From NCBI GenBank assembly GCA_035554995.1, contig DATMHK010000048.1:207-64206 (forward strand): a stretch of DNA of 64,000 bases. The letters run 5' to 3'. Both the position numbers and the translations under genes were made by a program. Positions 1-64,000 of the stretch are shown here, piece after piece (the stretch's first letter is position 1; the number at the start of each line of letters is the position of its first letter). The DNA comes from Gemmatimonadaceae bacterium (GTDB taxonomy: Bacteria > Gemmatimonadota > Gemmatimonadetes > Gemmatimonadales > Gemmatimonadaceae). The notes below the pieces were generated by a model. That model ran no database searches, was not told the origin of the DNA, and was given only the letters and a program-made list of their open reading frames with translations.

Positions 1-274
1 AGGCGAATAGCGGCGTACTGAGCGTCTTTTCCCAAGAGAATCCCGGCTCGTAGCGTGAGGCACCGTAACGGCACGCGGAATCCCTCTGCGCCTCCGCGGC
101 TTCGCGTCTCTGCGTTTAGGTAGTTCAGCAGCGCATCCCGGCAGAGAGCCCCAATCCGCCACACCGTTTTCCTGCCAAGTTGGCGCAAAAGGAAGGTCCC
201 CGTCTTGCCTCCCTCCCCTCCGAACTCGCGCCGCCCGAAACCGGCGCGCCCAACACGGACTCACAGAGGAAGCA

Positions 275-2227
275 ATGGCCGACAAAGTCATCGGTATCGA
301 TCTCGGAACCACGAACTCCGTCGTCGCTGTCATGGAAGGCGGCGATCCGGTCGTGATCCCGAACGCCGAGGGCGGGCGGACGACCCCATCTGTCGTTGGC
401 TTTACCCGGGACGGCGAGCGGCTCGTCGGCCAGGTCGCCAAGCGTCAGGCGGTCACCAACCCCCAGAACACCGTTTTTTCGATCAAGCGCTTCATGGGGC
501 GCCGCATGAGCGAGGTCCCCGACGAGATCAAGCGCGTTCCTTATAAAGTGGTGTCCGGGCAGGGCGACTTGGCCACCGTCGAGGTTCAGGGCAAGCGCTA
601 TACGGCCCCGGAGATCTCGGCGATGATCCTTCAGAAGATGAAGCAGACCGCCGAGGACTACCTCGGCCACTCGGTGACCAAGGCCGTCGTCACCGTTCCG
701 GCGTACTTCAATGATGCCCAGCGCCAGGCCACAAAGGATGCTGGCAAAATTGCCGGCCTCGACGTCCTCCGCATCATCAACGAGCCGACCGCCGCGGCAC
801 TCGCCTACGGCCTCGACAAGAAGAAAGATGAAAAGGTGGCAGTGTTCGATCTCGGGGGTGGTACATACGACATCTCCGTCCTCGAACTCTATGATGTCGA
901 GGGCTCGCGCCAGTTCGAGGTGAAATCCACGAACGGCGATACCCACCTGGGCGGCGACGACTTCGATCAGCGCGTCATCGACTGGATCGTCGGCGAGTTC
1001 AAGCGCGATCAGGGCATCGACCTCTCCAAGGACCCGATGGCGCTCCAGCGCCTCAAGGAAGCCGCTGAGAAGGCCAAGATGGAGCTGTCGAGCACGATGT
1101 CGACCGACATCAACCTCCCCTTTATCACCGCGGACCAGAGCGGCCCAAAGCACCTCAACTACAATCTCAGTCGCGCGAAATTCGAGCAGCTCGTGGATGA
1201 CCTCATCCAGCGCACGCTCGAGCCGATGAAGAAAGCGCTCAAGGACGCGGGGCTCGAGCCCAAGGACATCGACGAAGTCATTCTCGTCGGCGGCTCGACG
1301 CGCATCCCGAAAATCCAGACGATCGTCAAGGACTACTTCGGCAAGGAGCCCAATCGGTCCGTGAACCCGGACGAAGTCGTGGCGATCGGCGCCGCGATCC
1401 AGGGCGCGGTGCTCACCGGCGAGCAGAAGGACGTACTGTTGCTCGACGTCACGCCGCTGTCGCTCGGCATCGAGACGCTTGGCGGCGTCACGACTGTGCT
1501 CATCCCGCGCAACACGACGATCCCGACCAAGAAGTCGGAGACGTTCTCCACGGCCGACGACAACCAGACGACCGTCGAGATCCATGTGTTGCAGGGTGAA
1601 CGTGAGCTGGCCAGGGACAACCGCACGATCGGCAAGTTCCAGCTCACGGGCATTCCGCCCGCTCCGCGCGGCATGCCGCAGATCGAGGTGACCTTCGACA
1701 TCGACGCCAACGGCATCCTGCACGTTTCCGCCAAAGACAAGGCGACGAGCAAGGAACAGAAGATCCGCATCGAGGCGTCGAGCGGTCTCTCGGATTCCGA
1801 CATCGATCGCATGGTGAAGGACGCCGAGAAGAACGCGACGGCCGACAAAGCCCGCCGCGAGGAGATCGACACGCGGAACCGTCTCGACAGCATGACCTAC
1901 GAGGTCGAGAAAAACGCCAAGGAGTGGTCGGACAAGCTGTCGCCTGACCTCAAGGCGAAGCTCGACGCGGCTGTGGAGCGCGCCCGGAAGGCGCTTCGCG
2001 GCGACGACATGAACGAGATCAAGGCGGCGCAGGAAGACCTGAACCGTACCTTCAGCGAGGCAGGTCAGTCCTTCTACGCGCAGAGTCAGGGCTCGACCGG
2101 GCCAACAGGCGATGCCGGCCCGACCGAACCCACCGCCGGCCAGCCGGGTTCTACCGGCACCGGGCAAGCGCCGAACGAGGACGTCGTCGAAGCCGATTAC
2201 GAGATCGTCGACGAGAACAAGAAGTAA
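275..2227 (+). CDS. dnaK: Molecular chaperone DnaK (Hsp70)
   Basis: 650-aa ORF. N-terminus is [19 protein letters not shown], with [11 protein letters not shown] and other Hsp70 signatures along the full length. A purine-rich RBS (AGAGGAAG) lies just upstream of the ATG. Confidence 0.98.
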
Positions 2228-2228
2228 G

Positions 2229-2325
2229 GCGATGGGCGATGGGCGATGGGCGATGGGCGATGGGCGTTATTGGTGAGTCACGAGTCGATTCGTCGACCGC
2301 CCATCGCCGACCGCCCATCGCCCGC
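2229..2325. repeat. Heptamer tandem array (GCGATGG x5, 2229-2263) plus downstream complementary CGCCCATCGCC copies (2297-2323), forming a hairpin 3' of dnaK
   Basis: Read directly from the sequence. It starts 2 nt after the dnaK TAA. The complementary arms can pair in several registers, so it probably acts as a terminator. Confidence 0.8.
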
Positions 2326-2527
2326 ATTTCGTAAAGATTTCGTTATGCCTGCGTTCCGCGAGAAACCGTGGGCCGCCTCATGCGTGACACATGCAGGGTT
2401 TGGTTGGCGAAACCAGCCCGACCGTCGCATCCGCAGTTGTGCCGGCGGCCTGAGCGCGCGAAACTTGCGCGGGGCCAGCGGGTACGACCGCAAAGTCAAC
2501 TTCATTTCTAAGTAGGAAACACCCTCT

Positions 2528-4135
2528 ATGTCCATTCGTTACTCACGGGCACGGTTCGGCGCTGCGATCGTCGTAGCCTTCCTTTGCGGGCTTGTCTTCG
2601 CGTCAGGCTTCGACCTGACCCGCTTCAGCTGGGCCCAGGGTCGGGTCGGCTCGAGCAATGCGACCAAGCCGACCGCGGCCCAAGTGGCTCCAGCTGCCGA
2701 TATGGAATCGGCATTCGAGGCAGTCGCCGACCACGCGCGACCAGCCGTCGTCTCGATCGCGACCGAACGTTTTAACAAGCCGAAGGGGAATGCGCGACTC
2801 CGCGGGCGTAGCGGTGGCCAGCTGCCGCCCGGCCTCGAGGACCTCTTCCGTCAGTTCGACGGCGGCAATGGTCGCGACCTCCGGCCCGACGACACACCCG
2901 AAGAGGCCAGCGGCTCCGGCTTCATCGTCTCCAACGACGGTTACATCCTCACGAACAATCACGTCGTCGCCGACGCCGACCGCGTGAGCGTCACGCTGTT
3001 CGACAAGCGTCTGTTCATTGCCAAGGTCATCGGTCGCGATTCGACGACCGACGTCGCCGTCATCAAGATCGACGCAACCAACTTGCCGACACTTAGCCTC
3101 GGCGACGACGCCCGCGCGCGCGTCGGCCAGTGGGTGCTCGCCATCGGCAACCCGTTGCAGCTCGACTTCACGGTCACGGCCGGCATCGTGAGCGCCAAGG
3201 GACGCACGGCGCCCGGTCTTCTCAATCCAAACAACCGCAATCCGTACGCGATCACCGACTACATCCAGACGGACGCTGCGATCAACCCCGGCAACTCGGG
3301 TGGTCCGCTGCTCAACATCCACGGTGAAGTCATCGGCATCAACAGCGCGATCGCCAGTGGTACGGGTTACTACGCCGGCTACGGCTTCGCGATTCCGATC
3401 ACGCTCGCCAAGCAGGTGATGGACGACCTGATCAAGTTCGGGAAGATCCGTCGGGCGGTCGTGGGCGTCTCGCTCCTCGATCCCACACCGGCCGACGCAA
3501 AGGCCGCGGGGATGGCGCAGCCGGGCGGCGCCAAGGTGCAGGGCTTCAGTCCCGAGAACGACAGCCCAGGTCAGAAGGCCGGTCTCGAGATTGGTGACAT
3601 TATCGTCTCGGCGGACGGCAAGGTCGTCGATCAGGTGAGCACGCTGCAGCGAATCATCCGCGGCCACAAACCTGGCGACGTCGTGGACCTCGAGGCGATG
3701 CGCTTCGGCCAGAAGAAGACGTTCCACGTGAAGCTCGGCGAGCCGCCCGTGGATCTCGGTACTGTCGCGGCGAACGAAGATTCGGCGCCCGCCGCGCGCG
3801 CGGAAGACGTCGGCCGCGCGAACGACAAACTCGGGATCAGCGTCGACGCCGTGTCGAACGAGTTCGCGCAGCAGGTTCGCCTGCCCAGCCAGTTCCGCAC
3901 TGGACTTCGCGTCACCAACGTGACCGGCCGCGGCCCGGCGTATCGCACCTTGTTCAAAGACGACATCATCCTGTCCGAGCTCTTTCCGCAGCAGAGGCAG
4001 ATCAAAACGGTCGAAGATCTTCAGGCGGCCGTCTCGTCGCTGAAGGCCGGCGATGTGGTCGAGTTCAAGAAGTGCACGCCGCTGCCGACCGGCGGTTGTC
4101 AGACTGCAGCCGTGAGCATCCAGATCGAGAAGTAA
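2528..4135 (+). CDS. htrA: Periplasmic serine endoprotease, HtrA/DegP family (trypsin-like domain plus PDZ)
   Basis: 535-aa ORF with an N-terminal TM/signal segment. Motifs GSGFIVSNDGYILTNNHVV and GNSGGPLLN supply the catalytic His and Ser, followed by a PDZ-like C-terminal region. Confidence 0.93.
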   Translation: MSIRYSRARFGAAIVVAFLCGLVFASGFDLTRFSWAQGRVGSSNATKPTAAQVAPAADMESAFEAVADHARPAVVSIATERFNKPKGNARLRGRSGGQLPPGLEDLFRQFDGGNGRDLRPDDTPEEASGSGFIVSNDGYILTNNHVVADADRVSVTLFDKRLFIAKVIGRDSTTDVAVIKIDATNLPTLSLGDDARARVGQWVLAIGNPLQLDFTVTAGIVSAKGRTAPGLLNPNNRNPYAITDYIQTDAAINPGNSGGPLLNIHGEVIGINSAIASGTGYYAGYGFAIPITLAKQVMDDLIKFGKIRRAVVGVSLLDPTPADAKAAGMAQPGGAKVQGFSPENDSPGQKAGLEIGDIIVSADGKVVDQVSTLQRIIRGHKPGDVVDLEAMRFGQKKTFHVKLGEPPVDLGTVAANEDSAPAARAEDVGRANDKLGISVDAVSNEFAQQVRLPSQFRTGLRVTNVTGRGPAYRTLFKDDIILSELFPQQRQIKTVEDLQAAVSSLKAGDVVEFKKCTPLPTGGCQTAAVSIQIEK

Positions 4136-4153
4136 GAGCAGAGACAGGAGAAA

Positions 4154-4193
4154 ACGACAAAGGGCGCCAGCAACTGGCGCCCTTTGTCGTTTC
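4154..4193. terminator. Bidirectional rho-independent terminator between convergent htrA and the histidine kinase gene
   Basis: Perfect 17-bp stem ACGACAAAGGGCGCCAG / CTGGCGCCCTTTGTCGT with a 3-nt loop. T-rich tails follow on both strands. Confidence 0.75.
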
Positions 4194-4216
4194 GCGTGTC
4201 CGCCCCCCCCGCGCCG

Positions 4217-5398
4217 TCAGCTGGCTTGTCTCGGTTCGGTAGCGACGGGGCCCGGACCACGCGGCGCTGATTTCGGCAGACGGATGCTGAAAGTCGTTCC
4301 TACGTCTGCCGCCGATTCGACATCGATCCGGCCGCCGTGGCCCTCCACGATCTTGTCGACGATGAACAATCCCAAACCCAGGTGGCGGCGGTCGCGGCCG
4401 CCGCTTGCGCCATCCTGCATTCCCGTGAAGAGGCGAAGCAACTTCTCGGGCACGATCGCCGAGCCGTCGTTGTGGACCGCGATGATCACATCTGCCTTCT
4501 CGGACCGCGCACTGACGGTGATCGGCCGGCTCGTGTCGCCGTGTTGCACCGCATTTCCGAGAAGATTCGTGAGCGCCTGAGCCAGTCGAGCCTCATCCCA
4601 GTCGCCGGTCAAGTCACCGTCCAGATTGAATTCGATTTTCGCGCGCGGATACGACGCCCGGACCTCGGTCACGACATCGCGAACAATCTTTCCGAGGTCG
4701 GCCGGCGCACGCACCACCGGCAGGCCCTCGCCGAGTCGACTCAGCGCCAGGTCGAGCAAGTCGGCGACGAGACCGCTCATCCGCTCGCCCGCGCTCTCGA
4801 TGCCTTGAATGAGGATCGTCTGTTGCGGCGTAAGGCCGCCAATCTCGATGAGGAAACTGGCGGACGCCGAAATCGCCCCAAGCGGATTGCGCAAATCATG
4901 TCCAAGGATCCCAAGGAATCGCTGTCTCGTCTCGTCGATCTCGCGCGTGTAGCGCGCGAGCGACTCGGCGATCGCCTGATCGATTGCTTCATTGAATCGG
5001 ATCAGGTCATTCAGCTCAGCGATCCCAAATTGACGCTGTTGGGACGTCCAGAGTCGCACCACACTGGCTCGCAGGGCGCGAAACTCAGCCACCATCTGGA
5101 CGGCCGTGAAGCCAACCTCGGCGCGTTCGTAACCGTGCTCCGCGGCCGCGGTCGCCGAGCTTTGCTGGTCGGCTGCGAGTCCCTTGGACTTGTCGGACTG
5201 CTCCGTCGCGGTTTGTGGAGTCTCCAAGTCGAGGGCGATCGCGTCGAGCATCGCCTTCGCATGATTGCGGCCCCTGTCCGCAGTGATCGGCGCGCCATGC
5301 GAAAGGTCCCGCGCAAACGTCTCCCACTCGGTCAGAATCTGGGGACTATTGCCGCGGATGAAGTTCGACAGCGTCGACATCAACACAGAATTTAGCAC
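4217..5398 (-). CDS. Sensor histidine kinase (HisKA plus HATPase_c), cytoplasmic type
   Basis: 393-aa ORF. H-box is HDLRNPLGAI, N-box LLGNAVQH, G-boxes GLGLFIV and GGRIDVES. No obvious TM segments. Confidence 0.9.
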   Translation of the reverse strand: MLNSVLMSTLSNFIRGNSPQILTEWETFARDLSHGAPITADRGRNHAKAMLDAIALDLETPQTATEQSDKSKGLAADQQSSATAAAEHGYERAEVGFTAVQMVAEFRALRASVVRLWTSQQRQFGIAELNDLIRFNEAIDQAIAESLARYTREIDETRQRFLGILGHDLRNPLGAISASASFLIEIGGLTPQQTILIQGIESAGERMSGLVADLLDLALSRLGEGLPVVRAPADLGKIVRDVVTEVRASYPRAKIEFNLDGDLTGDWDEARLAQALTNLLGNAVQHGDTSRPITVSARSEKADVIIAVHNDGSAIVPEKLLRLFTGMQDGASGGRDRRHLGLGLFIVDKIVEGHGGRIDVESAADVGTTFSIRLPKSAPRGPGPVATEPRQAS

Positions 5399-5500
5399 TC
5401 ACAGCCAAACCCACGGACCGCGGTGAGCGGCTCGCCATGAGTCGGCGCGTCATTCTCTGGTGCGTGGAAGAGTATTTCGGAATGCGCTCGTCACCGTTTT

Positions 5501-5509
5501 TGTTATATC
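5501..5509 (+). promoter_or_regulatory. Possible extended -10 element (TGtTATATC) for tRNA-Leu
   Basis: TGTTATATC lies about 10 nt upstream of the mature tRNA 5' end. I found no convincing -35 element. Confidence 0.3.
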
Positions 5510-5518
5510 TTGAAACAG

Positions 5519-5600
5519 GCGAGCGTGGCGGAATTGGCAGACGCACCAGACTTAGGATCTGGCGCCGCAAGGCTTCCGAGTTCGAGTCTCGGCGCTCGCA
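5519..5600 (+). tRNA. tRNA-Leu (anticodon TAG)
   Basis: Manual cloverleaf. Acceptor GCGAGCG/CGCTCGC, D-stem GCG/CGC, anticodon stem CCAGA/TCTGG with loop CTTAGGA. There is a 13-nt variable arm, T-arm CCGAG-TTCGAGT-CTCGG and discriminator A. CCA is not encoded. Confidence 0.9.
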
Positions 5601-5672
5601 TGAACAGCGACAGAACAGCTATTTAGAAGAATTGCGGCGGGCGCTCCGGGCGCTCGCCGTTCGATTTTGGGA

Positions 5673-6713
5673 TCAGGGGTGGATGGCGGCGTTGTGCGAC
5701 GCGACCCAGTGAGCGGCGGGCCGCGGAGACCAATCCGCGCGATAGAGCGGATACTCGCTGTTTTCACCCGTAAAAAGAACGTAGAGATACGCGCGGTCGT
5801 AGCCGGGGTTCTTCGAAATTGCGTGCGCGATCTCGGCCATCTGAATCGAATCGCGTTGCGCGGCGGTCCAATGTCCCGGCACCTGTCCGCCATTCATACC
5901 GAACTCCGTGGCCCACACCGGTGTTGTCGGGAACGCCGATCGTGCCTTCGCGTAATCGTCCACAAATTGGGTGGAGAGTGGATATCCGTAGGCATGTATG
6001 GCGATGGCATCGAGCCTGACCGAAGGCGCCAATGTGCTCGCAACGCCGCGGAGGAACACATCGGGCGCGACACCCACGCCGGCGCTGATCACACGCGCCG
6101 TCGGATCCGCGGCGCGAATACGCGGAACGACGCGAGACAAAAAGAGACCGTAGGCCTGGCCCGCGGATGACTGCAAGGACGGCGATGACACCGCGGGATC
6201 GGTGGCCGAGACCCTCGTGAAGAGATCGTCGAAATCGCTTCCATCGATCTCGTTGAACAATTCCCACGTCACGCCACGGATCTGCGGGATGAGCTCCGTC
6301 TCCATCATCGTGGCCACGGCGTCAGCCCGCTGGTTCGAGGAGAGCGCGCGATTTGCGGCAGGTTCCTGCTGCAACAGAATGAGGAGGTCGAGCCCTTCGG
6401 CCTGCGCGGCGTGGATATTCGCGAAGAAGGAGCGACGATACTCCGCGTCCTGCGTCGCCCGCGCCCAGTAGAACGTCGTGCGGACCGACCTTGCGTGGAG
6501 CGTGTCGCGAATGAGGTGCCGACTCTGCGCGTCCATCAGGTGGGACGCCATGTCCACCCGGAGTGGTGCGGGAGCGGGTCCTTCCGCGTGCTGCGGACTC
6601 ACCGCGTCAGACTGGCCACAGGCGGAAGCACCGAGAGCGGTGGACAGCGTGAAGCCGACAACGAGCGAAGCACGAACCGACGATCTCTGCGGGGTGGACG
6701 CGAAGAGGGACAT
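5673..6713 (-). CDS. Secreted (possibly lipid-anchored) glycoside hydrolase, clan GH-A TIM-barrel-like
   Basis: Start trimmed to MSLFAST..., giving signal peptide ...LGASAC. ELFNEIDG fits an acid/base NE motif and VWATEFGMNG fits a nucleophile E motif, as in GH5/GH39-type enzymes. The family assignment is from memory of these motifs. Confidence 0.7.
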   Translation of the reverse strand: MSLFASTPQRSSVRASLVVGFTLSTALGASACGQSDAVSPQHAEGPAPAPLRVDMASHLMDAQSRHLIRDTLHARSVRTTFYWARATQDAEYRRSFFANIHAAQAEGLDLLILLQQEPAANRALSSNQRADAVATMMETELIPQIRGVTWELFNEIDGSDFDDLFTRVSATDPAVSSPSLQSSAGQAYGLFLSRVVPRIRAADPTARVISAGVGVAPDVFLRGVASTLAPSVRLDAIAIHAYGYPLSTQFVDDYAKARSAFPTTPVWATEFGMNGGQVPGHWTAAQRDSIQMAEIAHAISKNPGYDRAYLYVLFTGENSEYPLYRADWSPRPAAHWVASHNAAIHP

Positions 6714-6874
6714 GGCGTGGCAGGAGGCAGCCTGCGTGGCCGGCACGACGCCGTAGTCGCACCGCGCAAGGTTCGAGAGGGCGAGCGCGAGAGGAGGGGC
6801 CGCGCGCGTGGAGAGTCCGGACGTGGGGGTCCGGGCGCGGGTAGTACTGGACTGCTGTCGCTATCGGAGAGGGT

Positions 6875-6895
6875 GCCTGGAGTGAGACTCCAGGC
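6875..6895 (-). terminator. Candidate stem-loop downstream of the fibre-like operon
   Basis: GCCTGGAGT-GAG-ACTCCAGGC is a perfect 9-bp stem about 95 nt 3' of the last operon gene. There is no T-tract, so this is weak. Confidence 0.3.
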
Positions 6896-6988
6896 GGGCG
6901 GGCTTGGTTGAGCTCGGCAAGAATACTACGGATCGAACACTGCCGCAATACTAGAGGGCGCTTGCTCGCACTCTCGGAGCGCGCATGG

Positions 6989-7546
6989 TCACGGGGTCGT
7001 CATCGTGAACACGACCCCGATCGTGTAAGTGCCCGGCAGGTCGGTCGCCCAATGCACGGCAGGCCGAAGATAGACCGTCTTTGACGGGCTCCCCGCCGTC
7101 GCAGTTCCTGTCGTCACGGTGACTGGGGTGACCGACATCGCCGTGGTGGCGCCCGTCGATGAAAGGCTCCAGCGAAGATCCGAGACCGGTTTGCTCGCCC
7201 ACCCTCCCGCGCTCGCCGTCCACGTGGCCGCGGCGCCGCTGATCTGGACGGTCCAAGCGCGGTTTCCTTGAACGCTGAAGCTCGCTGTCGCGGGAGCGGC
7301 GACGCCGGCAGCGACGTCCATGTCCGTCATCGTCGCCGTCGTCGACAACGGCGACAGCGGCGACGACGTCGGGGACACGGTCAGCTTCAACAGCGCCGGA
7401 TTCGTCATCGTCCCGGGGTTCGCGAGAACCACACTGGCCGTGCACTTTCCGGTCGCGCCGGCGACGCTGCACGACGTCTGCGCATGGCCGGCGGTGGCGA
7501 TGAGCATCGCAACGATAGCCGACAATCGGAGCGAACGACCGGTCAT
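6989..7546 (-). CDS. Secreted subunit-like protein (paralog of 12097-12639), gene F of the fibre-like operon
   Basis: 185 aa with signal peptide ...ATAGHAQ. The mature N-terminus is TSCSVAGATGKC. It shares NRAWTVQISGAAA, DLRWS and the C-terminal PGTYTIGVVFTMTTP with gene A. Its ATG overlaps the upstream stop (ATGA). Confidence 0.8.
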   Translation of the reverse strand: MTGRSLRLSAIVAMLIATAGHAQTSCSVAGATGKCTASVVLANPGTMTNPALLKLTVSPTSSPLSPLSTTATMTDMDVAAGVAAPATASFSVQGNRAWTVQISGAAATWTASAGGWASKPVSDLRWSLSSTGATTAMSVTPVTVTTGTATAGSPSKTVYLRPAVHWATDLPGTYTIGVVFTMTTP

Positions 7547-7974
7547 CGGACGCGGTGCGCGCGGAAGGTGCCGGACGCCGCGATTCCCGCGTCCGAGATT
7601 TGAACCCAGCTGCCGGTGAGCGAATCACCCTTTACGACGCCGTTGTGCCGGCGCGTCGTCGCTGGATCGATCACGAGATCGAACTCCACCAGCGATTGGT
7701 CGATCGTGCGGCCGCTGACGACCGCCGCGATGTGACCAAGCTGGCCGCGTGTGTCTTGCTCACTCGCGTCGAGCGTTCCTGTGAAGCGTGTCGTGGTGTC
7801 CTGTGACAGGACGAGCGTTCCGTTGGCAGTTGTCGCGTTACCGGACTGGATGCTCGCGTAGCTCCACTCGCCACGAACAATGACCGTTGCCGGTGCGCTC
7901 TCCGTCGGCGCGCTGAGACACGAAACGGCAACAGACAAAATGGCGAACATCCCGAATGCCCGGCGCCGGCTCAT
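7543..7974 (-). CDS. Small secreted or lipoprotein-like protein, gene E of the operon
   Basis: Start trimmed to MSRRRAFGMFAILSVAVSC..., which gives a signal peptide and an imperfect lipobox. There are ATGA overlaps with both neighbours. No recognisable family. Confidence 0.65.
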   Translation of the reverse strand: MSRRRAFGMFAILSVAVSCLSAPTESAPATVIVRGEWSYASIQSGNATTANGTLVLSQDTTTRFTGTLDASEQDTRGQLGHIAAVVSGRTIDQSLVEFDLVIDPATTRRHNGVVKGDSLTGSWVQISDAGIAASGTFRAHRVR

Positions 7975-17326: not shown

Positions 17327-19693
17327 ATGTCGAACCGTCCCGCCGTCCTTCCTCTACGCGACGTCGTCGTCTTCCCCTACGTCGCCATGCCGCTCCTCGT
17401 GGGCCGGCAAGCGTCCCTGGCGGCCATCGAGGCCGCCGCGGCGGAGAGTGGGACGTTGTTCCTCGTCACGCAGCGCAGCGCCGACACCGAAGAGCCGGCA
17501 GCGGGTGATCTCCACCGCGTCGGCGTTGTCGCGCGCATTATCCAGGCGACGAGACAAGCCAATGGAACGGCGCGAATTCTCGTCGAGGGTGTGTCGCGCG
17601 CTCGCGTCACGCGCTACGTGCCGGCGACCGGTTTCATGCGCGCGACACTCGCCGAGGAAACCGAGCCGGAAATCGCCGACCCCGACGCGGTCAACGTCCT
17701 CACGCGGCGCGTGCTCGCGCTGTTCGAGGAGTACGTCTCGCTGCACCGGCGCATCCCGAACGAGGTGATCGCGCTCGTTCAGGGCGCGGATTCGCTGGCG
17801 CGGCAGGCCTATGGCATCGCCGCCCATCTCGCCGTGCGCGTCGATGTACGTCAGGAGCTCCTGGCGGCACCGAACGTTCCCGCGCTGCTCGAAGCCTTGA
17901 ATCAAGTGCTCGCCACCGAGACGGAGCTGCTTCGTCTCGAGCGCAAGCTCGACGAAGAGGTTCGTGGCTCGCTCTTTCAGAATCAGCGCGAGTTCTATCT
18001 GCAGGAACAGCTCAAGGCCATCCATCGCGAGCTCGGGCAGGACGACGGCGACGACGTGATGGAGCTCGAGCAGCGCCTGGATGCACGGAAGCTTCCGGAC
18101 AACATCAAACTGCGCACGGTTCGCGAGATCCGAAAACTCCGCAAGATGTCGCCGCTGTCGCCGGAATCGACGGTTGCCCGCAACTTCGTCGACTGGATTC
18201 TCGGTCTGCCGTGGACGGAGCGCACGGACGACATCCTCGACGTCGCACACGCGCGTCGAATTCTCGACGAGGACCACTACGGCCTCGAGGAAGTGAAGGA
18301 TCGAATCCTCGACTACATCGGCGTGCTGTCGCTGGTCGAACGCATGGAAGGTCCCATTCTCTGCCTCGTCGGACCGCCGGGAGTCGGCAAGACCTCTCTC
18401 GGACGTTCGATCGCGCGGGCGCTCGGACGCCGCTTCGTGCGGATGTCGCTCGGCGGCGTGCGCGACGAAGCGGAGATTCGCGGCCACCGGCGAACCTACA
18501 TCGGGTCGATGCCCGGTCGTGTCATTCAGGCAATGCGACGCGCCGAAGTGGTCAACCCGGTGATCCTGCTCGACGAGATCGACAAGCTCGGCAGCGACTA
18601 TCGCGGCGACCCGTCCGCGGCACTGCTCGAGGTGCTCGATCCGGAGCAGAATCGCGCCTTCAACGATCACTACCTCGAGGTCGACTACGATCTCTCGCAG
18701 GTGCTCTTCCTGACGACCGCGAACTATCTCCCGCAGATCCCGGAGCCGCTGCGCGATCGCATGGAGATCATCCGGCTCGCCGGCTACCTCGACCAGGAGA
18801 AGTTCGCCATCGCGCGGCAGTTCCTCGTGCCGAAACAGCTGCGCGCCAACGGGCTCGATCCGAACCATTTCGAATGGGAGAGCGACGTCATTCCGGGGAT
18901 CGTGCACGAGTACACCCGCGAAGCCGGCGTTCGAGAGCTCGAGCGCCGACTCGGCCGAATCGCGCGCAAGCTGGCGCGACGGCGCGCCGAGGCTGGTGAG
19001 CGGCCAGCGAGCGACGCGACGCCCACGCCAAAGGCGAGCATCAAGCGAGCCGAGCTTAAAGACTTGCTGGGAACGCCGCCATACGATCCGGTAGCGCTCG
19101 CCCTCGATCACAAGATCGGCGTCGTGACAGGCCTCGCGTACACGGCGGTAGGCGGCGATGTGCTCGAGATCGAGGTGAGCGTGATCGGCGGCCGCGGCAA
19201 GCTGCAGCTCACCGGTACGCTCGGCGACGTGATGAAAGAATCGGCGAGCGCGGCGCTCAGCTATGCGAGAGCTCGCGCCGGCGTCCTCGGCATCGACCGG
19301 AATTTCTACCGTACACGCGACATGCACATCCACATTCCGGCCGGTGCGACGCCGAAAGACGGCCCGTCGGCGGGGATCGCCATCGCTACGGGAATCGTCA
19401 GCGCCTTGACCGGAATTCCGGTGCGCGGCGACGTGGCGATGACGGGCGAGATCACCCTCCGCGGCCGGGTGCTCGGCATCGGGGGCCTCAAGGAGAAAGC
19501 GGTCGCCGCCCACCGGAACGGCGTTCGGCACGTGCTTATTCCGCAGCAGAACGTTCGAGATCTCGAGGAACTACCGGCCGAAGTGCGGTCCGCGGTCACC
19601 TTCCACCCGGTGCAGACGATGGACGAGGTGCTGCGACTCGCGCTCGTCCACGCCGACTTCGACGCCGAGCCGGCGGTCGTCGCGGCGCACTGA
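17327..19693 (+). CDS. lon: ATP-dependent Lon protease
   Basis: Start trimmed to [19 protein letters not shown] (LON N-domain). Walker A is GPPGVGKTS and the protease Ser context is [10 protein letters not shown]. Confidence 0.97.
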
Positions 19694-20316
19694 TGTCGCC
19701 GGCGTCCGAGCCGCTCGTCATCCGCTCTCTCGAGTTCATCGGCGGGATGGCGAGCGCCGGCGGATGGCGTCCGCCGACGGAGCTTCCCGAGATCGCGTTC
19801 GCCGGACGCTCGAACGTCGGGAAATCGTCGCTGCTCAATCGACTGGTTCATCGCAAGAAGTTCGCGCGTGTCAGCAACACGCCGGGGCGCACGCGCGAGG
19901 TGAACTTCTTCAAGGTGAACGACTCTTTTCTGCTCGTGGACCTGCCGGGCTACGGCTACGCCCGCATCTCCAAGGAGCGACGCGCCGAGTGGCGCCCGCT
20001 GATCGAGTCCTATCTCAAGTCGACCAATCAACTCCGCGGTGTCGTTCAACTCCTCGACTCGCGCCATGATCCGACCCCGGACGACCTGCAAATGCTGGAT
20101 TACCTTGGCGACATCGGGGTACCGACCATCATCGTGCTGACCAAGATCGACAAGCTTACCGCCAAGGAACGACAGCGTCAGCGCGCGCAGATCGCCGGTG
20201 CCGCCGGCGTCGACGACGACCAGACGATCGCCTTCAGCGCGACGACCGGCGAAGGCCGGAACGAGCTCGCCGAAGCGATTGAAGGTCTGCTCGCGCAACC
20301 GTCGTGGAGAATATGA
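19693..20316 (+). CDS. engB: Ribosome biogenesis GTPase EngB (YihA/YsxC)
   Basis: 207 aa. G1 is GRSNVGKSSLLN, followed by DLPGYGY and TKIDK. Its ATG overlaps the lon stop (TGATG). Confidence 0.93.
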   Translation: MSPASEPLVIRSLEFIGGMASAGGWRPPTELPEIAFAGRSNVGKSSLLNRLVHRKKFARVSNTPGRTREVNFFKVNDSFLLVDLPGYGYARISKERRAEWRPLIESYLKSTNQLRGVVQLLDSRHDPTPDDLQMLDYLGDIGVPTIIVLTKIDKLTAKERQRQRAQIAGAAGVDDDQTIAFSATTGEGRNELAEAIEGLLAQPSWRI

Positions 20317-20972
20317 TTCGGCACACGACGATCGCGGCAGCGTTTGTCGTTCCTTTCGCCCTGTCGGCATGCACCGGGTCCAACCCGGCGCCGCAAACCG
20401 CCCTACCCGTGCAGCGTCAGGCCGAGACTCCGCGCGACACAGCACAGATCCCCGTCGGACTGGGGACTCTCCGGCAGGAAGACATCGCGATCGTGCTCCA
20501 ACCCGAAGGCGTCCACGCCGAAGCGTTTCCGCTCGACGAATCCGTGCTGCGAACGCTGGCGCCGGACTCGTACAGAACGCTGCGCGCGCGTCTCGATGCG
20601 AGCCGGGCGCAGATCGCGCAACGGGCCGCGATCCGCGGGATTCGCAATCCTCACATGTGGTTTCTGCGCTTCTACGGCTTGGCGCCGGACGCGCGCTTCG
20701 TCCCGACGGACATCACGGTCTCGTCGGGCGGCCGTGAATTCCGGCCCTTCGACGTGATTCCCATCTCGGCTGGTTTCGGCACACAGCGCCTCCAGCCGCG
20801 CGAGACGCAAACCGGCCTGCTGTTGTTCGACGACGGCCTGGACGTGAGTCAGCCGCTCGTTGTGACGATGGGCTCGGAACGCAACACCGACTGGGACGGG
20901 ATCCTGCGTCGCATCGACGCCGAGCGGGCGGCTATTCGCGGGCGCGCGAGTGCCAAAGCACCGCACCCCTGA
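20313..20972 (+). CDS. Hypothetical lipoprotein
   Basis: I prefer the ATG that forms an ATGA overlap with the engB stop. The signal peptide has a good lipobox, FALSAC. No recognisable family. Confidence 0.65.
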   Translation: MIRHTTIAAAFVVPFALSACTGSNPAPQTALPVQRQAETPRDTAQIPVGLGTLRQEDIAIVLQPEGVHAEAFPLDESVLRTLAPDSYRTLRARLDASRAQIAQRAAIRGIRNPHMWFLRFYGLAPDARFVPTDITVSSGGREFRPFDVIPISAGFGTQRLQPRETQTGLLLFDDGLDVSQPLVVTMGSERNTDWDGILRRIDAERAAIRGRASAKAPHP

Positions 20973-21045
20973 TTTGCCGGCCCTTGCAGCGACGCTGACT
21001 TCCCGGCGGGTGTAGACTCCGGGAGACTCAGCCGGCCAGGATCGA

Positions 21046-21884
21046 ATGCCACTGCTTCCGCTTCGTGGGTTGCCCGACCGTTCCACCCGCGACATCGCCA
21101 CGGAATGGATCGAGAAGATCGGCGCCACACTCGCCGATCCGAATTGCGACCGCGCCCTGCTCTGCCGGCGCTCTCTGACTGAGATTGCCTTCCCCGAGTA
21201 CGCGACGAACTGGGAGACCGCGGTCGAGGATCGCGCGCTGCCGGCGGCGACCCGCCTCGCCCTCGCCTCGACCGATCCGCGCAACATCACCCTGGAGCCC
21301 GAGTACTACAGCGACTGCGACGACGCCCGCTTTCAGCGCGTGAAGCCGCTTCTCTGGCTCTGGTACTCGTTCGACCGTACGGTGCTCGGCGGGCAGAATG
21401 TGTGGCTGGGCGTGGAGCTTCGCCGCGTGCTGGCGCGGCACATCTTCAAGCGCTGTGGGGAGAACTTCAAGGCGTTCCAACACGTCGAGTTCTCGTTCGG
21501 CTACAACCTGGAGGTTGGCGACAACGTCGTCGTCCATCGCCATGTGCTCCTCGACGACCGCGGCGGCATCGTGCTCGGCAACCGCGTCTCGATCAGCGAT
21601 TACGCGAACATTTATAGCCATACCCATTCCATCGTCGAGCAAAAGGACGTGACTAACGCCACCACGGTCATCGAGGACGGCGTTCGCATCACGTACCACG
21701 CCACGGTGCTCGCCGGCGTGCACGTTCACGAACAGGGAATGGTCGGCGCGATGGCGTTGGCGACGAAGGACGTTCGTCCGTATCACGTCTACGTCGGCAT
21801 TCCGGCGAAGAGCGTCCGCGTGAAGCCGAACGCGCCGCAGGCCTCAGAAATCTTGCGGACGAGCCGAGACCGCCAGGGCGGCGA

Positions 21885-21888
<4 letters not shown>
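21046..21888 (+). CDS. Hexapeptide-repeat (left-handed beta-helix) acyl/acetyltransferase
   Basis: The C-terminal half carries imperfect hexapeptide repeats (LEVGDNVVVHRHVLLDDRGGIVLGNRVSISDYANIY...VIEDGVRITYHATVLAGVHV). The N-terminal extension of about 100 aa is unassigned. Confidence 0.8.
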
Positions 21889-24065
<2,177 letters not shown>

Positions 24066-24076
24066 CGAATTGGAAC

Positions 24077-24145
24077 GAATTGGGGTCAGACCCTATTTAG
24101 AGAATTCTAAATAGGGTCTGACCCCAATTCGGTACGTCTTCGGGG
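24077..24145. repeat. Palindromic element, copy 1: perfect 25-bp stem, 4-nt loop, plus conserved 3' flank
   Basis: GAATTGGGGTCAGACCCTATTTAGA-GAAT-TCTAAATAGGGTCTGACCCCAATTC (24077-24130) is followed by GGTACGTCTTCGGGG. It fills the gap between the OMP stop (24146) and the ATPase start (24065). Confidence 0.9.
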
Positions 24146-26227
24146 CTAGAGGATTTTCCAGAACTCGCGGATCACGTCGACGCTGAACGTCCAACGGCCG
24201 TTCGTACCCAGGCCGCGCGCTACGTCGAAGCGGAGCAAGTCGAATGGGAACAGGTAGGCGGCGCCGACGGTCGGAAAACCGCGCGGAATCGGTCCGCCGG
24301 TGCCGACGACGTGCGCGAACGGAGCGAACGAGCCGCGCGCCGGCACGCGTCCGAACCGGCCGAGCGAGAACGCGGGGAACGGAGCCGGTATGCGAAGCTC
24401 GAGATGTTCGCTCCAGCCGAACGTCGACACGATCGAGTGGTAGTCGTACCCTGGTCCGGACACGGGTCCGCCAAGATAGACCAGATCGGCGACCGGAACG
24501 GGCGCTCCGCCGATCAGCGTCCGTACACCCGCGACGGTCGTCGCGGTGACGACGCGAAGGTTGCCCGCGGGACGCTCGATGTTGGCGACCAGCGCGCCGC
24601 GAATTGTCCCGAGGTCGGACGCGTCGAACCCTGCGACATTCGACTCGAATGGCAGCGTCAACCTCGCGTCGGCATGAAACGCCAGCTCGGTACCGAGCCA
24701 CCACAGCGACGGAACGCGCTCCGCACCCACCACCCAACGCGTGACATGGCGATCGTCCGCAGGAATTGTCGGCCCGTAATGCCCGGTCACCGGCGTCGCA
24801 TGGACGGCGAGGGCGTTCTGATGCTCGTACGTTCCGGTGAACCGAATCGTCGTGCCACCGAACTCGGGAAACTCGTAGCGCAGTCCGCCAGCTTCCACGA
24901 GATACGGATCCGTGTAGTCGCTTCCGAATTCCTGCGCCGCGAGACTGTTGACCGCGCCCGACCGCTCGGCGACGTCGCCGACGTCTCGAAAGTCGTGCTC
25001 ACCGAACAGTCGGAACGAACCGAACGACGGACGGGCGAAGGTGATCCCGCCGCCGCCCTTCCCCGCGTGGTCGGCGAAGCCGTATCTCGCGCGGCCATCG
25101 ATCGACACGCCGCCGCCGAGCACCTTGGACAAGCCCGTACCCAAGGCCGGCCCCTCCACCCGGTTCACGTGCGCGATGTCCGAGATGGTCCGCGCGGAGA
25201 GGGCCGCGCGCTGCGGGCGAGCGAGCGCCTGGGCGCGCACCAACGCGCGCACTTCCTCTTGCACACGCTGAATGTCCGCGTCGGCCACCGCGCGAACGTC
25301 CGGCGGTAACGAATCGAGGATCCGGCCCTTCCACGGATACTTCGCCGTCACCTCGCGCGGTGCCTGGACGATCTCCGGGCCGGTGAAGATCATCGGAGGC
25401 GGCGAGAGATTGAAGCGATAGTCGCTGATCTCCCAGCGGCCGCGAATGATTCCGCGTGCCGGGAAATCCATCCACGTGCCAGACCGCCGGATCTCCACTT
25501 CCTGGTGGCTCGGCAGCCAGAATCGCCCGCCGACGAGCCGGTTCTCCAGCACGACCGACAGCTCCTCGAGTGCATTGTCCAGAAAGGCCGCTCGCGTGAA
25601 CCCGAGGTTCATACGGACGACCTGGCCCCCCGACGGATCGATGTAGATGGCGCCGACCACGCGCGGCTGGCGGTCGTCCTTCGGCCGGACTTTGACCTCG
25701 TAGACGTTGATTCGCTGCGCCCCGGCACCGATCGCGAAGCTGTCGGTGAGCGCAAAATCGTACTCCCTGAGTCCGAGTGACGACAATGGATGCGGGACGT
25801 CGCGCACTTCGTCGCCTTCGCCGATGCGTATGATGTTGGGGAAGTTGTTCTGGACGATGCCAAGATGGTCGCGGTGATAGGCAATGTCCGTCGGCAACAG
25901 CAACGTGTCGCGCCGACCGATGATTCGCTGCTTGCTCAGGTTGGGCGCGCGCCAGTAGACTTCGAGCTCGAGCTCGTCCGTCTTGATGACCTTCGGCGGT
26001 GTGCGAAGGCCTTCGCCGAGCTGTGCGAGGAAGGCGACGTACCCATGGGCGGAGGCCTGGTAGTCCGCGAGCCCGGTGTCGGCGAGCTGCTCGGCGCGGC
26101 GGCGCGTCGCCCCTTGGGCGAGCGACAGGCTGCGCGGATCGTTCCAGGTTTGCGCCCCCCCCCCCGCGGGTGCGACGCTATCCAACACAGTCGTGACTGC
26201 AAGAAACAACAACGCGGTACGCTTCAC
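24146..26227 (-). CDS. Large outer-membrane protein (Omp85/BamA-superfamily-like C-terminus suspected)
   Basis: Start trimmed to a GTG giving signal peptide VKRTALLFLAVTTVLDSVAPAGGGAQ. The protein is beta-rich with an aromatic-rich C-terminus ...RWTFSVDVIREFWKIL. The family call is tentative. Confidence 0.7.
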   Translation of the reverse strand: MKRTALLFLAVTTVLDSVAPAGGGAQTWNDPRSLSLAQGATRRRAEQLADTGLADYQASAHGYVAFLAQLGEGLRTPPKVIKTDELELEVYWRAPNLSKQRIIGRRDTLLLPTDIAYHRDHLGIVQNNFPNIIRIGEGDEVRDVPHPLSSLGLREYDFALTDSFAIGAGAQRINVYEVKVRPKDDRQPRVVGAIYIDPSGGQVVRMNLGFTRAAFLDNALEELSVVLENRLVGGRFWLPSHQEVEIRRSGTWMDFPARGIIRGRWEISDYRFNLSPPPMIFTGPEIVQAPREVTAKYPWKGRILDSLPPDVRAVADADIQRVQEEVRALVRAQALARPQRAALSARTISDIAHVNRVEGPALGTGLSKVLGGGVSIDGRARYGFADHAGKGGGGITFARPSFGSFRLFGEHDFRDVGDVAERSGAVNSLAAQEFGSDYTDPYLVEAGGLRYEFPEFGGTTIRFTGTYEHQNALAVHATPVTGHYGPTIPADDRHVTRWVVGAERVPSLWWLGTELAFHADARLTLPFESNVAGFDASDLGTIRGALVANIERPAGNLRVVTATTVAGVRTLIGGAPVPVADLVYLGGPVSGPGYDYHSIVSTFGWSEHLELRIPAPFPAFSLGRFGRVPARGSFAPFAHVVGTGGPIPRGFPTVGAAYLFPFDLLRFDVARGLGTNGRWTFSVDVIREFWKIL
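26155..26165 (-). repeat. Homopolymeric tract: 11 G on the coding strand (11 C on +) within codons about 21-25 of the OMP gene
   Basis: Counted directly: tgcgCCCCCC CCCCCgcggg. It encodes the A-G-G-G-A stretch at the predicted signal-peptidase region. Confidence 0.95.
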
Positions 26228-26335
26228 GCCGCGGATCCATGGAAACGACGCATGAAATCCGAATATCGCCGGGCACTTCGACCGGGGCAACCGCGCCGAT
26301 GATCGCACCATCCCGAGTCTCGTGTCCCGTGTCTC

Positions 26336-27856
26336 GTGTCTCATAAGGAATTCCGCGAGTACGTCCGGCGCGTCGCGACCGGCGCGCGCCGGCTGGTCCC
26401 CGTCTGGCGCGACGTATTACTCGACACCGACACACCGGTGGCAGCCTTCGCCAAGCTGCGACAAGATCCATTCGCGTTCTTGCTCGAGTCCGCGCCGGCA
26501 GGCGGCGAGATGTGGGCGCGCTACACCTTCATGGGGAGCGCGCCGCGCGCGGCGTGGCGGCTCGCCGACGGCGTAGTTCACGATTGGACACCCGAACGAG
26601 GCTGGCACAACGAACGCCGCCCCGACGATCCGCTCGCCGACCTCGAGGCGCTGCTCACGGCCGACGAGCCGGTGGCCGCGCCGGAGATCGGCGAGTTCTG
26701 GAGCGGCGCGGTCGGCTTCTTCGGCTACGACGTGGCTCGCCTCATCGAGCGGCTGCCGGCCCCTCCGGCGCGCGGGGTTCCGGTGCCCGACGCGTTGTTC
26801 GTGTTCACGGACGTGCTCGTGATCTTCGACAACCTGCGGTCGGAGGCGCGCGTCGTCGCCGCGGCGCGCGTCTCCAGCGAGGATTCCGACGCGATACTCG
26901 ATGCCGCGTATGACGACGCGACAAGGGCGATCGATGCCACCGTGGCGCGACTTCGTGGTCCCGGCAGCCTTGCCCCGCTCGATCTCGACCCGAAGGCCAA
27001 ACCGGTTGAGGGCCGGTCGAGCTACGATCGGGACAAGTTCCTCGCGGACGTCGAGCGCATCCGGCAGTACATCATCGCCGGCGATGCGTTTCAGGTGCAG
27101 CTGGCGCGGCGCATCGACGTGCCGCTCGACTTCGCGCCGTTGGATCTCTATCGGGCGCTGCGCGTCATCAATCCGTCGCCGTACATGTACCACCTCGTGC
27201 TCGACGGCGTGGAGATCGTCGGCAGCTCGCCGGAGTTGCTCATTCGCGTGAGCGCGAGCGGCACGGTGACGCTTCGTCCGATCGCCGGCACTCGCCGGCG
27301 CGGCCGCTCCGCGGAAGACGACGCGCGCATGACGGAAGAATTGATGAACGACGAAAAGGAGCGTGCCGAGCACCTCATGCTCGTCGATCTGGGACGCAAC
27401 GATGTTGGGCGCGTCGCGTCGTACGGGTCCGTTCGCGTCTCCGACCTCATGGTGATCGAGCGGTACTCGCACGTGCTGCACCTCGTCAGTCAAGTGGACG
27501 GCCAGCTGCGGCCCGGGCTCACGGCAATGGACGCCTTCCGCGCCGGCTTCCCGGCCGGTACCCTCACGGGGGCACCGAAGGTCCGGGCCATGGAGATCAT
27601 CGACGAAATGGAACCCGAGCGACGCGGACCGTATGGCGGCGCGGTGGGATACATCAGCGCCGGCGCAAAGCGAATGGACCTGGCGATCACCATTCGGACC
27701 TGTGTGATCGCCAACGGCGTGGCGTCGGTGCAATCCGCCGCCGGTGTCGTGTACGATTCGGTGCCGGAACAAGAGTTCCTCGAGCACCAGAACAAGGCAC
27801 GCGCGTTGCTCGCGGCAATCGGGCAAGCGCGCGCCGCGCGGACGCGACGGAGTTAG
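26336..27856 (+). CDS. trpE: Anthranilate synthase component I
   Basis: 506 aa. Motifs are LLESAPAGGE, NPSPYMYHL, IAGTRRRG, DEKERAEHLMLVDLGRND and GAPKVRAMEII. It has a GTG start. No trpG/D/C/B/A genes are adjacent. Confidence 0.93.
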   Translation: MSHKEFREYVRRVATGARRLVPVWRDVLLDTDTPVAAFAKLRQDPFAFLLESAPAGGEMWARYTFMGSAPRAAWRLADGVVHDWTPERGWHNERRPDDPLADLEALLTADEPVAAPEIGEFWSGAVGFFGYDVARLIERLPAPPARGVPVPDALFVFTDVLVIFDNLRSEARVVAAARVSSEDSDAILDAAYDDATRAIDATVARLRGPGSLAPLDLDPKAKPVEGRSSYDRDKFLADVERIRQYIIAGDAFQVQLARRIDVPLDFAPLDLYRALRVINPSPYMYHLVLDGVEIVGSSPELLIRVSASGTVTLRPIAGTRRRGRSAEDDARMTEELMNDEKERAEHLMLVDLGRNDVGRVASYGSVRVSDLMVIERYSHVLHLVSQVDGQLRPGLTAMDAFRAGFPAGTLTGAPKVRAMEIIDEMEPERRGPYGGAVGYISAGAKRMDLAITIRTCVIANGVASVQSAAGVVYDSVPEQEFLEHQNKARALLAAIGQARAARTRRS

Positions 27857-29398
27857 ATGCCCTTTCGCCTCCAAAGCACAGAATCGACTTACGGCTACTC
27901 GCTCCCCGAGACGGCCTCGGTCGTCGTCGGCCGCTCGCCGACGAGCGACTTCCCGATCATCGATCCGACGATCTCCCGTCGCCATGCGCAAATCCTGAGG
28001 CAGGACGATCGGATCATCGTGCGCGACCTCGGCTCGAGCAACGGGACGTACGTGAACGGCGTCCGCGTCGAATCGGCCCAGCTCAAGCCCGGCGATCTCG
28101 TCACATTCGGCAAAGTCGGGTTCCGACTCGAGGAGCTGGATCGGCGTTCGACGCCCACGCGGCCGAGCGCGACGATGGCCGAGACGACGACCGGCTCGAC
28201 CATCGTTCGGCAGCGGTCGGTGCTCGACACGCCGGAATTCGCTGCCGACGAGAAGAGCCGCAAGACGCTGGCGACGCTGCTCGAGGTCTCGAAAGGCCTC
28301 GGCAAGACCGCCGACACGGATGCCCTGCTCGACAAGATCGTCGGCTACGCCTATCAGATCCTCGCCGTCGATCGTGTCGCGATCCTCCTGCTGGACGAGC
28401 GCAACGAGCTGGTCTCCAAGATCGCGCGCGATCGTCGCGGCGCCGACAATTCGCGCGCCATTCCACAGTCGATCGCGCGTACGGCGCTCAACGACCGCGT
28501 CGCCATCCTGACCGACAACGCCGGCGAGGATTCGCGCTTCACCGGCCAGTCTATCGTCATGCAGCAAATTCGCTCGGCGATCTGCGTACCGCTGCTGGGC
28601 AGCGAGGGTCCGCTGGGCGTTCTCTACGTGGACCACACCGGCGACGCGCGCGACTTCGCCGACGAAGACTTCGATCTCTGCATCGCCTTCGCCGGCATTG
28701 CCGCCGTGGCGATCGAGAACAACCAGTTCTCGCAGCGGATCCAGCGGCAGATTCTCGCGCGCAGCAACTTCGAGCGCTTCTTCACACCGCAATTGGCGAA
28801 ACGGATCGCCGATTCCGCCGAAACGATCCGCCTCGGCGGCGACAAACGCACCGTCGCCGTGCTGTTCAGCGACGTGCGCGGGTTCACGGCGCTCGCGGAG
28901 TCGATGCGCCCCGAGGAGATCGCGAGCCTGCTCACGGAATATTTCAGCGAGATGGTGGACTGCGTGTTCAGGAACGAGGGCGCGCTCGACAAGTTCATGG
29001 GCGACGAGATCATGGCGCAGTGGGGCGCGCCGATCGGCACCGACGACGACGCCGACCATGCGATGAATGCCGCCCTGGAGATGATTCGCGACCTGAAGCG
29101 CCTCAACGAAGCGTGGCGCGCCGAGGGTCGACCCGAGCTGCAGATTGGCGTTGGGCTGAGCTACGGCGAGGTATTCGCCGGCAACATCGGATCCGAGAAG
29201 CGACTGGAGTTCACCGTCATCGGCGACACCGTCAACGTCGCCAACCGATTGTGCTCCTCCGCCGGACCCGGTGAGATTCTCGTCTCCGACGAGTTCCGCC
29301 GGGCCTTGAAGAAACCGCCGCCGCTCGAGCAGTGTCCACCGATGGAGCTCAAGAACAAGAGCCAACCGGTCACCGTGTATCGCGTCGTCACGTCGTGA
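27857..29398 (+). CDS. FHA-GAF-class III adenylate/guanylate cyclase
   Basis: 513 aa. The FHA domain is VVGRSPTSDFPIIDPTISRRHAQI...SSNGTYVNG, followed by a central GAF-like region. Cyclase motifs are VAVLFSDVRGFTALAE, KFMGDEIMAQWGAP and TVIGDTVNVANRL. Confidence 0.9.
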   Translation: MPFRLQSTESTYGYSLPETASVVVGRSPTSDFPIIDPTISRRHAQILRQDDRIIVRDLGSSNGTYVNGVRVESAQLKPGDLVTFGKVGFRLEELDRRSTPTRPSATMAETTTGSTIVRQRSVLDTPEFAADEKSRKTLATLLEVSKGLGKTADTDALLDKIVGYAYQILAVDRVAILLLDERNELVSKIARDRRGADNSRAIPQSIARTALNDRVAILTDNAGEDSRFTGQSIVMQQIRSAICVPLLGSEGPLGVLYVDHTGDARDFADEDFDLCIAFAGIAAVAIENNQFSQRIQRQILARSNFERFFTPQLAKRIADSAETIRLGGDKRTVAVLFSDVRGFTALAESMRPEEIASLLTEYFSEMVDCVFRNEGALDKFMGDEIMAQWGAPIGTDDDADHAMNAALEMIRDLKRLNEAWRAEGRPELQIGVGLSYGEVFAGNIGSEKRLEFTVIGDTVNVANRLCSSAGPGEILVSDEFRRALKKPPPLEQCPPMELKNKSQPVTVYRVVTS

Positions 29399-30180
29399 GC
29401 GGTGATTCGCGCGAGCTGCCGTCGGGCTTCGTCGCCCTCGACGTCGGTGCGAGCCGCGCCGTCTGCGCCGTCGCCCTTTCGTCCGAAATTCGGGAATTGC
29501 TCGGCCGCGGAACGTTGTACGAGTTCGCCGCGTCGAGCGCGAACGCCCGCGCCATCGCCGGACGCGGAACCGCGTACGTCGCGTCGCTTCCCGGCGGAGA
29601 ACGCGTGGTCGTTCGCCACAATCGTCACGGCGGCGCATTGGCCGCGTTCACGCGCGACCTCTTTCGTCCGCCGACGCGCGCGCCGCTCGAGCTGCGCATC
29701 TCGGAGCGACTGCGCCGGCTGGGTATTCCAACGCCCGTCATCCTGGCGTACGCGACGTATCCCGCCGCGGCCGGATTCTGGCGCGCCGACGTCATGACAC
29801 GGTATGTGGCGCCCAGCGCCGACCTCGCTGCCGTCCTCCTCTCCAACGATGGAGCGATGCGCGCGGATGCGTGGGAAGCGACGGCGCTTCTCGTCCGCGA
29901 GATGTCAGCCGCGGGGATTCGCCATCACGATCTCAACGCCAAGAACATTCTGCTCGATCTCCGAAACGACGGTCCGTCCGTGGCGATGCTGCTCGACGTC
30001 GATCGGGTGGTCTTCGACGAAGCACCCGGACGCGCCCGCGACGGCAACTTGAGCCGCCTCTTTCGGTCGTTTCGGAAGTGGCGGTCGCTCTACGGTGCCC
30101 GCGTCGAGGAATCGGAGATCGACGCGCTCGCCCGGCGAGTCCGCGAGCTCACCGCGGCGCCGTCGATGACTCGCTCGTAG
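29395..30180 (+). CDS. Lipopolysaccharide kinase (Kdo/WaaP/InaA) family protein
   Basis: I prefer the GTG that overlaps the cyclase stop (GTGA). The catalytic-loop-like IRHHDLNAKNILLD and the LPS glycosyltransferase context support the call. Confidence 0.75.
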   Translation: MSGDSRELPSGFVALDVGASRAVCAVALSSEIRELLGRGTLYEFAASSANARAIAGRGTAYVASLPGGERVVVRHNRHGGALAAFTRDLFRPPTRAPLELRISERLRRLGIPTPVILAYATYPAAAGFWRADVMTRYVAPSADLAAVLLSNDGAMRADAWEATALLVREMSAAGIRHHDLNAKNILLDLRNDGPSVAMLLDVDRVVFDEAPGRARDGNLSRLFRSFRKWRSLYGARVEESEIDALARRVRELTAAPSMTRS

Positions 30181-31241
30181 ACTTCGATCGTGCGATCGGC
30201 CATTCGCTCGACAGAGAACTGGGAGGCCCGCGACGCGGCGGTCGAGGCGAGACGCGCGGCGAGCTCGCGATCGGTGATCAGACGGGCGATCGCCGCGCCC
30301 AATCCCTCCGGGTCGCGGATATCAGCGAGCAGCCCCGACTCGCCGTCAACGATGACTTCGGGGATTCCACCCGCGCGCGTCGCGGCGATCGGCCGGCCGA
30401 ACGCGAGTGCGTCGAGCAGCACTGAACCCATGCCTTCTTCACGCGAGCTCAAGGCGACGACGTCCGCCGCCGCGAGCATGGCATCCGCGTCCGTGCGGTA
30501 CCCGGCGAGATGGATCACGCCATCGAGCATGAGCGTATGAATCTCTCGTTCGACTTCGCCGCGAAGCGATCCGTCGCCGACGAGAAGGGCCTGGACGGTG
30601 GGTACGATGCGACGGGCGTGCGCCATCGCTCGCACGAAGTTGATCGGATCCTTGTGGCCGACGAGCTGCGCGACCTGAACGACGAGCGGCGCGCCCGGCT
30701 GTACGCCGAGGCCGACGAGCGTGTCGGCGGACGCCGGCGCCGCGGCGCGATGTACGTCGACCCCGTCCGGTACCACGGTGATCAAAGAGGGGTTGATCCC
30801 GCTGTGGATCAGCACGCGCTGTACGGCCTGCGATACCGCGATGATTGCCGCGGCTCGACCGTACTTCCACCGCGTCCCCGCGTTGGGACGCAGCGCGAAA
30901 TCCACGCGCCGGGAGACGACCATCGGCGTGCGTGTGCCGATCGTCGCCAGCGCGCCGGCGGCGACGGCGTGTGCGGTATGCGCGTGGACGACGTCGACGC
31001 GTTCGCGGCGCATCGCGGCGCGCAACTGGAGCGCCGCCCGTGGGTCGAGCTCGCCCAACGGATCGCAGAGCACGACGTCGAGTCCCGCGTCGGCCGCGCG
31101 TTTTGCCAGCGGTTCGCCGGAACGCGCCGCCACGACGCATCGATGGCCGCGTCGCGCAAGCTCCGCGGCAAGCCACAACGCCTGCCGCTCGCCGCCGCGC
31201 CAGCCATGCTCCGTATCGATGTGCAGAATGCGAAGAGTCAC
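30090..31241 (-). CDS. Glycosyltransferase family 4 (GT1 clan, GT-B)
   Basis: Start trimmed to VTLRILHIDTEHGWRGGERQ. The C-terminal domain carries SREEGMGSVLLDALAFGRPIAATRAGGIPEVI, an E-x7-E-like motif. Confidence 0.85.
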   Translation of the reverse strand: MTLRILHIDTEHGWRGGERQALWLAAELARRGHRCVVAARSGEPLAKRAADAGLDVVLCDPLGELDPRAALQLRAAMRRERVDVVHAHTAHAVAAGALATIGTRTPMVVSRRVDFALRPNAGTRWKYGRAAAIIAVSQAVQRVLIHSGINPSLITVVPDGVDVHRAAAPASADTLVGLGVQPGAPLVVQVAQLVGHKDPINFVRAMAHARRIVPTVQALLVGDGSLRGEVEREIHTLMLDGVIHLAGYRTDADAMLAAADVVALSSREEGMGSVLLDALAFGRPIAATRAGGIPEVIVDGESGLLADIRDPEGLGAAIARLITDRELAARLASTAASRASQFSVERMADRTIEVYERVIDGAAVSSRTRRASASISDSSTRAP

Positions 31242-31335
31242 CGCGCGCAACTTCCCCGGCTCGGCGTTGGGGCGCAAGGCTCGGCGAGAGTCACGGGATG
31301 CGTAACTCGGGAAATAGGACCAAGAGGGGCGTACG

Positions 31336-32334
31336 ATGCCTGAATTGCGACGTATCCTCGTGGTTGCGCTGGACAATCTCGGTGACCTCGTGTTCGCGTC
31401 GGCGCTCGTGCCGCCGATCCGCCAAGCGTTTCCGTCAGCCGTCATTGGAGTCTGGTGCAAGGAGTACACGGCGCCGATCGCGAGACTCATCCCGCACGTC
31501 GATCAGGTTTTTGCCGCGGACCCGATGTGGGCGGTCTCGTCCGGGCGCCCGCGTCCGCCGCTCGGACCATTTGTTCGGACGTTGCTCGACGTGAGGCACG
31601 CAAAGTTCGATGCGGCGGTCCTCAGCGCCGCACCCTGGCGAACCGCGGCCGCGTGCGCCGCAACCGGGATTCCCGTCCGTATCGGCTTGAAGCGTCACCG
31701 GAACTCCGCCTTTCTCACCCGCGTGTTGCCGGCCGCGGACGTGACGAAACCGGTTCTTGTCGAGCAGGCCAGGCTGCTCGGCGAGCTGGGGATCTCGTCG
31801 AACGCTCCGCGCTATCGTCTCGACGCGGCGCGCTTGGGCGCGGCGCGCGATGACGTCGCGCGCCAGCTGACGACGCGTTTCGTCGCATTGCACCCGTTCG
31901 CGGGCGCACGCAGCCGCTGCGTTCATCTCGGCGAGTGGACCCAGGTTGCCTTCGCGCTTCAGTCGCGCGGGATTCGCGCGCTGTGGGTCGGAACGACGCC
32001 GGAGCTGGACGAGCTTCGAAAGTCGGTCACACACCCGTCGGGCTACTATGTCGATCGGATTCAGGCGAGCGACGCCGGCAACGGCTCGCTGACGGTGACC
32101 GCCGCGGCGATCTCACTGTCCGAGGGATTCGTCGGGCACGACTCGGGGCCGCTGCACGTCGCCGGTGCGCTCGGTGTCCCCGTGATTGGGGTTTTCGCGC
32201 CGGGAGAACCGAAGCGCACTTTCCCCCAGGGTGTCGGGCCATGGCGAATGATTCACCGCGCGACGCCGAATGAGATCGGCGCCGCGGATTTGCTGCACGA
32301 GATCACGGATCTCGGTCTATTTTCCGCTCCATGA
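31336..32334 (+). CDS. Glycosyltransferase family 9 (heptosyltransferase-like)
   Basis: 332 aa. RILVVALDNLGDLVFASALVPPIR is a typical GT9 N-terminus, and DSGPLHVAGALGVPVIGVF is present in the C-terminal domain. Confidence 0.85.
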   Translation: MPELRRILVVALDNLGDLVFASALVPPIRQAFPSAVIGVWCKEYTAPIARLIPHVDQVFAADPMWAVSSGRPRPPLGPFVRTLLDVRHAKFDAAVLSAAPWRTAAACAATGIPVRIGLKRHRNSAFLTRVLPAADVTKPVLVEQARLLGELGISSNAPRYRLDAARLGAARDDVARQLTTRFVALHPFAGARSRCVHLGEWTQVAFALQSRGIRALWVGTTPELDELRKSVTHPSGYYVDRIQASDAGNGSLTVTAAAISLSEGFVGHDSGPLHVAGALGVPVIGVFAPGEPKRTFPQGVGPWRMIHRATPNEIGAADLLHEITDLGLFSAP

Positions 32335-33380
32335 TCGACGTTCCGCTTCAGCGCGTGTGCATCGTGATGATGAGCGCGGTCGGCGACGCCGTGCATGTGC
32401 TTCCGGTGATCAACGCACTCAAGCGTCGATCGCCGGGCACGCACGTCACCTGGGTCTTGCAGCCGGGGCCCGCGTCGCTCGTGCGCGGACACCGTTCGGT
32501 GGACGAAATCATCGTCTTCGACCGTTCCCGCGGTTGGCGCGCATTCACAGACGTGCGGCGCGAGCTGGCGGCGCGGCGGTTCGATCTGGTGCTCGCGCTG
32601 CAGGTGTACTTCAAAGCCGGCATCGTCACGAGCTTCACGCGAGCGTCGGTGAAACTCGGCTTCGACCTCGCACGCGCGCGCGATGCGAACTGGCTCTTCA
32701 CGACGCATCGCATCCCACCGCACGAACCGCAGCACGTGCAGGATCAATACTTCGAGTTCCTCACCGAAATCGGCGTTCCGTACGAGCCGATAGAGTGGGA
32801 CCTGGGGCCGTCGCCAGAAGAACGACCGGCGCAGCAGGAGTTCGCGTCGCGCTTCGATCGCCCGATCGCCTCGATCGTCGTCGCGACGAGCAAGCCGGAG
32901 AAGGATTGGCTCCCCGAGCGATGGGCGGAGGTCGCCGACGCGTTATGGAATGACTTCGGACTCCACCCGGTGCTCGTTGGAGGACGTTCCCCACGTGAGC
33001 TCGCGGCGGAGCGCGCCATTCTCGAGCGAACGGAGCACGCTCCGTATTCGGCGCTCGGCAGCGGGCTGCGAAAGCTGGTCGGCATCTTCGACGCATCGTC
33101 GCTCGTGCTCTCTCCGGACACCGGACCGCTGCACATGGCCGTCGCACTCGACAGGCCGGTCGTGAGTCTGATGGGATATACGAACCCGAAGCGGACGGGC
33201 CCGTATCGGCGATTTCACGATTTACTCATCGACGCGTATGGCGAGCCCGGCGAGAACTACCCGATCAGCATGGAGAATCGCCTCGGGCGAATGCCGCGCA
33301 TCTCTGTGCGCGACGTCCTCGAGCGAGTCGAGCGCTGGCGCGCGGCCTATCAGTCGGCCGAGATCGGACCGAAGTCGTAG
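32331..33380 (+). CDS. Glycosyltransferase family 9 (heptosyltransferase-like)
   Basis: 349 aa. Motifs are VCIVMMSAVGDAVHVLPVINALKR and DTGPLHMAVALDRPVVSLMG. There is an ATGA overlap with the upstream GT9 gene. Confidence 0.85.
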   Translation: MIDVPLQRVCIVMMSAVGDAVHVLPVINALKRRSPGTHVTWVLQPGPASLVRGHRSVDEIIVFDRSRGWRAFTDVRRELAARRFDLVLALQVYFKAGIVTSFTRASVKLGFDLARARDANWLFTTHRIPPHEPQHVQDQYFEFLTEIGVPYEPIEWDLGPSPEERPAQQEFASRFDRPIASIVVATSKPEKDWLPERWAEVADALWNDFGLHPVLVGGRSPRELAAERAILERTEHAPYSALGSGLRKLVGIFDASSLVLSPDTGPLHMAVALDRPVVSLMGYTNPKRTGPYRRFHDLLIDAYGEPGENYPISMENRLGRMPRISVRDVLERVERWRAAYQSAEIGPKS

Positions 33381-33961
33381 CGAAGCCCGGCTTCGCGCAG
33401 CAGGCCGGCAAGCCGGTTGAGCGCGAGGCCCATCACGGCGAAGTAATCGCCGTCGACGCGTTCGACGATCGTGGCGCCGAAGCCTTGAATGCCATAGGCG
33501 CCCGCTTTGTCCATCGGCTCACCGGTGTCGATGTAGCGTTCGATCTCGTCGTCGGAGAGAGCGCGGAAGGTGACATCCACTTGTTCCACGCCGGACAGCG
33601 TCTTCCCGCACCACGAGACAGCCACTCCGGTCATGACGACGTGCGAGCGGCCGCTCAATCGGCGAAGCATTTGCCCGGCGTGCTCGCGGTCGCGCGGTTT
33701 GCCGAGCACGTCGCCGTCCACGACGACGATCGTGTCGCTCCCGATCGTCACGGCGTCGGCGCCGGCGACCGACGCGATCGCCTCCGCTTTGCCGCGCGCC
33801 AGTCGCTCGGCGTGCGCGTCGGGACGCTCTCCGGGCAAATACGATTCGTCGATGTCTGCGGGGCGAACCTCATGATCGACGCCGATCAGCCGCAGCAGTT
33901 CACGACGGCGAGGCGACGCCGAGGCGAGAATGACACGAGGGCGCGTCATCGCTCGAGCCAA
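33350..33961 (-). CDS. maf: Maf-like nucleoside triphosphate pyrophosphatase
   Basis: 203 aa. Motifs are ILASASPRRRELL, DTIVVVDGDVLGKP and KAGAYGIQG. Confidence 0.9.
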   Translation of the reverse strand: MARAMTRPRVILASASPRRRELLRLIGVDHEVRPADIDESYLPGERPDAHAERLARGKAEAIASVAGADAVTIGSDTIVVVDGDVLGKPRDREHAGQMLRRLSGRSHVVMTGVAVSWCGKTLSGVEQVDVTFRALSDDEIERYIDTGEPMDKAGAYGIQGFGATIVERVDGDYFAVMGLALNRLAGLLREAGLRYDFGPISAD

Positions 33962-34383
33962 ATGGTGACGGGACCGTCGTTCACGAGCTCCACCTCCATC
34001 GCGGCCCCGAATTCTCCGCAGGCGATGGTCACGCCGCGCTCCCGCAGCAGCGCGAGAAACCGCTCGTAAAGCGGAATCGCCTGCTCCGGCCGGGCCGCAT
34101 CAATGAAGCTCGGCCGCCGGCCTTTTACCGCGTCGCCGTAGAGTGTGAATTGCGACACGACGAGAAGCTCGCCTGCGCTCTCGAGGATCGACCGGTTCAT
34201 CTTGTCCTGCTCGTCGGCGAATATCCGAAGGCCGACGATCTTGTCCGTCATCCAGGTGACTTGGTCGTCGCCGTCGGAGTGCGTGAAGCCGACAAGCACG
34301 ACGGCGCCATGGCCGATCTTTCCTATCACGTTGCCGCCGACGCGGACTTCAGCGCGCTTGGCGCGTTGAATGAGCGCTCTCAT
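33946..34383 (-). CDS. dtd: D-aminoacyl-tRNA deacylase
   Basis: 145 aa. Motifs are MRALIQRAKRAEVRV, SQFTLYGD and the C-terminal GPVTIWLE. Confidence 0.95.
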   Translation of the reverse strand: MRALIQRAKRAEVRVGGNVIGKIGHGAVVLVGFTHSDGDDQVTWMTDKIVGLRIFADEQDKMNRSILESAGELLVVSQFTLYGDAVKGRRPSFIDAARPEQAIPLYERFLALLRERGVTIACGEFGAAMEVELVNDGPVTIWLER

Positions 34384-34435
34384 CGTGTTGAACTGTAGCG
34401 CCGGCGCAAAATCCTCCCAACCGGCTCAAAACTCC

Positions 34436-34508
34436 ATTGGGGTCTGACCCTATTTAGAGAACTTGAAATAGGGTCAGACCCCAATTCGGTGGGTGTTCGG
34501 GGGACGGG
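34436..34508. repeat. Palindromic element, copy 2: 20-bp stem plus the same 3' flank
   Basis: ATTGGGGTCTGACCCTATTT-(10 nt)-AAATAGGGTCAGACCCCAAT is followed by TCGGTGGGTGTTCGGGG. It abuts the yceI stop. Relative to copy 1 the central W of GGTCWGACC is swapped in both arms. Confidence 0.9.
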
Positions 34509-35078
34509 CTAGGCGGCAACCGTCTCGGCGACACCTGCTTGCTTTACCACTTCGACGTCGATCGAGAGCTTCACTTCGTCGCTCACGACGACGCCACCCG
34601 TTTCGAGCGCCTGGTTCCAGTGGAGACCGAAGTCCGCGCGATTGAGTTTTCCCGTCGCACTGAAGCCGGCGCGCTCGTTGCCCCACGGATCCTTCGTCTC
34701 GCCCTCGAGCGTCGCCTTGAGCTCGACCTCGTGGGTGACCTCGCGGATCGTCAAGTCGCCGATCACGCGGAAGTCGCCGTTGCGCGGATCACCCTCGATG
34801 CGCTTGCTCACGAAATGAAGCTTCGGGAACCGCGCGACGTCGAAGAAATCCGGCGACCGGAGATGATTATCCCGCATCTCCTGTCGCGTGTCGATCGAGG
34901 TTGCGTCGATCGTGACGTCGACCTCGGAGTTTCTCGGATTCTGCTCGTCGACGGTCACCGTTCCGGTCACCGCGCCAAAGCGCCCGCGCACCGTAGAGAT
35001 CATCAAGTGCCGAACTGAGAACCCGACTTCAGCGTGCGTCGGATCGATGGTCCATTTAGTCGTCGATGTGCTGCTCAT
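34509..35078 (-). CDS. YceI-family polyisoprenoid-binding protein
   Basis: Start trimmed to MSSTSTTKWTIDPTHAEVGFSVRHLMISTVRGRF, a canonical YceI N-terminus. The protein is 189 aa. Confidence 0.9.
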   Translation of the reverse strand: MSSTSTTKWTIDPTHAEVGFSVRHLMISTVRGRFGAVTGTVTVDEQNPRNSEVDVTIDATSIDTRQEMRDNHLRSPDFFDVARFPKLHFVSKRIEGDPRNGDFRVIGDLTIREVTHEVELKATLEGETKDPWGNERAGFSATGKLNRADFGLHWNQALETGGVVVSDEVKLSIDVEVVKQAGVAETVAA

Positions 35079-35171
35079 GGTCTGTCCTCGGAAGTTGGCT
35101 ACGAATTCTGCTGTACTGTATCGTTTGCTTATGGAACGTCTATATATGAACTTCATGGGCAAATAGAACGC

Positions 35172-35630
35172 CTACTTCAGGTGCGCGAGCAACCTCACCA
35201 GCGTTGCCCGGTCTTCGACTGGGACGCTCGCCGCGACCTCTTCCTGCAACCGCGTAACCTCTTTGCTGCCATCTGCCTGACGGGCTCGCCCTGCCTCGGT
35301 AATCTCGGCTTTGACGCTTCGACGATCGGTCGGACAGGCAACCCGCTTCACCAAGCCGTCTGCTTCGAGACGGTCAACGAGTTGGGTCATGTTCGAGCGA
35401 ACGCAGCTCAGCCGGCTAGCGAGCTCTCCAAGCGACAGCGCATCGCCAGCCGACACAAGCTCGTTGAGCACGGAGAACTTCGGCATCGAAAGATCTGCCT
35501 TCTCCAGTGCGTCCTCGAGCTTCTCTTCGAGCGCATGCGCGGCGTGAATGACCGAGAAAATGGTCGTGTCCGCTGCAGCGCTTTTGGTCGAGGTCCGGCC
35601 GTCAGTATCATTCACGTATGAATTGTACAT
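35172..35630 (-). CDS. MarR-family transcriptional regulator
   Basis: 152 aa. The winged-HTH region is LSLGELASRLSCVRSNMTQLVDRLEADGLVKR...DRRSV. It lies upstream of yceI on the same strand. Confidence 0.88.
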   Translation of the reverse strand: MYNSYVNDTDGRTSTKSAAADTTIFSVIHAAHALEEKLEDALEKADLSMPKFSVLNELVSAGDALSLGELASRLSCVRSNMTQLVDRLEADGLVKRVACPTDRRSVKAEITEAGRARQADGSKEVTRLQEEVAASVPVEDRATLVRLLAHLK

Positions 35631-35729
35631 ACCTCGAGAACCCCCGTCAAGGGGGTTTTGGCCTATCCTATCCGAGCGGCCACGCCTTCAACGGTCACCA
35701 AGCGCTGCTGATGTCCGCTTCGCCGTTTA

Positions 35730-35793
35730 CCGGCGATGGACGATGGGCGGTCGGCGATGGAAATACCGCCCACCGCCCATCCGCCACCGCCCG
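35730..35793. repeat. Degenerate GCGATGG-family hairpin 3' of glmS
   Basis: The element reads CCGGCGATGGACGATGGGCGGTCGGCGATGG-AAATA-CCGCCCACCGCCCATCCGCCACCGCCCG. The arms are imperfectly complementary, for example GATGGGCGGT with ACCGCCCATC. Confidence 0.65.
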
Positions 35794-35795
35794 CT

Positions 35796-37628
35796 TTACT
35801 CCACCGTCACCGACTTCGCCAGATTCCGCGGCTGATCCACGTTCAAGCCGCGCTTCACCGCGATGTAGTACGCGAGCAGCTGCAGCGGGATCACGGTCAG
35901 GATCGGGTAGAGCATGTCGATCGTTTGCGGGACGCGGATCTCGTAGTCGATCATCCCCTCGAGCTCGGGTTCATCCTGGCTCGTGATGCAGATGATCTTA
36001 CCGCCGCGCGCTTTCACTTCCTGGATGTTCGAAACGACCTTGTCGAACACCGCGTCGTGCGGCGCGACGAACACCACGGGCATCTCCGAGTCGATCAGCG
36101 CGATCGGGCCGTGCTTCATCTCGGCCGCCGGATAGCCCTCCGCGTGGATGTAGCTGATCTCTTTCAGCTTGAGCGCTCCCTCGAGCGCGACGGGGAAGTT
36201 GTAGCCGCGGCCGAGGTACAAGAAGTTCGTCGCGTTCTTGAAACGTTCGGCGATCTCCTCGATCTCTTTCGCGCTGTCGAGGATCGTCTGAATCTGATCC
36301 GGCAATGCAAGCATCGCCGTCGCGATCTCCTTGCCTTTCACCACCGACATGTTGCGTAGCCGCGCGAGTTTCAACGTCAACAGCGCGAGCGCGATGACCT
36401 GGCTCGTAAAGGCCTTCGTCGACGCGACGCCAATTTCCGGCCCGGCATGCAAATAAATACCGCCGTCGTCCTCACGCGCGATCGTCGAGCCGACGACGTT
36501 CACCAATCCGAGCGTCTTCGCCCCGCGCCGCTTTGCTTCGCGCATCGCGGCGAGCGTGTCGGCCGTCTCGCCGGATTGTGAGACGACGACGCACAGCGTC
36601 TTGTCGGTGACGATCGGGTTCCGATAGCGGAATTCCGACGCGTACTCCACCTCGCAGCGGATGCGCGCGTTTTCCTCGATGTACAGCTCGCCGATCAACC
36701 CCGAATGCCAGCTCGTGCCGCACGCGGTGATGACGACCTGGTCGATCGACTGGAGCTCTTCCTTGGTGAGATTGAGGCCGCCCAGCTTGGAGAATCCTTC
36801 GTCGACGACGAGGCGGCCGCGCATCGTGTTCTGAATCGTCTGCGGCTGCTCGCAAATCTCCTTGAGCATGAAGTGGTCGAAGCCGCCCTTCTCGATCTCG
36901 TCGAGCGACCAGTCGATCCGGCTCACGCCCTTTTGCACGCGCCGCGCGTTGAGATCGAGTACTTCATAGTGATCCTTCGTCAGCACCGCCATCTCGCCGT
37001 CGTCGAGATAAACGACCTGGCGTGTGTGCTGGAGGATGGCCGCGACATCGCTCGCCACGTAGTTCTCACCGTCGCCGAGGCCGATGAGCAGCGGGCTGCC
37101 CTGCCGCGCCGCGACAATCTTGTCGGGGTCGTGGCTGGAAATTACGGCGATGCCGTACGTCCCCTGGACGAGATTCAGCGCGTCGATCACCGCGTCCTCG
37201 AGCGGGTCGCCGTTCCCCGTCGCCGCCTCGATCAAGTGCGCCAGGACTTCGGTATCCGTCTCCGATTTAAATTTGTGGCCCTGCATCTCGAGCATCTTCC
37301 GCAGCGCGCTGAAGTTCTCGATGATGCCGTTGTGGACGACGGCGATCGTGTTCGTGCAGTCGGTGTGCGGATGCGCGTTGCACTCGTTCGGCGCACCGTG
37401 CGTGGCCCAGCGCGTGTGCGCGATTCCCGTCGACCCGTGAATCGGATTGTGGTTCACGAGGTTCTCGAGCACCGAGATCTTGCCCTTCGCTCGGCGCGTC
37501 TCGAGACCGTGGCCGTTACTCATCGCGATGCCGGCCGAGTCATAGCCGCGATACTCGAGGCGCTTGAGGCCCTCGATGAGAAGCGTCGTCGCGCCCTTCG
37601 ATCCCACGTATCCGACAATTCCGCACAT
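35796..37628 (-). CDS. glmS: Glutamine--fructose-6-phosphate aminotransferase
   Basis: 610 aa. It has the MCGIVGYVG N-terminal nucleophile, two SIS domains and the C-terminal ...PRNLAKSVTVE. Confidence 0.98.
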   Translation of the reverse strand: MCGIVGYVGSKGATTLLIEGLKRLEYRGYDSAGIAMSNGHGLETRRAKGKISVLENLVNHNPIHGSTGIAHTRWATHGAPNECNAHPHTDCTNTIAVVHNGIIENFSALRKMLEMQGHKFKSETDTEVLAHLIEAATGNGDPLEDAVIDALNLVQGTYGIAVISSHDPDKIVAARQGSPLLIGLGDGENYVASDVAAILQHTRQVVYLDDGEMAVLTKDHYEVLDLNARRVQKGVSRIDWSLDEIEKGGFDHFMLKEICEQPQTIQNTMRGRLVVDEGFSKLGGLNLTKEELQSIDQVVITACGTSWHSGLIGELYIEENARIRCEVEYASEFRYRNPIVTDKTLCVVVSQSGETADTLAAMREAKRRGAKTLGLVNVVGSTIAREDDGGIYLHAGPEIGVASTKAFTSQVIALALLTLKLARLRNMSVVKGKEIATAMLALPDQIQTILDSAKEIEEIAERFKNATNFLYLGRGYNFPVALEGALKLKEISYIHAEGYPAAEMKHGPIALIDSEMPVVFVAPHDAVFDKVVSNIQEVKARGGKIICITSQDEPELEGMIDYEIRVPQTIDMLYPILTVIPLQLLAYYIAVKRGLNVDQPRNLAKSVTVE

Positions 37629-37643
37629 AAGCCTGGTCCTTGC

Positions 37644-39026
37644 TCAGTGTTTCGCGGCGAGCGCGTCGAGCGGCTCTCTCGAACGCGCGATGAGCGCGTC
37701 CGCCTCCTCACGCGACGGAGCCTCGGCGATGACCCGCACGATTGGCTCCGTTCCCGACGGGCGAACATGCACCCAGCGATCGCGCCACGACAAACGAAGT
37801 CCGTCCTGTGTGTCCGCCTCGGCGTCGGGCATTGCCGACCGCAGCGCGTCGTAGACCTGGCCGAGATCGACATCGGGCCGATCCAGCTTGTCCTTGACGA
37901 TCACGTACCGCGGCAGTTCGGAAACGACTCGCGACAGAGGCCGGTTCTCCTCGAGCAACAGTTGCAGTACCAGTGCCGCCCCGACGGGGGCGTCGCGTCC
38001 CAGATGCACCTCGGACAGGATGACGCCGCCATTCCCTTCACCGCCGATCGGTGCCTTTTCGTCACGCATCCGAATGGCAACGTTGACCTCGCCCACAGGC
38101 GCACGAATGACCGGAACTCCCGCCGCCGTCGCCACATCCTCGACGACTCGGCTCGTCGAAAGATTCGTCACTACGGGACCCCGACGATGCCTCAGCACCA
38201 GGCGCGCGGCGAGCGCCAGGGTGAAGTCCTCCCCAATGGCCTTTCCTTCGTCGGAAACGAGCGCCAGACGGTCGACGTCGGGGTCCACGGCGAACCCAAC
38301 GTCGGCGCGGCTATCGAGCACGAGCCGTTCCAGATCGCCGAGGTTCTCGGCAACAGGCTCCGGGGGGCGCGGAAAGCGACCGTCCGTCTCCGTGTTGATG
38401 GCAACGACGGTGCAGCCCAACTCCTGCAGCAAAGCGGGGATAATGGCCGCGCCGGCTCCTCGGACGCAGTCCAGCGCCACTGTGAATTTGCGGCGCCGTA
38501 TTCCCTCGCGGTCGATGTACGGTATCGCAAGGACACGTTCGATGTGTCGCGCAATCGCACCATCGTCAACGGAGATCGCGCCCAGCTTGTCCCACGTCGC
38601 GCGCGGGATCCCACGATCCACGAGCGCGCGCATTTCGGCGCCTTCAGCGGCTTCCAGAAACAGCCCGGACGGGCCGATGAACTTGAGCGCATTCCACTCG
38701 ATCGGATTGTGGCTCGCCGAAATCATGAGGCCGCCGGCGGCATGATGGTCCTCGACGGCGAGCTGGCAGGTGGGCGTGGTGGTGAGACCGATGTCGATCA
38801 CGTCGCAGCCGACCGACTGAAGCGCGGACAGGACCACCCGGTGGAATAGCGGACCGGAGACGCGGCTGTCGCGTCCCACGACGACGCGACCCGTTTCGTT
38901 GCGGCCAGCCGCCCAGGCGCCGAACGCCGCCGCGTATTGGGCGACGATTTCAGGCGTCAGCGCTTCGCCGACTCGGCCGCGAATCCCCGAGACACTCACC
39001 ATCAAGCCGCCCTGCCCGTTCGCCAT
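37644..39026 (-). CDS. glmM: Phosphoglucosamine mutase / phosphohexomutase family
   Basis: Start trimmed to MANGQGG..., with GGAGG 7 nt upstream. The active-site motif is SASHNPIEWNALKF, followed by DPDVDRL. It is adjacent to glmS. GlmM versus PMM/PGM specificity cannot be resolved by eye. Confidence 0.88.
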   Translation of the reverse strand: MANGQGGLMVSVSGIRGRVGEALTPEIVAQYAAAFGAWAAGRNETGRVVVGRDSRVSGPLFHRVVLSALQSVGCDVIDIGLTTTPTCQLAVEDHHAAGGLMISASHNPIEWNALKFIGPSGLFLEAAEGAEMRALVDRGIPRATWDKLGAISVDDGAIARHIERVLAIPYIDREGIRRRKFTVALDCVRGAGAAIIPALLQELGCTVVAINTETDGRFPRPPEPVAENLGDLERLVLDSRADVGFAVDPDVDRLALVSDEGKAIGEDFTLALAARLVLRHRRGPVVTNLSTSRVVEDVATAAGVPVIRAPVGEVNVAIRMRDEKAPIGGEGNGGVILSEVHLGRDAPVGAALVLQLLLEENRPLSRVVSELPRYVIVKDKLDRPDVDLGQVYDALRSAMPDAEADTQDGLRLSWRDRWVHVRPSGTEPIVRVIAEAPSREEADALIARSREPLDALAAKH

Positions 39027-39099
39027 TCGGCCTCCGTTTGGTGGCCGAAAGCTAACCTGGCACGGCGGTTTGCCAGCGCGCCGAAAACGTCGCGAACTG

Positions 39100-40173
39100 C
39101 TAGGCTGGCGTCGGCGTGAGAGGGCGCTCGGCGTGAACGGCGAGCTGGAGATCACCCCGCTCGGATGCGGCAGACAGCGCCTCGATGACGTCGGGATCGA
39201 ACTGCGTCCCGGCGTGCTGCCGAATCTCGCGGACGGCTTCGTCGAGTGACATTTCGCCGGCGCGATATGGGCGATAGCCGGTCATCGCGTCGAGAGCGTC
39301 CGCCGCGGCAACGATGCGCGCTTCGAGCGGAATGGCCTTGCCCGCCAGACCGTCCGGCCGGCCGGAGCCGTCGAACCGCTCATGATGGGAACGCACGATG
39401 TTGAGCGCATGGGGCGCGTCGCCGAAGAGCGGCGACAAGAGACGCCAGCCGAGCATCGGGTGCGTCATGACGTGCGCATACTCTTCCGGCGTGAGTGGTC
39501 CCGGCTTGTTCAGCACCGACTCACGTACGCCGATCTTCCCGATGTCATGCACATGGCCGCCAAGCTCGATCTGACGAATCATTTCGGCGTCGAGTCCGAG
39601 CGATCGTGCGATGGCGACCGCGTACTGACTCACCCGAACCGAATGACCGCGCGTATACGGATCCTTCAGCTCGAGCGCCTCGGCGAGCGACTGAACGCTC
39701 GCCCAGTACATCTCCTCGAGTCGTCGCGACTGGGCCGCGACCCGTTCCTCGAGGTGCTCGCGGTGGGCGCGATTCTCGAGGAGGAGTCGTCGCTTGTCGA
39801 GCGCCTGCGACACGCGAGCGCGAACGTCCTCGAGCTGGTACGGCTTCACGACGTAGTCCCCGGCGCCGAGGGCGAGACAACTGACCGCCATCTCGACGTC
39901 GGCTACTGCCGTGATCATGACGACCGCGATGTCGGGGAAGCGCGCGCGGATGGCGCGCAGCAACTCCATGCCGTCCATCTTCGGCATGCGGAGGTCGCTC
40001 AAGACGAGGATGGCGGGCGTCGTCTCGAGGAGCATGAGCGCCTCGATCCCATTTGCCGCTTCCACGCACTGAAACCCGTCGCCGCGCATCAGGTGAGCCA
40101 TCACCTGTCGCAAACGAGGCTCGTCGTCGACGATCAAGCAGTACGGCGCGGAGGAGGCCGGCGAAACATTCAT
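39100..40173 (-). CDS. Response regulator with HD-GYP phosphodiesterase output domain
   Basis: Start trimmed to MNVSPASSAPYCLIVDDEP. The REC domain has DLRMPKMDG, and the HD-GYP domain has HVHDIGK...HHERFDGSGRPDGL. Confidence 0.9.
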   Translation of the reverse strand: MNVSPASSAPYCLIVDDEPRLRQVMAHLMRGDGFQCVEAANGIEALMLLETTPAILVLSDLRMPKMDGMELLRAIRARFPDIAVVMITAVADVEMAVSCLALGAGDYVVKPYQLEDVRARVSQALDKRRLLLENRAHREHLEERVAAQSRRLEEMYWASVQSLAEALELKDPYTRGHSVRVSQYAVAIARSLGLDAEMIRQIELGGHVHDIGKIGVRESVLNKPGPLTPEEYAHVMTHPMLGWRLLSPLFGDAPHALNIVRSHHERFDGSGRPDGLAGKAIPLEARIVAAADALDAMTGYRPYRAGEMSLDEAVREIRQHAGTQFDPDVIEALSAASERGDLQLAVHAERPLTPTPA

Positions 40174-40248
40174 GGGTGGGCGCGTCGGTTTCCGACTGGT
40201 CGGACGAGCGGTTAACTTCTTCGCAAACCCCAGTGACCGAGTATCGGC

Positions 40249-41487
40249 ATGACGCGCGTATTTGATGAGGACCTGATCCCCGGATTCGGCACGCGGGCGA
40301 TCCACGCCGGACAACGACCCGAGCCCCTCGCCGGCGCGATCATGACACCGGTGTACCTCACGTCCACATACGTGCAGGAAGGATTGGGGCAGAACAAAGG
40401 CTACGAGTACGCTCGCGGGAAAAACCCTACGCGCGAAGCGTTCGAGCGGAACGTCGCCGCGCTCGAAAACGGCCGGCACGGATTCGCTTTCGCCAGCGGT
40501 ATGGCTTGCCTCGACTCGATTATGAAGCTCTTACGAGCGGGCGACCACGTGATCTGCGCCGAGAACGTGTACGGTGGGACCTTCCGCCTTTTCGACAAGA
40601 TTCTTCAAAACTTCGGTCTCTCCTTCTCTTTCATAGACACGCGCGATCCGCAGCGAGTCGCCGATGCCGTCACACCGAAGACACGCGCGATTCTCGTGGA
40701 GACGCCGAGCAATCCGTTGATGCGTCTCACCGACATCGCGGCGGTGGCCGAGATCGCGCGTCGCGCGGGCGCTTTGCTCATCGTCGACAACACTTTCGCG
40801 TCGCCGTACTTCCAGCGTCCGTTGGAGCTCGGCGCCGACATCGTGTATCACTCGACCACGAAGTATCTGAACGGCCACAGCGACATGATCGGCGGCTGCG
40901 CGGTGGTGCGCGACGATGGCCTCGCCGAGCGCCTGCAGTTCATTCACAACGCCGCCGGCGCGGTCGCGGGCCCATTCGACGCCTGGCTCGCGCTGCGAGG
41001 GACCAAGACCCTGCACCTTCGCATGCGCCAGCATGACGCGAACGGCCGAGAGGTGGCGAAGTGGCTGGTCGAGCGCGTGGGGCATGAGAACGTGTATTAC
41101 ATCGGGCTCCCGACGCATCCGCAGCACGACCTGGCGCGCCGCCAGATGACCGGCTTCGGTGGAATGATCAGCGTGGAGCTCGGAACGCGCGAGCGGGCCG
41201 CTCATGTGTTGGAGCGCGTCCGCGTGTTCGCGCTCGCAGAGTCGCTTGGCGGCGTCGAATCGCTGATCAGCCAACCGGCCGGGATGACCCACGCGTCGGT
41301 TCCGCCGGATCGACGCGCCGCGCTGGGCCTGAGCGATGGGTTGGTCCGGCTTTCCTGCGGTGTCGAGGATGTGGGCGATCTCCTCGCCGACCTCGAGCAG
41401 GCGTTCGAAGGCATCCCGGAAGTGGCGCGTCGCGACGCTGCATCAGGGACCAAGAACCGAGACACAAAGCAGCGCGCGGCGACGTAG
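40249..41487 (+). CDS. Cys/Met-metabolism PLP enzyme (cystathionine gamma-synthase/gamma-lyase family)
   Basis: 412 aa. Motifs are FGTRAIHAGQ and STTKYLNGHSDMIGG (PLP-lysine motif). Exact specificity is not determinable here. Confidence 0.9.
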   Translation: MTRVFDEDLIPGFGTRAIHAGQRPEPLAGAIMTPVYLTSTYVQEGLGQNKGYEYARGKNPTREAFERNVAALENGRHGFAFASGMACLDSIMKLLRAGDHVICAENVYGGTFRLFDKILQNFGLSFSFIDTRDPQRVADAVTPKTRAILVETPSNPLMRLTDIAAVAEIARRAGALLIVDNTFASPYFQRPLELGADIVYHSTTKYLNGHSDMIGGCAVVRDDGLAERLQFIHNAAGAVAGPFDAWLALRGTKTLHLRMRQHDANGREVAKWLVERVGHENVYYIGLPTHPQHDLARRQMTGFGGMISVELGTRERAAHVLERVRVFALAESLGGVESLISQPAGMTHASVPPDRRAALGLSDGLVRLSCGVEDVGDLLADLEQAFEGIPEVARRDAASGTKNRDTKQRAAT

Positions 41488-41533
41488 TCAGAGGAGTCTC
41501 CGTCGCGACTCGGCCTTCAACTCGAGTACCGCC

Positions 41534-42508
41534 ATGCCAAACCGCGTTCCGCTCGTTCAGATCTCGTCCCGCGCCTGGGAGCATCCCGCCGATCGCGCGG
41601 CGCTCAATACACTGCGCGCCATTCCCGGCTTCGACGAAGTCGTGCGCAAGGTAGCCGGCTTCTTCGGCGAACGCGGGATTCGGCAGCTCTTCCTTGGCGA
41701 CGCGGTGAAAGTCACCGCCGGGCAACGTCCGAAGATGAACGCGATGTGGACCGAGGTGCTCGAGACGCTGGATTGGCCCGAGCGTCCCGAGCTGTACGTG
41801 AGCCAGACGCCGATCGCCAACGCGATGGCCGTGGGCTTCGACAAGCCATTTGTGGTCATGCATTCGGGCCTGCTCGAGATCCTGGACGAAGAGGAGCAGC
41901 GCGCGATCCTCGGCCACGAGCTCGGCCACATCATGAGCGGCCATCCGACATACACGACGATCGCGATCATCCTCATGTACTTCGGCGTGAGCAACCTGCC
42001 CTTCCTCGCCGCCGCGGCGATCCTGCCCTTCCAGCTGGCCATTCTCGAGTGGCATCGCAAGAGCGAGTTCTCGTCCGACCGAGCTGGACTCCTCGCCGTA
42101 CAAGACCTCGACACGGTGATGGCGGCGGAGATGAAGCTCGCCGGCGGCAAGCCATACGGCGACGAGCTGCGCGTCGAGGAATTCATTCGCCAGGCCGAGC
42201 AGTACGAGACGGGCGGCGATGCGTGGGACATGGTATTGAAGATCTTGAATACGGTGATGCGCACGCACCCGATGCATACGGTTCGCGCCGCCGAGCTGTT
42301 GCGATGGCAGCGATCCGGCGGGTATGAGAAGATCCTTGCCGGCGATTACCCACGCCGCGGTCCGGGCGAAGGTGACGCGCCGCTGAGCGACGATTTCGTC
42401 GATGCGGCAGGCTATTACGGGCAGAAGACGCGCGACACGGTGAATCAGTTCAAGGACGGCCTGCGCAGCGCCCGAGACTCCGTGACCTCGGCCTGGCGTA
42501 ATCGATGA
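41534..42508 (+). CDS. M48-family zinc metalloprotease
   Basis: Start trimmed to MPNRVPLVQISS. The zinc motif is HELGHIMSGH (HExxH), with downstream hydrophobic segments and EFSSDRAG. Confidence 0.85.
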   Translation: MPNRVPLVQISSRAWEHPADRAALNTLRAIPGFDEVVRKVAGFFGERGIRQLFLGDAVKVTAGQRPKMNAMWTEVLETLDWPERPELYVSQTPIANAMAVGFDKPFVVMHSGLLEILDEEEQRAILGHELGHIMSGHPTYTTIAIILMYFGVSNLPFLAAAAILPFQLAILEWHRKSEFSSDRAGLLAVQDLDTVMAAEMKLAGGKPYGDELRVEEFIRQAEQYETGGDAWDMVLKILNTVMRTHPMHTVRAAELLRWQRSGGYEKILAGDYPRRGPGEGDAPLSDDFVDAAGYYGQKTRDTVNQFKDGLRSARDSVTSAWRNR

Positions 42509-43818
42509 AGGTTCTCCTCGTAGGCGGCGGCGGGCGCGAGCACGCGCTCGCCTGGCGCCTGCGACTGGAAGATCCCCGAACAGAGATTCTTGCGGCCCCC
42601 GGCAATCCGGGCATCGCCGAGCTTGCGACGTGCCTCCCGGTCGCGTCGACGGATATCGACGCGTTGGCGACCGTTGCGCGACAACACAAAACCGATTGGA
42701 CGCTCGTCGGTCCGGAGGCGCCCCTCGCCGCGGGGATCGTCGATCGTTTCCGCGCCGAGGGAATGCCGGTCTTCGGGCCGACACGGGCCGCGGCGATGCT
42801 CGAAACGTCGAAGGCGTTTTCGAAGTCGTTGATGCTCGACGCCGGCGTGCCGACGGCGCGCGCGGTGACCTGTGAAACCTTGTACGAGGCGGAACGAGCG
42901 ATCGCCGAGATCGGCGCGCCGCTCGTCGTGAAGGCGTCGGGGCTCGCGGCGGGCAAAGGCGTGATCATCTGCCAGACGGCCAAGGATGCGCTGCAGGCGG
43001 CGACGGCGATGCTGAGCGAGAACATTTTCGGGGACGCCGGCAACACGTTGCTGATCGAAGAATTCATGGAGGGCGAAGAGCTCTCGATGTTCTTCGTCAC
43101 CGACGGCGAGTTCAGCTACGCTCTTCCTCCGGCACAGGACCACAAACGACTGTTGGACGGCGATCGAGGTCCGAACACCGGCGGCATGGGGGCGTATTCG
43201 CCCGTCGCACTCGCGCCGCTTTACTCGCCGCTCTTCGAGGACGTCGCGTCAAGAGTCGTTCGGCCGACGCTCGAGGCGATGCGACGACGCGGCACTCCGT
43301 TCACCGGACTGCTGTACGCGGGCTTGATGCTGACCGACGAGGGGCCGAAGGTCGTGGAGTTCAATTGTCGGTTCGGCGACCCGGAGACCCAGGTCGTGCT
43401 TCCAGCGCTCCAGAGTGGTCTCCCGATGTCCGATTGGTTGGCCAAAGTCGCGCGCGGCGAGTCGCTGCGCGCCGATGCAGCGCTTACCTGGCAGGGCGCG
43501 GCGCTCACGACCGTGCTCGCCGCGGACGGTTATCCGGAGAAGCCCCGCGCCGGCGATCGCATCGAGATCCCGGTGGTACCGGATGACGCGCTGGTTTTCC
43601 ACGCCGGAACCAAGCGCGATGCCGCCGGCAATCTGGTCACGGCGGGCGGCCGGGTGCTCGCCGTCACCGGTCTCGGAGAATCGGTCGAGCAGGCACGCGA
43701 CAGGAGTCAGGAGCTCGCCGCCGCGATTCAGTTCGACGGCAAGCAATACCGCACCGACATCGGGTGGCGCGAGCTGGCGCGTCGCTCCGAAGTAGCGAAG
43801 GGTGCCGGAGCTTCCTGA
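42505..43818 (+). CDS. purD: Phosphoribosylamine--glycine ligase
   Basis: 437 aa. Motifs are MKVLLVGGGGREHALAWRL, an ATP-grasp core and GPNTGGMGAYSP. There is an ATGA overlap with the upstream gene. Confidence 0.96.
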   Translation: MKVLLVGGGGREHALAWRLRLEDPRTEILAAPGNPGIAELATCLPVASTDIDALATVARQHKTDWTLVGPEAPLAAGIVDRFRAEGMPVFGPTRAAAMLETSKAFSKSLMLDAGVPTARAVTCETLYEAERAIAEIGAPLVVKASGLAAGKGVIICQTAKDALQAATAMLSENIFGDAGNTLLIEEFMEGEELSMFFVTDGEFSYALPPAQDHKRLLDGDRGPNTGGMGAYSPVALAPLYSPLFEDVASRVVRPTLEAMRRRGTPFTGLLYAGLMLTDEGPKVVEFNCRFGDPETQVVLPALQSGLPMSDWLAKVARGESLRADAALTWQGAALTTVLAADGYPEKPRAGDRIEIPVVPDDALVFHAGTKRDAAGNLVTAGGRVLAVTGLGESVEQARDRSQELAAAIQFDGKQYRTDIGWRELARRSEVAKGAGAS

Positions 43819-44629
43819 AACCGAGACCATCGCTCGCGACCTCGATCGCGAGATCGCAGGACGGACTGTTGTCGCCGTTCGCGTCCGCCGCTCCGACGTC
43901 CTCCGTGAGGTTGGCTCGCGCACGCTGAGCAAGCGAATGGTCGGCTCGAGGATCACTCGGTCGTGGCGACGCGCGAAGCTCGTCGTGCTCGATCTCTCCA
44001 GCGGCGACCGGCTCGTCGTTCAGCCGCGGTTCACCGGCGCGCTCTTGATCGACGCCGGCGACCTTCCCGCGCGCGAGCGTGAGTACTCGACCGTCGAGTT
44101 CGTCCTCGACGACGGCCGGTCGCTTCACTATCGCGACATTCGCCGGCTCGGAACCGTCGCGCTGATGGACGCCGTCCGGTTCTCAGGCTATTCCGCGGCG
44201 TTGGGCGTAGAGCCACTTGACCGGGCGTTCACCGCAGATCATCTATCGGGCCTTCTTCGGGGCAGCCGACAAGCGGTCAAAAAGGTGCTGATGGACCAGC
44301 GTGGCGTCGTCGGGATCGGAAACATCTACGCGAACGAGGCGCTCTGGCGCGCTCGCATCGATCCGTCACGAGCCGCCAAGACGCTGTCCGCGCCCGAAGC
44401 GTCGGCGTTGCGCGCGGCGATCGTCGAGGTACTGACCGAGTCCATCGCGCACCGCGGAACCAGCTTTCGCGACTACCGGGACGCGAGTGGAGAGCGCGGC
44501 GGCTTCGTCGAACGGCTCGCCGTGTACGGCCGAGCAGGCCAACCGTGTCCGCGTTGCGGACGCCGGCTCGTCGGGACGCACGCCATCGATGGCCGCATGA
44601 CCGTCCTATGCGCGCGCTGTCAAAAGTAG
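43802..44629 (+). CDS. mutM: Formamidopyrimidine-DNA glycosylase
   Basis: 275 aa. The N-terminus is (M)PELPETETI with catalytic Pro2, and the C-terminal zinc finger is CPRCG...CARCQ. Confidence 0.95.
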   Translation: MPELPETETIARDLDREIAGRTVVAVRVRRSDVLREVGSRTLSKRMVGSRITRSWRRAKLVVLDLSSGDRLVVQPRFTGALLIDAGDLPAREREYSTVEFVLDDGRSLHYRDIRRLGTVALMDAVRFSGYSAALGVEPLDRAFTADHLSGLLRGSRQAVKKVLMDQRGVVGIGNIYANEALWRARIDPSRAAKTLSAPEASALRAAIVEVLTESIAHRGTSFRDYRDASGERGGFVERLAVYGRAGQPCPRCGRRLVGTHAIDGRMTVLCARCQK

Positions 44630-45741
44630 CCCTGCTTCGGCCGCCCACGTCGGACGAACAGATCGCCGAAATGCGATCTCACGTCCGCGACAACGCGCTC
44701 GACCGCCCCGGCGTGTATCGCATGATCGCCGGCGACGGTGAGATCGTATACGTCGGCAAATCGAAGCGGGTGCGGTCGCGGCTCCTCAGCTACTTTCGCG
44801 CGGCGTTCCCCGAGGAAAAGGGCGCGCGGATCCTGCGGGACGCCGAGCGAATCGAATGGGAGTACGTGCCGAGCGAATTCGCGGCGCTGCTCGCCGAGCT
44901 TCGGCTGATCAAGCAATTCCGTCCTCGGTTCAACGTCGCCATGAAACACGACGGGCGAAACTACTGCTTCATCAAGGTGACCAAAGGTCCGGCGCCGAAA
45001 CTCATGGTCGTTCGCGGCCCCGGCGCGGACGACTCAGCGATCTATTACGGGCCGTTCATGGGCGCGATGGGCGTGAGCGAGTCGGTTCGCGAGCTCAACG
45101 ACGTGCTGGGGCTTCGCGACTGCGCCGCCGACCAGCAAATGAATTTCGCGGACCAGTCGGAGCTGTTCGACGCTTTCCCTCGCACACCGGGCTGCATTCG
45201 GTTCGAGGTGAAGAAGTGCCTCGGACCATGCGTCGGCGGGTGTACGACCCAGCAGTACGATCAACGGCTTGCTCTGGCGCGGGCGTTTCTCGATGGAACG
45301 GACGACGGGCCGATCGAGCACCTTCGGCGCGAGATGGAACAGGCGAGCGAGCGGCTCGAGTACGAACGCGCCGCTGTTCTGCGCGACAAGCTGAAACGAC
45401 TCGAGGCGTTGCGCGGCCAGTTCGCGAGACTGCGCTTCGCCGTGGAGACGTTGTCGTTCGTTTATGCCGTGCCGGGACACGAAGGCGACGATCGCGTTTA
45501 CCTGATTCGTCGCGGACGTGTTCGCGCGGAGCTCGACCGACCCGCCACGCCCGACGACGCGACGAGGTTGCTCGGGCTGATCGACGAGGTCTTCACTCCG
45601 GTCGAGCGCAACACCGCGCGGATCCCAACGCACGAGATCGACGAGCTGCTGTTACTCTCCTCGTGGTTCCGACGATTCCCGGGAGAGCTCGAGCGTACGA
45701 GCGTGGCAGGAGGCATTGCTCCGCTCGCCGCGGCGTCCTGA
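44608..45741 (+). CDS. UvrC-like GIY-YIG nuclease lacking the C-terminal endonuclease/HhH half
   Basis: About 377 aa. GIY-YIG is GVYRMIAGDGEIVYVGKSKRVRSRLLSYF, and the UVR-like helix is LEYERAAVLRDKLKRLEAL. The ORF ends without a UvrC C-terminal domain. Confidence 0.8.
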   Translation: MRALSKVALLRPPTSDEQIAEMRSHVRDNALDRPGVYRMIAGDGEIVYVGKSKRVRSRLLSYFRAAFPEEKGARILRDAERIEWEYVPSEFAALLAELRLIKQFRPRFNVAMKHDGRNYCFIKVTKGPAPKLMVVRGPGADDSAIYYGPFMGAMGVSESVRELNDVLGLRDCAADQQMNFADQSELFDAFPRTPGCIRFEVKKCLGPCVGGCTTQQYDQRLALARAFLDGTDDGPIEHLRREMEQASERLEYERAAVLRDKLKRLEALRGQFARLRFAVETLSFVYAVPGHEGDDRVYLIRRGRVRAELDRPATPDDATRLLGLIDEVFTPVERNTARIPTHEIDELLLLSSWFRRFPGELERTSVAGGIAPLAAAS

Positions 45742-45746
45742 TCGGC

Positions 45747-45770
45747 GACTCGGCGGCTCGGCGGCTCGGC
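45747..45770. repeat. Octamer array NNCTCGGC x3
   Basis: GACTCGGC GGCTCGGC GGCTCGGC lies 6 nt after the stop of the uvrC-like gene. Confidence 0.8.
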
Positions 45771-45843
45771 TCGACCTGCTCATGTGGCGCGCCTCGTGCA
45801 CTGCCAGCGCGCACAGCAGCGAGAGCATCCACGCGGAGCGGCA

Positions 45844-46065
45844 ATGGCGACCACATCCTGGCAACCGACGACGTTGGTTCAGTGCGTGAGCACCAAGCCA
45901 TGGCTCGTCTATCCAGGCTGCGACGAACCCGGCGGCTGCCACGATCTCACGCTCGGCAAGATCTACGAGATGCTTGGCGTGGAAGGGAACGGGTCGTTTT
46001 ACCGGATCGTCGATGACTCGGGGGAAGATTTTCTGTACCCGGTCTCGCACTTCAAGGCGATCTAG
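45844..46065 (+). CDS. Small hypothetical protein (73 aa)
   Basis: An ORF with GC-rich third positions in an otherwise empty gap, reading MATTSWQPTTLVQC...FYRIVDDSGEDFLYPVSHFKAI. No family is recognised. Confidence 0.45.
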   Translation: MATTSWQPTTLVQCVSTKPWLVYPGCDEPGGCHDLTLGKIYEMLGVEGNGSFYRIVDDSGEDFLYPVSHFKAI

Positions 46066-46067
46066 CG

Positions 46068-46550
46068 CTAGCTGAGCCCCACCAACGCGACCGACGCCTC
46101 ACCACCGCTGATCGTCAGGCGCGCGACGCTCGGCTGAAGGTCGAACCGCCGCGGCCCCGCCGCGCCCGGGTTCACCACCCAACGGTGGTCCGCCTCAACA
46201 ACGAGTTGTTTGTGCGTATGCCCGTACACGATCACGTCGGCGCTATATCGCTCGAGCAGCTTGGCCGGCGTCGGACTGCCAACCTCGTTGCCGTGGCTGA
46301 CGTGAATCTTTAGTCCACCGATTTCCGTGTCGATGCGCTCGACGAGATCGGGATCACCCGGTGGATCGGTGTTGCCGAACACGGCGCGCGTCGGCGCGAT
46401 CAGCTCCAGCTCGCGAAGGATCTCGCTTCCGCCGACGTCGCCGGCGTGCAGAATGAGCTCGACGCCGGCGAACGCAGTGTGCACGTCAGCGCGAAGCAGG
46501 CCGTGCGTGTCGGAGATGAGGCCGATCACGTGAACGCCGGCGTCGCTCAC
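46068..46550 (-). CDS. Metallophosphoesterase, YfcE/MJ0936 family
   Basis: I prefer the GTG that overlaps the ubiX stop (GTGA). Motifs are GLISDTHG, LHAGDV, GNTD and YGHTH. Confidence 0.85.
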   Translation of the reverse strand: MSDAGVHVIGLISDTHGLLRADVHTAFAGVELILHAGDVGGSEILRELELIAPTRAVFGNTDPPGDPDLVERIDTEIGGLKIHVSHGNEVGSPTPAKLLERYSADVIVYGHTHKQLVVEADHRWVVNPGAAGPRRFDLQPSVARLTISGGEASVALVGLS

Positions 46551-47155
46551 TCCTCTGCCCCGCTGGCCCCCCCCCACCGCGCGACGAGGCGGTGCGGGAC
46601 GCCGAAGTGATCGAGGACGCGCGCGACCACGAAGTTCACGAGGTCGTCGATCGACTTTGGCCCGTGATAGAACCCCGGCGCGGCCGGCATGATGATCACG
46701 CCCGCGTGCGTGAGGCGGAGCATGTTCTCGAGGTGGATCGCGCTGAGTGGCGTCTCACGAGGCACGAGAATCAGCTTTCGGCGCTCCTTGAGCGCGACGT
46801 CGGCGGCGCGTTCGACCAGCGAGCGCGACGCGCCGACGGAGATCGCCGACAGGGTGCCCATCGAGCACGGACAGATGACCATCCCGTCGCTCAGCGCCGA
46901 ACCCGACGCCGGCGTGGCGCCTCGATCGCCGTCGTCGAACACCGTGATCGAGCGGTCCCACCGTTCGGCGCCGACGTGCGAGCGGAGCGCCTCGAGAGAG
47001 GCGATACCCATCTCGGTGTCGAGCAGACGAAATCCGTGGCTCGACACGATGAGTTGTACGGGCCGGCGCGCTTCCGTGAGCGCCTCGAGCAGCCGAACGG
47101 CGTATGGCGCGCCCGAGGCACCGGTGATCGCGACGACGATCGGCCGTTCGCTCAT
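46547..47155 (-). CDS. ubiX: Flavin prenyltransferase UbiX
   Basis: 202 aa. Motifs are IVVAITGASGAPYAVRLLEAL and ICPCSMGTLSAI. Confidence 0.93.
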   Translation of the reverse strand: MSERPIVVAITGASGAPYAVRLLEALTEARRPVQLIVSSHGFRLLDTEMGIASLEALRSHVGAERWDRSITVFDDGDRGATPASGSALSDGMVICPCSMGTLSAISVGASRSLVERAADVALKERRKLILVPRETPLSAIHLENMLRLTHAGVIIMPAAPGFYHGPKSIDDLVNFVVARVLDHFGVPHRLVARWGGASGAEE

Positions 47156-48144
47156 CGGCCTGTTGGCAGAAAGGCGAGAACGACCGGGTTCGAGTGTACG
47201 AGCCGCTCGACGAGGGCCGCGGCGAAGAACGCGATGCTGATCACGCCGTTCATCGTGAAGAACGCGGCGTCGAGCCTCGAGAAGTCATCGTGCTTCACCA
47301 GCGAATGCTCGTACAGCAGCAACCCCGCGGTGATGACGACGCCCGTCGCATAGAAGGATCCGGCATGCGTTCCAGTGAACGTCGCCGCTCCGACTGCCGC
47401 CAGACAGAGAACCGTCGTCACGTGAAGCGAGCGCGCCATGAGCAGCGCCCGCCGTGGACCAAACGACGCGGGAAGCGAGTGGAGACTCAAGCTGCGGTCG
47501 AAGTCGATGTCCTGGAGCGCGTATAGCACGTCGAAGCCCGCGCCCCACGTCGCCACGGCCAGGGCGAGAGCGATGAGCATCCACCATGGATCGCTCCAGG
47601 CGCCGGTAACGGCGAGATATCCGCCGACTGGAGCGATCGACATGCCGACGCCGAGCACGAGATGACACCAGCGCGTGAAGCGTTTGGTGAAGCTGTAGAA
47701 GAAGACCCAGCCCAACGCGACCGGCGAGAGCAATCCGCACAGCCGGTTCAGCTGCCAGGCGGCGAGGACGAAGAGCAGCGACGCCACCGCCACGGCGATC
47801 ATCGCTTCAGTCACGCGTAAAGCGCCGCTCGGAATCTCGCGTCGTTGCGTGCGCGGATTCCTGGCGTCGATCGCCCGGTCCACGATGCGGTTGAAGCCCA
47901 TCGCGGCAAAGCGCGCACAGGTGAACGCCAACACGACCCAGCCCAGCGCTCCCCAGGTGACGGGCGCCCGGTACGACGCCAGCACGACACCGACGAGCGC
48001 GAACGGCAGCGCGAATAGCGTGTGCGGCAGCTTCACGAAATTCACATAGACGAGCCAGCGCGACCCGCGATGCTCGAAGGTCTGTCCTTCGCGCGAGTCC
48101 GTGCGCGGCGATTCCTGCTGCGGAAAGCCCGACGCCGCGCCCAT
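47152..48144 (-). CDS. ubiA: UbiA-family aromatic prenyltransferase (4-hydroxybenzoate polyprenyltransferase-like)
   Basis: Start trimmed to the ATG forming an ATGA overlap with the ubiD stop. The protein is multi-TM with NRIVDRAIDARNPRT (the NxxxDxxxD motif) and YALQDIDFD. Confidence 0.88.
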   Translation of the reverse strand: MGAASGFPQQESPRTDSREGQTFEHRGSRWLVYVNFVKLPHTLFALPFALVGVVLASYRAPVTWGALGWVVLAFTCARFAAMGFNRIVDRAIDARNPRTQRREIPSGALRVTEAMIAVAVASLLFVLAAWQLNRLCGLLSPVALGWVFFYSFTKRFTRWCHLVLGVGMSIAPVGGYLAVTGAWSDPWWMLIALALAVATWGAGFDVLYALQDIDFDRSLSLHSLPASFGPRRALLMARSLHVTTVLCLAAVGAATFTGTHAGSFYATGVVITAGLLLYEHSLVKHDDFSRLDAAFFTMNGVISIAFFAAALVERLVHSNPVVLAFLPTGR

Positions 48145-49643
48145 CAGCGACCCGTGCTTGCCGCGCGGCCGTCGATGCCGAGTCGCGACCACATCGCGTC
48201 GACACGCCGTTTGGTATCGTCGTCCATCTCGATCACGTCCGGCCAGTCACGGGTGAATCCTTCCTCGGGCAGCTTTCGCGTCGCGTCGAAGCCGACTTTG
48301 GAGCCGTAGGTGAAGGCGCGACTCGAGTGATCGAGCACGTCCATCGGCCCCATGGTGAACCGGGCGTCGCGCTGCGGATCGATGTTGTTGAGCGCCACCC
48401 ACCAGGCCTCCTGCGGGTCGCGCACGTTGACCCACGAATCGACGACGACGAGCACCTTCGCCAGCGACATCAACCCCTGACCCCACAGCGCGTTCATCAC
48501 TTTGTATGCCTGACCCGGATATTCCTTCTTGATCGATACGAATACGAGATTGTGGAAGATTCCTTCCGCCGGCATGTGATAGTCGACGATCTCCGGAATC
48601 GTCAGCTTGAGCAGCGGGAGGAAGATGCGCTCCGTCGCGTGGCCGAGGTAGAAGTCTTCCATCGGCGGCCGCCCGACGATCGTCGCCGGAAAGATCGGGG
48701 ACTTTCGCATGGTGATCGCTTTGACGTGCACCTGCGGATACAAATCCGCGAGCGAATAGAAGCCCGTGTGATCGCCGAACGGCCCTTCGGTGACGAGCGG
48801 TTCGGCCGGATCGATCTCCCCCTCGATCACGAAGTCTGCTTCGGCGGGCACGTCGAGATCACACGTCACGGCCTTGGTGAGCGACACGGGCTCGCGTCGC
48901 AGGAAACCGGCGAAGAGGAACTCGTCGACGGTCGGCGGCAGCGGCGCGCTCGCCGAATACATCGACGGCGGGTCAGCGCCGAGCGCGATGCAGACCGGCA
49001 TCTTCTCGCCGCGCTCGGCCATCTCGCGCCAGTGCGCCGCGCCGACTTTGTGCCGCTGCCAGTGCATGGCGAGCGTCGTCTTGCCCGTCTGCATGATGCG
49101 GTACATGCCGACGTTGCGGATGCCGCGCTTCGGGTCTCGCGTGATCACCATCGGGAAGGTGATGTATGGCCCACCGTCCTGCGGCCAGCACTTCATGAGC
49201 GGCAGCTGGTCGAGATCGACGCGGTTCCCCTGCCAAACAATTTCCTGCGACGGTGCGTCGCCGCGGCGCGTACGGGGCGGAAACTTCCCGACCTCGAGGA
49301 GCCGCGGCAGGAGCGCCAGCTTGGCGATGATCCCCTCGGGGACCTTCATCTCCATCAGTTCGGTGATGCGGCCGCCGATTTCGTCGAGCGACTCGACGCC
49401 CAGCGACATGGCCATCCGGCGCATCGAACCGAACAAGTTGATTCCCACCGGGAACGCGGACGGCTGTCCGTTCATCAGCAGGGGTCGCTCGAACAACAGC
49501 GCCTTCCCGCCGCCGGGTTGCTTCATCACCCGATCGGCGATCTCGCACATCTCGCGATCGAGCGAAACCGGCTGGGTGATGCGAACGAGCTCGCCGGCAC
49601 GATCGAGCGCCGCCACGAATTCGGTTAGGGTGTCGAGTGCCAT
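48144..49643 (-). CDS. ubiD: UbiD-family (prFMN-dependent) decarboxylase
   Basis: Start trimmed to MALDTLTEFVAALDRAGELVRI, giving 499 aa. The upstream 200 codons of the track ORF are Arg-rich and overlap ubiE. Confidence 0.92.
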   Translation of the reverse strand: MALDTLTEFVAALDRAGELVRITQPVSLDREMCEIADRVMKQPGGGKALLFERPLLMNGQPSAFPVGINLFGSMRRMAMSLGVESLDEIGGRITELMEMKVPEGIIAKLALLPRLLEVGKFPPRTRRGDAPSQEIVWQGNRVDLDQLPLMKCWPQDGGPYITFPMVITRDPKRGIRNVGMYRIMQTGKTTLAMHWQRHKVGAAHWREMAERGEKMPVCIALGADPPSMYSASAPLPPTVDEFLFAGFLRREPVSLTKAVTCDLDVPAEADFVIEGEIDPAEPLVTEGPFGDHTGFYSLADLYPQVHVKAITMRKSPIFPATIVGRPPMEDFYLGHATERIFLPLLKLTIPEIVDYHMPAEGIFHNLVFVSIKKEYPGQAYKVMNALWGQGLMSLAKVLVVVDSWVNVRDPQEAWWVALNNIDPQRDARFTMGPMDVLDHSSRAFTYGSKVGFDATRKLPEEGFTRDWPDVIEMDDDTKRRVDAMWSRLGIDGRAASTGR

Positions 49644-49672
49644 TCGGAGCCGTTCAGAGATGACCGAGCGCG

Positions 49673-50425
49673 CTAGGGCTTGGTGCCGCGGTGAATCGCC
49701 GCGACGCCGAACGTGAGCGACTGCCACTGCACGTCGCTGAATCCCGCCGCGCGCATGCGGTCGGCGAGCTTCTCCTCGGGCGGAAAGTTGGCGACCGAGC
49801 GCGGCAGATAGGTGTAGGCCGTGCGGTGGCCGCTCACGACAGCGCCGACTCGCGGAAGAACTTGGTGGAAGTAGAAGTGATAGAGCGCGCGAACCACCAC
49901 CGAACGGGGCGTCGTGAAATCGAGGATGACGAAGCGGGACCCGGGCTCGAGGACGCGCAGGACTTCTCGCAGTCCGGCGTCGAGGTCGGCGACATTCCGG
50001 ATGCCGAAGGCGACGATCGCCCCGCTCACCGAGCTCTCGCGCATCGGCAGCTGCAGCGCGTCGGATACGACCGGAGACACTGTCTCGCGCGAAACCTTGC
50101 CCGTTCCGGCACGGAGCATTGGTTCGGCGAAATCGGCCCCCACGATTCGGCCGGCAAACCCTTTGGACCGCGCCAGCTGCGCCGAGACGTCGAGTGTCCC
50201 GGCGCAAACGTCGACGTAGGTTCCGGTGGGCTTCCGCTCCCATCCGAGCACGGCCAGCGCCTTCCGGCGCCAGGCGCGGTCGATGTTGAAACTGAGCAGA
50301 TGATTGAGGAGGTCGTAGCGCGGCGCGATCTCCGAAAAGATGCGCCGAACGTAGACTCGCTTGGCCGCGCCGCCGTCCGCGGCCGCTGCCTGTGCCTCTT
50401 CCGCCTCCAACTCACGTACGGGCAT
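49673..50425 (-). CDS. ubiE: Demethylmenaquinone/ubiquinone C-methyltransferase UbiE/MenG
   Basis: 250 aa. Motifs are YDLLNHLLSFNIDRAWRR and the SAM motif VDVCAGTLD. Confidence 0.92.
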   Translation of the reverse strand: MPVRELEAEEAQAAAADGGAAKRVYVRRIFSEIAPRYDLLNHLLSFNIDRAWRRKALAVLGWERKPTGTYVDVCAGTLDVSAQLARSKGFAGRIVGADFAEPMLRAGTGKVSRETVSPVVSDALQLPMRESSVSGAIVAFGIRNVADLDAGLREVLRVLEPGSRFVILDFTTPRSVVVRALYHFYFHQVLPRVGAVVSGHRTAYTYLPRSVANFPPEEKLADRMRAAGFSDVQWQSLTFGVAAIHRGTKP

Positions 50426-50513
50426 CGTTCAAAGTTGCCGGTGCCGTCTGAGTGTGGCAAGCCGATGTGGCTGGTATGTAAGCCCTTGTGGACCTAATTT
50501 TTGCTTGGCCGAA

Positions 50514-51140
50514 ATGCCACCAGCCCTCGACCTCTTCAACCTTCCGGACGCCGACGTCGTTGCGCTGGCTCAGCAAGGGCGAGATTCGGCATTCCGTGAG
50601 TTGATTCGCCGGTACGAGCGACCCGTGTTCTCGCTGATCTATCGCATGGTCCGCGATCGCGAGCTGGCCGAGGATCTCGCCCAGGACACGTTCATCAAGG
50701 TCCTGAACCACATCGACCGGTATCGGCCTGAGTTCAAGCTTTCGAGCTGGCTGTTCAAGATCGCCAACAACGTGGCGATCGATCACCTGCGCCGACGGCA
50801 CCTCGACACGATCAGCATCGACGGCTCTCCGCACGCCCAGACCGCCGACGCCATCGAGGCGACCTCATTCGACGTGGCGGTGCAACAAGAATCCGCACTC
50901 GACGAGCTCGAGGCCCGTGAGCTGGGAACCGCCATCGAGCGCGCCATCTCGGGGCTGCGGCCGGAATACCGCTCCTGCATCATGCTGCGCCATGTGGAAG
51001 GCCGGTCGTACGAAGAGATCGCCACCACGTTGGACCTTCCGCTCGGTACCGTGAAGACCTACATCCATCGCGCCCGGCATGAGCTGCGCAGGGCGCTCGA
51101 ACACGTTCGCGAGGGCGACGCGTCCGATGACGACGAATAG
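50514..51140 (+). CDS. ECF (group 4) RNA polymerase sigma factor
   Basis: Start trimmed to MPPALDLFNL. Region 2 is FRELIRRYERPVFSLIYRMVRDRELAEDLAQDTFIK, and region 4 is SYEEIATTLDLPLGTVKTYIHRARHELR. Confidence 0.9.
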   Translation: MPPALDLFNLPDADVVALAQQGRDSAFRELIRRYERPVFSLIYRMVRDRELAEDLAQDTFIKVLNHIDRYRPEFKLSSWLFKIANNVAIDHLRRRHLDTISIDGSPHAQTADAIEATSFDVAVQQESALDELEARELGTAIERAISGLRPEYRSCIMLRHVEGRSYEEIATTLDLPLGTVKTYIHRARHELRRALEHVREGDASDDDE

Positions 51141-51183
51141 GCCTGGCCCTCGCATGGGTATCCCGGTGACCGGCATCACCGTC

Positions 51184-51249
51184 GGCTGCTCGGCAACTCG
51201 GCTTCTCGGCTGTTGCCGAGCGGCCGAGGAGCCGAGAGGCCGAGTAGCC
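51184..51249. repeat. Octamer-built hairpin: (NNCTCGGC)x3 - TGTT - (GCCGAGNN)x4
   Basis: Read directly. Three 6-bp CTCGGC:GCCGAG helices are separated by 2x2 mismatches. It lies in the 159-nt spacer between the sigma and anti-sigma genes. Confidence 0.85.
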
Positions 51250-51299
51250 ATTCTGAAACCCTGTCCCACCCACCTCCGTATAGCTACACCGGAGACTCA

Positions 51300-51890
51300 A
51301 TGAACCATCGGCACCTGCTTCCCGACGAGATCGATCTCCTCCTCGATGACGAGGTGGGCTTTGGCGTTCCCCCCCTTCGCGCCCATTTGCGCGAATGTGG
51401 CGAGTGCCGGGCTCGCGTCGAGGATGCGCGGATGGCGGTGGACGCCCTCGAGGCGGTCCCCCATTTCGCACCTACGCACACCTTTGCCGATAAGGTGATG
51501 TCCCAGGTGCCGGTGTTCGTCCCGTGGCACGTCACGGCGCGCGATACCGTCGCCCGCTGGCTGCCGCAATCGCGGCCGGCTCGCGTCGCCGTGGCGCTGC
51601 TCGCCACATCCGCAGCCTCTGTCATGACGGTGGCGATCCTCTGGATCGCGACTCAGACAGACGTCCTTGTCCTGGCTTCCGGCGCCGCGGGCGACCGGGT
51701 TCGTTCGCTGGTCTTCGAGGCGGGCCGTGTCGTACTTGCCACTGTCTTCGGTGACCAGATGTTCCGGATCATCCAAAGCACCGGCGTCGTGGGTGTAGCC
51801 GCCGCGCTGCTTGGACTGGCCGCGGCAACCGCCGGTTCAATCGCCGGGCTCCGCTCACTAGCGATAGCGTCAAGCCGCCGTCGGGCGTAG
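51300..51890 (+). CDS. Anti-sigma factor (zf-HC2 type) with C-terminal TM segments
   Basis: Start trimmed to MNHRHLLPDEIDLL. HLRECGECRARV matches the H-x3-C-x2-C motif. Hydrophobic segments follow. Confidence 0.75.
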   Translation: MNHRHLLPDEIDLLLDDEVGFGVPPLRAHLRECGECRARVEDARMAVDALEAVPHFAPTHTFADKVMSQVPVFVPWHVTARDTVARWLPQSRPARVAVALLATSAASVMTVAILWIATQTDVLVLASGAAGDRVRSLVFEAGRVVLATVFGDQMFRIIQSTGVVGVAAALLGLAAATAGSIAGLRSLAIASSRRRA

Positions 51891-51897
51891 TACCAGC

Positions 51898-52998
51898 ATG
51901 CGCGCCCTATTCGTTTTTGCCACCCTGGCGCTCGGGAGCGCCTCGACGTTGGCGCAGGCTCAGAATCAGGGAACGAAGCGTCCCGCGGCCGACAGCGCGC
52001 GAGACACTGCGCAGCTGTCGCGCGAAATCGCTCAGCAGCGCGCCGCGGGCGAGAAATATCTCCCCGACGCCGAACAGTTCACCTTTGGCGACCGCACGAT
52101 CCAGGCGGGGACCCGGGTCGACGGGCCGATCGCCGTAGCCCACGGAAATCTCGACGTATTCGGCACTGTCAACGGAGACGTCGTCGCCCTTGGCGGCGAC
52201 GTTCGCGTTCATAAGGGTGCGAGAGTCACTGGAGATGCCTGGGCCGCCGCCGGCAAGGTGTTGATCGAAGGCGGCAGCGTGGATGGCGGCAAGCGTTCGA
52301 TCGAAGGCGCGCCAACGATCGTGTCGGCTGCGCAGCCGCGACATCCACTCACGACCTGGGACTCGATCAAGCTCGTGCTCGGGTGGTTCGCGCTCTTCGC
52401 GATCATCGGGATCGGCGTGATGATCTTCACCGAGGCGAACCTCGACGGTGTCGTCATCGCGCTCGAGCGCGGATTCGCCCGGTCGTTCTGGATCGGGCTG
52501 GCGGGTGAAGTGCTCATCCTGCCCGCCCTGCTCGTGCTCGTCGTCGCGCTCGCGATCACGATCCTCGGCGTGCTGCTCATCCCATTCGCCATCGTCGCGT
52601 ACGTCATCGCCGCGGCCGGCTTGCTCACTCTCGGGTTCCTTGCCGTCGCGCGACTCACCGGTCGCGCGATCACGTCGGATCGCGGCACGACGACGCCTCG
52701 CGGCGTTCACGTGCGCGCCTTGATGATCGGGCTCATCGTATTCGGCGCCATCTGGATGCTCGCGGCGTCGTTCACGTGGAGTCCAGTGTTTGGCGCCATT
52801 CTGCGCGCGGTCGCGATCGCGATCACCTGGGTCGCGGCAACGGTCGGGCTTGGCGCGACGATCATTTCTCGCGCGGGAACCCAGCGAGCCGGCGCCATCG
52901 GTTCGCGAACGTCGACGGACGAGCTAGCCTGGCAAACGCCGACGCCGGTCACCGGCGTAGCGGCGTCATCGCGCCGACCGGTCTCGTCGGCGAGGTAG
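51898..52998 (+). CDS. Membrane protein with N-terminal beta-helix (bactofilin/polymer-forming-like) repeats and a multi-TM C-terminal half
   Basis: 366 aa with signal peptide ...STLAQAQ. The repeat region is GNLDVFGTVNGDVVALGGDVRVHKGARVTGDAWAAAGKVLIEGGSVDG, followed by about 5 TM helices. Confidence 0.7.
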   Translation: MRALFVFATLALGSASTLAQAQNQGTKRPAADSARDTAQLSREIAQQRAAGEKYLPDAEQFTFGDRTIQAGTRVDGPIAVAHGNLDVFGTVNGDVVALGGDVRVHKGARVTGDAWAAAGKVLIEGGSVDGGKRSIEGAPTIVSAAQPRHPLTTWDSIKLVLGWFALFAIIGIGVMIFTEANLDGVVIALERGFARSFWIGLAGEVLILPALLVLVVALAITILGVLLIPFAIVAYVIAAAGLLTLGFLAVARLTGRAITSDRGTTTPRGVHVRALMIGLIVFGAIWMLAASFTWSPVFGAILRAVAIAITWVAATVGLGATIISRAGTQRAGAIGSRTSTDELAWQTPTPVTGVAASSRRPVSSAR

Positions 52999-53002
52999 GG
53001 CG

Positions 53003-53092
53003 CTTCTCGGCTTCTCGGCAGCCGAGGCGCCGAGCCGCCGAGCCGCCGAGCCGCCGAGCCGCCGAGCCGCCGAGCCGCCGAGCCGCCGAGTC
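53003..53092. repeat. Octamer arrays: CTTCTCGG x2 followed by GCCGAGNC x9
   Basis: Counted directly. There are nine consecutive 8-nt units at 53021-53092, seven of them identical (GCCGAGCC). The array lies between two + strand genes. Confidence 0.9.
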
Positions 53093-53110
53093 ACCCTTCT
53101 GGAATACCGC

Positions 53111-54055
53111 TTGCCTCGCTCGGGCGCGATGGTGATCAAGGGATTCCGCGTCGGCGTACTCCTCAAGAAGACGTTTCGCGAGATCGGCGAGGACGGGATC
53201 TCTACGCTCGCCGCGTCAGCCGCGTACAACTTTTTCTTTTCGCTCTTTCCGCTGCTGCTCTTTCTCGCGCCGGTGTTCAGTCTCGCCGGCAACAAAGAGC
53301 GGACAGTCGGCTGGCTGATGTCGCAGCTCACGTCGGTGCTTCCGCCGGCGCAGCTCGAAGCGATCCGGCCCGTGCTCGAGAAGGTCGTGTTTTCGCCGAG
53401 CGCACCCGGGCTCATGTCCATCGGCCTGTTGCTCGCCGCGTGGTCGGGATCGAACGTGTTCGGCACCCTCATGGGCGCGCTGAACACCGCGTACGACGTT
53501 CCTGAGACGCGGTCCTGGCTCAAGCAGCAGAGCATCCGGCTCATCACTTTCGCGCTCGGCAGCGTCATCGTCATCGTCTCGACGCTGATCTTTCTCAATG
53601 GCGAAGGCATCGCCGACTTGGTCGGCAAGGCGCTGCATCTCGGACCGGCGTTCGTTTTTCTCTGGAAAGCGATCCAGTTCCCGATGTCGGCCGTGGGATT
53701 GATGGCCCTGGCCTATACGACTTTCTATTTCCTGCCGGATGTTCGGCAGCGGAAGAGTCACGTCGTGATCGCCGCCGCGCTGACGACGATCTTTTGGATC
53801 CTGGCGACCCTCGCCTTCCGCCTCTACATAAAGCATTTCCCGCCGAACCCCGCGTACGGGCTGATCGGCGGCGTGATCATCATGTTGACGTGGATGTATT
53901 ACACGATGTTCGTCGTGCTGGTCGGCGGAGAGCTCGCGTCGGAATTGCACCACGGCACAGGCGCGGTGGCGCCGGACAAGGGAGAGACCTTGCTCGGACG
54001 CATCGTGTCCGGGAGCGGCCCGGGAAGCGCTTCGGTCAAGCGCGGCACGTCCTAG
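53111..54055 (+). CDS. YihY/BrkB-family inner-membrane protein
   Basis: 314 aa. EDGISTLAASAAYNFFFSLFPLLLFL is a typical YihY N-terminus, followed by 6 TM segments. An alternative start is M7 (53129). Confidence 0.85.
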   Translation: MPRSGAMVIKGFRVGVLLKKTFREIGEDGISTLAASAAYNFFFSLFPLLLFLAPVFSLAGNKERTVGWLMSQLTSVLPPAQLEAIRPVLEKVVFSPSAPGLMSIGLLLAAWSGSNVFGTLMGALNTAYDVPETRSWLKQQSIRLITFALGSVIVIVSTLIFLNGEGIADLVGKALHLGPAFVFLWKAIQFPMSAVGLMALAYTTFYFLPDVRQRKSHVVIAAALTTIFWILATLAFRLYIKHFPPNPAYGLIGGVIIMLTWMYYTMFVVLVGGELASELHHGTGAVAPDKGETLLGRIVSGSGPGSASVKRGTS

Positions 54056-54822
54056 CGGGCAACGACATCCGCGTTGTCGGGGTGCAGTACGACGCGCGCG
54101 CCGCGTGACAACCCCAGCGACGCCGACGCGTTGCCGTCGCGGACGGCGATCTCGATGAAACCAGTCGAGCCGACGACAGCGATCGCCTCTCCCGGCGATC
54201 CCTCGGCGTATGTGCCGTGCAGAATGACGCGATGCGCGCCGACTTCCAGCGCGCCGCCGCGCCGGCCGATCAAGTTCGTCACCGCGTTGCCGAAACGGTC
54301 GACGACGATCACTTCGCCCTCGATGGCGCCATCGGGCCGCCGCGTCGGCTCGGGTGTCCGATGCACGATCGGCGTCGCTGCCTCCTGACCCAAGGCGTCA
54401 ACCGACGCGCCGCACGCCAGCGCCGCGGCAGCCGGGGCGAAGACGTCGCGGCCGTGAAAGGTCGCCGACGCGCCACGCGGGACCGGCAGCTCTACCGCAC
54501 GCATACCCGCAAAGAGGAGCGCCGGAGACAGCACGCCATTGTCCGGGCCAACGAGAAATCGCTCGTCACTCGCTACGGCAAGCGCGGCGCGCGGCGAGCC
54601 GACGCCAGGGTCGACGATCACCACATGAGTGGTGCGAGCCGGGAATCGTCGCCAGACACGCGCCACGGTGAGCCGCGCGCGCTCGACATCCTGCGGCGGA
54701 ATGTCGTGCGTGATGTCGATGATCTGCGCGTCCGGGGCATTCGTCGCGATCACGCCCTTCATCTCGCCGACGTAGCCGTCGACGGTGCCGAAGTCGGTTG
54801 TCAGTGTAATGATCGGGCGCAC
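54052..54822 (-). CDS. SAM hydroxide adenosyltransferase family protein (DUF62; fluorinase/chlorinase-related fold)
   Basis: Start trimmed to the GTG overlapping the MATE stop by 1 nt. RPIITLTTDFGTVDGYVGEMKGVI is the family's N-terminal signature as I recall it. Confidence 0.82.
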   Translation of the reverse strand: MRPIITLTTDFGTVDGYVGEMKGVIATNAPDAQIIDITHDIPPQDVERARLTVARVWRRFPARTTHVVIVDPGVGSPRAALAVASDERFLVGPDNGVLSPALLFAGMRAVELPVPRGASATFHGRDVFAPAAAALACGASVDALGQEAATPIVHRTPEPTRRPDGAIEGEVIVVDRFGNAVTNLIGRRGGALEVGAHRVILHGTYAEGSPGEAIAVVGSTGFIEIAVRDGNASASLGLSRGARVVLHPDNADVVAR

Positions 54823-56225
54823 TAGATAGACTTGCGCTTCCAACGGCCCCAGCGCCAGAGCGCCGCCATCGCCAAGCCACGCCCGATCGCGGTGAGTGAG
54901 ATGACCCACCAGATGCCACTCGATCCCCATCGATCAGCGGCCATTCCGGCGAGCGGAATACGCGAGGCGGTAAGCGCCGTCGATGCGATCATTGGCGGAA
55001 CCGTCTCCCCCGCTCCGCCGAGCGCACCCTCGAGGACGACCTCCGCGCACACTGCGAGCTGCGAGACCGCGGCGATTCGTAGATACTTGACCGCCTCGGC
55101 AATCACCGCCGGATCGCTCGTGAACAGCGCCGCGAACTGTCGCGGTATTCCGAGCTCCAGAGCGAAAGCGACGACCCCGAGCATCGTGCAGAAGCCGGTG
55201 GCGAGCCAGCCGGCGCGCGCCGCGCGATCGGGGCGATGCGCGCCGAGGTTCTGTCCAACGATCGCCGCCGTCGCCGCCCCGAAGCCGACGCCGACCATGA
55301 ACAACCAACTTTCGACGCGGTGGCCGATGCCGAGCGCGGCGAGCGCCGGCGTGCCGAAACGTGTCGTCGTTCGCGTGAGCACGACGTAGATGACGCTGAA
55401 CGCGACGCCGGTGAGCGCGGTTGGCATCCCGACCTTCGCCACGGCACGCACGGACTCGAATTGAATGCGGCCGACGCGGAGTAGCCCGCGGCGCGCGGCG
55501 ATGATCGTCCCGAGGAGGAAGGCCACGCCACGCGTGCCGATCGTCGCGATCGCCGCGCCTTCGATGCCGAGTCGCGGAAATGGGCCGAGCCCGAGCATCA
55601 GGACTGGATCGAGAAACAGCGTGATCCCGACCGACGACAGCAACAGCACAAACGGCGTCTTCGTATCGCCGGAGGCTCGGAAGGTCGCGTCGATCGCGAA
55701 GAAGCCGTAGATCAGCGGCGTGCCTACCAGATAGGTGCTGAGATATGTGCGCCCGAGCGTCGTGACGTCGGACGGCGTGTGCATCACCGCGAACAGCGTG
55801 TCCAGCCAGGCGAGACCGGCCGCCGCGACGATGACCCCCAGCACGAGCGAGAAGACGAGCGAATCGCCGGCCAGTCGGGACGCCTCGCGCTCGCGGCCTT
55901 CGCCGTGGCGTCGCGCCGCGACCGCCGTCAGCCCCACGCCGACCATCTCGGCGAGCGAGATGATCATCCAGATCCAGAAGAGCGACGTCGAGACGGCGGC
56001 GAGCCCGGACGCGCCGATCCGGGTGCCGACCCAGAACGCGTCCACCGACGAGAACAGCGTCATGAGCAACGACGACGCGACCGCCGGCATCGCGACGCGA
56101 ATGATCGTCGCGCGAATCGAGTCGGTGACGAGCTGCGCGCCCTCGCGCGCGTCCGCGACGGCGACCGCCGCGATTCCTTCGTGCGGCTCGAGCGGAAGCG
56201 ACGCGGTCGGCGTCGGCTCGAGCAT
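54822..56225 (-). CDS. MATE-family efflux transporter
   Basis: Start trimmed to MLEPTPTASL. The protein is 467 aa with 12 predicted TM segments and IIRVAMPAVASSLLMTLFSSVDAFWVG, a typical MATE N-terminus. Confidence 0.9.
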   Translation of the reverse strand: MLEPTPTASLPLEPHEGIAAVAVADAREGAQLVTDSIRATIIRVAMPAVASSLLMTLFSSVDAFWVGTRIGASGLAAVSTSLFWIWMIISLAEMVGVGLTAVAARRHGEGREREASRLAGDSLVFSLVLGVIVAAAGLAWLDTLFAVMHTPSDVTTLGRTYLSTYLVGTPLIYGFFAIDATFRASGDTKTPFVLLLSSVGITLFLDPVLMLGLGPFPRLGIEGAAIATIGTRGVAFLLGTIIAARRGLLRVGRIQFESVRAVAKVGMPTALTGVAFSVIYVVLTRTTTRFGTPALAALGIGHRVESWLFMVGVGFGAATAAIVGQNLGAHRPDRAARAGWLATGFCTMLGVVAFALELGIPRQFAALFTSDPAVIAEAVKYLRIAAVSQLAVCAEVVLEGALGGAGETVPPMIASTALTASRIPLAGMAADRWGSSGIWWVISLTAIGRGLAMAALWRWGRWKRKSI

Positions 56226-56230
56226 GCGGC

Positions 56231-57334
56231 TCAGCCGGTGACCGCCGGAACCTGCTCCGAGACGCGCTCGGCAATCGACGCAAGCGCCCGCGCCGCCGAG
56301 GACTGCGCGTCGGCGACCACGATCGGACGACCCAGATCGCCGCCCTCTCGCACTCGCGTGTACAACGGAATCTGCCCGAGCAGCGGAAGTCCGAGCTCGT
56401 TCGCCAGGCGCTCTCCGCCTCCCTCGCCGAAAATCGGCGACGGCTTGCCGCAGTGCGGACACTCGAACCAGCTCATGTTCTCGACGATGCCGACGACAGG
56501 TACGTTCACGCGCTCGAACATCTTCGCCCCGCGCAGCGCGTCGCCGATCGCGACTTCCTGCGGCGTCGTGACGATGATCGCGCCGGTGATATTCGTCGCC
56601 TGCACGAGCGTGAGCTGCGCGTCGCCCGTACCCGGCGGCAGATCGACGATGAAGTAGTCCAGCGTGCCCCAGGCGACGTCACGTAGAAACTGCGTGATGA
56701 TTTTCATGATGATCGGACCACGCCAGATCGCCGGCTGGTCGCGATCGATCAGGAAACCGAGGCTGATGAGCTTCACCCCGTGCGCCTCGAGCGGGACGAT
56801 CTTCTCGTTGAGGACCATCGGCGGCTCGTTGACGCCCATCATCAACGGGATGTTCGGGCCATAGATGTCGGCGTCCATCAGGCCGACGCGTTTGCCGCTC
56901 TGCGCCAGGGCCACCGCGAGGTTCACGGCGACGGTGGATTTGCCGACGCCGCCCTTGCCGCTCGAGATCGCGATGATCCGGCCGAGGTTCGGGTAGGCGA
57001 CAGGCGTCGGCGCCGGAACGCGCGCCTGCTGTGCTGGGCGTTGCGCGTCCATCACCGGGAGGGCACGGCTCGCCGCTTTGCGCTTCGCGTCGGCTGCGAC
57101 GTCGCTCACGTCCACCGTCACCTGCGCTACACCATCGACCGCTTCAACGGCTTGGCGAATGGAGCGCGCGAGCGCGGGATCGTCGCCCGCGGCAAGCAAG
57201 AGCGTGAGGCGGACTTTGCCGTCTGTCGTCGTCGCGATGTCGCGCACAGCTTCGCTCGACAGCACGTCGACGCCCGTGCGCGGATGGCGCACTCGCGAAA
57301 GTGCCTCGGCGATTCGACCCTGCAGCGTCGTCAT
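56231..57334 (-). CDS. apbC: Fe-S cluster carrier ATPase Mrp/ApbC
   Basis: 367 aa. It has an N-terminal DUF59-like domain, the deviant Walker A SGKGGVGKST, and a CPHCG cluster-binding motif. Confidence 0.93.
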   Translation of the reverse strand: MTTLQGRIAEALSRVRHPRTGVDVLSSEAVRDIATTTDGKVRLTLLLAAGDDPALARSIRQAVEAVDGVAQVTVDVSDVAADAKRKAASRALPVMDAQRPAQQARVPAPTPVAYPNLGRIIAISSGKGGVGKSTVAVNLAVALAQSGKRVGLMDADIYGPNIPLMMGVNEPPMVLNEKIVPLEAHGVKLISLGFLIDRDQPAIWRGPIIMKIITQFLRDVAWGTLDYFIVDLPPGTGDAQLTLVQATNITGAIIVTTPQEVAIGDALRGAKMFERVNVPVVGIVENMSWFECPHCGKPSPIFGEGGGERLANELGLPLLGQIPLYTRVREGGDLGRPIVVADAQSSAARALASIAERVSEQVPAVTG

Positions 57335-57362
57335 ATCTCGGGAGAATTCGAAGGGCGGCGGC

Positions 57363-58409
57363 TCAGCCTACGGCGACCGCTCGCGGTGATCGTGCCAGAT
57401 ACTGCTGCGCCGCGCCGATGACCCGGTCGCGCACATCCTCGAGCGAGCCGGCGATGAGCGCGCCCGACGCTTTCGCGTGGCCGCCTCCGCCGAACTGCCG
57501 CGCGAAGTCGTTGACGTCCACTTCGCCTGTGCTGCGGAAGGAGACTTTGACCTTCCCATACCCAAGGTCGCGAAAGAAGAGCGCCATCCGCGTCCCGCCG
57601 ATCGAGCGGGCGTGCTCGACGATGCCGTCGAGGTCCTCCTGGCGCACGCCGTAGTGCTCGAGTGCACCGGCATTCATCGAGAGCCAGGCTAGCCCCAGGT
57701 TTTCGTCGACGCCTAGTGTGGACAGCACTTCGGCGAGAAGCCGCAGCCGGCCCGCGGGGGCGGAGGCATAGACGCGGACGTACATCTCCTCCGGATTGAC
57801 GCCTGCCGCCAGAAGATCAGCGGCGATCGCGTGGCAGCGCGGCGTCGCGTTGCTGAAGCGGAAGCTTCCCGTGTCCGTGAGAATCGCCGCGTAGAGAGCG
57901 CGCGCGACTGGCGGCGTGATCTCGTAATCGAGGACGCGGGCCAGATCGTACACCAGCTCGCCGGTGGCGCATGCCGCGACGTCGGTCAACACGATGCTGC
58001 CCGCGGGATCGTCGGAGGCGATGTGGTGATCGATCACCATTTTCGGCACGGCGAGCCGCCGCACGCTTTCGGCGAGTGAGCCCAGACGCTTCACGTCGCT
58101 GATGTCGAGCACGATCAGCAGATCGATGTCGCGAAAGGCGGCCGAACCGTCGGCGCTGCGATCGCTGACACCCTCGAGCAGAAAGTCGAACAGGTCGGGC
58201 CAGGACGTCGGATTCACGATCCGGACGTCGAGGCCGCGCTGCGCCAGCATCAACGCCAGAGCGACCTCGGAACCGCAGCCGTCGCCGTCGGCGTTCATGT
58301 GCGTCGACAGCGCGACGCGGCGGCCGGGGATGAATTCGCGCGCCAGCTGCTCGATCGCGGCGCGTCGCGGCTGGGGGATGGTGAGGTACTCGCTGACGGT
58401 GTGTGACAT
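57363..58409 (-). CDS. nrnA: DHH/DHHA1 phosphoesterase (NrnA-like oligoribonuclease/pAp phosphatase)
   Basis: Start trimmed to MSHTVSEYL. Motifs are HMNADGDGCGS, VIDHH and GGGHAKASG. Confidence 0.83.
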   Translation of the reverse strand: MSHTVSEYLTIPQPRRAAIEQLAREFIPGRRVALSTHMNADGDGCGSEVALALMLAQRGLDVRIVNPTSWPDLFDFLLEGVSDRSADGSAAFRDIDLLIVLDISDVKRLGSLAESVRRLAVPKMVIDHHIASDDPAGSIVLTDVAACATGELVYDLARVLDYEITPPVARALYAAILTDTGSFRFSNATPRCHAIAADLLAAGVNPEEMYVRVYASAPAGRLRLLAEVLSTLGVDENLGLAWLSMNAGALEHYGVRQEDLDGIVEHARSIGGTRMALFFRDLGYGKVKVSFRSTGEVDVNDFARQFGGGGHAKASGALIAGSLEDVRDRVIGAAQQYLARSPRAVAVG

Positions 58410-58450
58410 TCCGCAGCGAAACCTAATGTCGTCCTGCGGGACGAAGCTGC

Positions 58451-58561
58451 CTACTGTCATCCTGAGGGCGCGAAGCGCCCGAGGGATCTACCCTCCCGGT
58501 CTGGTTGCCAGATCAGGACAGTAGATCCCTCGCTCGCGTTGCTCGCTCGGGATGACTGCTA
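58451..58561. repeat. Two inverted copies of a ~40-nt GTCATCC...GAGGGATCTAC element
   Basis: The left copy is GTCATCCTGAGGGCGCGAAGCGCCCGAGGGATCTAC. The reverse complement of the right copy is GTCATCCCGAGCGAGCAACGCGAGCGAGGGATCTAC. Together they form a long imperfect hairpin 3' of the permease gene. Confidence 0.85.
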
Positions 58562-60067
58562 GTCGGCCGCGACGGGCTCCGCGCCGCCGGCGTATGCAGA
58601 CAGCCGCGAGTGGCTGCGGCCGTACCCGAAATAGATGACCAGGCCGATGACCAACCAGACGATCAGACGCAGCCAGTTCGTCCACCCAAGTCCATAGATC
58701 ATCGCGCCGCACGTGACGATGCCGAGCGTCGCGACCACGGGGACTGCCGGCGTCCGGAAGGCACGCGGCAGGTCGGGGCGTTGCACGCGCATGATCCACA
58801 CACCCGCGCACACCAGGATGAACGCGAACAGCGTTCCGATGCTCGTCATCTCGCCGACGATGTCGCCGGGGATGAAGCCGCCGAAGATCGCCGTCACCAG
58901 GAAGAAGAGCATGTTCGACTTGTACGGCGTCCGGAAGCGCGGGTGGACCTCGGAGAACACGCCCGGCACCAGGCCGTCCTTGCTCATCGAGTAGAACACG
59001 CGCGACTGGCCGAGAAGCATGACGAGGATGACGGACGAAAAACCGGCGAGAATCGCGACCGTCACGAAGTTGGCCAACCAGGAGTAGCCCGGCATGTAGG
59101 CGGCGATCGCCGCGGTCACCGACGCTTCCTTACCCTGCGTGCGGAAGAAGTTCACGTCGGCCAAGCCGCTCAGCACGTAGGAGAAGAGCACGTAGAGCAC
59201 CGTACAAATCACGAGCGAACCGAGGATGCCGATCGGCATGTCTCGCTTCGGATTCTTCGCTTCCTGCGCCGCGGTGGACACGGCGTCGAATCCGATGAAG
59301 GCGAAGAACACCACGCCCGCCGCGCCGAGAATCCCCATGACGCCGCCAAAGGGGTGATTCACGCCCTCAGCCGTCGTATACGTCGTCGTGCTGGGGACGA
59401 ACGGCGTGTGGTTCGCGGGATTGATGAAGTGCCAACCGAACATGATGACCATGATCACGATGGCGACCTTGGTGATCACGATCAGGTTGTTCACCCACGC
59501 CGACTCCTGCGTGCCGCGGACCAGCAGCAGCGAGAGGACGAGCAAAATGAAAACGGCGGGAATGTTCATCATGCCATGAACACCCGCCGTACTCGTCTCG
59601 AATGGTGAGTGATACCACTGATACGGGATTGCCATCCCGAAAAAGCCAAGAACTTTGTTGAAGTACTCGCTCCAGGCAATGGCGACCGTGGCCGCTCCGA
59701 CCGCGTACTCGAGCACCAGATCCCATCCGATGATCCACGCCACCAGCTCGCCCATCGTGACGTACGAATAGGTGTACGCGCTGCCCGCGATCGGAATCAT
59801 CGACGCGAACTCCGCGTAACACAGGCCGGCGAACGCGCAGCCGATGCCCGCGACGATGAATGCGAGGGTGACCGAAGGACCGGCCCGTTCGGCGATGGCG
59901 GCGGCCGTTCGGACGAACAGACCAGCGCCAATGATCGCGCCAATCCCAAGGGCAATCAGGGCGCCCGGACCCAACGTCCTTTTCAGGCCCTTCCCGCTTT
60001 CGCCTTCGGCTGCGCTTTCCGCGATCAACCGATCGATTGATTTCGTCCGTGTGAGTTCGCCGGCCAC
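58559..60067 (-). CDS. APC-superfamily amino acid permease
   Basis: 502 aa with a GTG start preceded by AGGAGG. The protein has 12-14 TM segments and LGPGALIALGIGAIIGAGLFV, a typical APC N-terminal motif. Confidence 0.9.
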   Translation of the reverse strand: MAGELTRTKSIDRLIAESAAEGESGKGLKRTLGPGALIALGIGAIIGAGLFVRTAAAIAERAGPSVTLAFIVAGIGCAFAGLCYAEFASMIPIAGSAYTYSYVTMGELVAWIIGWDLVLEYAVGAATVAIAWSEYFNKVLGFFGMAIPYQWYHSPFETSTAGVHGMMNIPAVFILLVLSLLLVRGTQESAWVNNLIVITKVAIVIMVIMFGWHFINPANHTPFVPSTTTYTTAEGVNHPFGGVMGILGAAGVVFFAFIGFDAVSTAAQEAKNPKRDMPIGILGSLVICTVLYVLFSYVLSGLADVNFFRTQGKEASVTAAIAAYMPGYSWLANFVTVAILAGFSSVILVMLLGQSRVFYSMSKDGLVPGVFSEVHPRFRTPYKSNMLFFLVTAIFGGFIPGDIVGEMTSIGTLFAFILVCAGVWIMRVQRPDLPRAFRTPAVPVVATLGIVTCGAMIYGLGWTNWLRLIVWLVIGLVIYFGYGRSHSRLSAYAGGAEPVAAD

Positions 60068-60293
60068 GCCACCCCTCCTAGGTTCGTGGATGATTCATCT
60101 GTTACGCCCGTCTAGGACGGGCTGGCGAGAATTGTATGCAAATCTTCACCGCGAGGGCCGCCGTGTCAATGACATCCGACGGCCCCCCGAGCACCAGTAT
60201 CGGCCTAAGCGCGCTCGGCAGAACAACCTCGTGAAGTAGAGCACGTGCGCCCGCATGTCCAGAGGGCGACGCGAAGAACAATCCGTTTATCGA

Positions 60294-61859
<1,566 letters not shown>

Positions 61860-61882
61860 CTACCCCGCGGTAGGCCGACGAC

Positions 61883-62329
61883 TTACCTGCCGATCACGCG
61901 CAGACGCCTCCGAATCCGTTTCGGCAGAAAGAACGCCGCGGCCGCCAGCGCGCCGCGAAGGTTCAGATCGCCCAGATCCGACGCCTCTCCGGACCAGTGA
62001 TCGAGCAGCACGACGCGACCGGCGTTGGCGATCAGTCGCTGGAGTGCGAGCACCAGCAAATACACGTCGTCGATCTCGCCGAAGAACGGAATGAAGTCCG
62101 GGATCAGGTCGATCGGCATGACGATGTACGCGATCGCGCCGAAGACAAAGAGTTTGTCCATCAGCGCAACGCGCGGATCGGTAATCAGGCCGCCGAGCAG
62201 TCGAACGTACTGCGGCAGCTGCCGGACGTAGTACATGACGGTGCGCTTGGCGCCCGTTCGTGGTGCGCCCGCGGCCGGAGCCTCCTCCGCGGGACGCCGC
62301 TTGGTGCGCGCTGCCGATCGCGTAGCCAT
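61883..62329 (-). CDS. DUF1232 (YkvA-like) membrane protein
   Basis: 148 aa. FVFGAIAYIVMPIDLIPDFIPFFGEIDDV is the DUF1232 signature as I recall it. Its ATG overlaps the upstream stop (ATGA). Confidence 0.8.
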   Translation of the reverse strand: MATRSAARTKRRPAEEAPAAGAPRTGAKRTVMYYVRQLPQYVRLLGGLITDPRVALMDKLFVFGAIAYIVMPIDLIPDFIPFFGEIDDVYLLVLALQRLIANAGRVVLLDHWSGEASDLGDLNLRGALAAAAFFLPKRIRRRLRVIGR

Positions 62330-62733
62330 CAGAGCGTCTCTCCGGATCCGCCTGGATCTTTGATGTCATGTGCGGTCGACGACGCGTTCGTATTCGTCGA
62401 CGGCGGAGGCTGCGGGCTGGACTGAGATCCTGGCCGCGCCGTGTTCACCAGCTCGTTCGCCATGCTCTTGCCCGTCTCCACGGCGTTGTTCAACACGTTC
62501 GCCGCGCGATTCATGAACCCGACGGTCTCGGCGATCGCGCTCGCGGAGACTTTGCCCGCGCGCAGCTTGTCTTCAATCGCTTCGGTGAACCGCGTGAAGA
62601 CGCTCGCGTTCGGCGACGGACGTTCGGCGTATCGCGACTCGAGGAACTCGACGTAGTCGAGCACCTGATATCCGCGCTCGTCCGAGAGGGTCTCCAGCTT
62701 TCTGAGAATTCGGTCGCGCAGATGCTCGTTCAT
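62329..62733 (-). CDS. Hypothetical protein (134 aa) with short N-terminal helix motif ...VLDYVEFLESRY
   Basis: Start trimmed from a 255-aa track ORF to MNEHLRDRILRKLETL. The upstream part is Arg/Thr-rich and overlaps the M15 peptidase gene region. Confidence 0.6.
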   Translation of the reverse strand: MNEHLRDRILRKLETLSDERGYQVLDYVEFLESRYAERPSPNASVFTRFTEAIEDKLRAGKVSASAIAETVGFMNRAANVLNNAVETGKSMANELVNTARPGSQSSPQPPPSTNTNASSTAHDIKDPGGSGETL

Positions 62734-62758
62734 TCGCCGTTTTGTTGTTCTGGGTGTG

Positions 62759-63766
62759 TCAGCCTTTCCAGCGCGACCTGCTGCCTCGAGCGTCGATGTG
62801 CACGTATGGCGTGTTGTACGCCGCGCTCGTGTACAGCCCGAGGCCGCCGATGAGGTCGGGGTGCTCGCTCTCCACCTCGTCCACGGCTCGCACGACCAAT
62901 GCCTCGTCGCGCGCGGTGATGCGTCCGTCGCCGTCAGCGTCGATCGCGAGATCGGCCGCGTCACCGTACTGGTGACGACTGTCGCTCGCCGCCCGCCAGA
63001 CGCCGCGGTTGTGGGCCGGCGTCCGGAAACCGCTGTGCACGTCAAATGCCACTTCGCGCGAATCCTCGGCGGCACGCCTGAACCGAGCTTGCGCACCGAT
63101 TCTCGCGAGCACCAGCTCGAGCTTGTCGAGCAAGCGTGGATTCAAGGCGACGTACTTCGGCCAGACGTCTTGTTGATCACGGGTGACGAAGTCGCCGAGG
63201 CGAAGGTGCGTGCTGACTCTGCGGTCGACGTCGCCGCGATCTACCTGGAGGAAGCCAAGCGGATGATCGTGTCCGGAAAGTCGCTCCGCGATGTACGTCC
63301 CGATGCGGTACCCGTTGAGCGTGGCGCCGATCTTTTCCTGAAACGGAACCATGACCGCGAGGGTCGGCTCCGTGATGATCTGTCGGTCGGTCCCGCGTAC
63401 GACTGCCAGGTGGTAATAGCCCGGGGTGCTCGGACTGATGAACGACGCTCCGCTGATCGGTTGCAGCCCCGTGCGGCGGGTGGTGTCGTCCGCGGCGATC
63501 CATTCGTAGGCGAGCGAGCTCACGTCGCCGCTGACCTCGAGCGGGAACTCGACCAGGCTGGCGGGCAGAGCGAAGCGCAGCCGCACCTCGCGGCTGTCGC
63601 CAAAGGCGTTCAGCGACGCGCCAGCCGACAGCCCGCGTGCGCGCGCAAGCGCCGCAAACGGCTGCGTCGGTGCCGGGCTCGCCGGTTTATAGAATTGGAC
63701 GATGCCGAGCGCGGCCGCGACTATTGCCGCGAACGCGCCCCAGCGTCCTTTTTCCCGCTCTGCCAT
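62759..63766 (-). CDS. Peptidase M15A-like (YcbK/DUF882-type zinc D,D-peptidase fold) with N-terminal TM anchor
   Basis: 335 aa. SGFRTPAHNRGV...SRHQYGDAADL ... YVHIDARG matches the H-x6-D ... H zinc pattern. An EF-hand-like loop DADGDGRITARD is inserted. Confidence 0.75.
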   Translation of the reverse strand: MAEREKGRWGAFAAIVAAALGIVQFYKPASPAPTQPFAALARARGLSAGASLNAFGDSREVRLRFALPASLVEFPLEVSGDVSSLAYEWIAADDTTRRTGLQPISGASFISPSTPGYYHLAVVRGTDRQIITEPTLAVMVPFQEKIGATLNGYRIGTYIAERLSGHDHPLGFLQVDRGDVDRRVSTHLRLGDFVTRDQQDVWPKYVALNPRLLDKLELVLARIGAQARFRRAAEDSREVAFDVHSGFRTPAHNRGVWRAASDSRHQYGDAADLAIDADGDGRITARDEALVVRAVDEVESEHPDLIGGLGLYTSAAYNTPYVHIDARGSRSRWKG

Positions 63767-63871
63767 GCCGCCATGATAGGGGTTGGGCCCGTTAGCGTCC
63801 AGCCATTTTAGATTTCTCGCCGCCTCGAATTCGGCAATCCGCCGGGCTCGAATCCTTCTACCTCGTTTTTT

Positions 63872-64000
63872 GTGCCCAAGAGTCCGGTTGTCCTCGTCGT
63901 GCTCGACGGGTGGGGTTACCGCCCTGAGCGTGACGGGAACGCGATTGCCCTTGCCAAAACACCCACTTGGGACGCGCTCGTCGCGAACTATCCGGGAACA
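63872..64000 (+). CDS. gpmI: 2,3-bisphosphoglycerate-independent phosphoglycerate mutase (5' fragment, continues beyond the window)
   Basis: A GTG start gives [43 protein letters not shown], the canonical iPGM N-terminus. It is truncated by the window edge. Confidence 0.85.

Follow-up and report, generated by a model that had tools for sequence, protein, structure and literature searches.

The locus and its product

The window analysed here, a 64-kb stretch of DNA from a member of the Gemmatimonadaceae, carries a gene for a predicted secreted DUF5686 protein with a modelled C-terminal β-barrel, referred to below as the barrel gene, between a gene for an ATPase-Nudix fusion and trpE (Table 1). 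An earlier note on this DNA had placed the barrel gene directly upstream of the ATPase-Nudix gene, which agrees with the gap of 80 nt between the two and their common strand. In GTDB, the barrel gene was found in 73 species of the Gemmatimonadaceae, with identities of 45-89%, and is adjoined by trpE in all 73 species loci and by the ATPase-Nudix gene in 58 of them. Because its synteny is fixed across the 73 species, the barrel gene looks like a conserved, single-locus and core-like rather than an accessory gene, and is probably important.

Table 1. Features of the barrel gene and its surroundings, in window coordinates.
Feature	Position	Strand	Details
MshEN-T2SSE ATPase fused to Nudix domain	21885..24065	-	Co-oriented, 80 nt downstream of barrel gene
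Gene for 693-aa secreted (predicted) DUF5686 protein with modelled Omp85-like C-terminal β-barrel	24146..26227	-	GTG 26227-26225, stop 24148-24146
Predicted 16-strand β-barrel region, residues about 350-693	24149..25180	-	AlphaFold model, pLDDT mostly 80-90
Predicted Sec signal peptide, 25 aa, VKRTALLFLAVTTVLDSVAPAGGGA	26153..26227	-	By inspection; predicted cleavage before Q26
G11 homopolymer	26155..26165	-	Third base of Ala21, Gly22-Gly23-Gly24, first base of Ala25
ATC codon where close relatives have the start ATG (MRGVKR...)	26234..26236	-	L013, L023 and L086: ATG CGC GRC GTG; window: ATC CGC GGC GTG
trpE, anthranilate synthase component I	26336..27856	+	Divergent; 108-bp intergenic region common with barrel gene

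Translated from its GTG, the product has 693 residues, not the 690 reported earlier. It matches DUF5686 (PF18939) with a score of 42.0 bits against a gathering cut-off of 39.2, and the match is partial, covering profile positions 58-216 of 669. Its 4301 homologues carry a precomputed PF18939 match, and those that are named all come from Gemmatimonadaceae or Gemmatimonadota MAGs. No match to NCBIfam was obtained, and a literature search on the function of DUF5686 returned nothing functional and one incidental mention. AlphaFold modelling with an alignment of 30 sequences gave 16 strands at residues 352-685 with a pLDDT of about 80-90; the model is poor over residues 47-350, with pLDDT values below 50 in the N-terminal half. 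The best Foldseek matches of the barrel are BamA, TamA, FhaC and Sam50 (E from 5e-8 to 1e-5, target-normalised TM up to 0.64). Because these matches tie the modelled barrel to the BamA/TamA type of fold, the label 'outer-membrane protein' attached to the product earlier is supported at the fold level, and the protein would reside in the outer membrane. With its predicted 16-strand C-terminal barrel the protein resembles Omp85 barrels, but it differs from them in that neither PF01103 (Bac_surface_Ag) nor POTRA was found in the Pfam/NCBIfam search, in that a PDB sequence search with the family profile gave a single, spurious match (E = 0.8), and in that its N-terminal half belongs to DUF5686 and is poorly modelled.

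Signal peptide and start codon

By inspection, the N-terminus resembles a Sec signal peptide, with K2 and R3 ahead of an 11-residue hydrophobic core (A5-L15) and G23-G24-A25 at positions -3 to -1. The AlphaFold model places a helix at residues 2-17, and in the translation from the GTG VKRTALLFLAVTTVLDSVAPAGGGA is followed by QTWNDP. The family-invariant columns of the 30-sequence alignment start at Q26 and continue with W28, N29 and D30, and relatives have A-G-A ahead of Q at the putative cleavage site. The G11 tract corresponds to predicted signal-peptide positions -5 to -1, and the pattern fits cleavage by signal peptidase directly after the residues that the tract encodes. The invariant columns from Q26 and the inspected N-terminus are in keeping with the earlier placement of the tract in the signal-peptide region, at the predicted cleavage site.

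The ATG at which close relatives start is an ATC in the window (Table 1), and the start is therefore likely to have shifted to the GTG three codons downstream, which is conserved in the relatives. The NCBI and ENA records start the gene at this same GTG; a JGI gene call starts at an upstream ATG and yields a 721-aa form. In the 732-aa ORF, two ATG codons (M1 and M12) lie further upstream, and we disfavour them as starts on account of a 28-residue extension without signal character and of the relatives' start at MRGV.

The G11 tract and the consequences of slippage

Direct reading of the window gives CCCCCCCCCCC, 11 C, on the forward strand at 26155-26165, and hence G11 on the coding (minus) strand. 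The enclosing ORF extends over 24146..26344 (-); with the GTG (26227-26225) as origin, the tract starts at offset 62. The coding strand runs GTG AAG CGT ... GCA CCC GCG GGG GGG GGG GCG CAA ACC TGG, with the surroundings of the tract encoding A19 P20 A21 G22 G23 G24 A25 Q26 T27 W28. This is the longest homopolymer of the window; the others of at least 7 nt are C9 at 46567-46575, C8 at 4203-4210 and C7 at 51369-51375. Each added base reduces the number of G/C runs about 6-fold, and extrapolation of this decay gives a chance expectation of 6.6e-4 G/C runs of at least 11 nt per 64 kb. The homologous loci of 73 other Gemmatimonadaceae species, 526 kb in all, contain no G/C run longer than 8 nt. The G11 run is genuine and lies well outside chance expectation. 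Our reading of the tract coincides with the earlier note, which had described an 11-nt poly-G tract at this position, encoding A-G-G-G-A (GCG GGG GGG GGG GCG) about 62 nt past the GTG, had ranked it ahead of the 9-mer and the 8-mer, and had called an 11-mer uncommon even in a GC-rich genome. As a separate observation, the window is richer in long G/C runs (8, 9 and 11 nt) than the relatives, which have none above 8 nt in the same 526 kb.

Changing the tract length in silico leaves the full-length protein intact at G5, G8, G11 and G14. With G10 or G13, translation would end after about 96 aa, with G9 or G12 after about 408-409 aa; no in-frame restart is available after the tract ahead of codon 109, which itself lies within conserved sequence. 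With the tract 62 nt into the ORF, reading-frame analysis indicates that a length change by a number that is not a multiple of three would switch expression. Tracts of poly-G/C of at least 9 nt are flagged as phase-variable loci in PhasomeIt and in the prediction of the Neisseria phasome, and with 11 nt the present tract lies above this threshold of mutable length (PMC5953494). Judged from its anatomy, the tract could work mechanically as an ON/OFF switch.

Alleles in relatives and sister strains

There is no sign in orthologues of a tract maintained by selection, as a homopolymer is present at the site in none of the 14 relatives read there and no run exceeds 8 nt in the 73 loci. The closest relatives have GCG GGC GCG (G3; L023, 89%) and GCC GGC GCG (L013, 86%), and minor strains that co-occur in the metagenome runs have GCG GGG GCG (G5) or GCG GGC GCG. 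A sister allele found in L086 and L087 (98.4% nt identity) reads GCG AGG GGG GGC GCG, a segment of equal length in which G7 is bounded by A and C. All alleles found at the site (G3, G5, G7 and G11) are in frame. The comparison of tract length among related strains, which the earlier note had recommended, returned a constant length within the G11 lineage and G3, G5 or an interrupted G7 outside it, and among the sequences compared the tract is lineage-specific.

The barrel gene changes frame in three of the 73 loci (L047, L069 and L080). These were considered as OFF alleles and rejected: the shifts lie at positions other than the tract, and only in MFD-labelled MAGs. Our guess is that they are assembly indels of long-read assemblies.

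Tract length in metagenomes and in a control tract

Nineteen Illumina runs from soil or rhizosphere (X1-X14, X16, X17, X24, X25 and X28) cover the tract, and all 19 have exactly 11 G and no indel in Logan contigs, which are consensus-like and drop rare variants, such that OFF cells could make up as much as tens of percent of a low-depth sample (6-25x) and still escape. Many of the 19 runs may share one region or project series and are perhaps not fully independent. The tract is also 11 G in all five metagenome contigs (L001, L006 and L007 from JGI, L088 and L089 from ENA), and is still so in the two ENA contigs, in which the barrel gene has 5-8 SNPs relative to the window. At the protein level, AGGGAQ is kept in at least five haplotypes of the 90% cluster. 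The sampled populations are not identical, since about 40 SNP sites were seen among the runs over 46400-51500. A pattern scan of metagenomes with the flanks and a variable gap gave 12 loci, of which three, the JGI contigs L001, L006 and L007 counted above, were true, all with 11 G, and nine were unrelated chance matches.

The intergenic C8 tract at 4203-4210 served as a control; the genes on either side of it are convergent, and it follows closely on a terminator-like hairpin. Seven of the same runs have lengths of 8, 8, 9, 9, 9 and 10 and one interrupted variant at this tract, and in an eighth run the tract breaks the contig. Non-modal lengths were thus found in 0 of 19 runs for G11 vs 4 of 7 for C8 (Fisher test, p = 0.002). 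Because the control varies, this organism does produce slippage alleles, and the data used here can reveal them. The coding tract C9 (46567-46575) and the C7 tract (51369-51375) were unvarying in four runs.

The earlier note had read the G11 tract as a possible phase-variation switch, had proposed a search for length heterogeneity (10, 11 or 12 G) in metagenomic data, and had named a lack of length polymorphism across strains as the result that would speak against its reading. That is the result obtained at the consensus level: 19 of 19 runs and five of five contigs have 11 G, and repeat numbers that differ among strains, with out-of-frame alleles, were seen in none of these 24 sequences.

Interpretation of the tract

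We consider it probable that the G11 tract is a stable in-frame expansion of Gly codons, a tolerated insertion, and not a working population-level ON/OFF switch. According to this model, the signal-peptide c-region would have gained 6 nt at a Gly codon in this lineage, from GCG-GGS-GCG to GCG-GGG-GGG-GGG-GCG. The expansion would have been tolerated because the segment lies just upstream of the putative signal-peptidase site, so that the residues encoded by the tract would be cut off with the signal peptide and be absent from the mature protein. As a run of 11 G is intrinsically slippery, a 1-nt slip in either direction would give a truncated product. Such frameshifted variants would be purged by purifying selection, as we propose that the protein matters in every habitat sampled, and the length would be held at 11, the ON state. 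We infer selection as the cause of the length invariance.

The main competitor of this model is a true contingency locus, with reversible slipped-strand switching between ON (G11) and OFF (G10 or G12), OFF cells being a minority and ON cells the majority in bulk soil. The benefit may lie in bet-hedging against attackers for which the protein is the receptor, such as phages, bacteriocins or predators. We regard such a locus as a tentative possibility, and rather doubt the more specific scenario in which the switch silences the conserved Omp85-like protein in a minority of cells, which would, for example, escape a receptor-using phage or toxin, with ON dominant in bulk samples. The anatomy is classic, in that a tract of at least 9 nt lies early in the coding sequence of a gene for a predicted outer-membrane barrel, a 1-nt change leads to a stop at 96 or about 409 aa, and no usable in-frame restart occurs before codon 109. 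In Neisseria and Campylobacter, poly-G tracts switch at high rates at lengths well below 11 nt. The strongly non-random run, the slippage alleles that the C8 control tract reveals in the organism, and the sister strain with a segment of equal length broken by A and C, which implies that the site has been evolving, all favour a contingency locus as well, and the long G/C runs of the window (8, 9 and 11 nt) could reflect selection for mutable tracts. Against it stand the consensus-level absence of any allele of other length or out of frame from 19 runs, five contigs and the cluster members, the absence of the tract from all other species compared, and a synteny fixed across 73 species, which typical accessory contingency genes do not show. 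A literature search on phase variation in the Gemmatimonadota found no report.

The remaining alternatives concern the reality and the reading of the tract. A true start downstream of the tract, which would leave it untranslated and which the earlier note had itself named as fatal to a switch, is very improbable. The start is made less certain by the ATC in place of the relatives' ATG and by the lack of a clear Shine-Dalgarno sequence before the GTG, but the GTG is conserved in relatives and both the frame and the signal-peptide-like sequence run on across the tract. Moreover, the in-frame starts that lie past the GTG but ahead of the tract all fall inside the hydrophobic core, the next ones occur at codon 109 or later, inside the invariant family columns that begin at Q26, and β-barrel outer-membrane proteins need a signal peptide. 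Programmed recoding, in which RNA polymerase or the ribosome would slip on the G run and so give rise to a second functional product from another frame, can be regarded as extremely improbable: long homopolymers can cause RNA polymerase slippage in general, but documented cases are, as far as we know, mostly on A/T runs, the shifted-frame products are Arg/Pro-rich nonsense ending at 96 or about 409 aa, and the relatives without the tract leave no conserved alternative product. Homopolymers are error-prone in all sequencing chemistries, and a sequencing or assembly artefact, or a true length other than 11, was also weighed; it is hardly credible here given that the same in-frame 11-mer comes from separate assemblies of 19 Illumina runs and from the JGI and ENA pipelines, with unique flanks and an intact ORF.

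Comparison with known systems

The closest parallels are the poly-G (poly-C) tracts of pilC1 and pilC2 in Neisseria, which are 9-20 nt long and phase-variable by slippage, and in which, as here, a mononucleotide G/C run in the 5' part of the coding sequence of an envelope-associated gene is placed such that a 1-nt slip abolishes the full-length product (PMC5953494). The likeness ends with variation: pilC tracts differ in length between isolates and within cultures and are often out of frame, whereas the 24 sequences collected here all have 11 G, with no OFF allele seen. The host also differs, being a free-living soil member of the Gemmatimonadaceae, as does the gene, a core-like one for an Omp85-type barrel. 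In work by Jonsson et al. in 1991 the pilC tract was reportedly located in the part of the gene coding for the signal peptide. Repeats in signal-peptide coding regions are familiar from oipA, hopZ and sabA of Helicobacter pylori, which have CT repeats, and from the opa genes of Neisseria with CTCTT repeats. These genes are analogous to the barrel gene in that an in-frame change of the leader-coding repeat spares the mature protein and an out-of-frame change silences it. Unlike the homopolymer described here, which lies in a single-copy conserved gene and showed no variants, they involve di- or pentanucleotide repeats in multi-copy variable adhesins for which ON/OFF variants are documented between strains.

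Many long coding poly-G/C tracts of Bordetella and Mycobacterium are not known to switch, and are either fixed in length among strains or stabilised by interruptions. The G11 tract, with its fixed length and with a sister allele (L086/L087) interrupted to G7, resembles these non-switching tracts of GC-rich genomes. We know of no catalogue of homopolymeric tracts for the Gemmatimonadota.

Implications

The G11 tract represents a potential site of simple sequence repeat (SSR) variation in a phylum with none known, and currently behaves as a stable in-frame insertion. If it were a true switch, no phase-variable locus would have been described in the Gemmatimonadota before it, SSR control of a core Omp85-family gene would be unusual, and SSR phase variation would reach beyond host-associated pathogens into a soil phylum that is abundant and uncultured. 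The DUF5686/Omp85-like protein would then stand out as a target on the cell surface that is exposed to fluctuating selection. The current value of the finding is mainly methodological, as a textbook-like poly-G 'switch' has a fixed length in natural populations, in the same genome in which a neutral tract drifts. Because G11 stays fixed while C8 drifts, tract anatomy alone over-predicts phase variation, and the c-region of signal peptides emerges as a permissive place for such runs to accumulate. For the organism itself, the best reading is that the tract is a mutational liability or a neutral passenger.

Homopolymers across the window

All four homopolymers of at least 7 nt in the window are poly-C on the + strand, and its G/C runs reach 8, 9 and 11 nt, whereas none exceeds 8 nt in 526 kb from 73 related species. 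G/C runs may tend to lengthen in this genome with a strand bias, or all four runs could fall on one strand by chance (p ~1/8). The 8-nt poly-C tract is flanked by a convergent gene pair and follows directly on a terminator-like hairpin (about 4161-4187). Tract length varies among the soil and rhizosphere metagenome runs, read as Logan contigs: 8 in X2 and X3, 9 in X6, X7 and X9, and 10 in X4, with an interrupted variant in X5 and a contig broken at the tract in X1. The G9 run overlaps the GTG assigned mechanically as the start of the following ORF (46068..46577, minus strand), which encodes a metallophosphoesterase-like protein, and no length change was seen there in runs X1, X2, X4 and X7.

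Homopolymers and repeats, with the sister-strain codons aligned to the G11 site
Feature	Position	Strand	Context
Poly-C tract	4203-4210		intergenic, between HtrA-like protease gene (2528..4135 +) and histidine-kinase gene (4217..5398 -)
G11 tract	26155-26165	-	predicted signal-peptide codons of barrel gene
G9 run	46567-46575	-	codes W-G-G-A near C-terminus of UbiX-like flavin prenyltransferase ORF (46547..47155 -)
Fourth homopolymer	51369-51375		
Heptamer tandem repeat TCCCGTG / GTCTCGT, ~4 copies	26311-26342		end of 108-bp divergent intergenic region
Codons aligned to G11 site, sister strain	L086 967-975; L087 643-651		

The barrel gene and its 5′ region

The sister strain (loci L086 and L087) shares 98.4% nucleotide identity with the window over the barrel gene and encodes the same mature protein. 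In its signal peptide (MRGVKRAALWFVAVTSVLGTGAPARGGAQ) it resembles the relatives, and its G run is cut to G7 by one A and one C, a combination that could have arisen by recombination near the 5′ end or by point-mutational stabilisation of the tract. Close relatives start the gene with an ATG (MRGVKR...), whereas the window lineage has ATC at 26234-26236, which implies that initiation here has moved three codons downstream, to a GTG that is conserved. On the other side of the intergenic region, the heptamer repeat extends into the GTG start of trpE (26336). In many runs the contig graph forks at 26274-26330 into two alternative sequences of 119 nt, distinguished by 3 positions; strains therefore differ there.

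Three orthologues from MFD-labelled metagenome-assembled genomes (L047, L069 and L080) shift frame once or twice at sites unrelated to the signal peptide. No long homopolymer was present in their junction sequences, and the shift in L069 lies in an A-rich stretch. Our guess is that the assemblies come from long reads and that assembly indels, not OFF alleles, account for the shifts. One contig of 2.5 kb (DASSJA010000244.1), which is binned as 'Burkholderiales bacterium', encodes a fragment 70% identical to the Gemmatimonadaceae-type barrel protein and is probably mis-binned.

Conserved gene order

Gemmatimonadaceae keep the order of divergent trpE, the DUF5686/Omp85-like barrel gene and the MshEN-T2SSE-Nudix ATPase gene (window 21885-27856; loci L013-L085 of relatives), with trpE neighbouring the barrel gene in all 73 loci and the ATPase gene in 58 of them. 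This conservation is a hint that the barrel protein and the 'orphan' secretion-type ATPase may be functionally linked.
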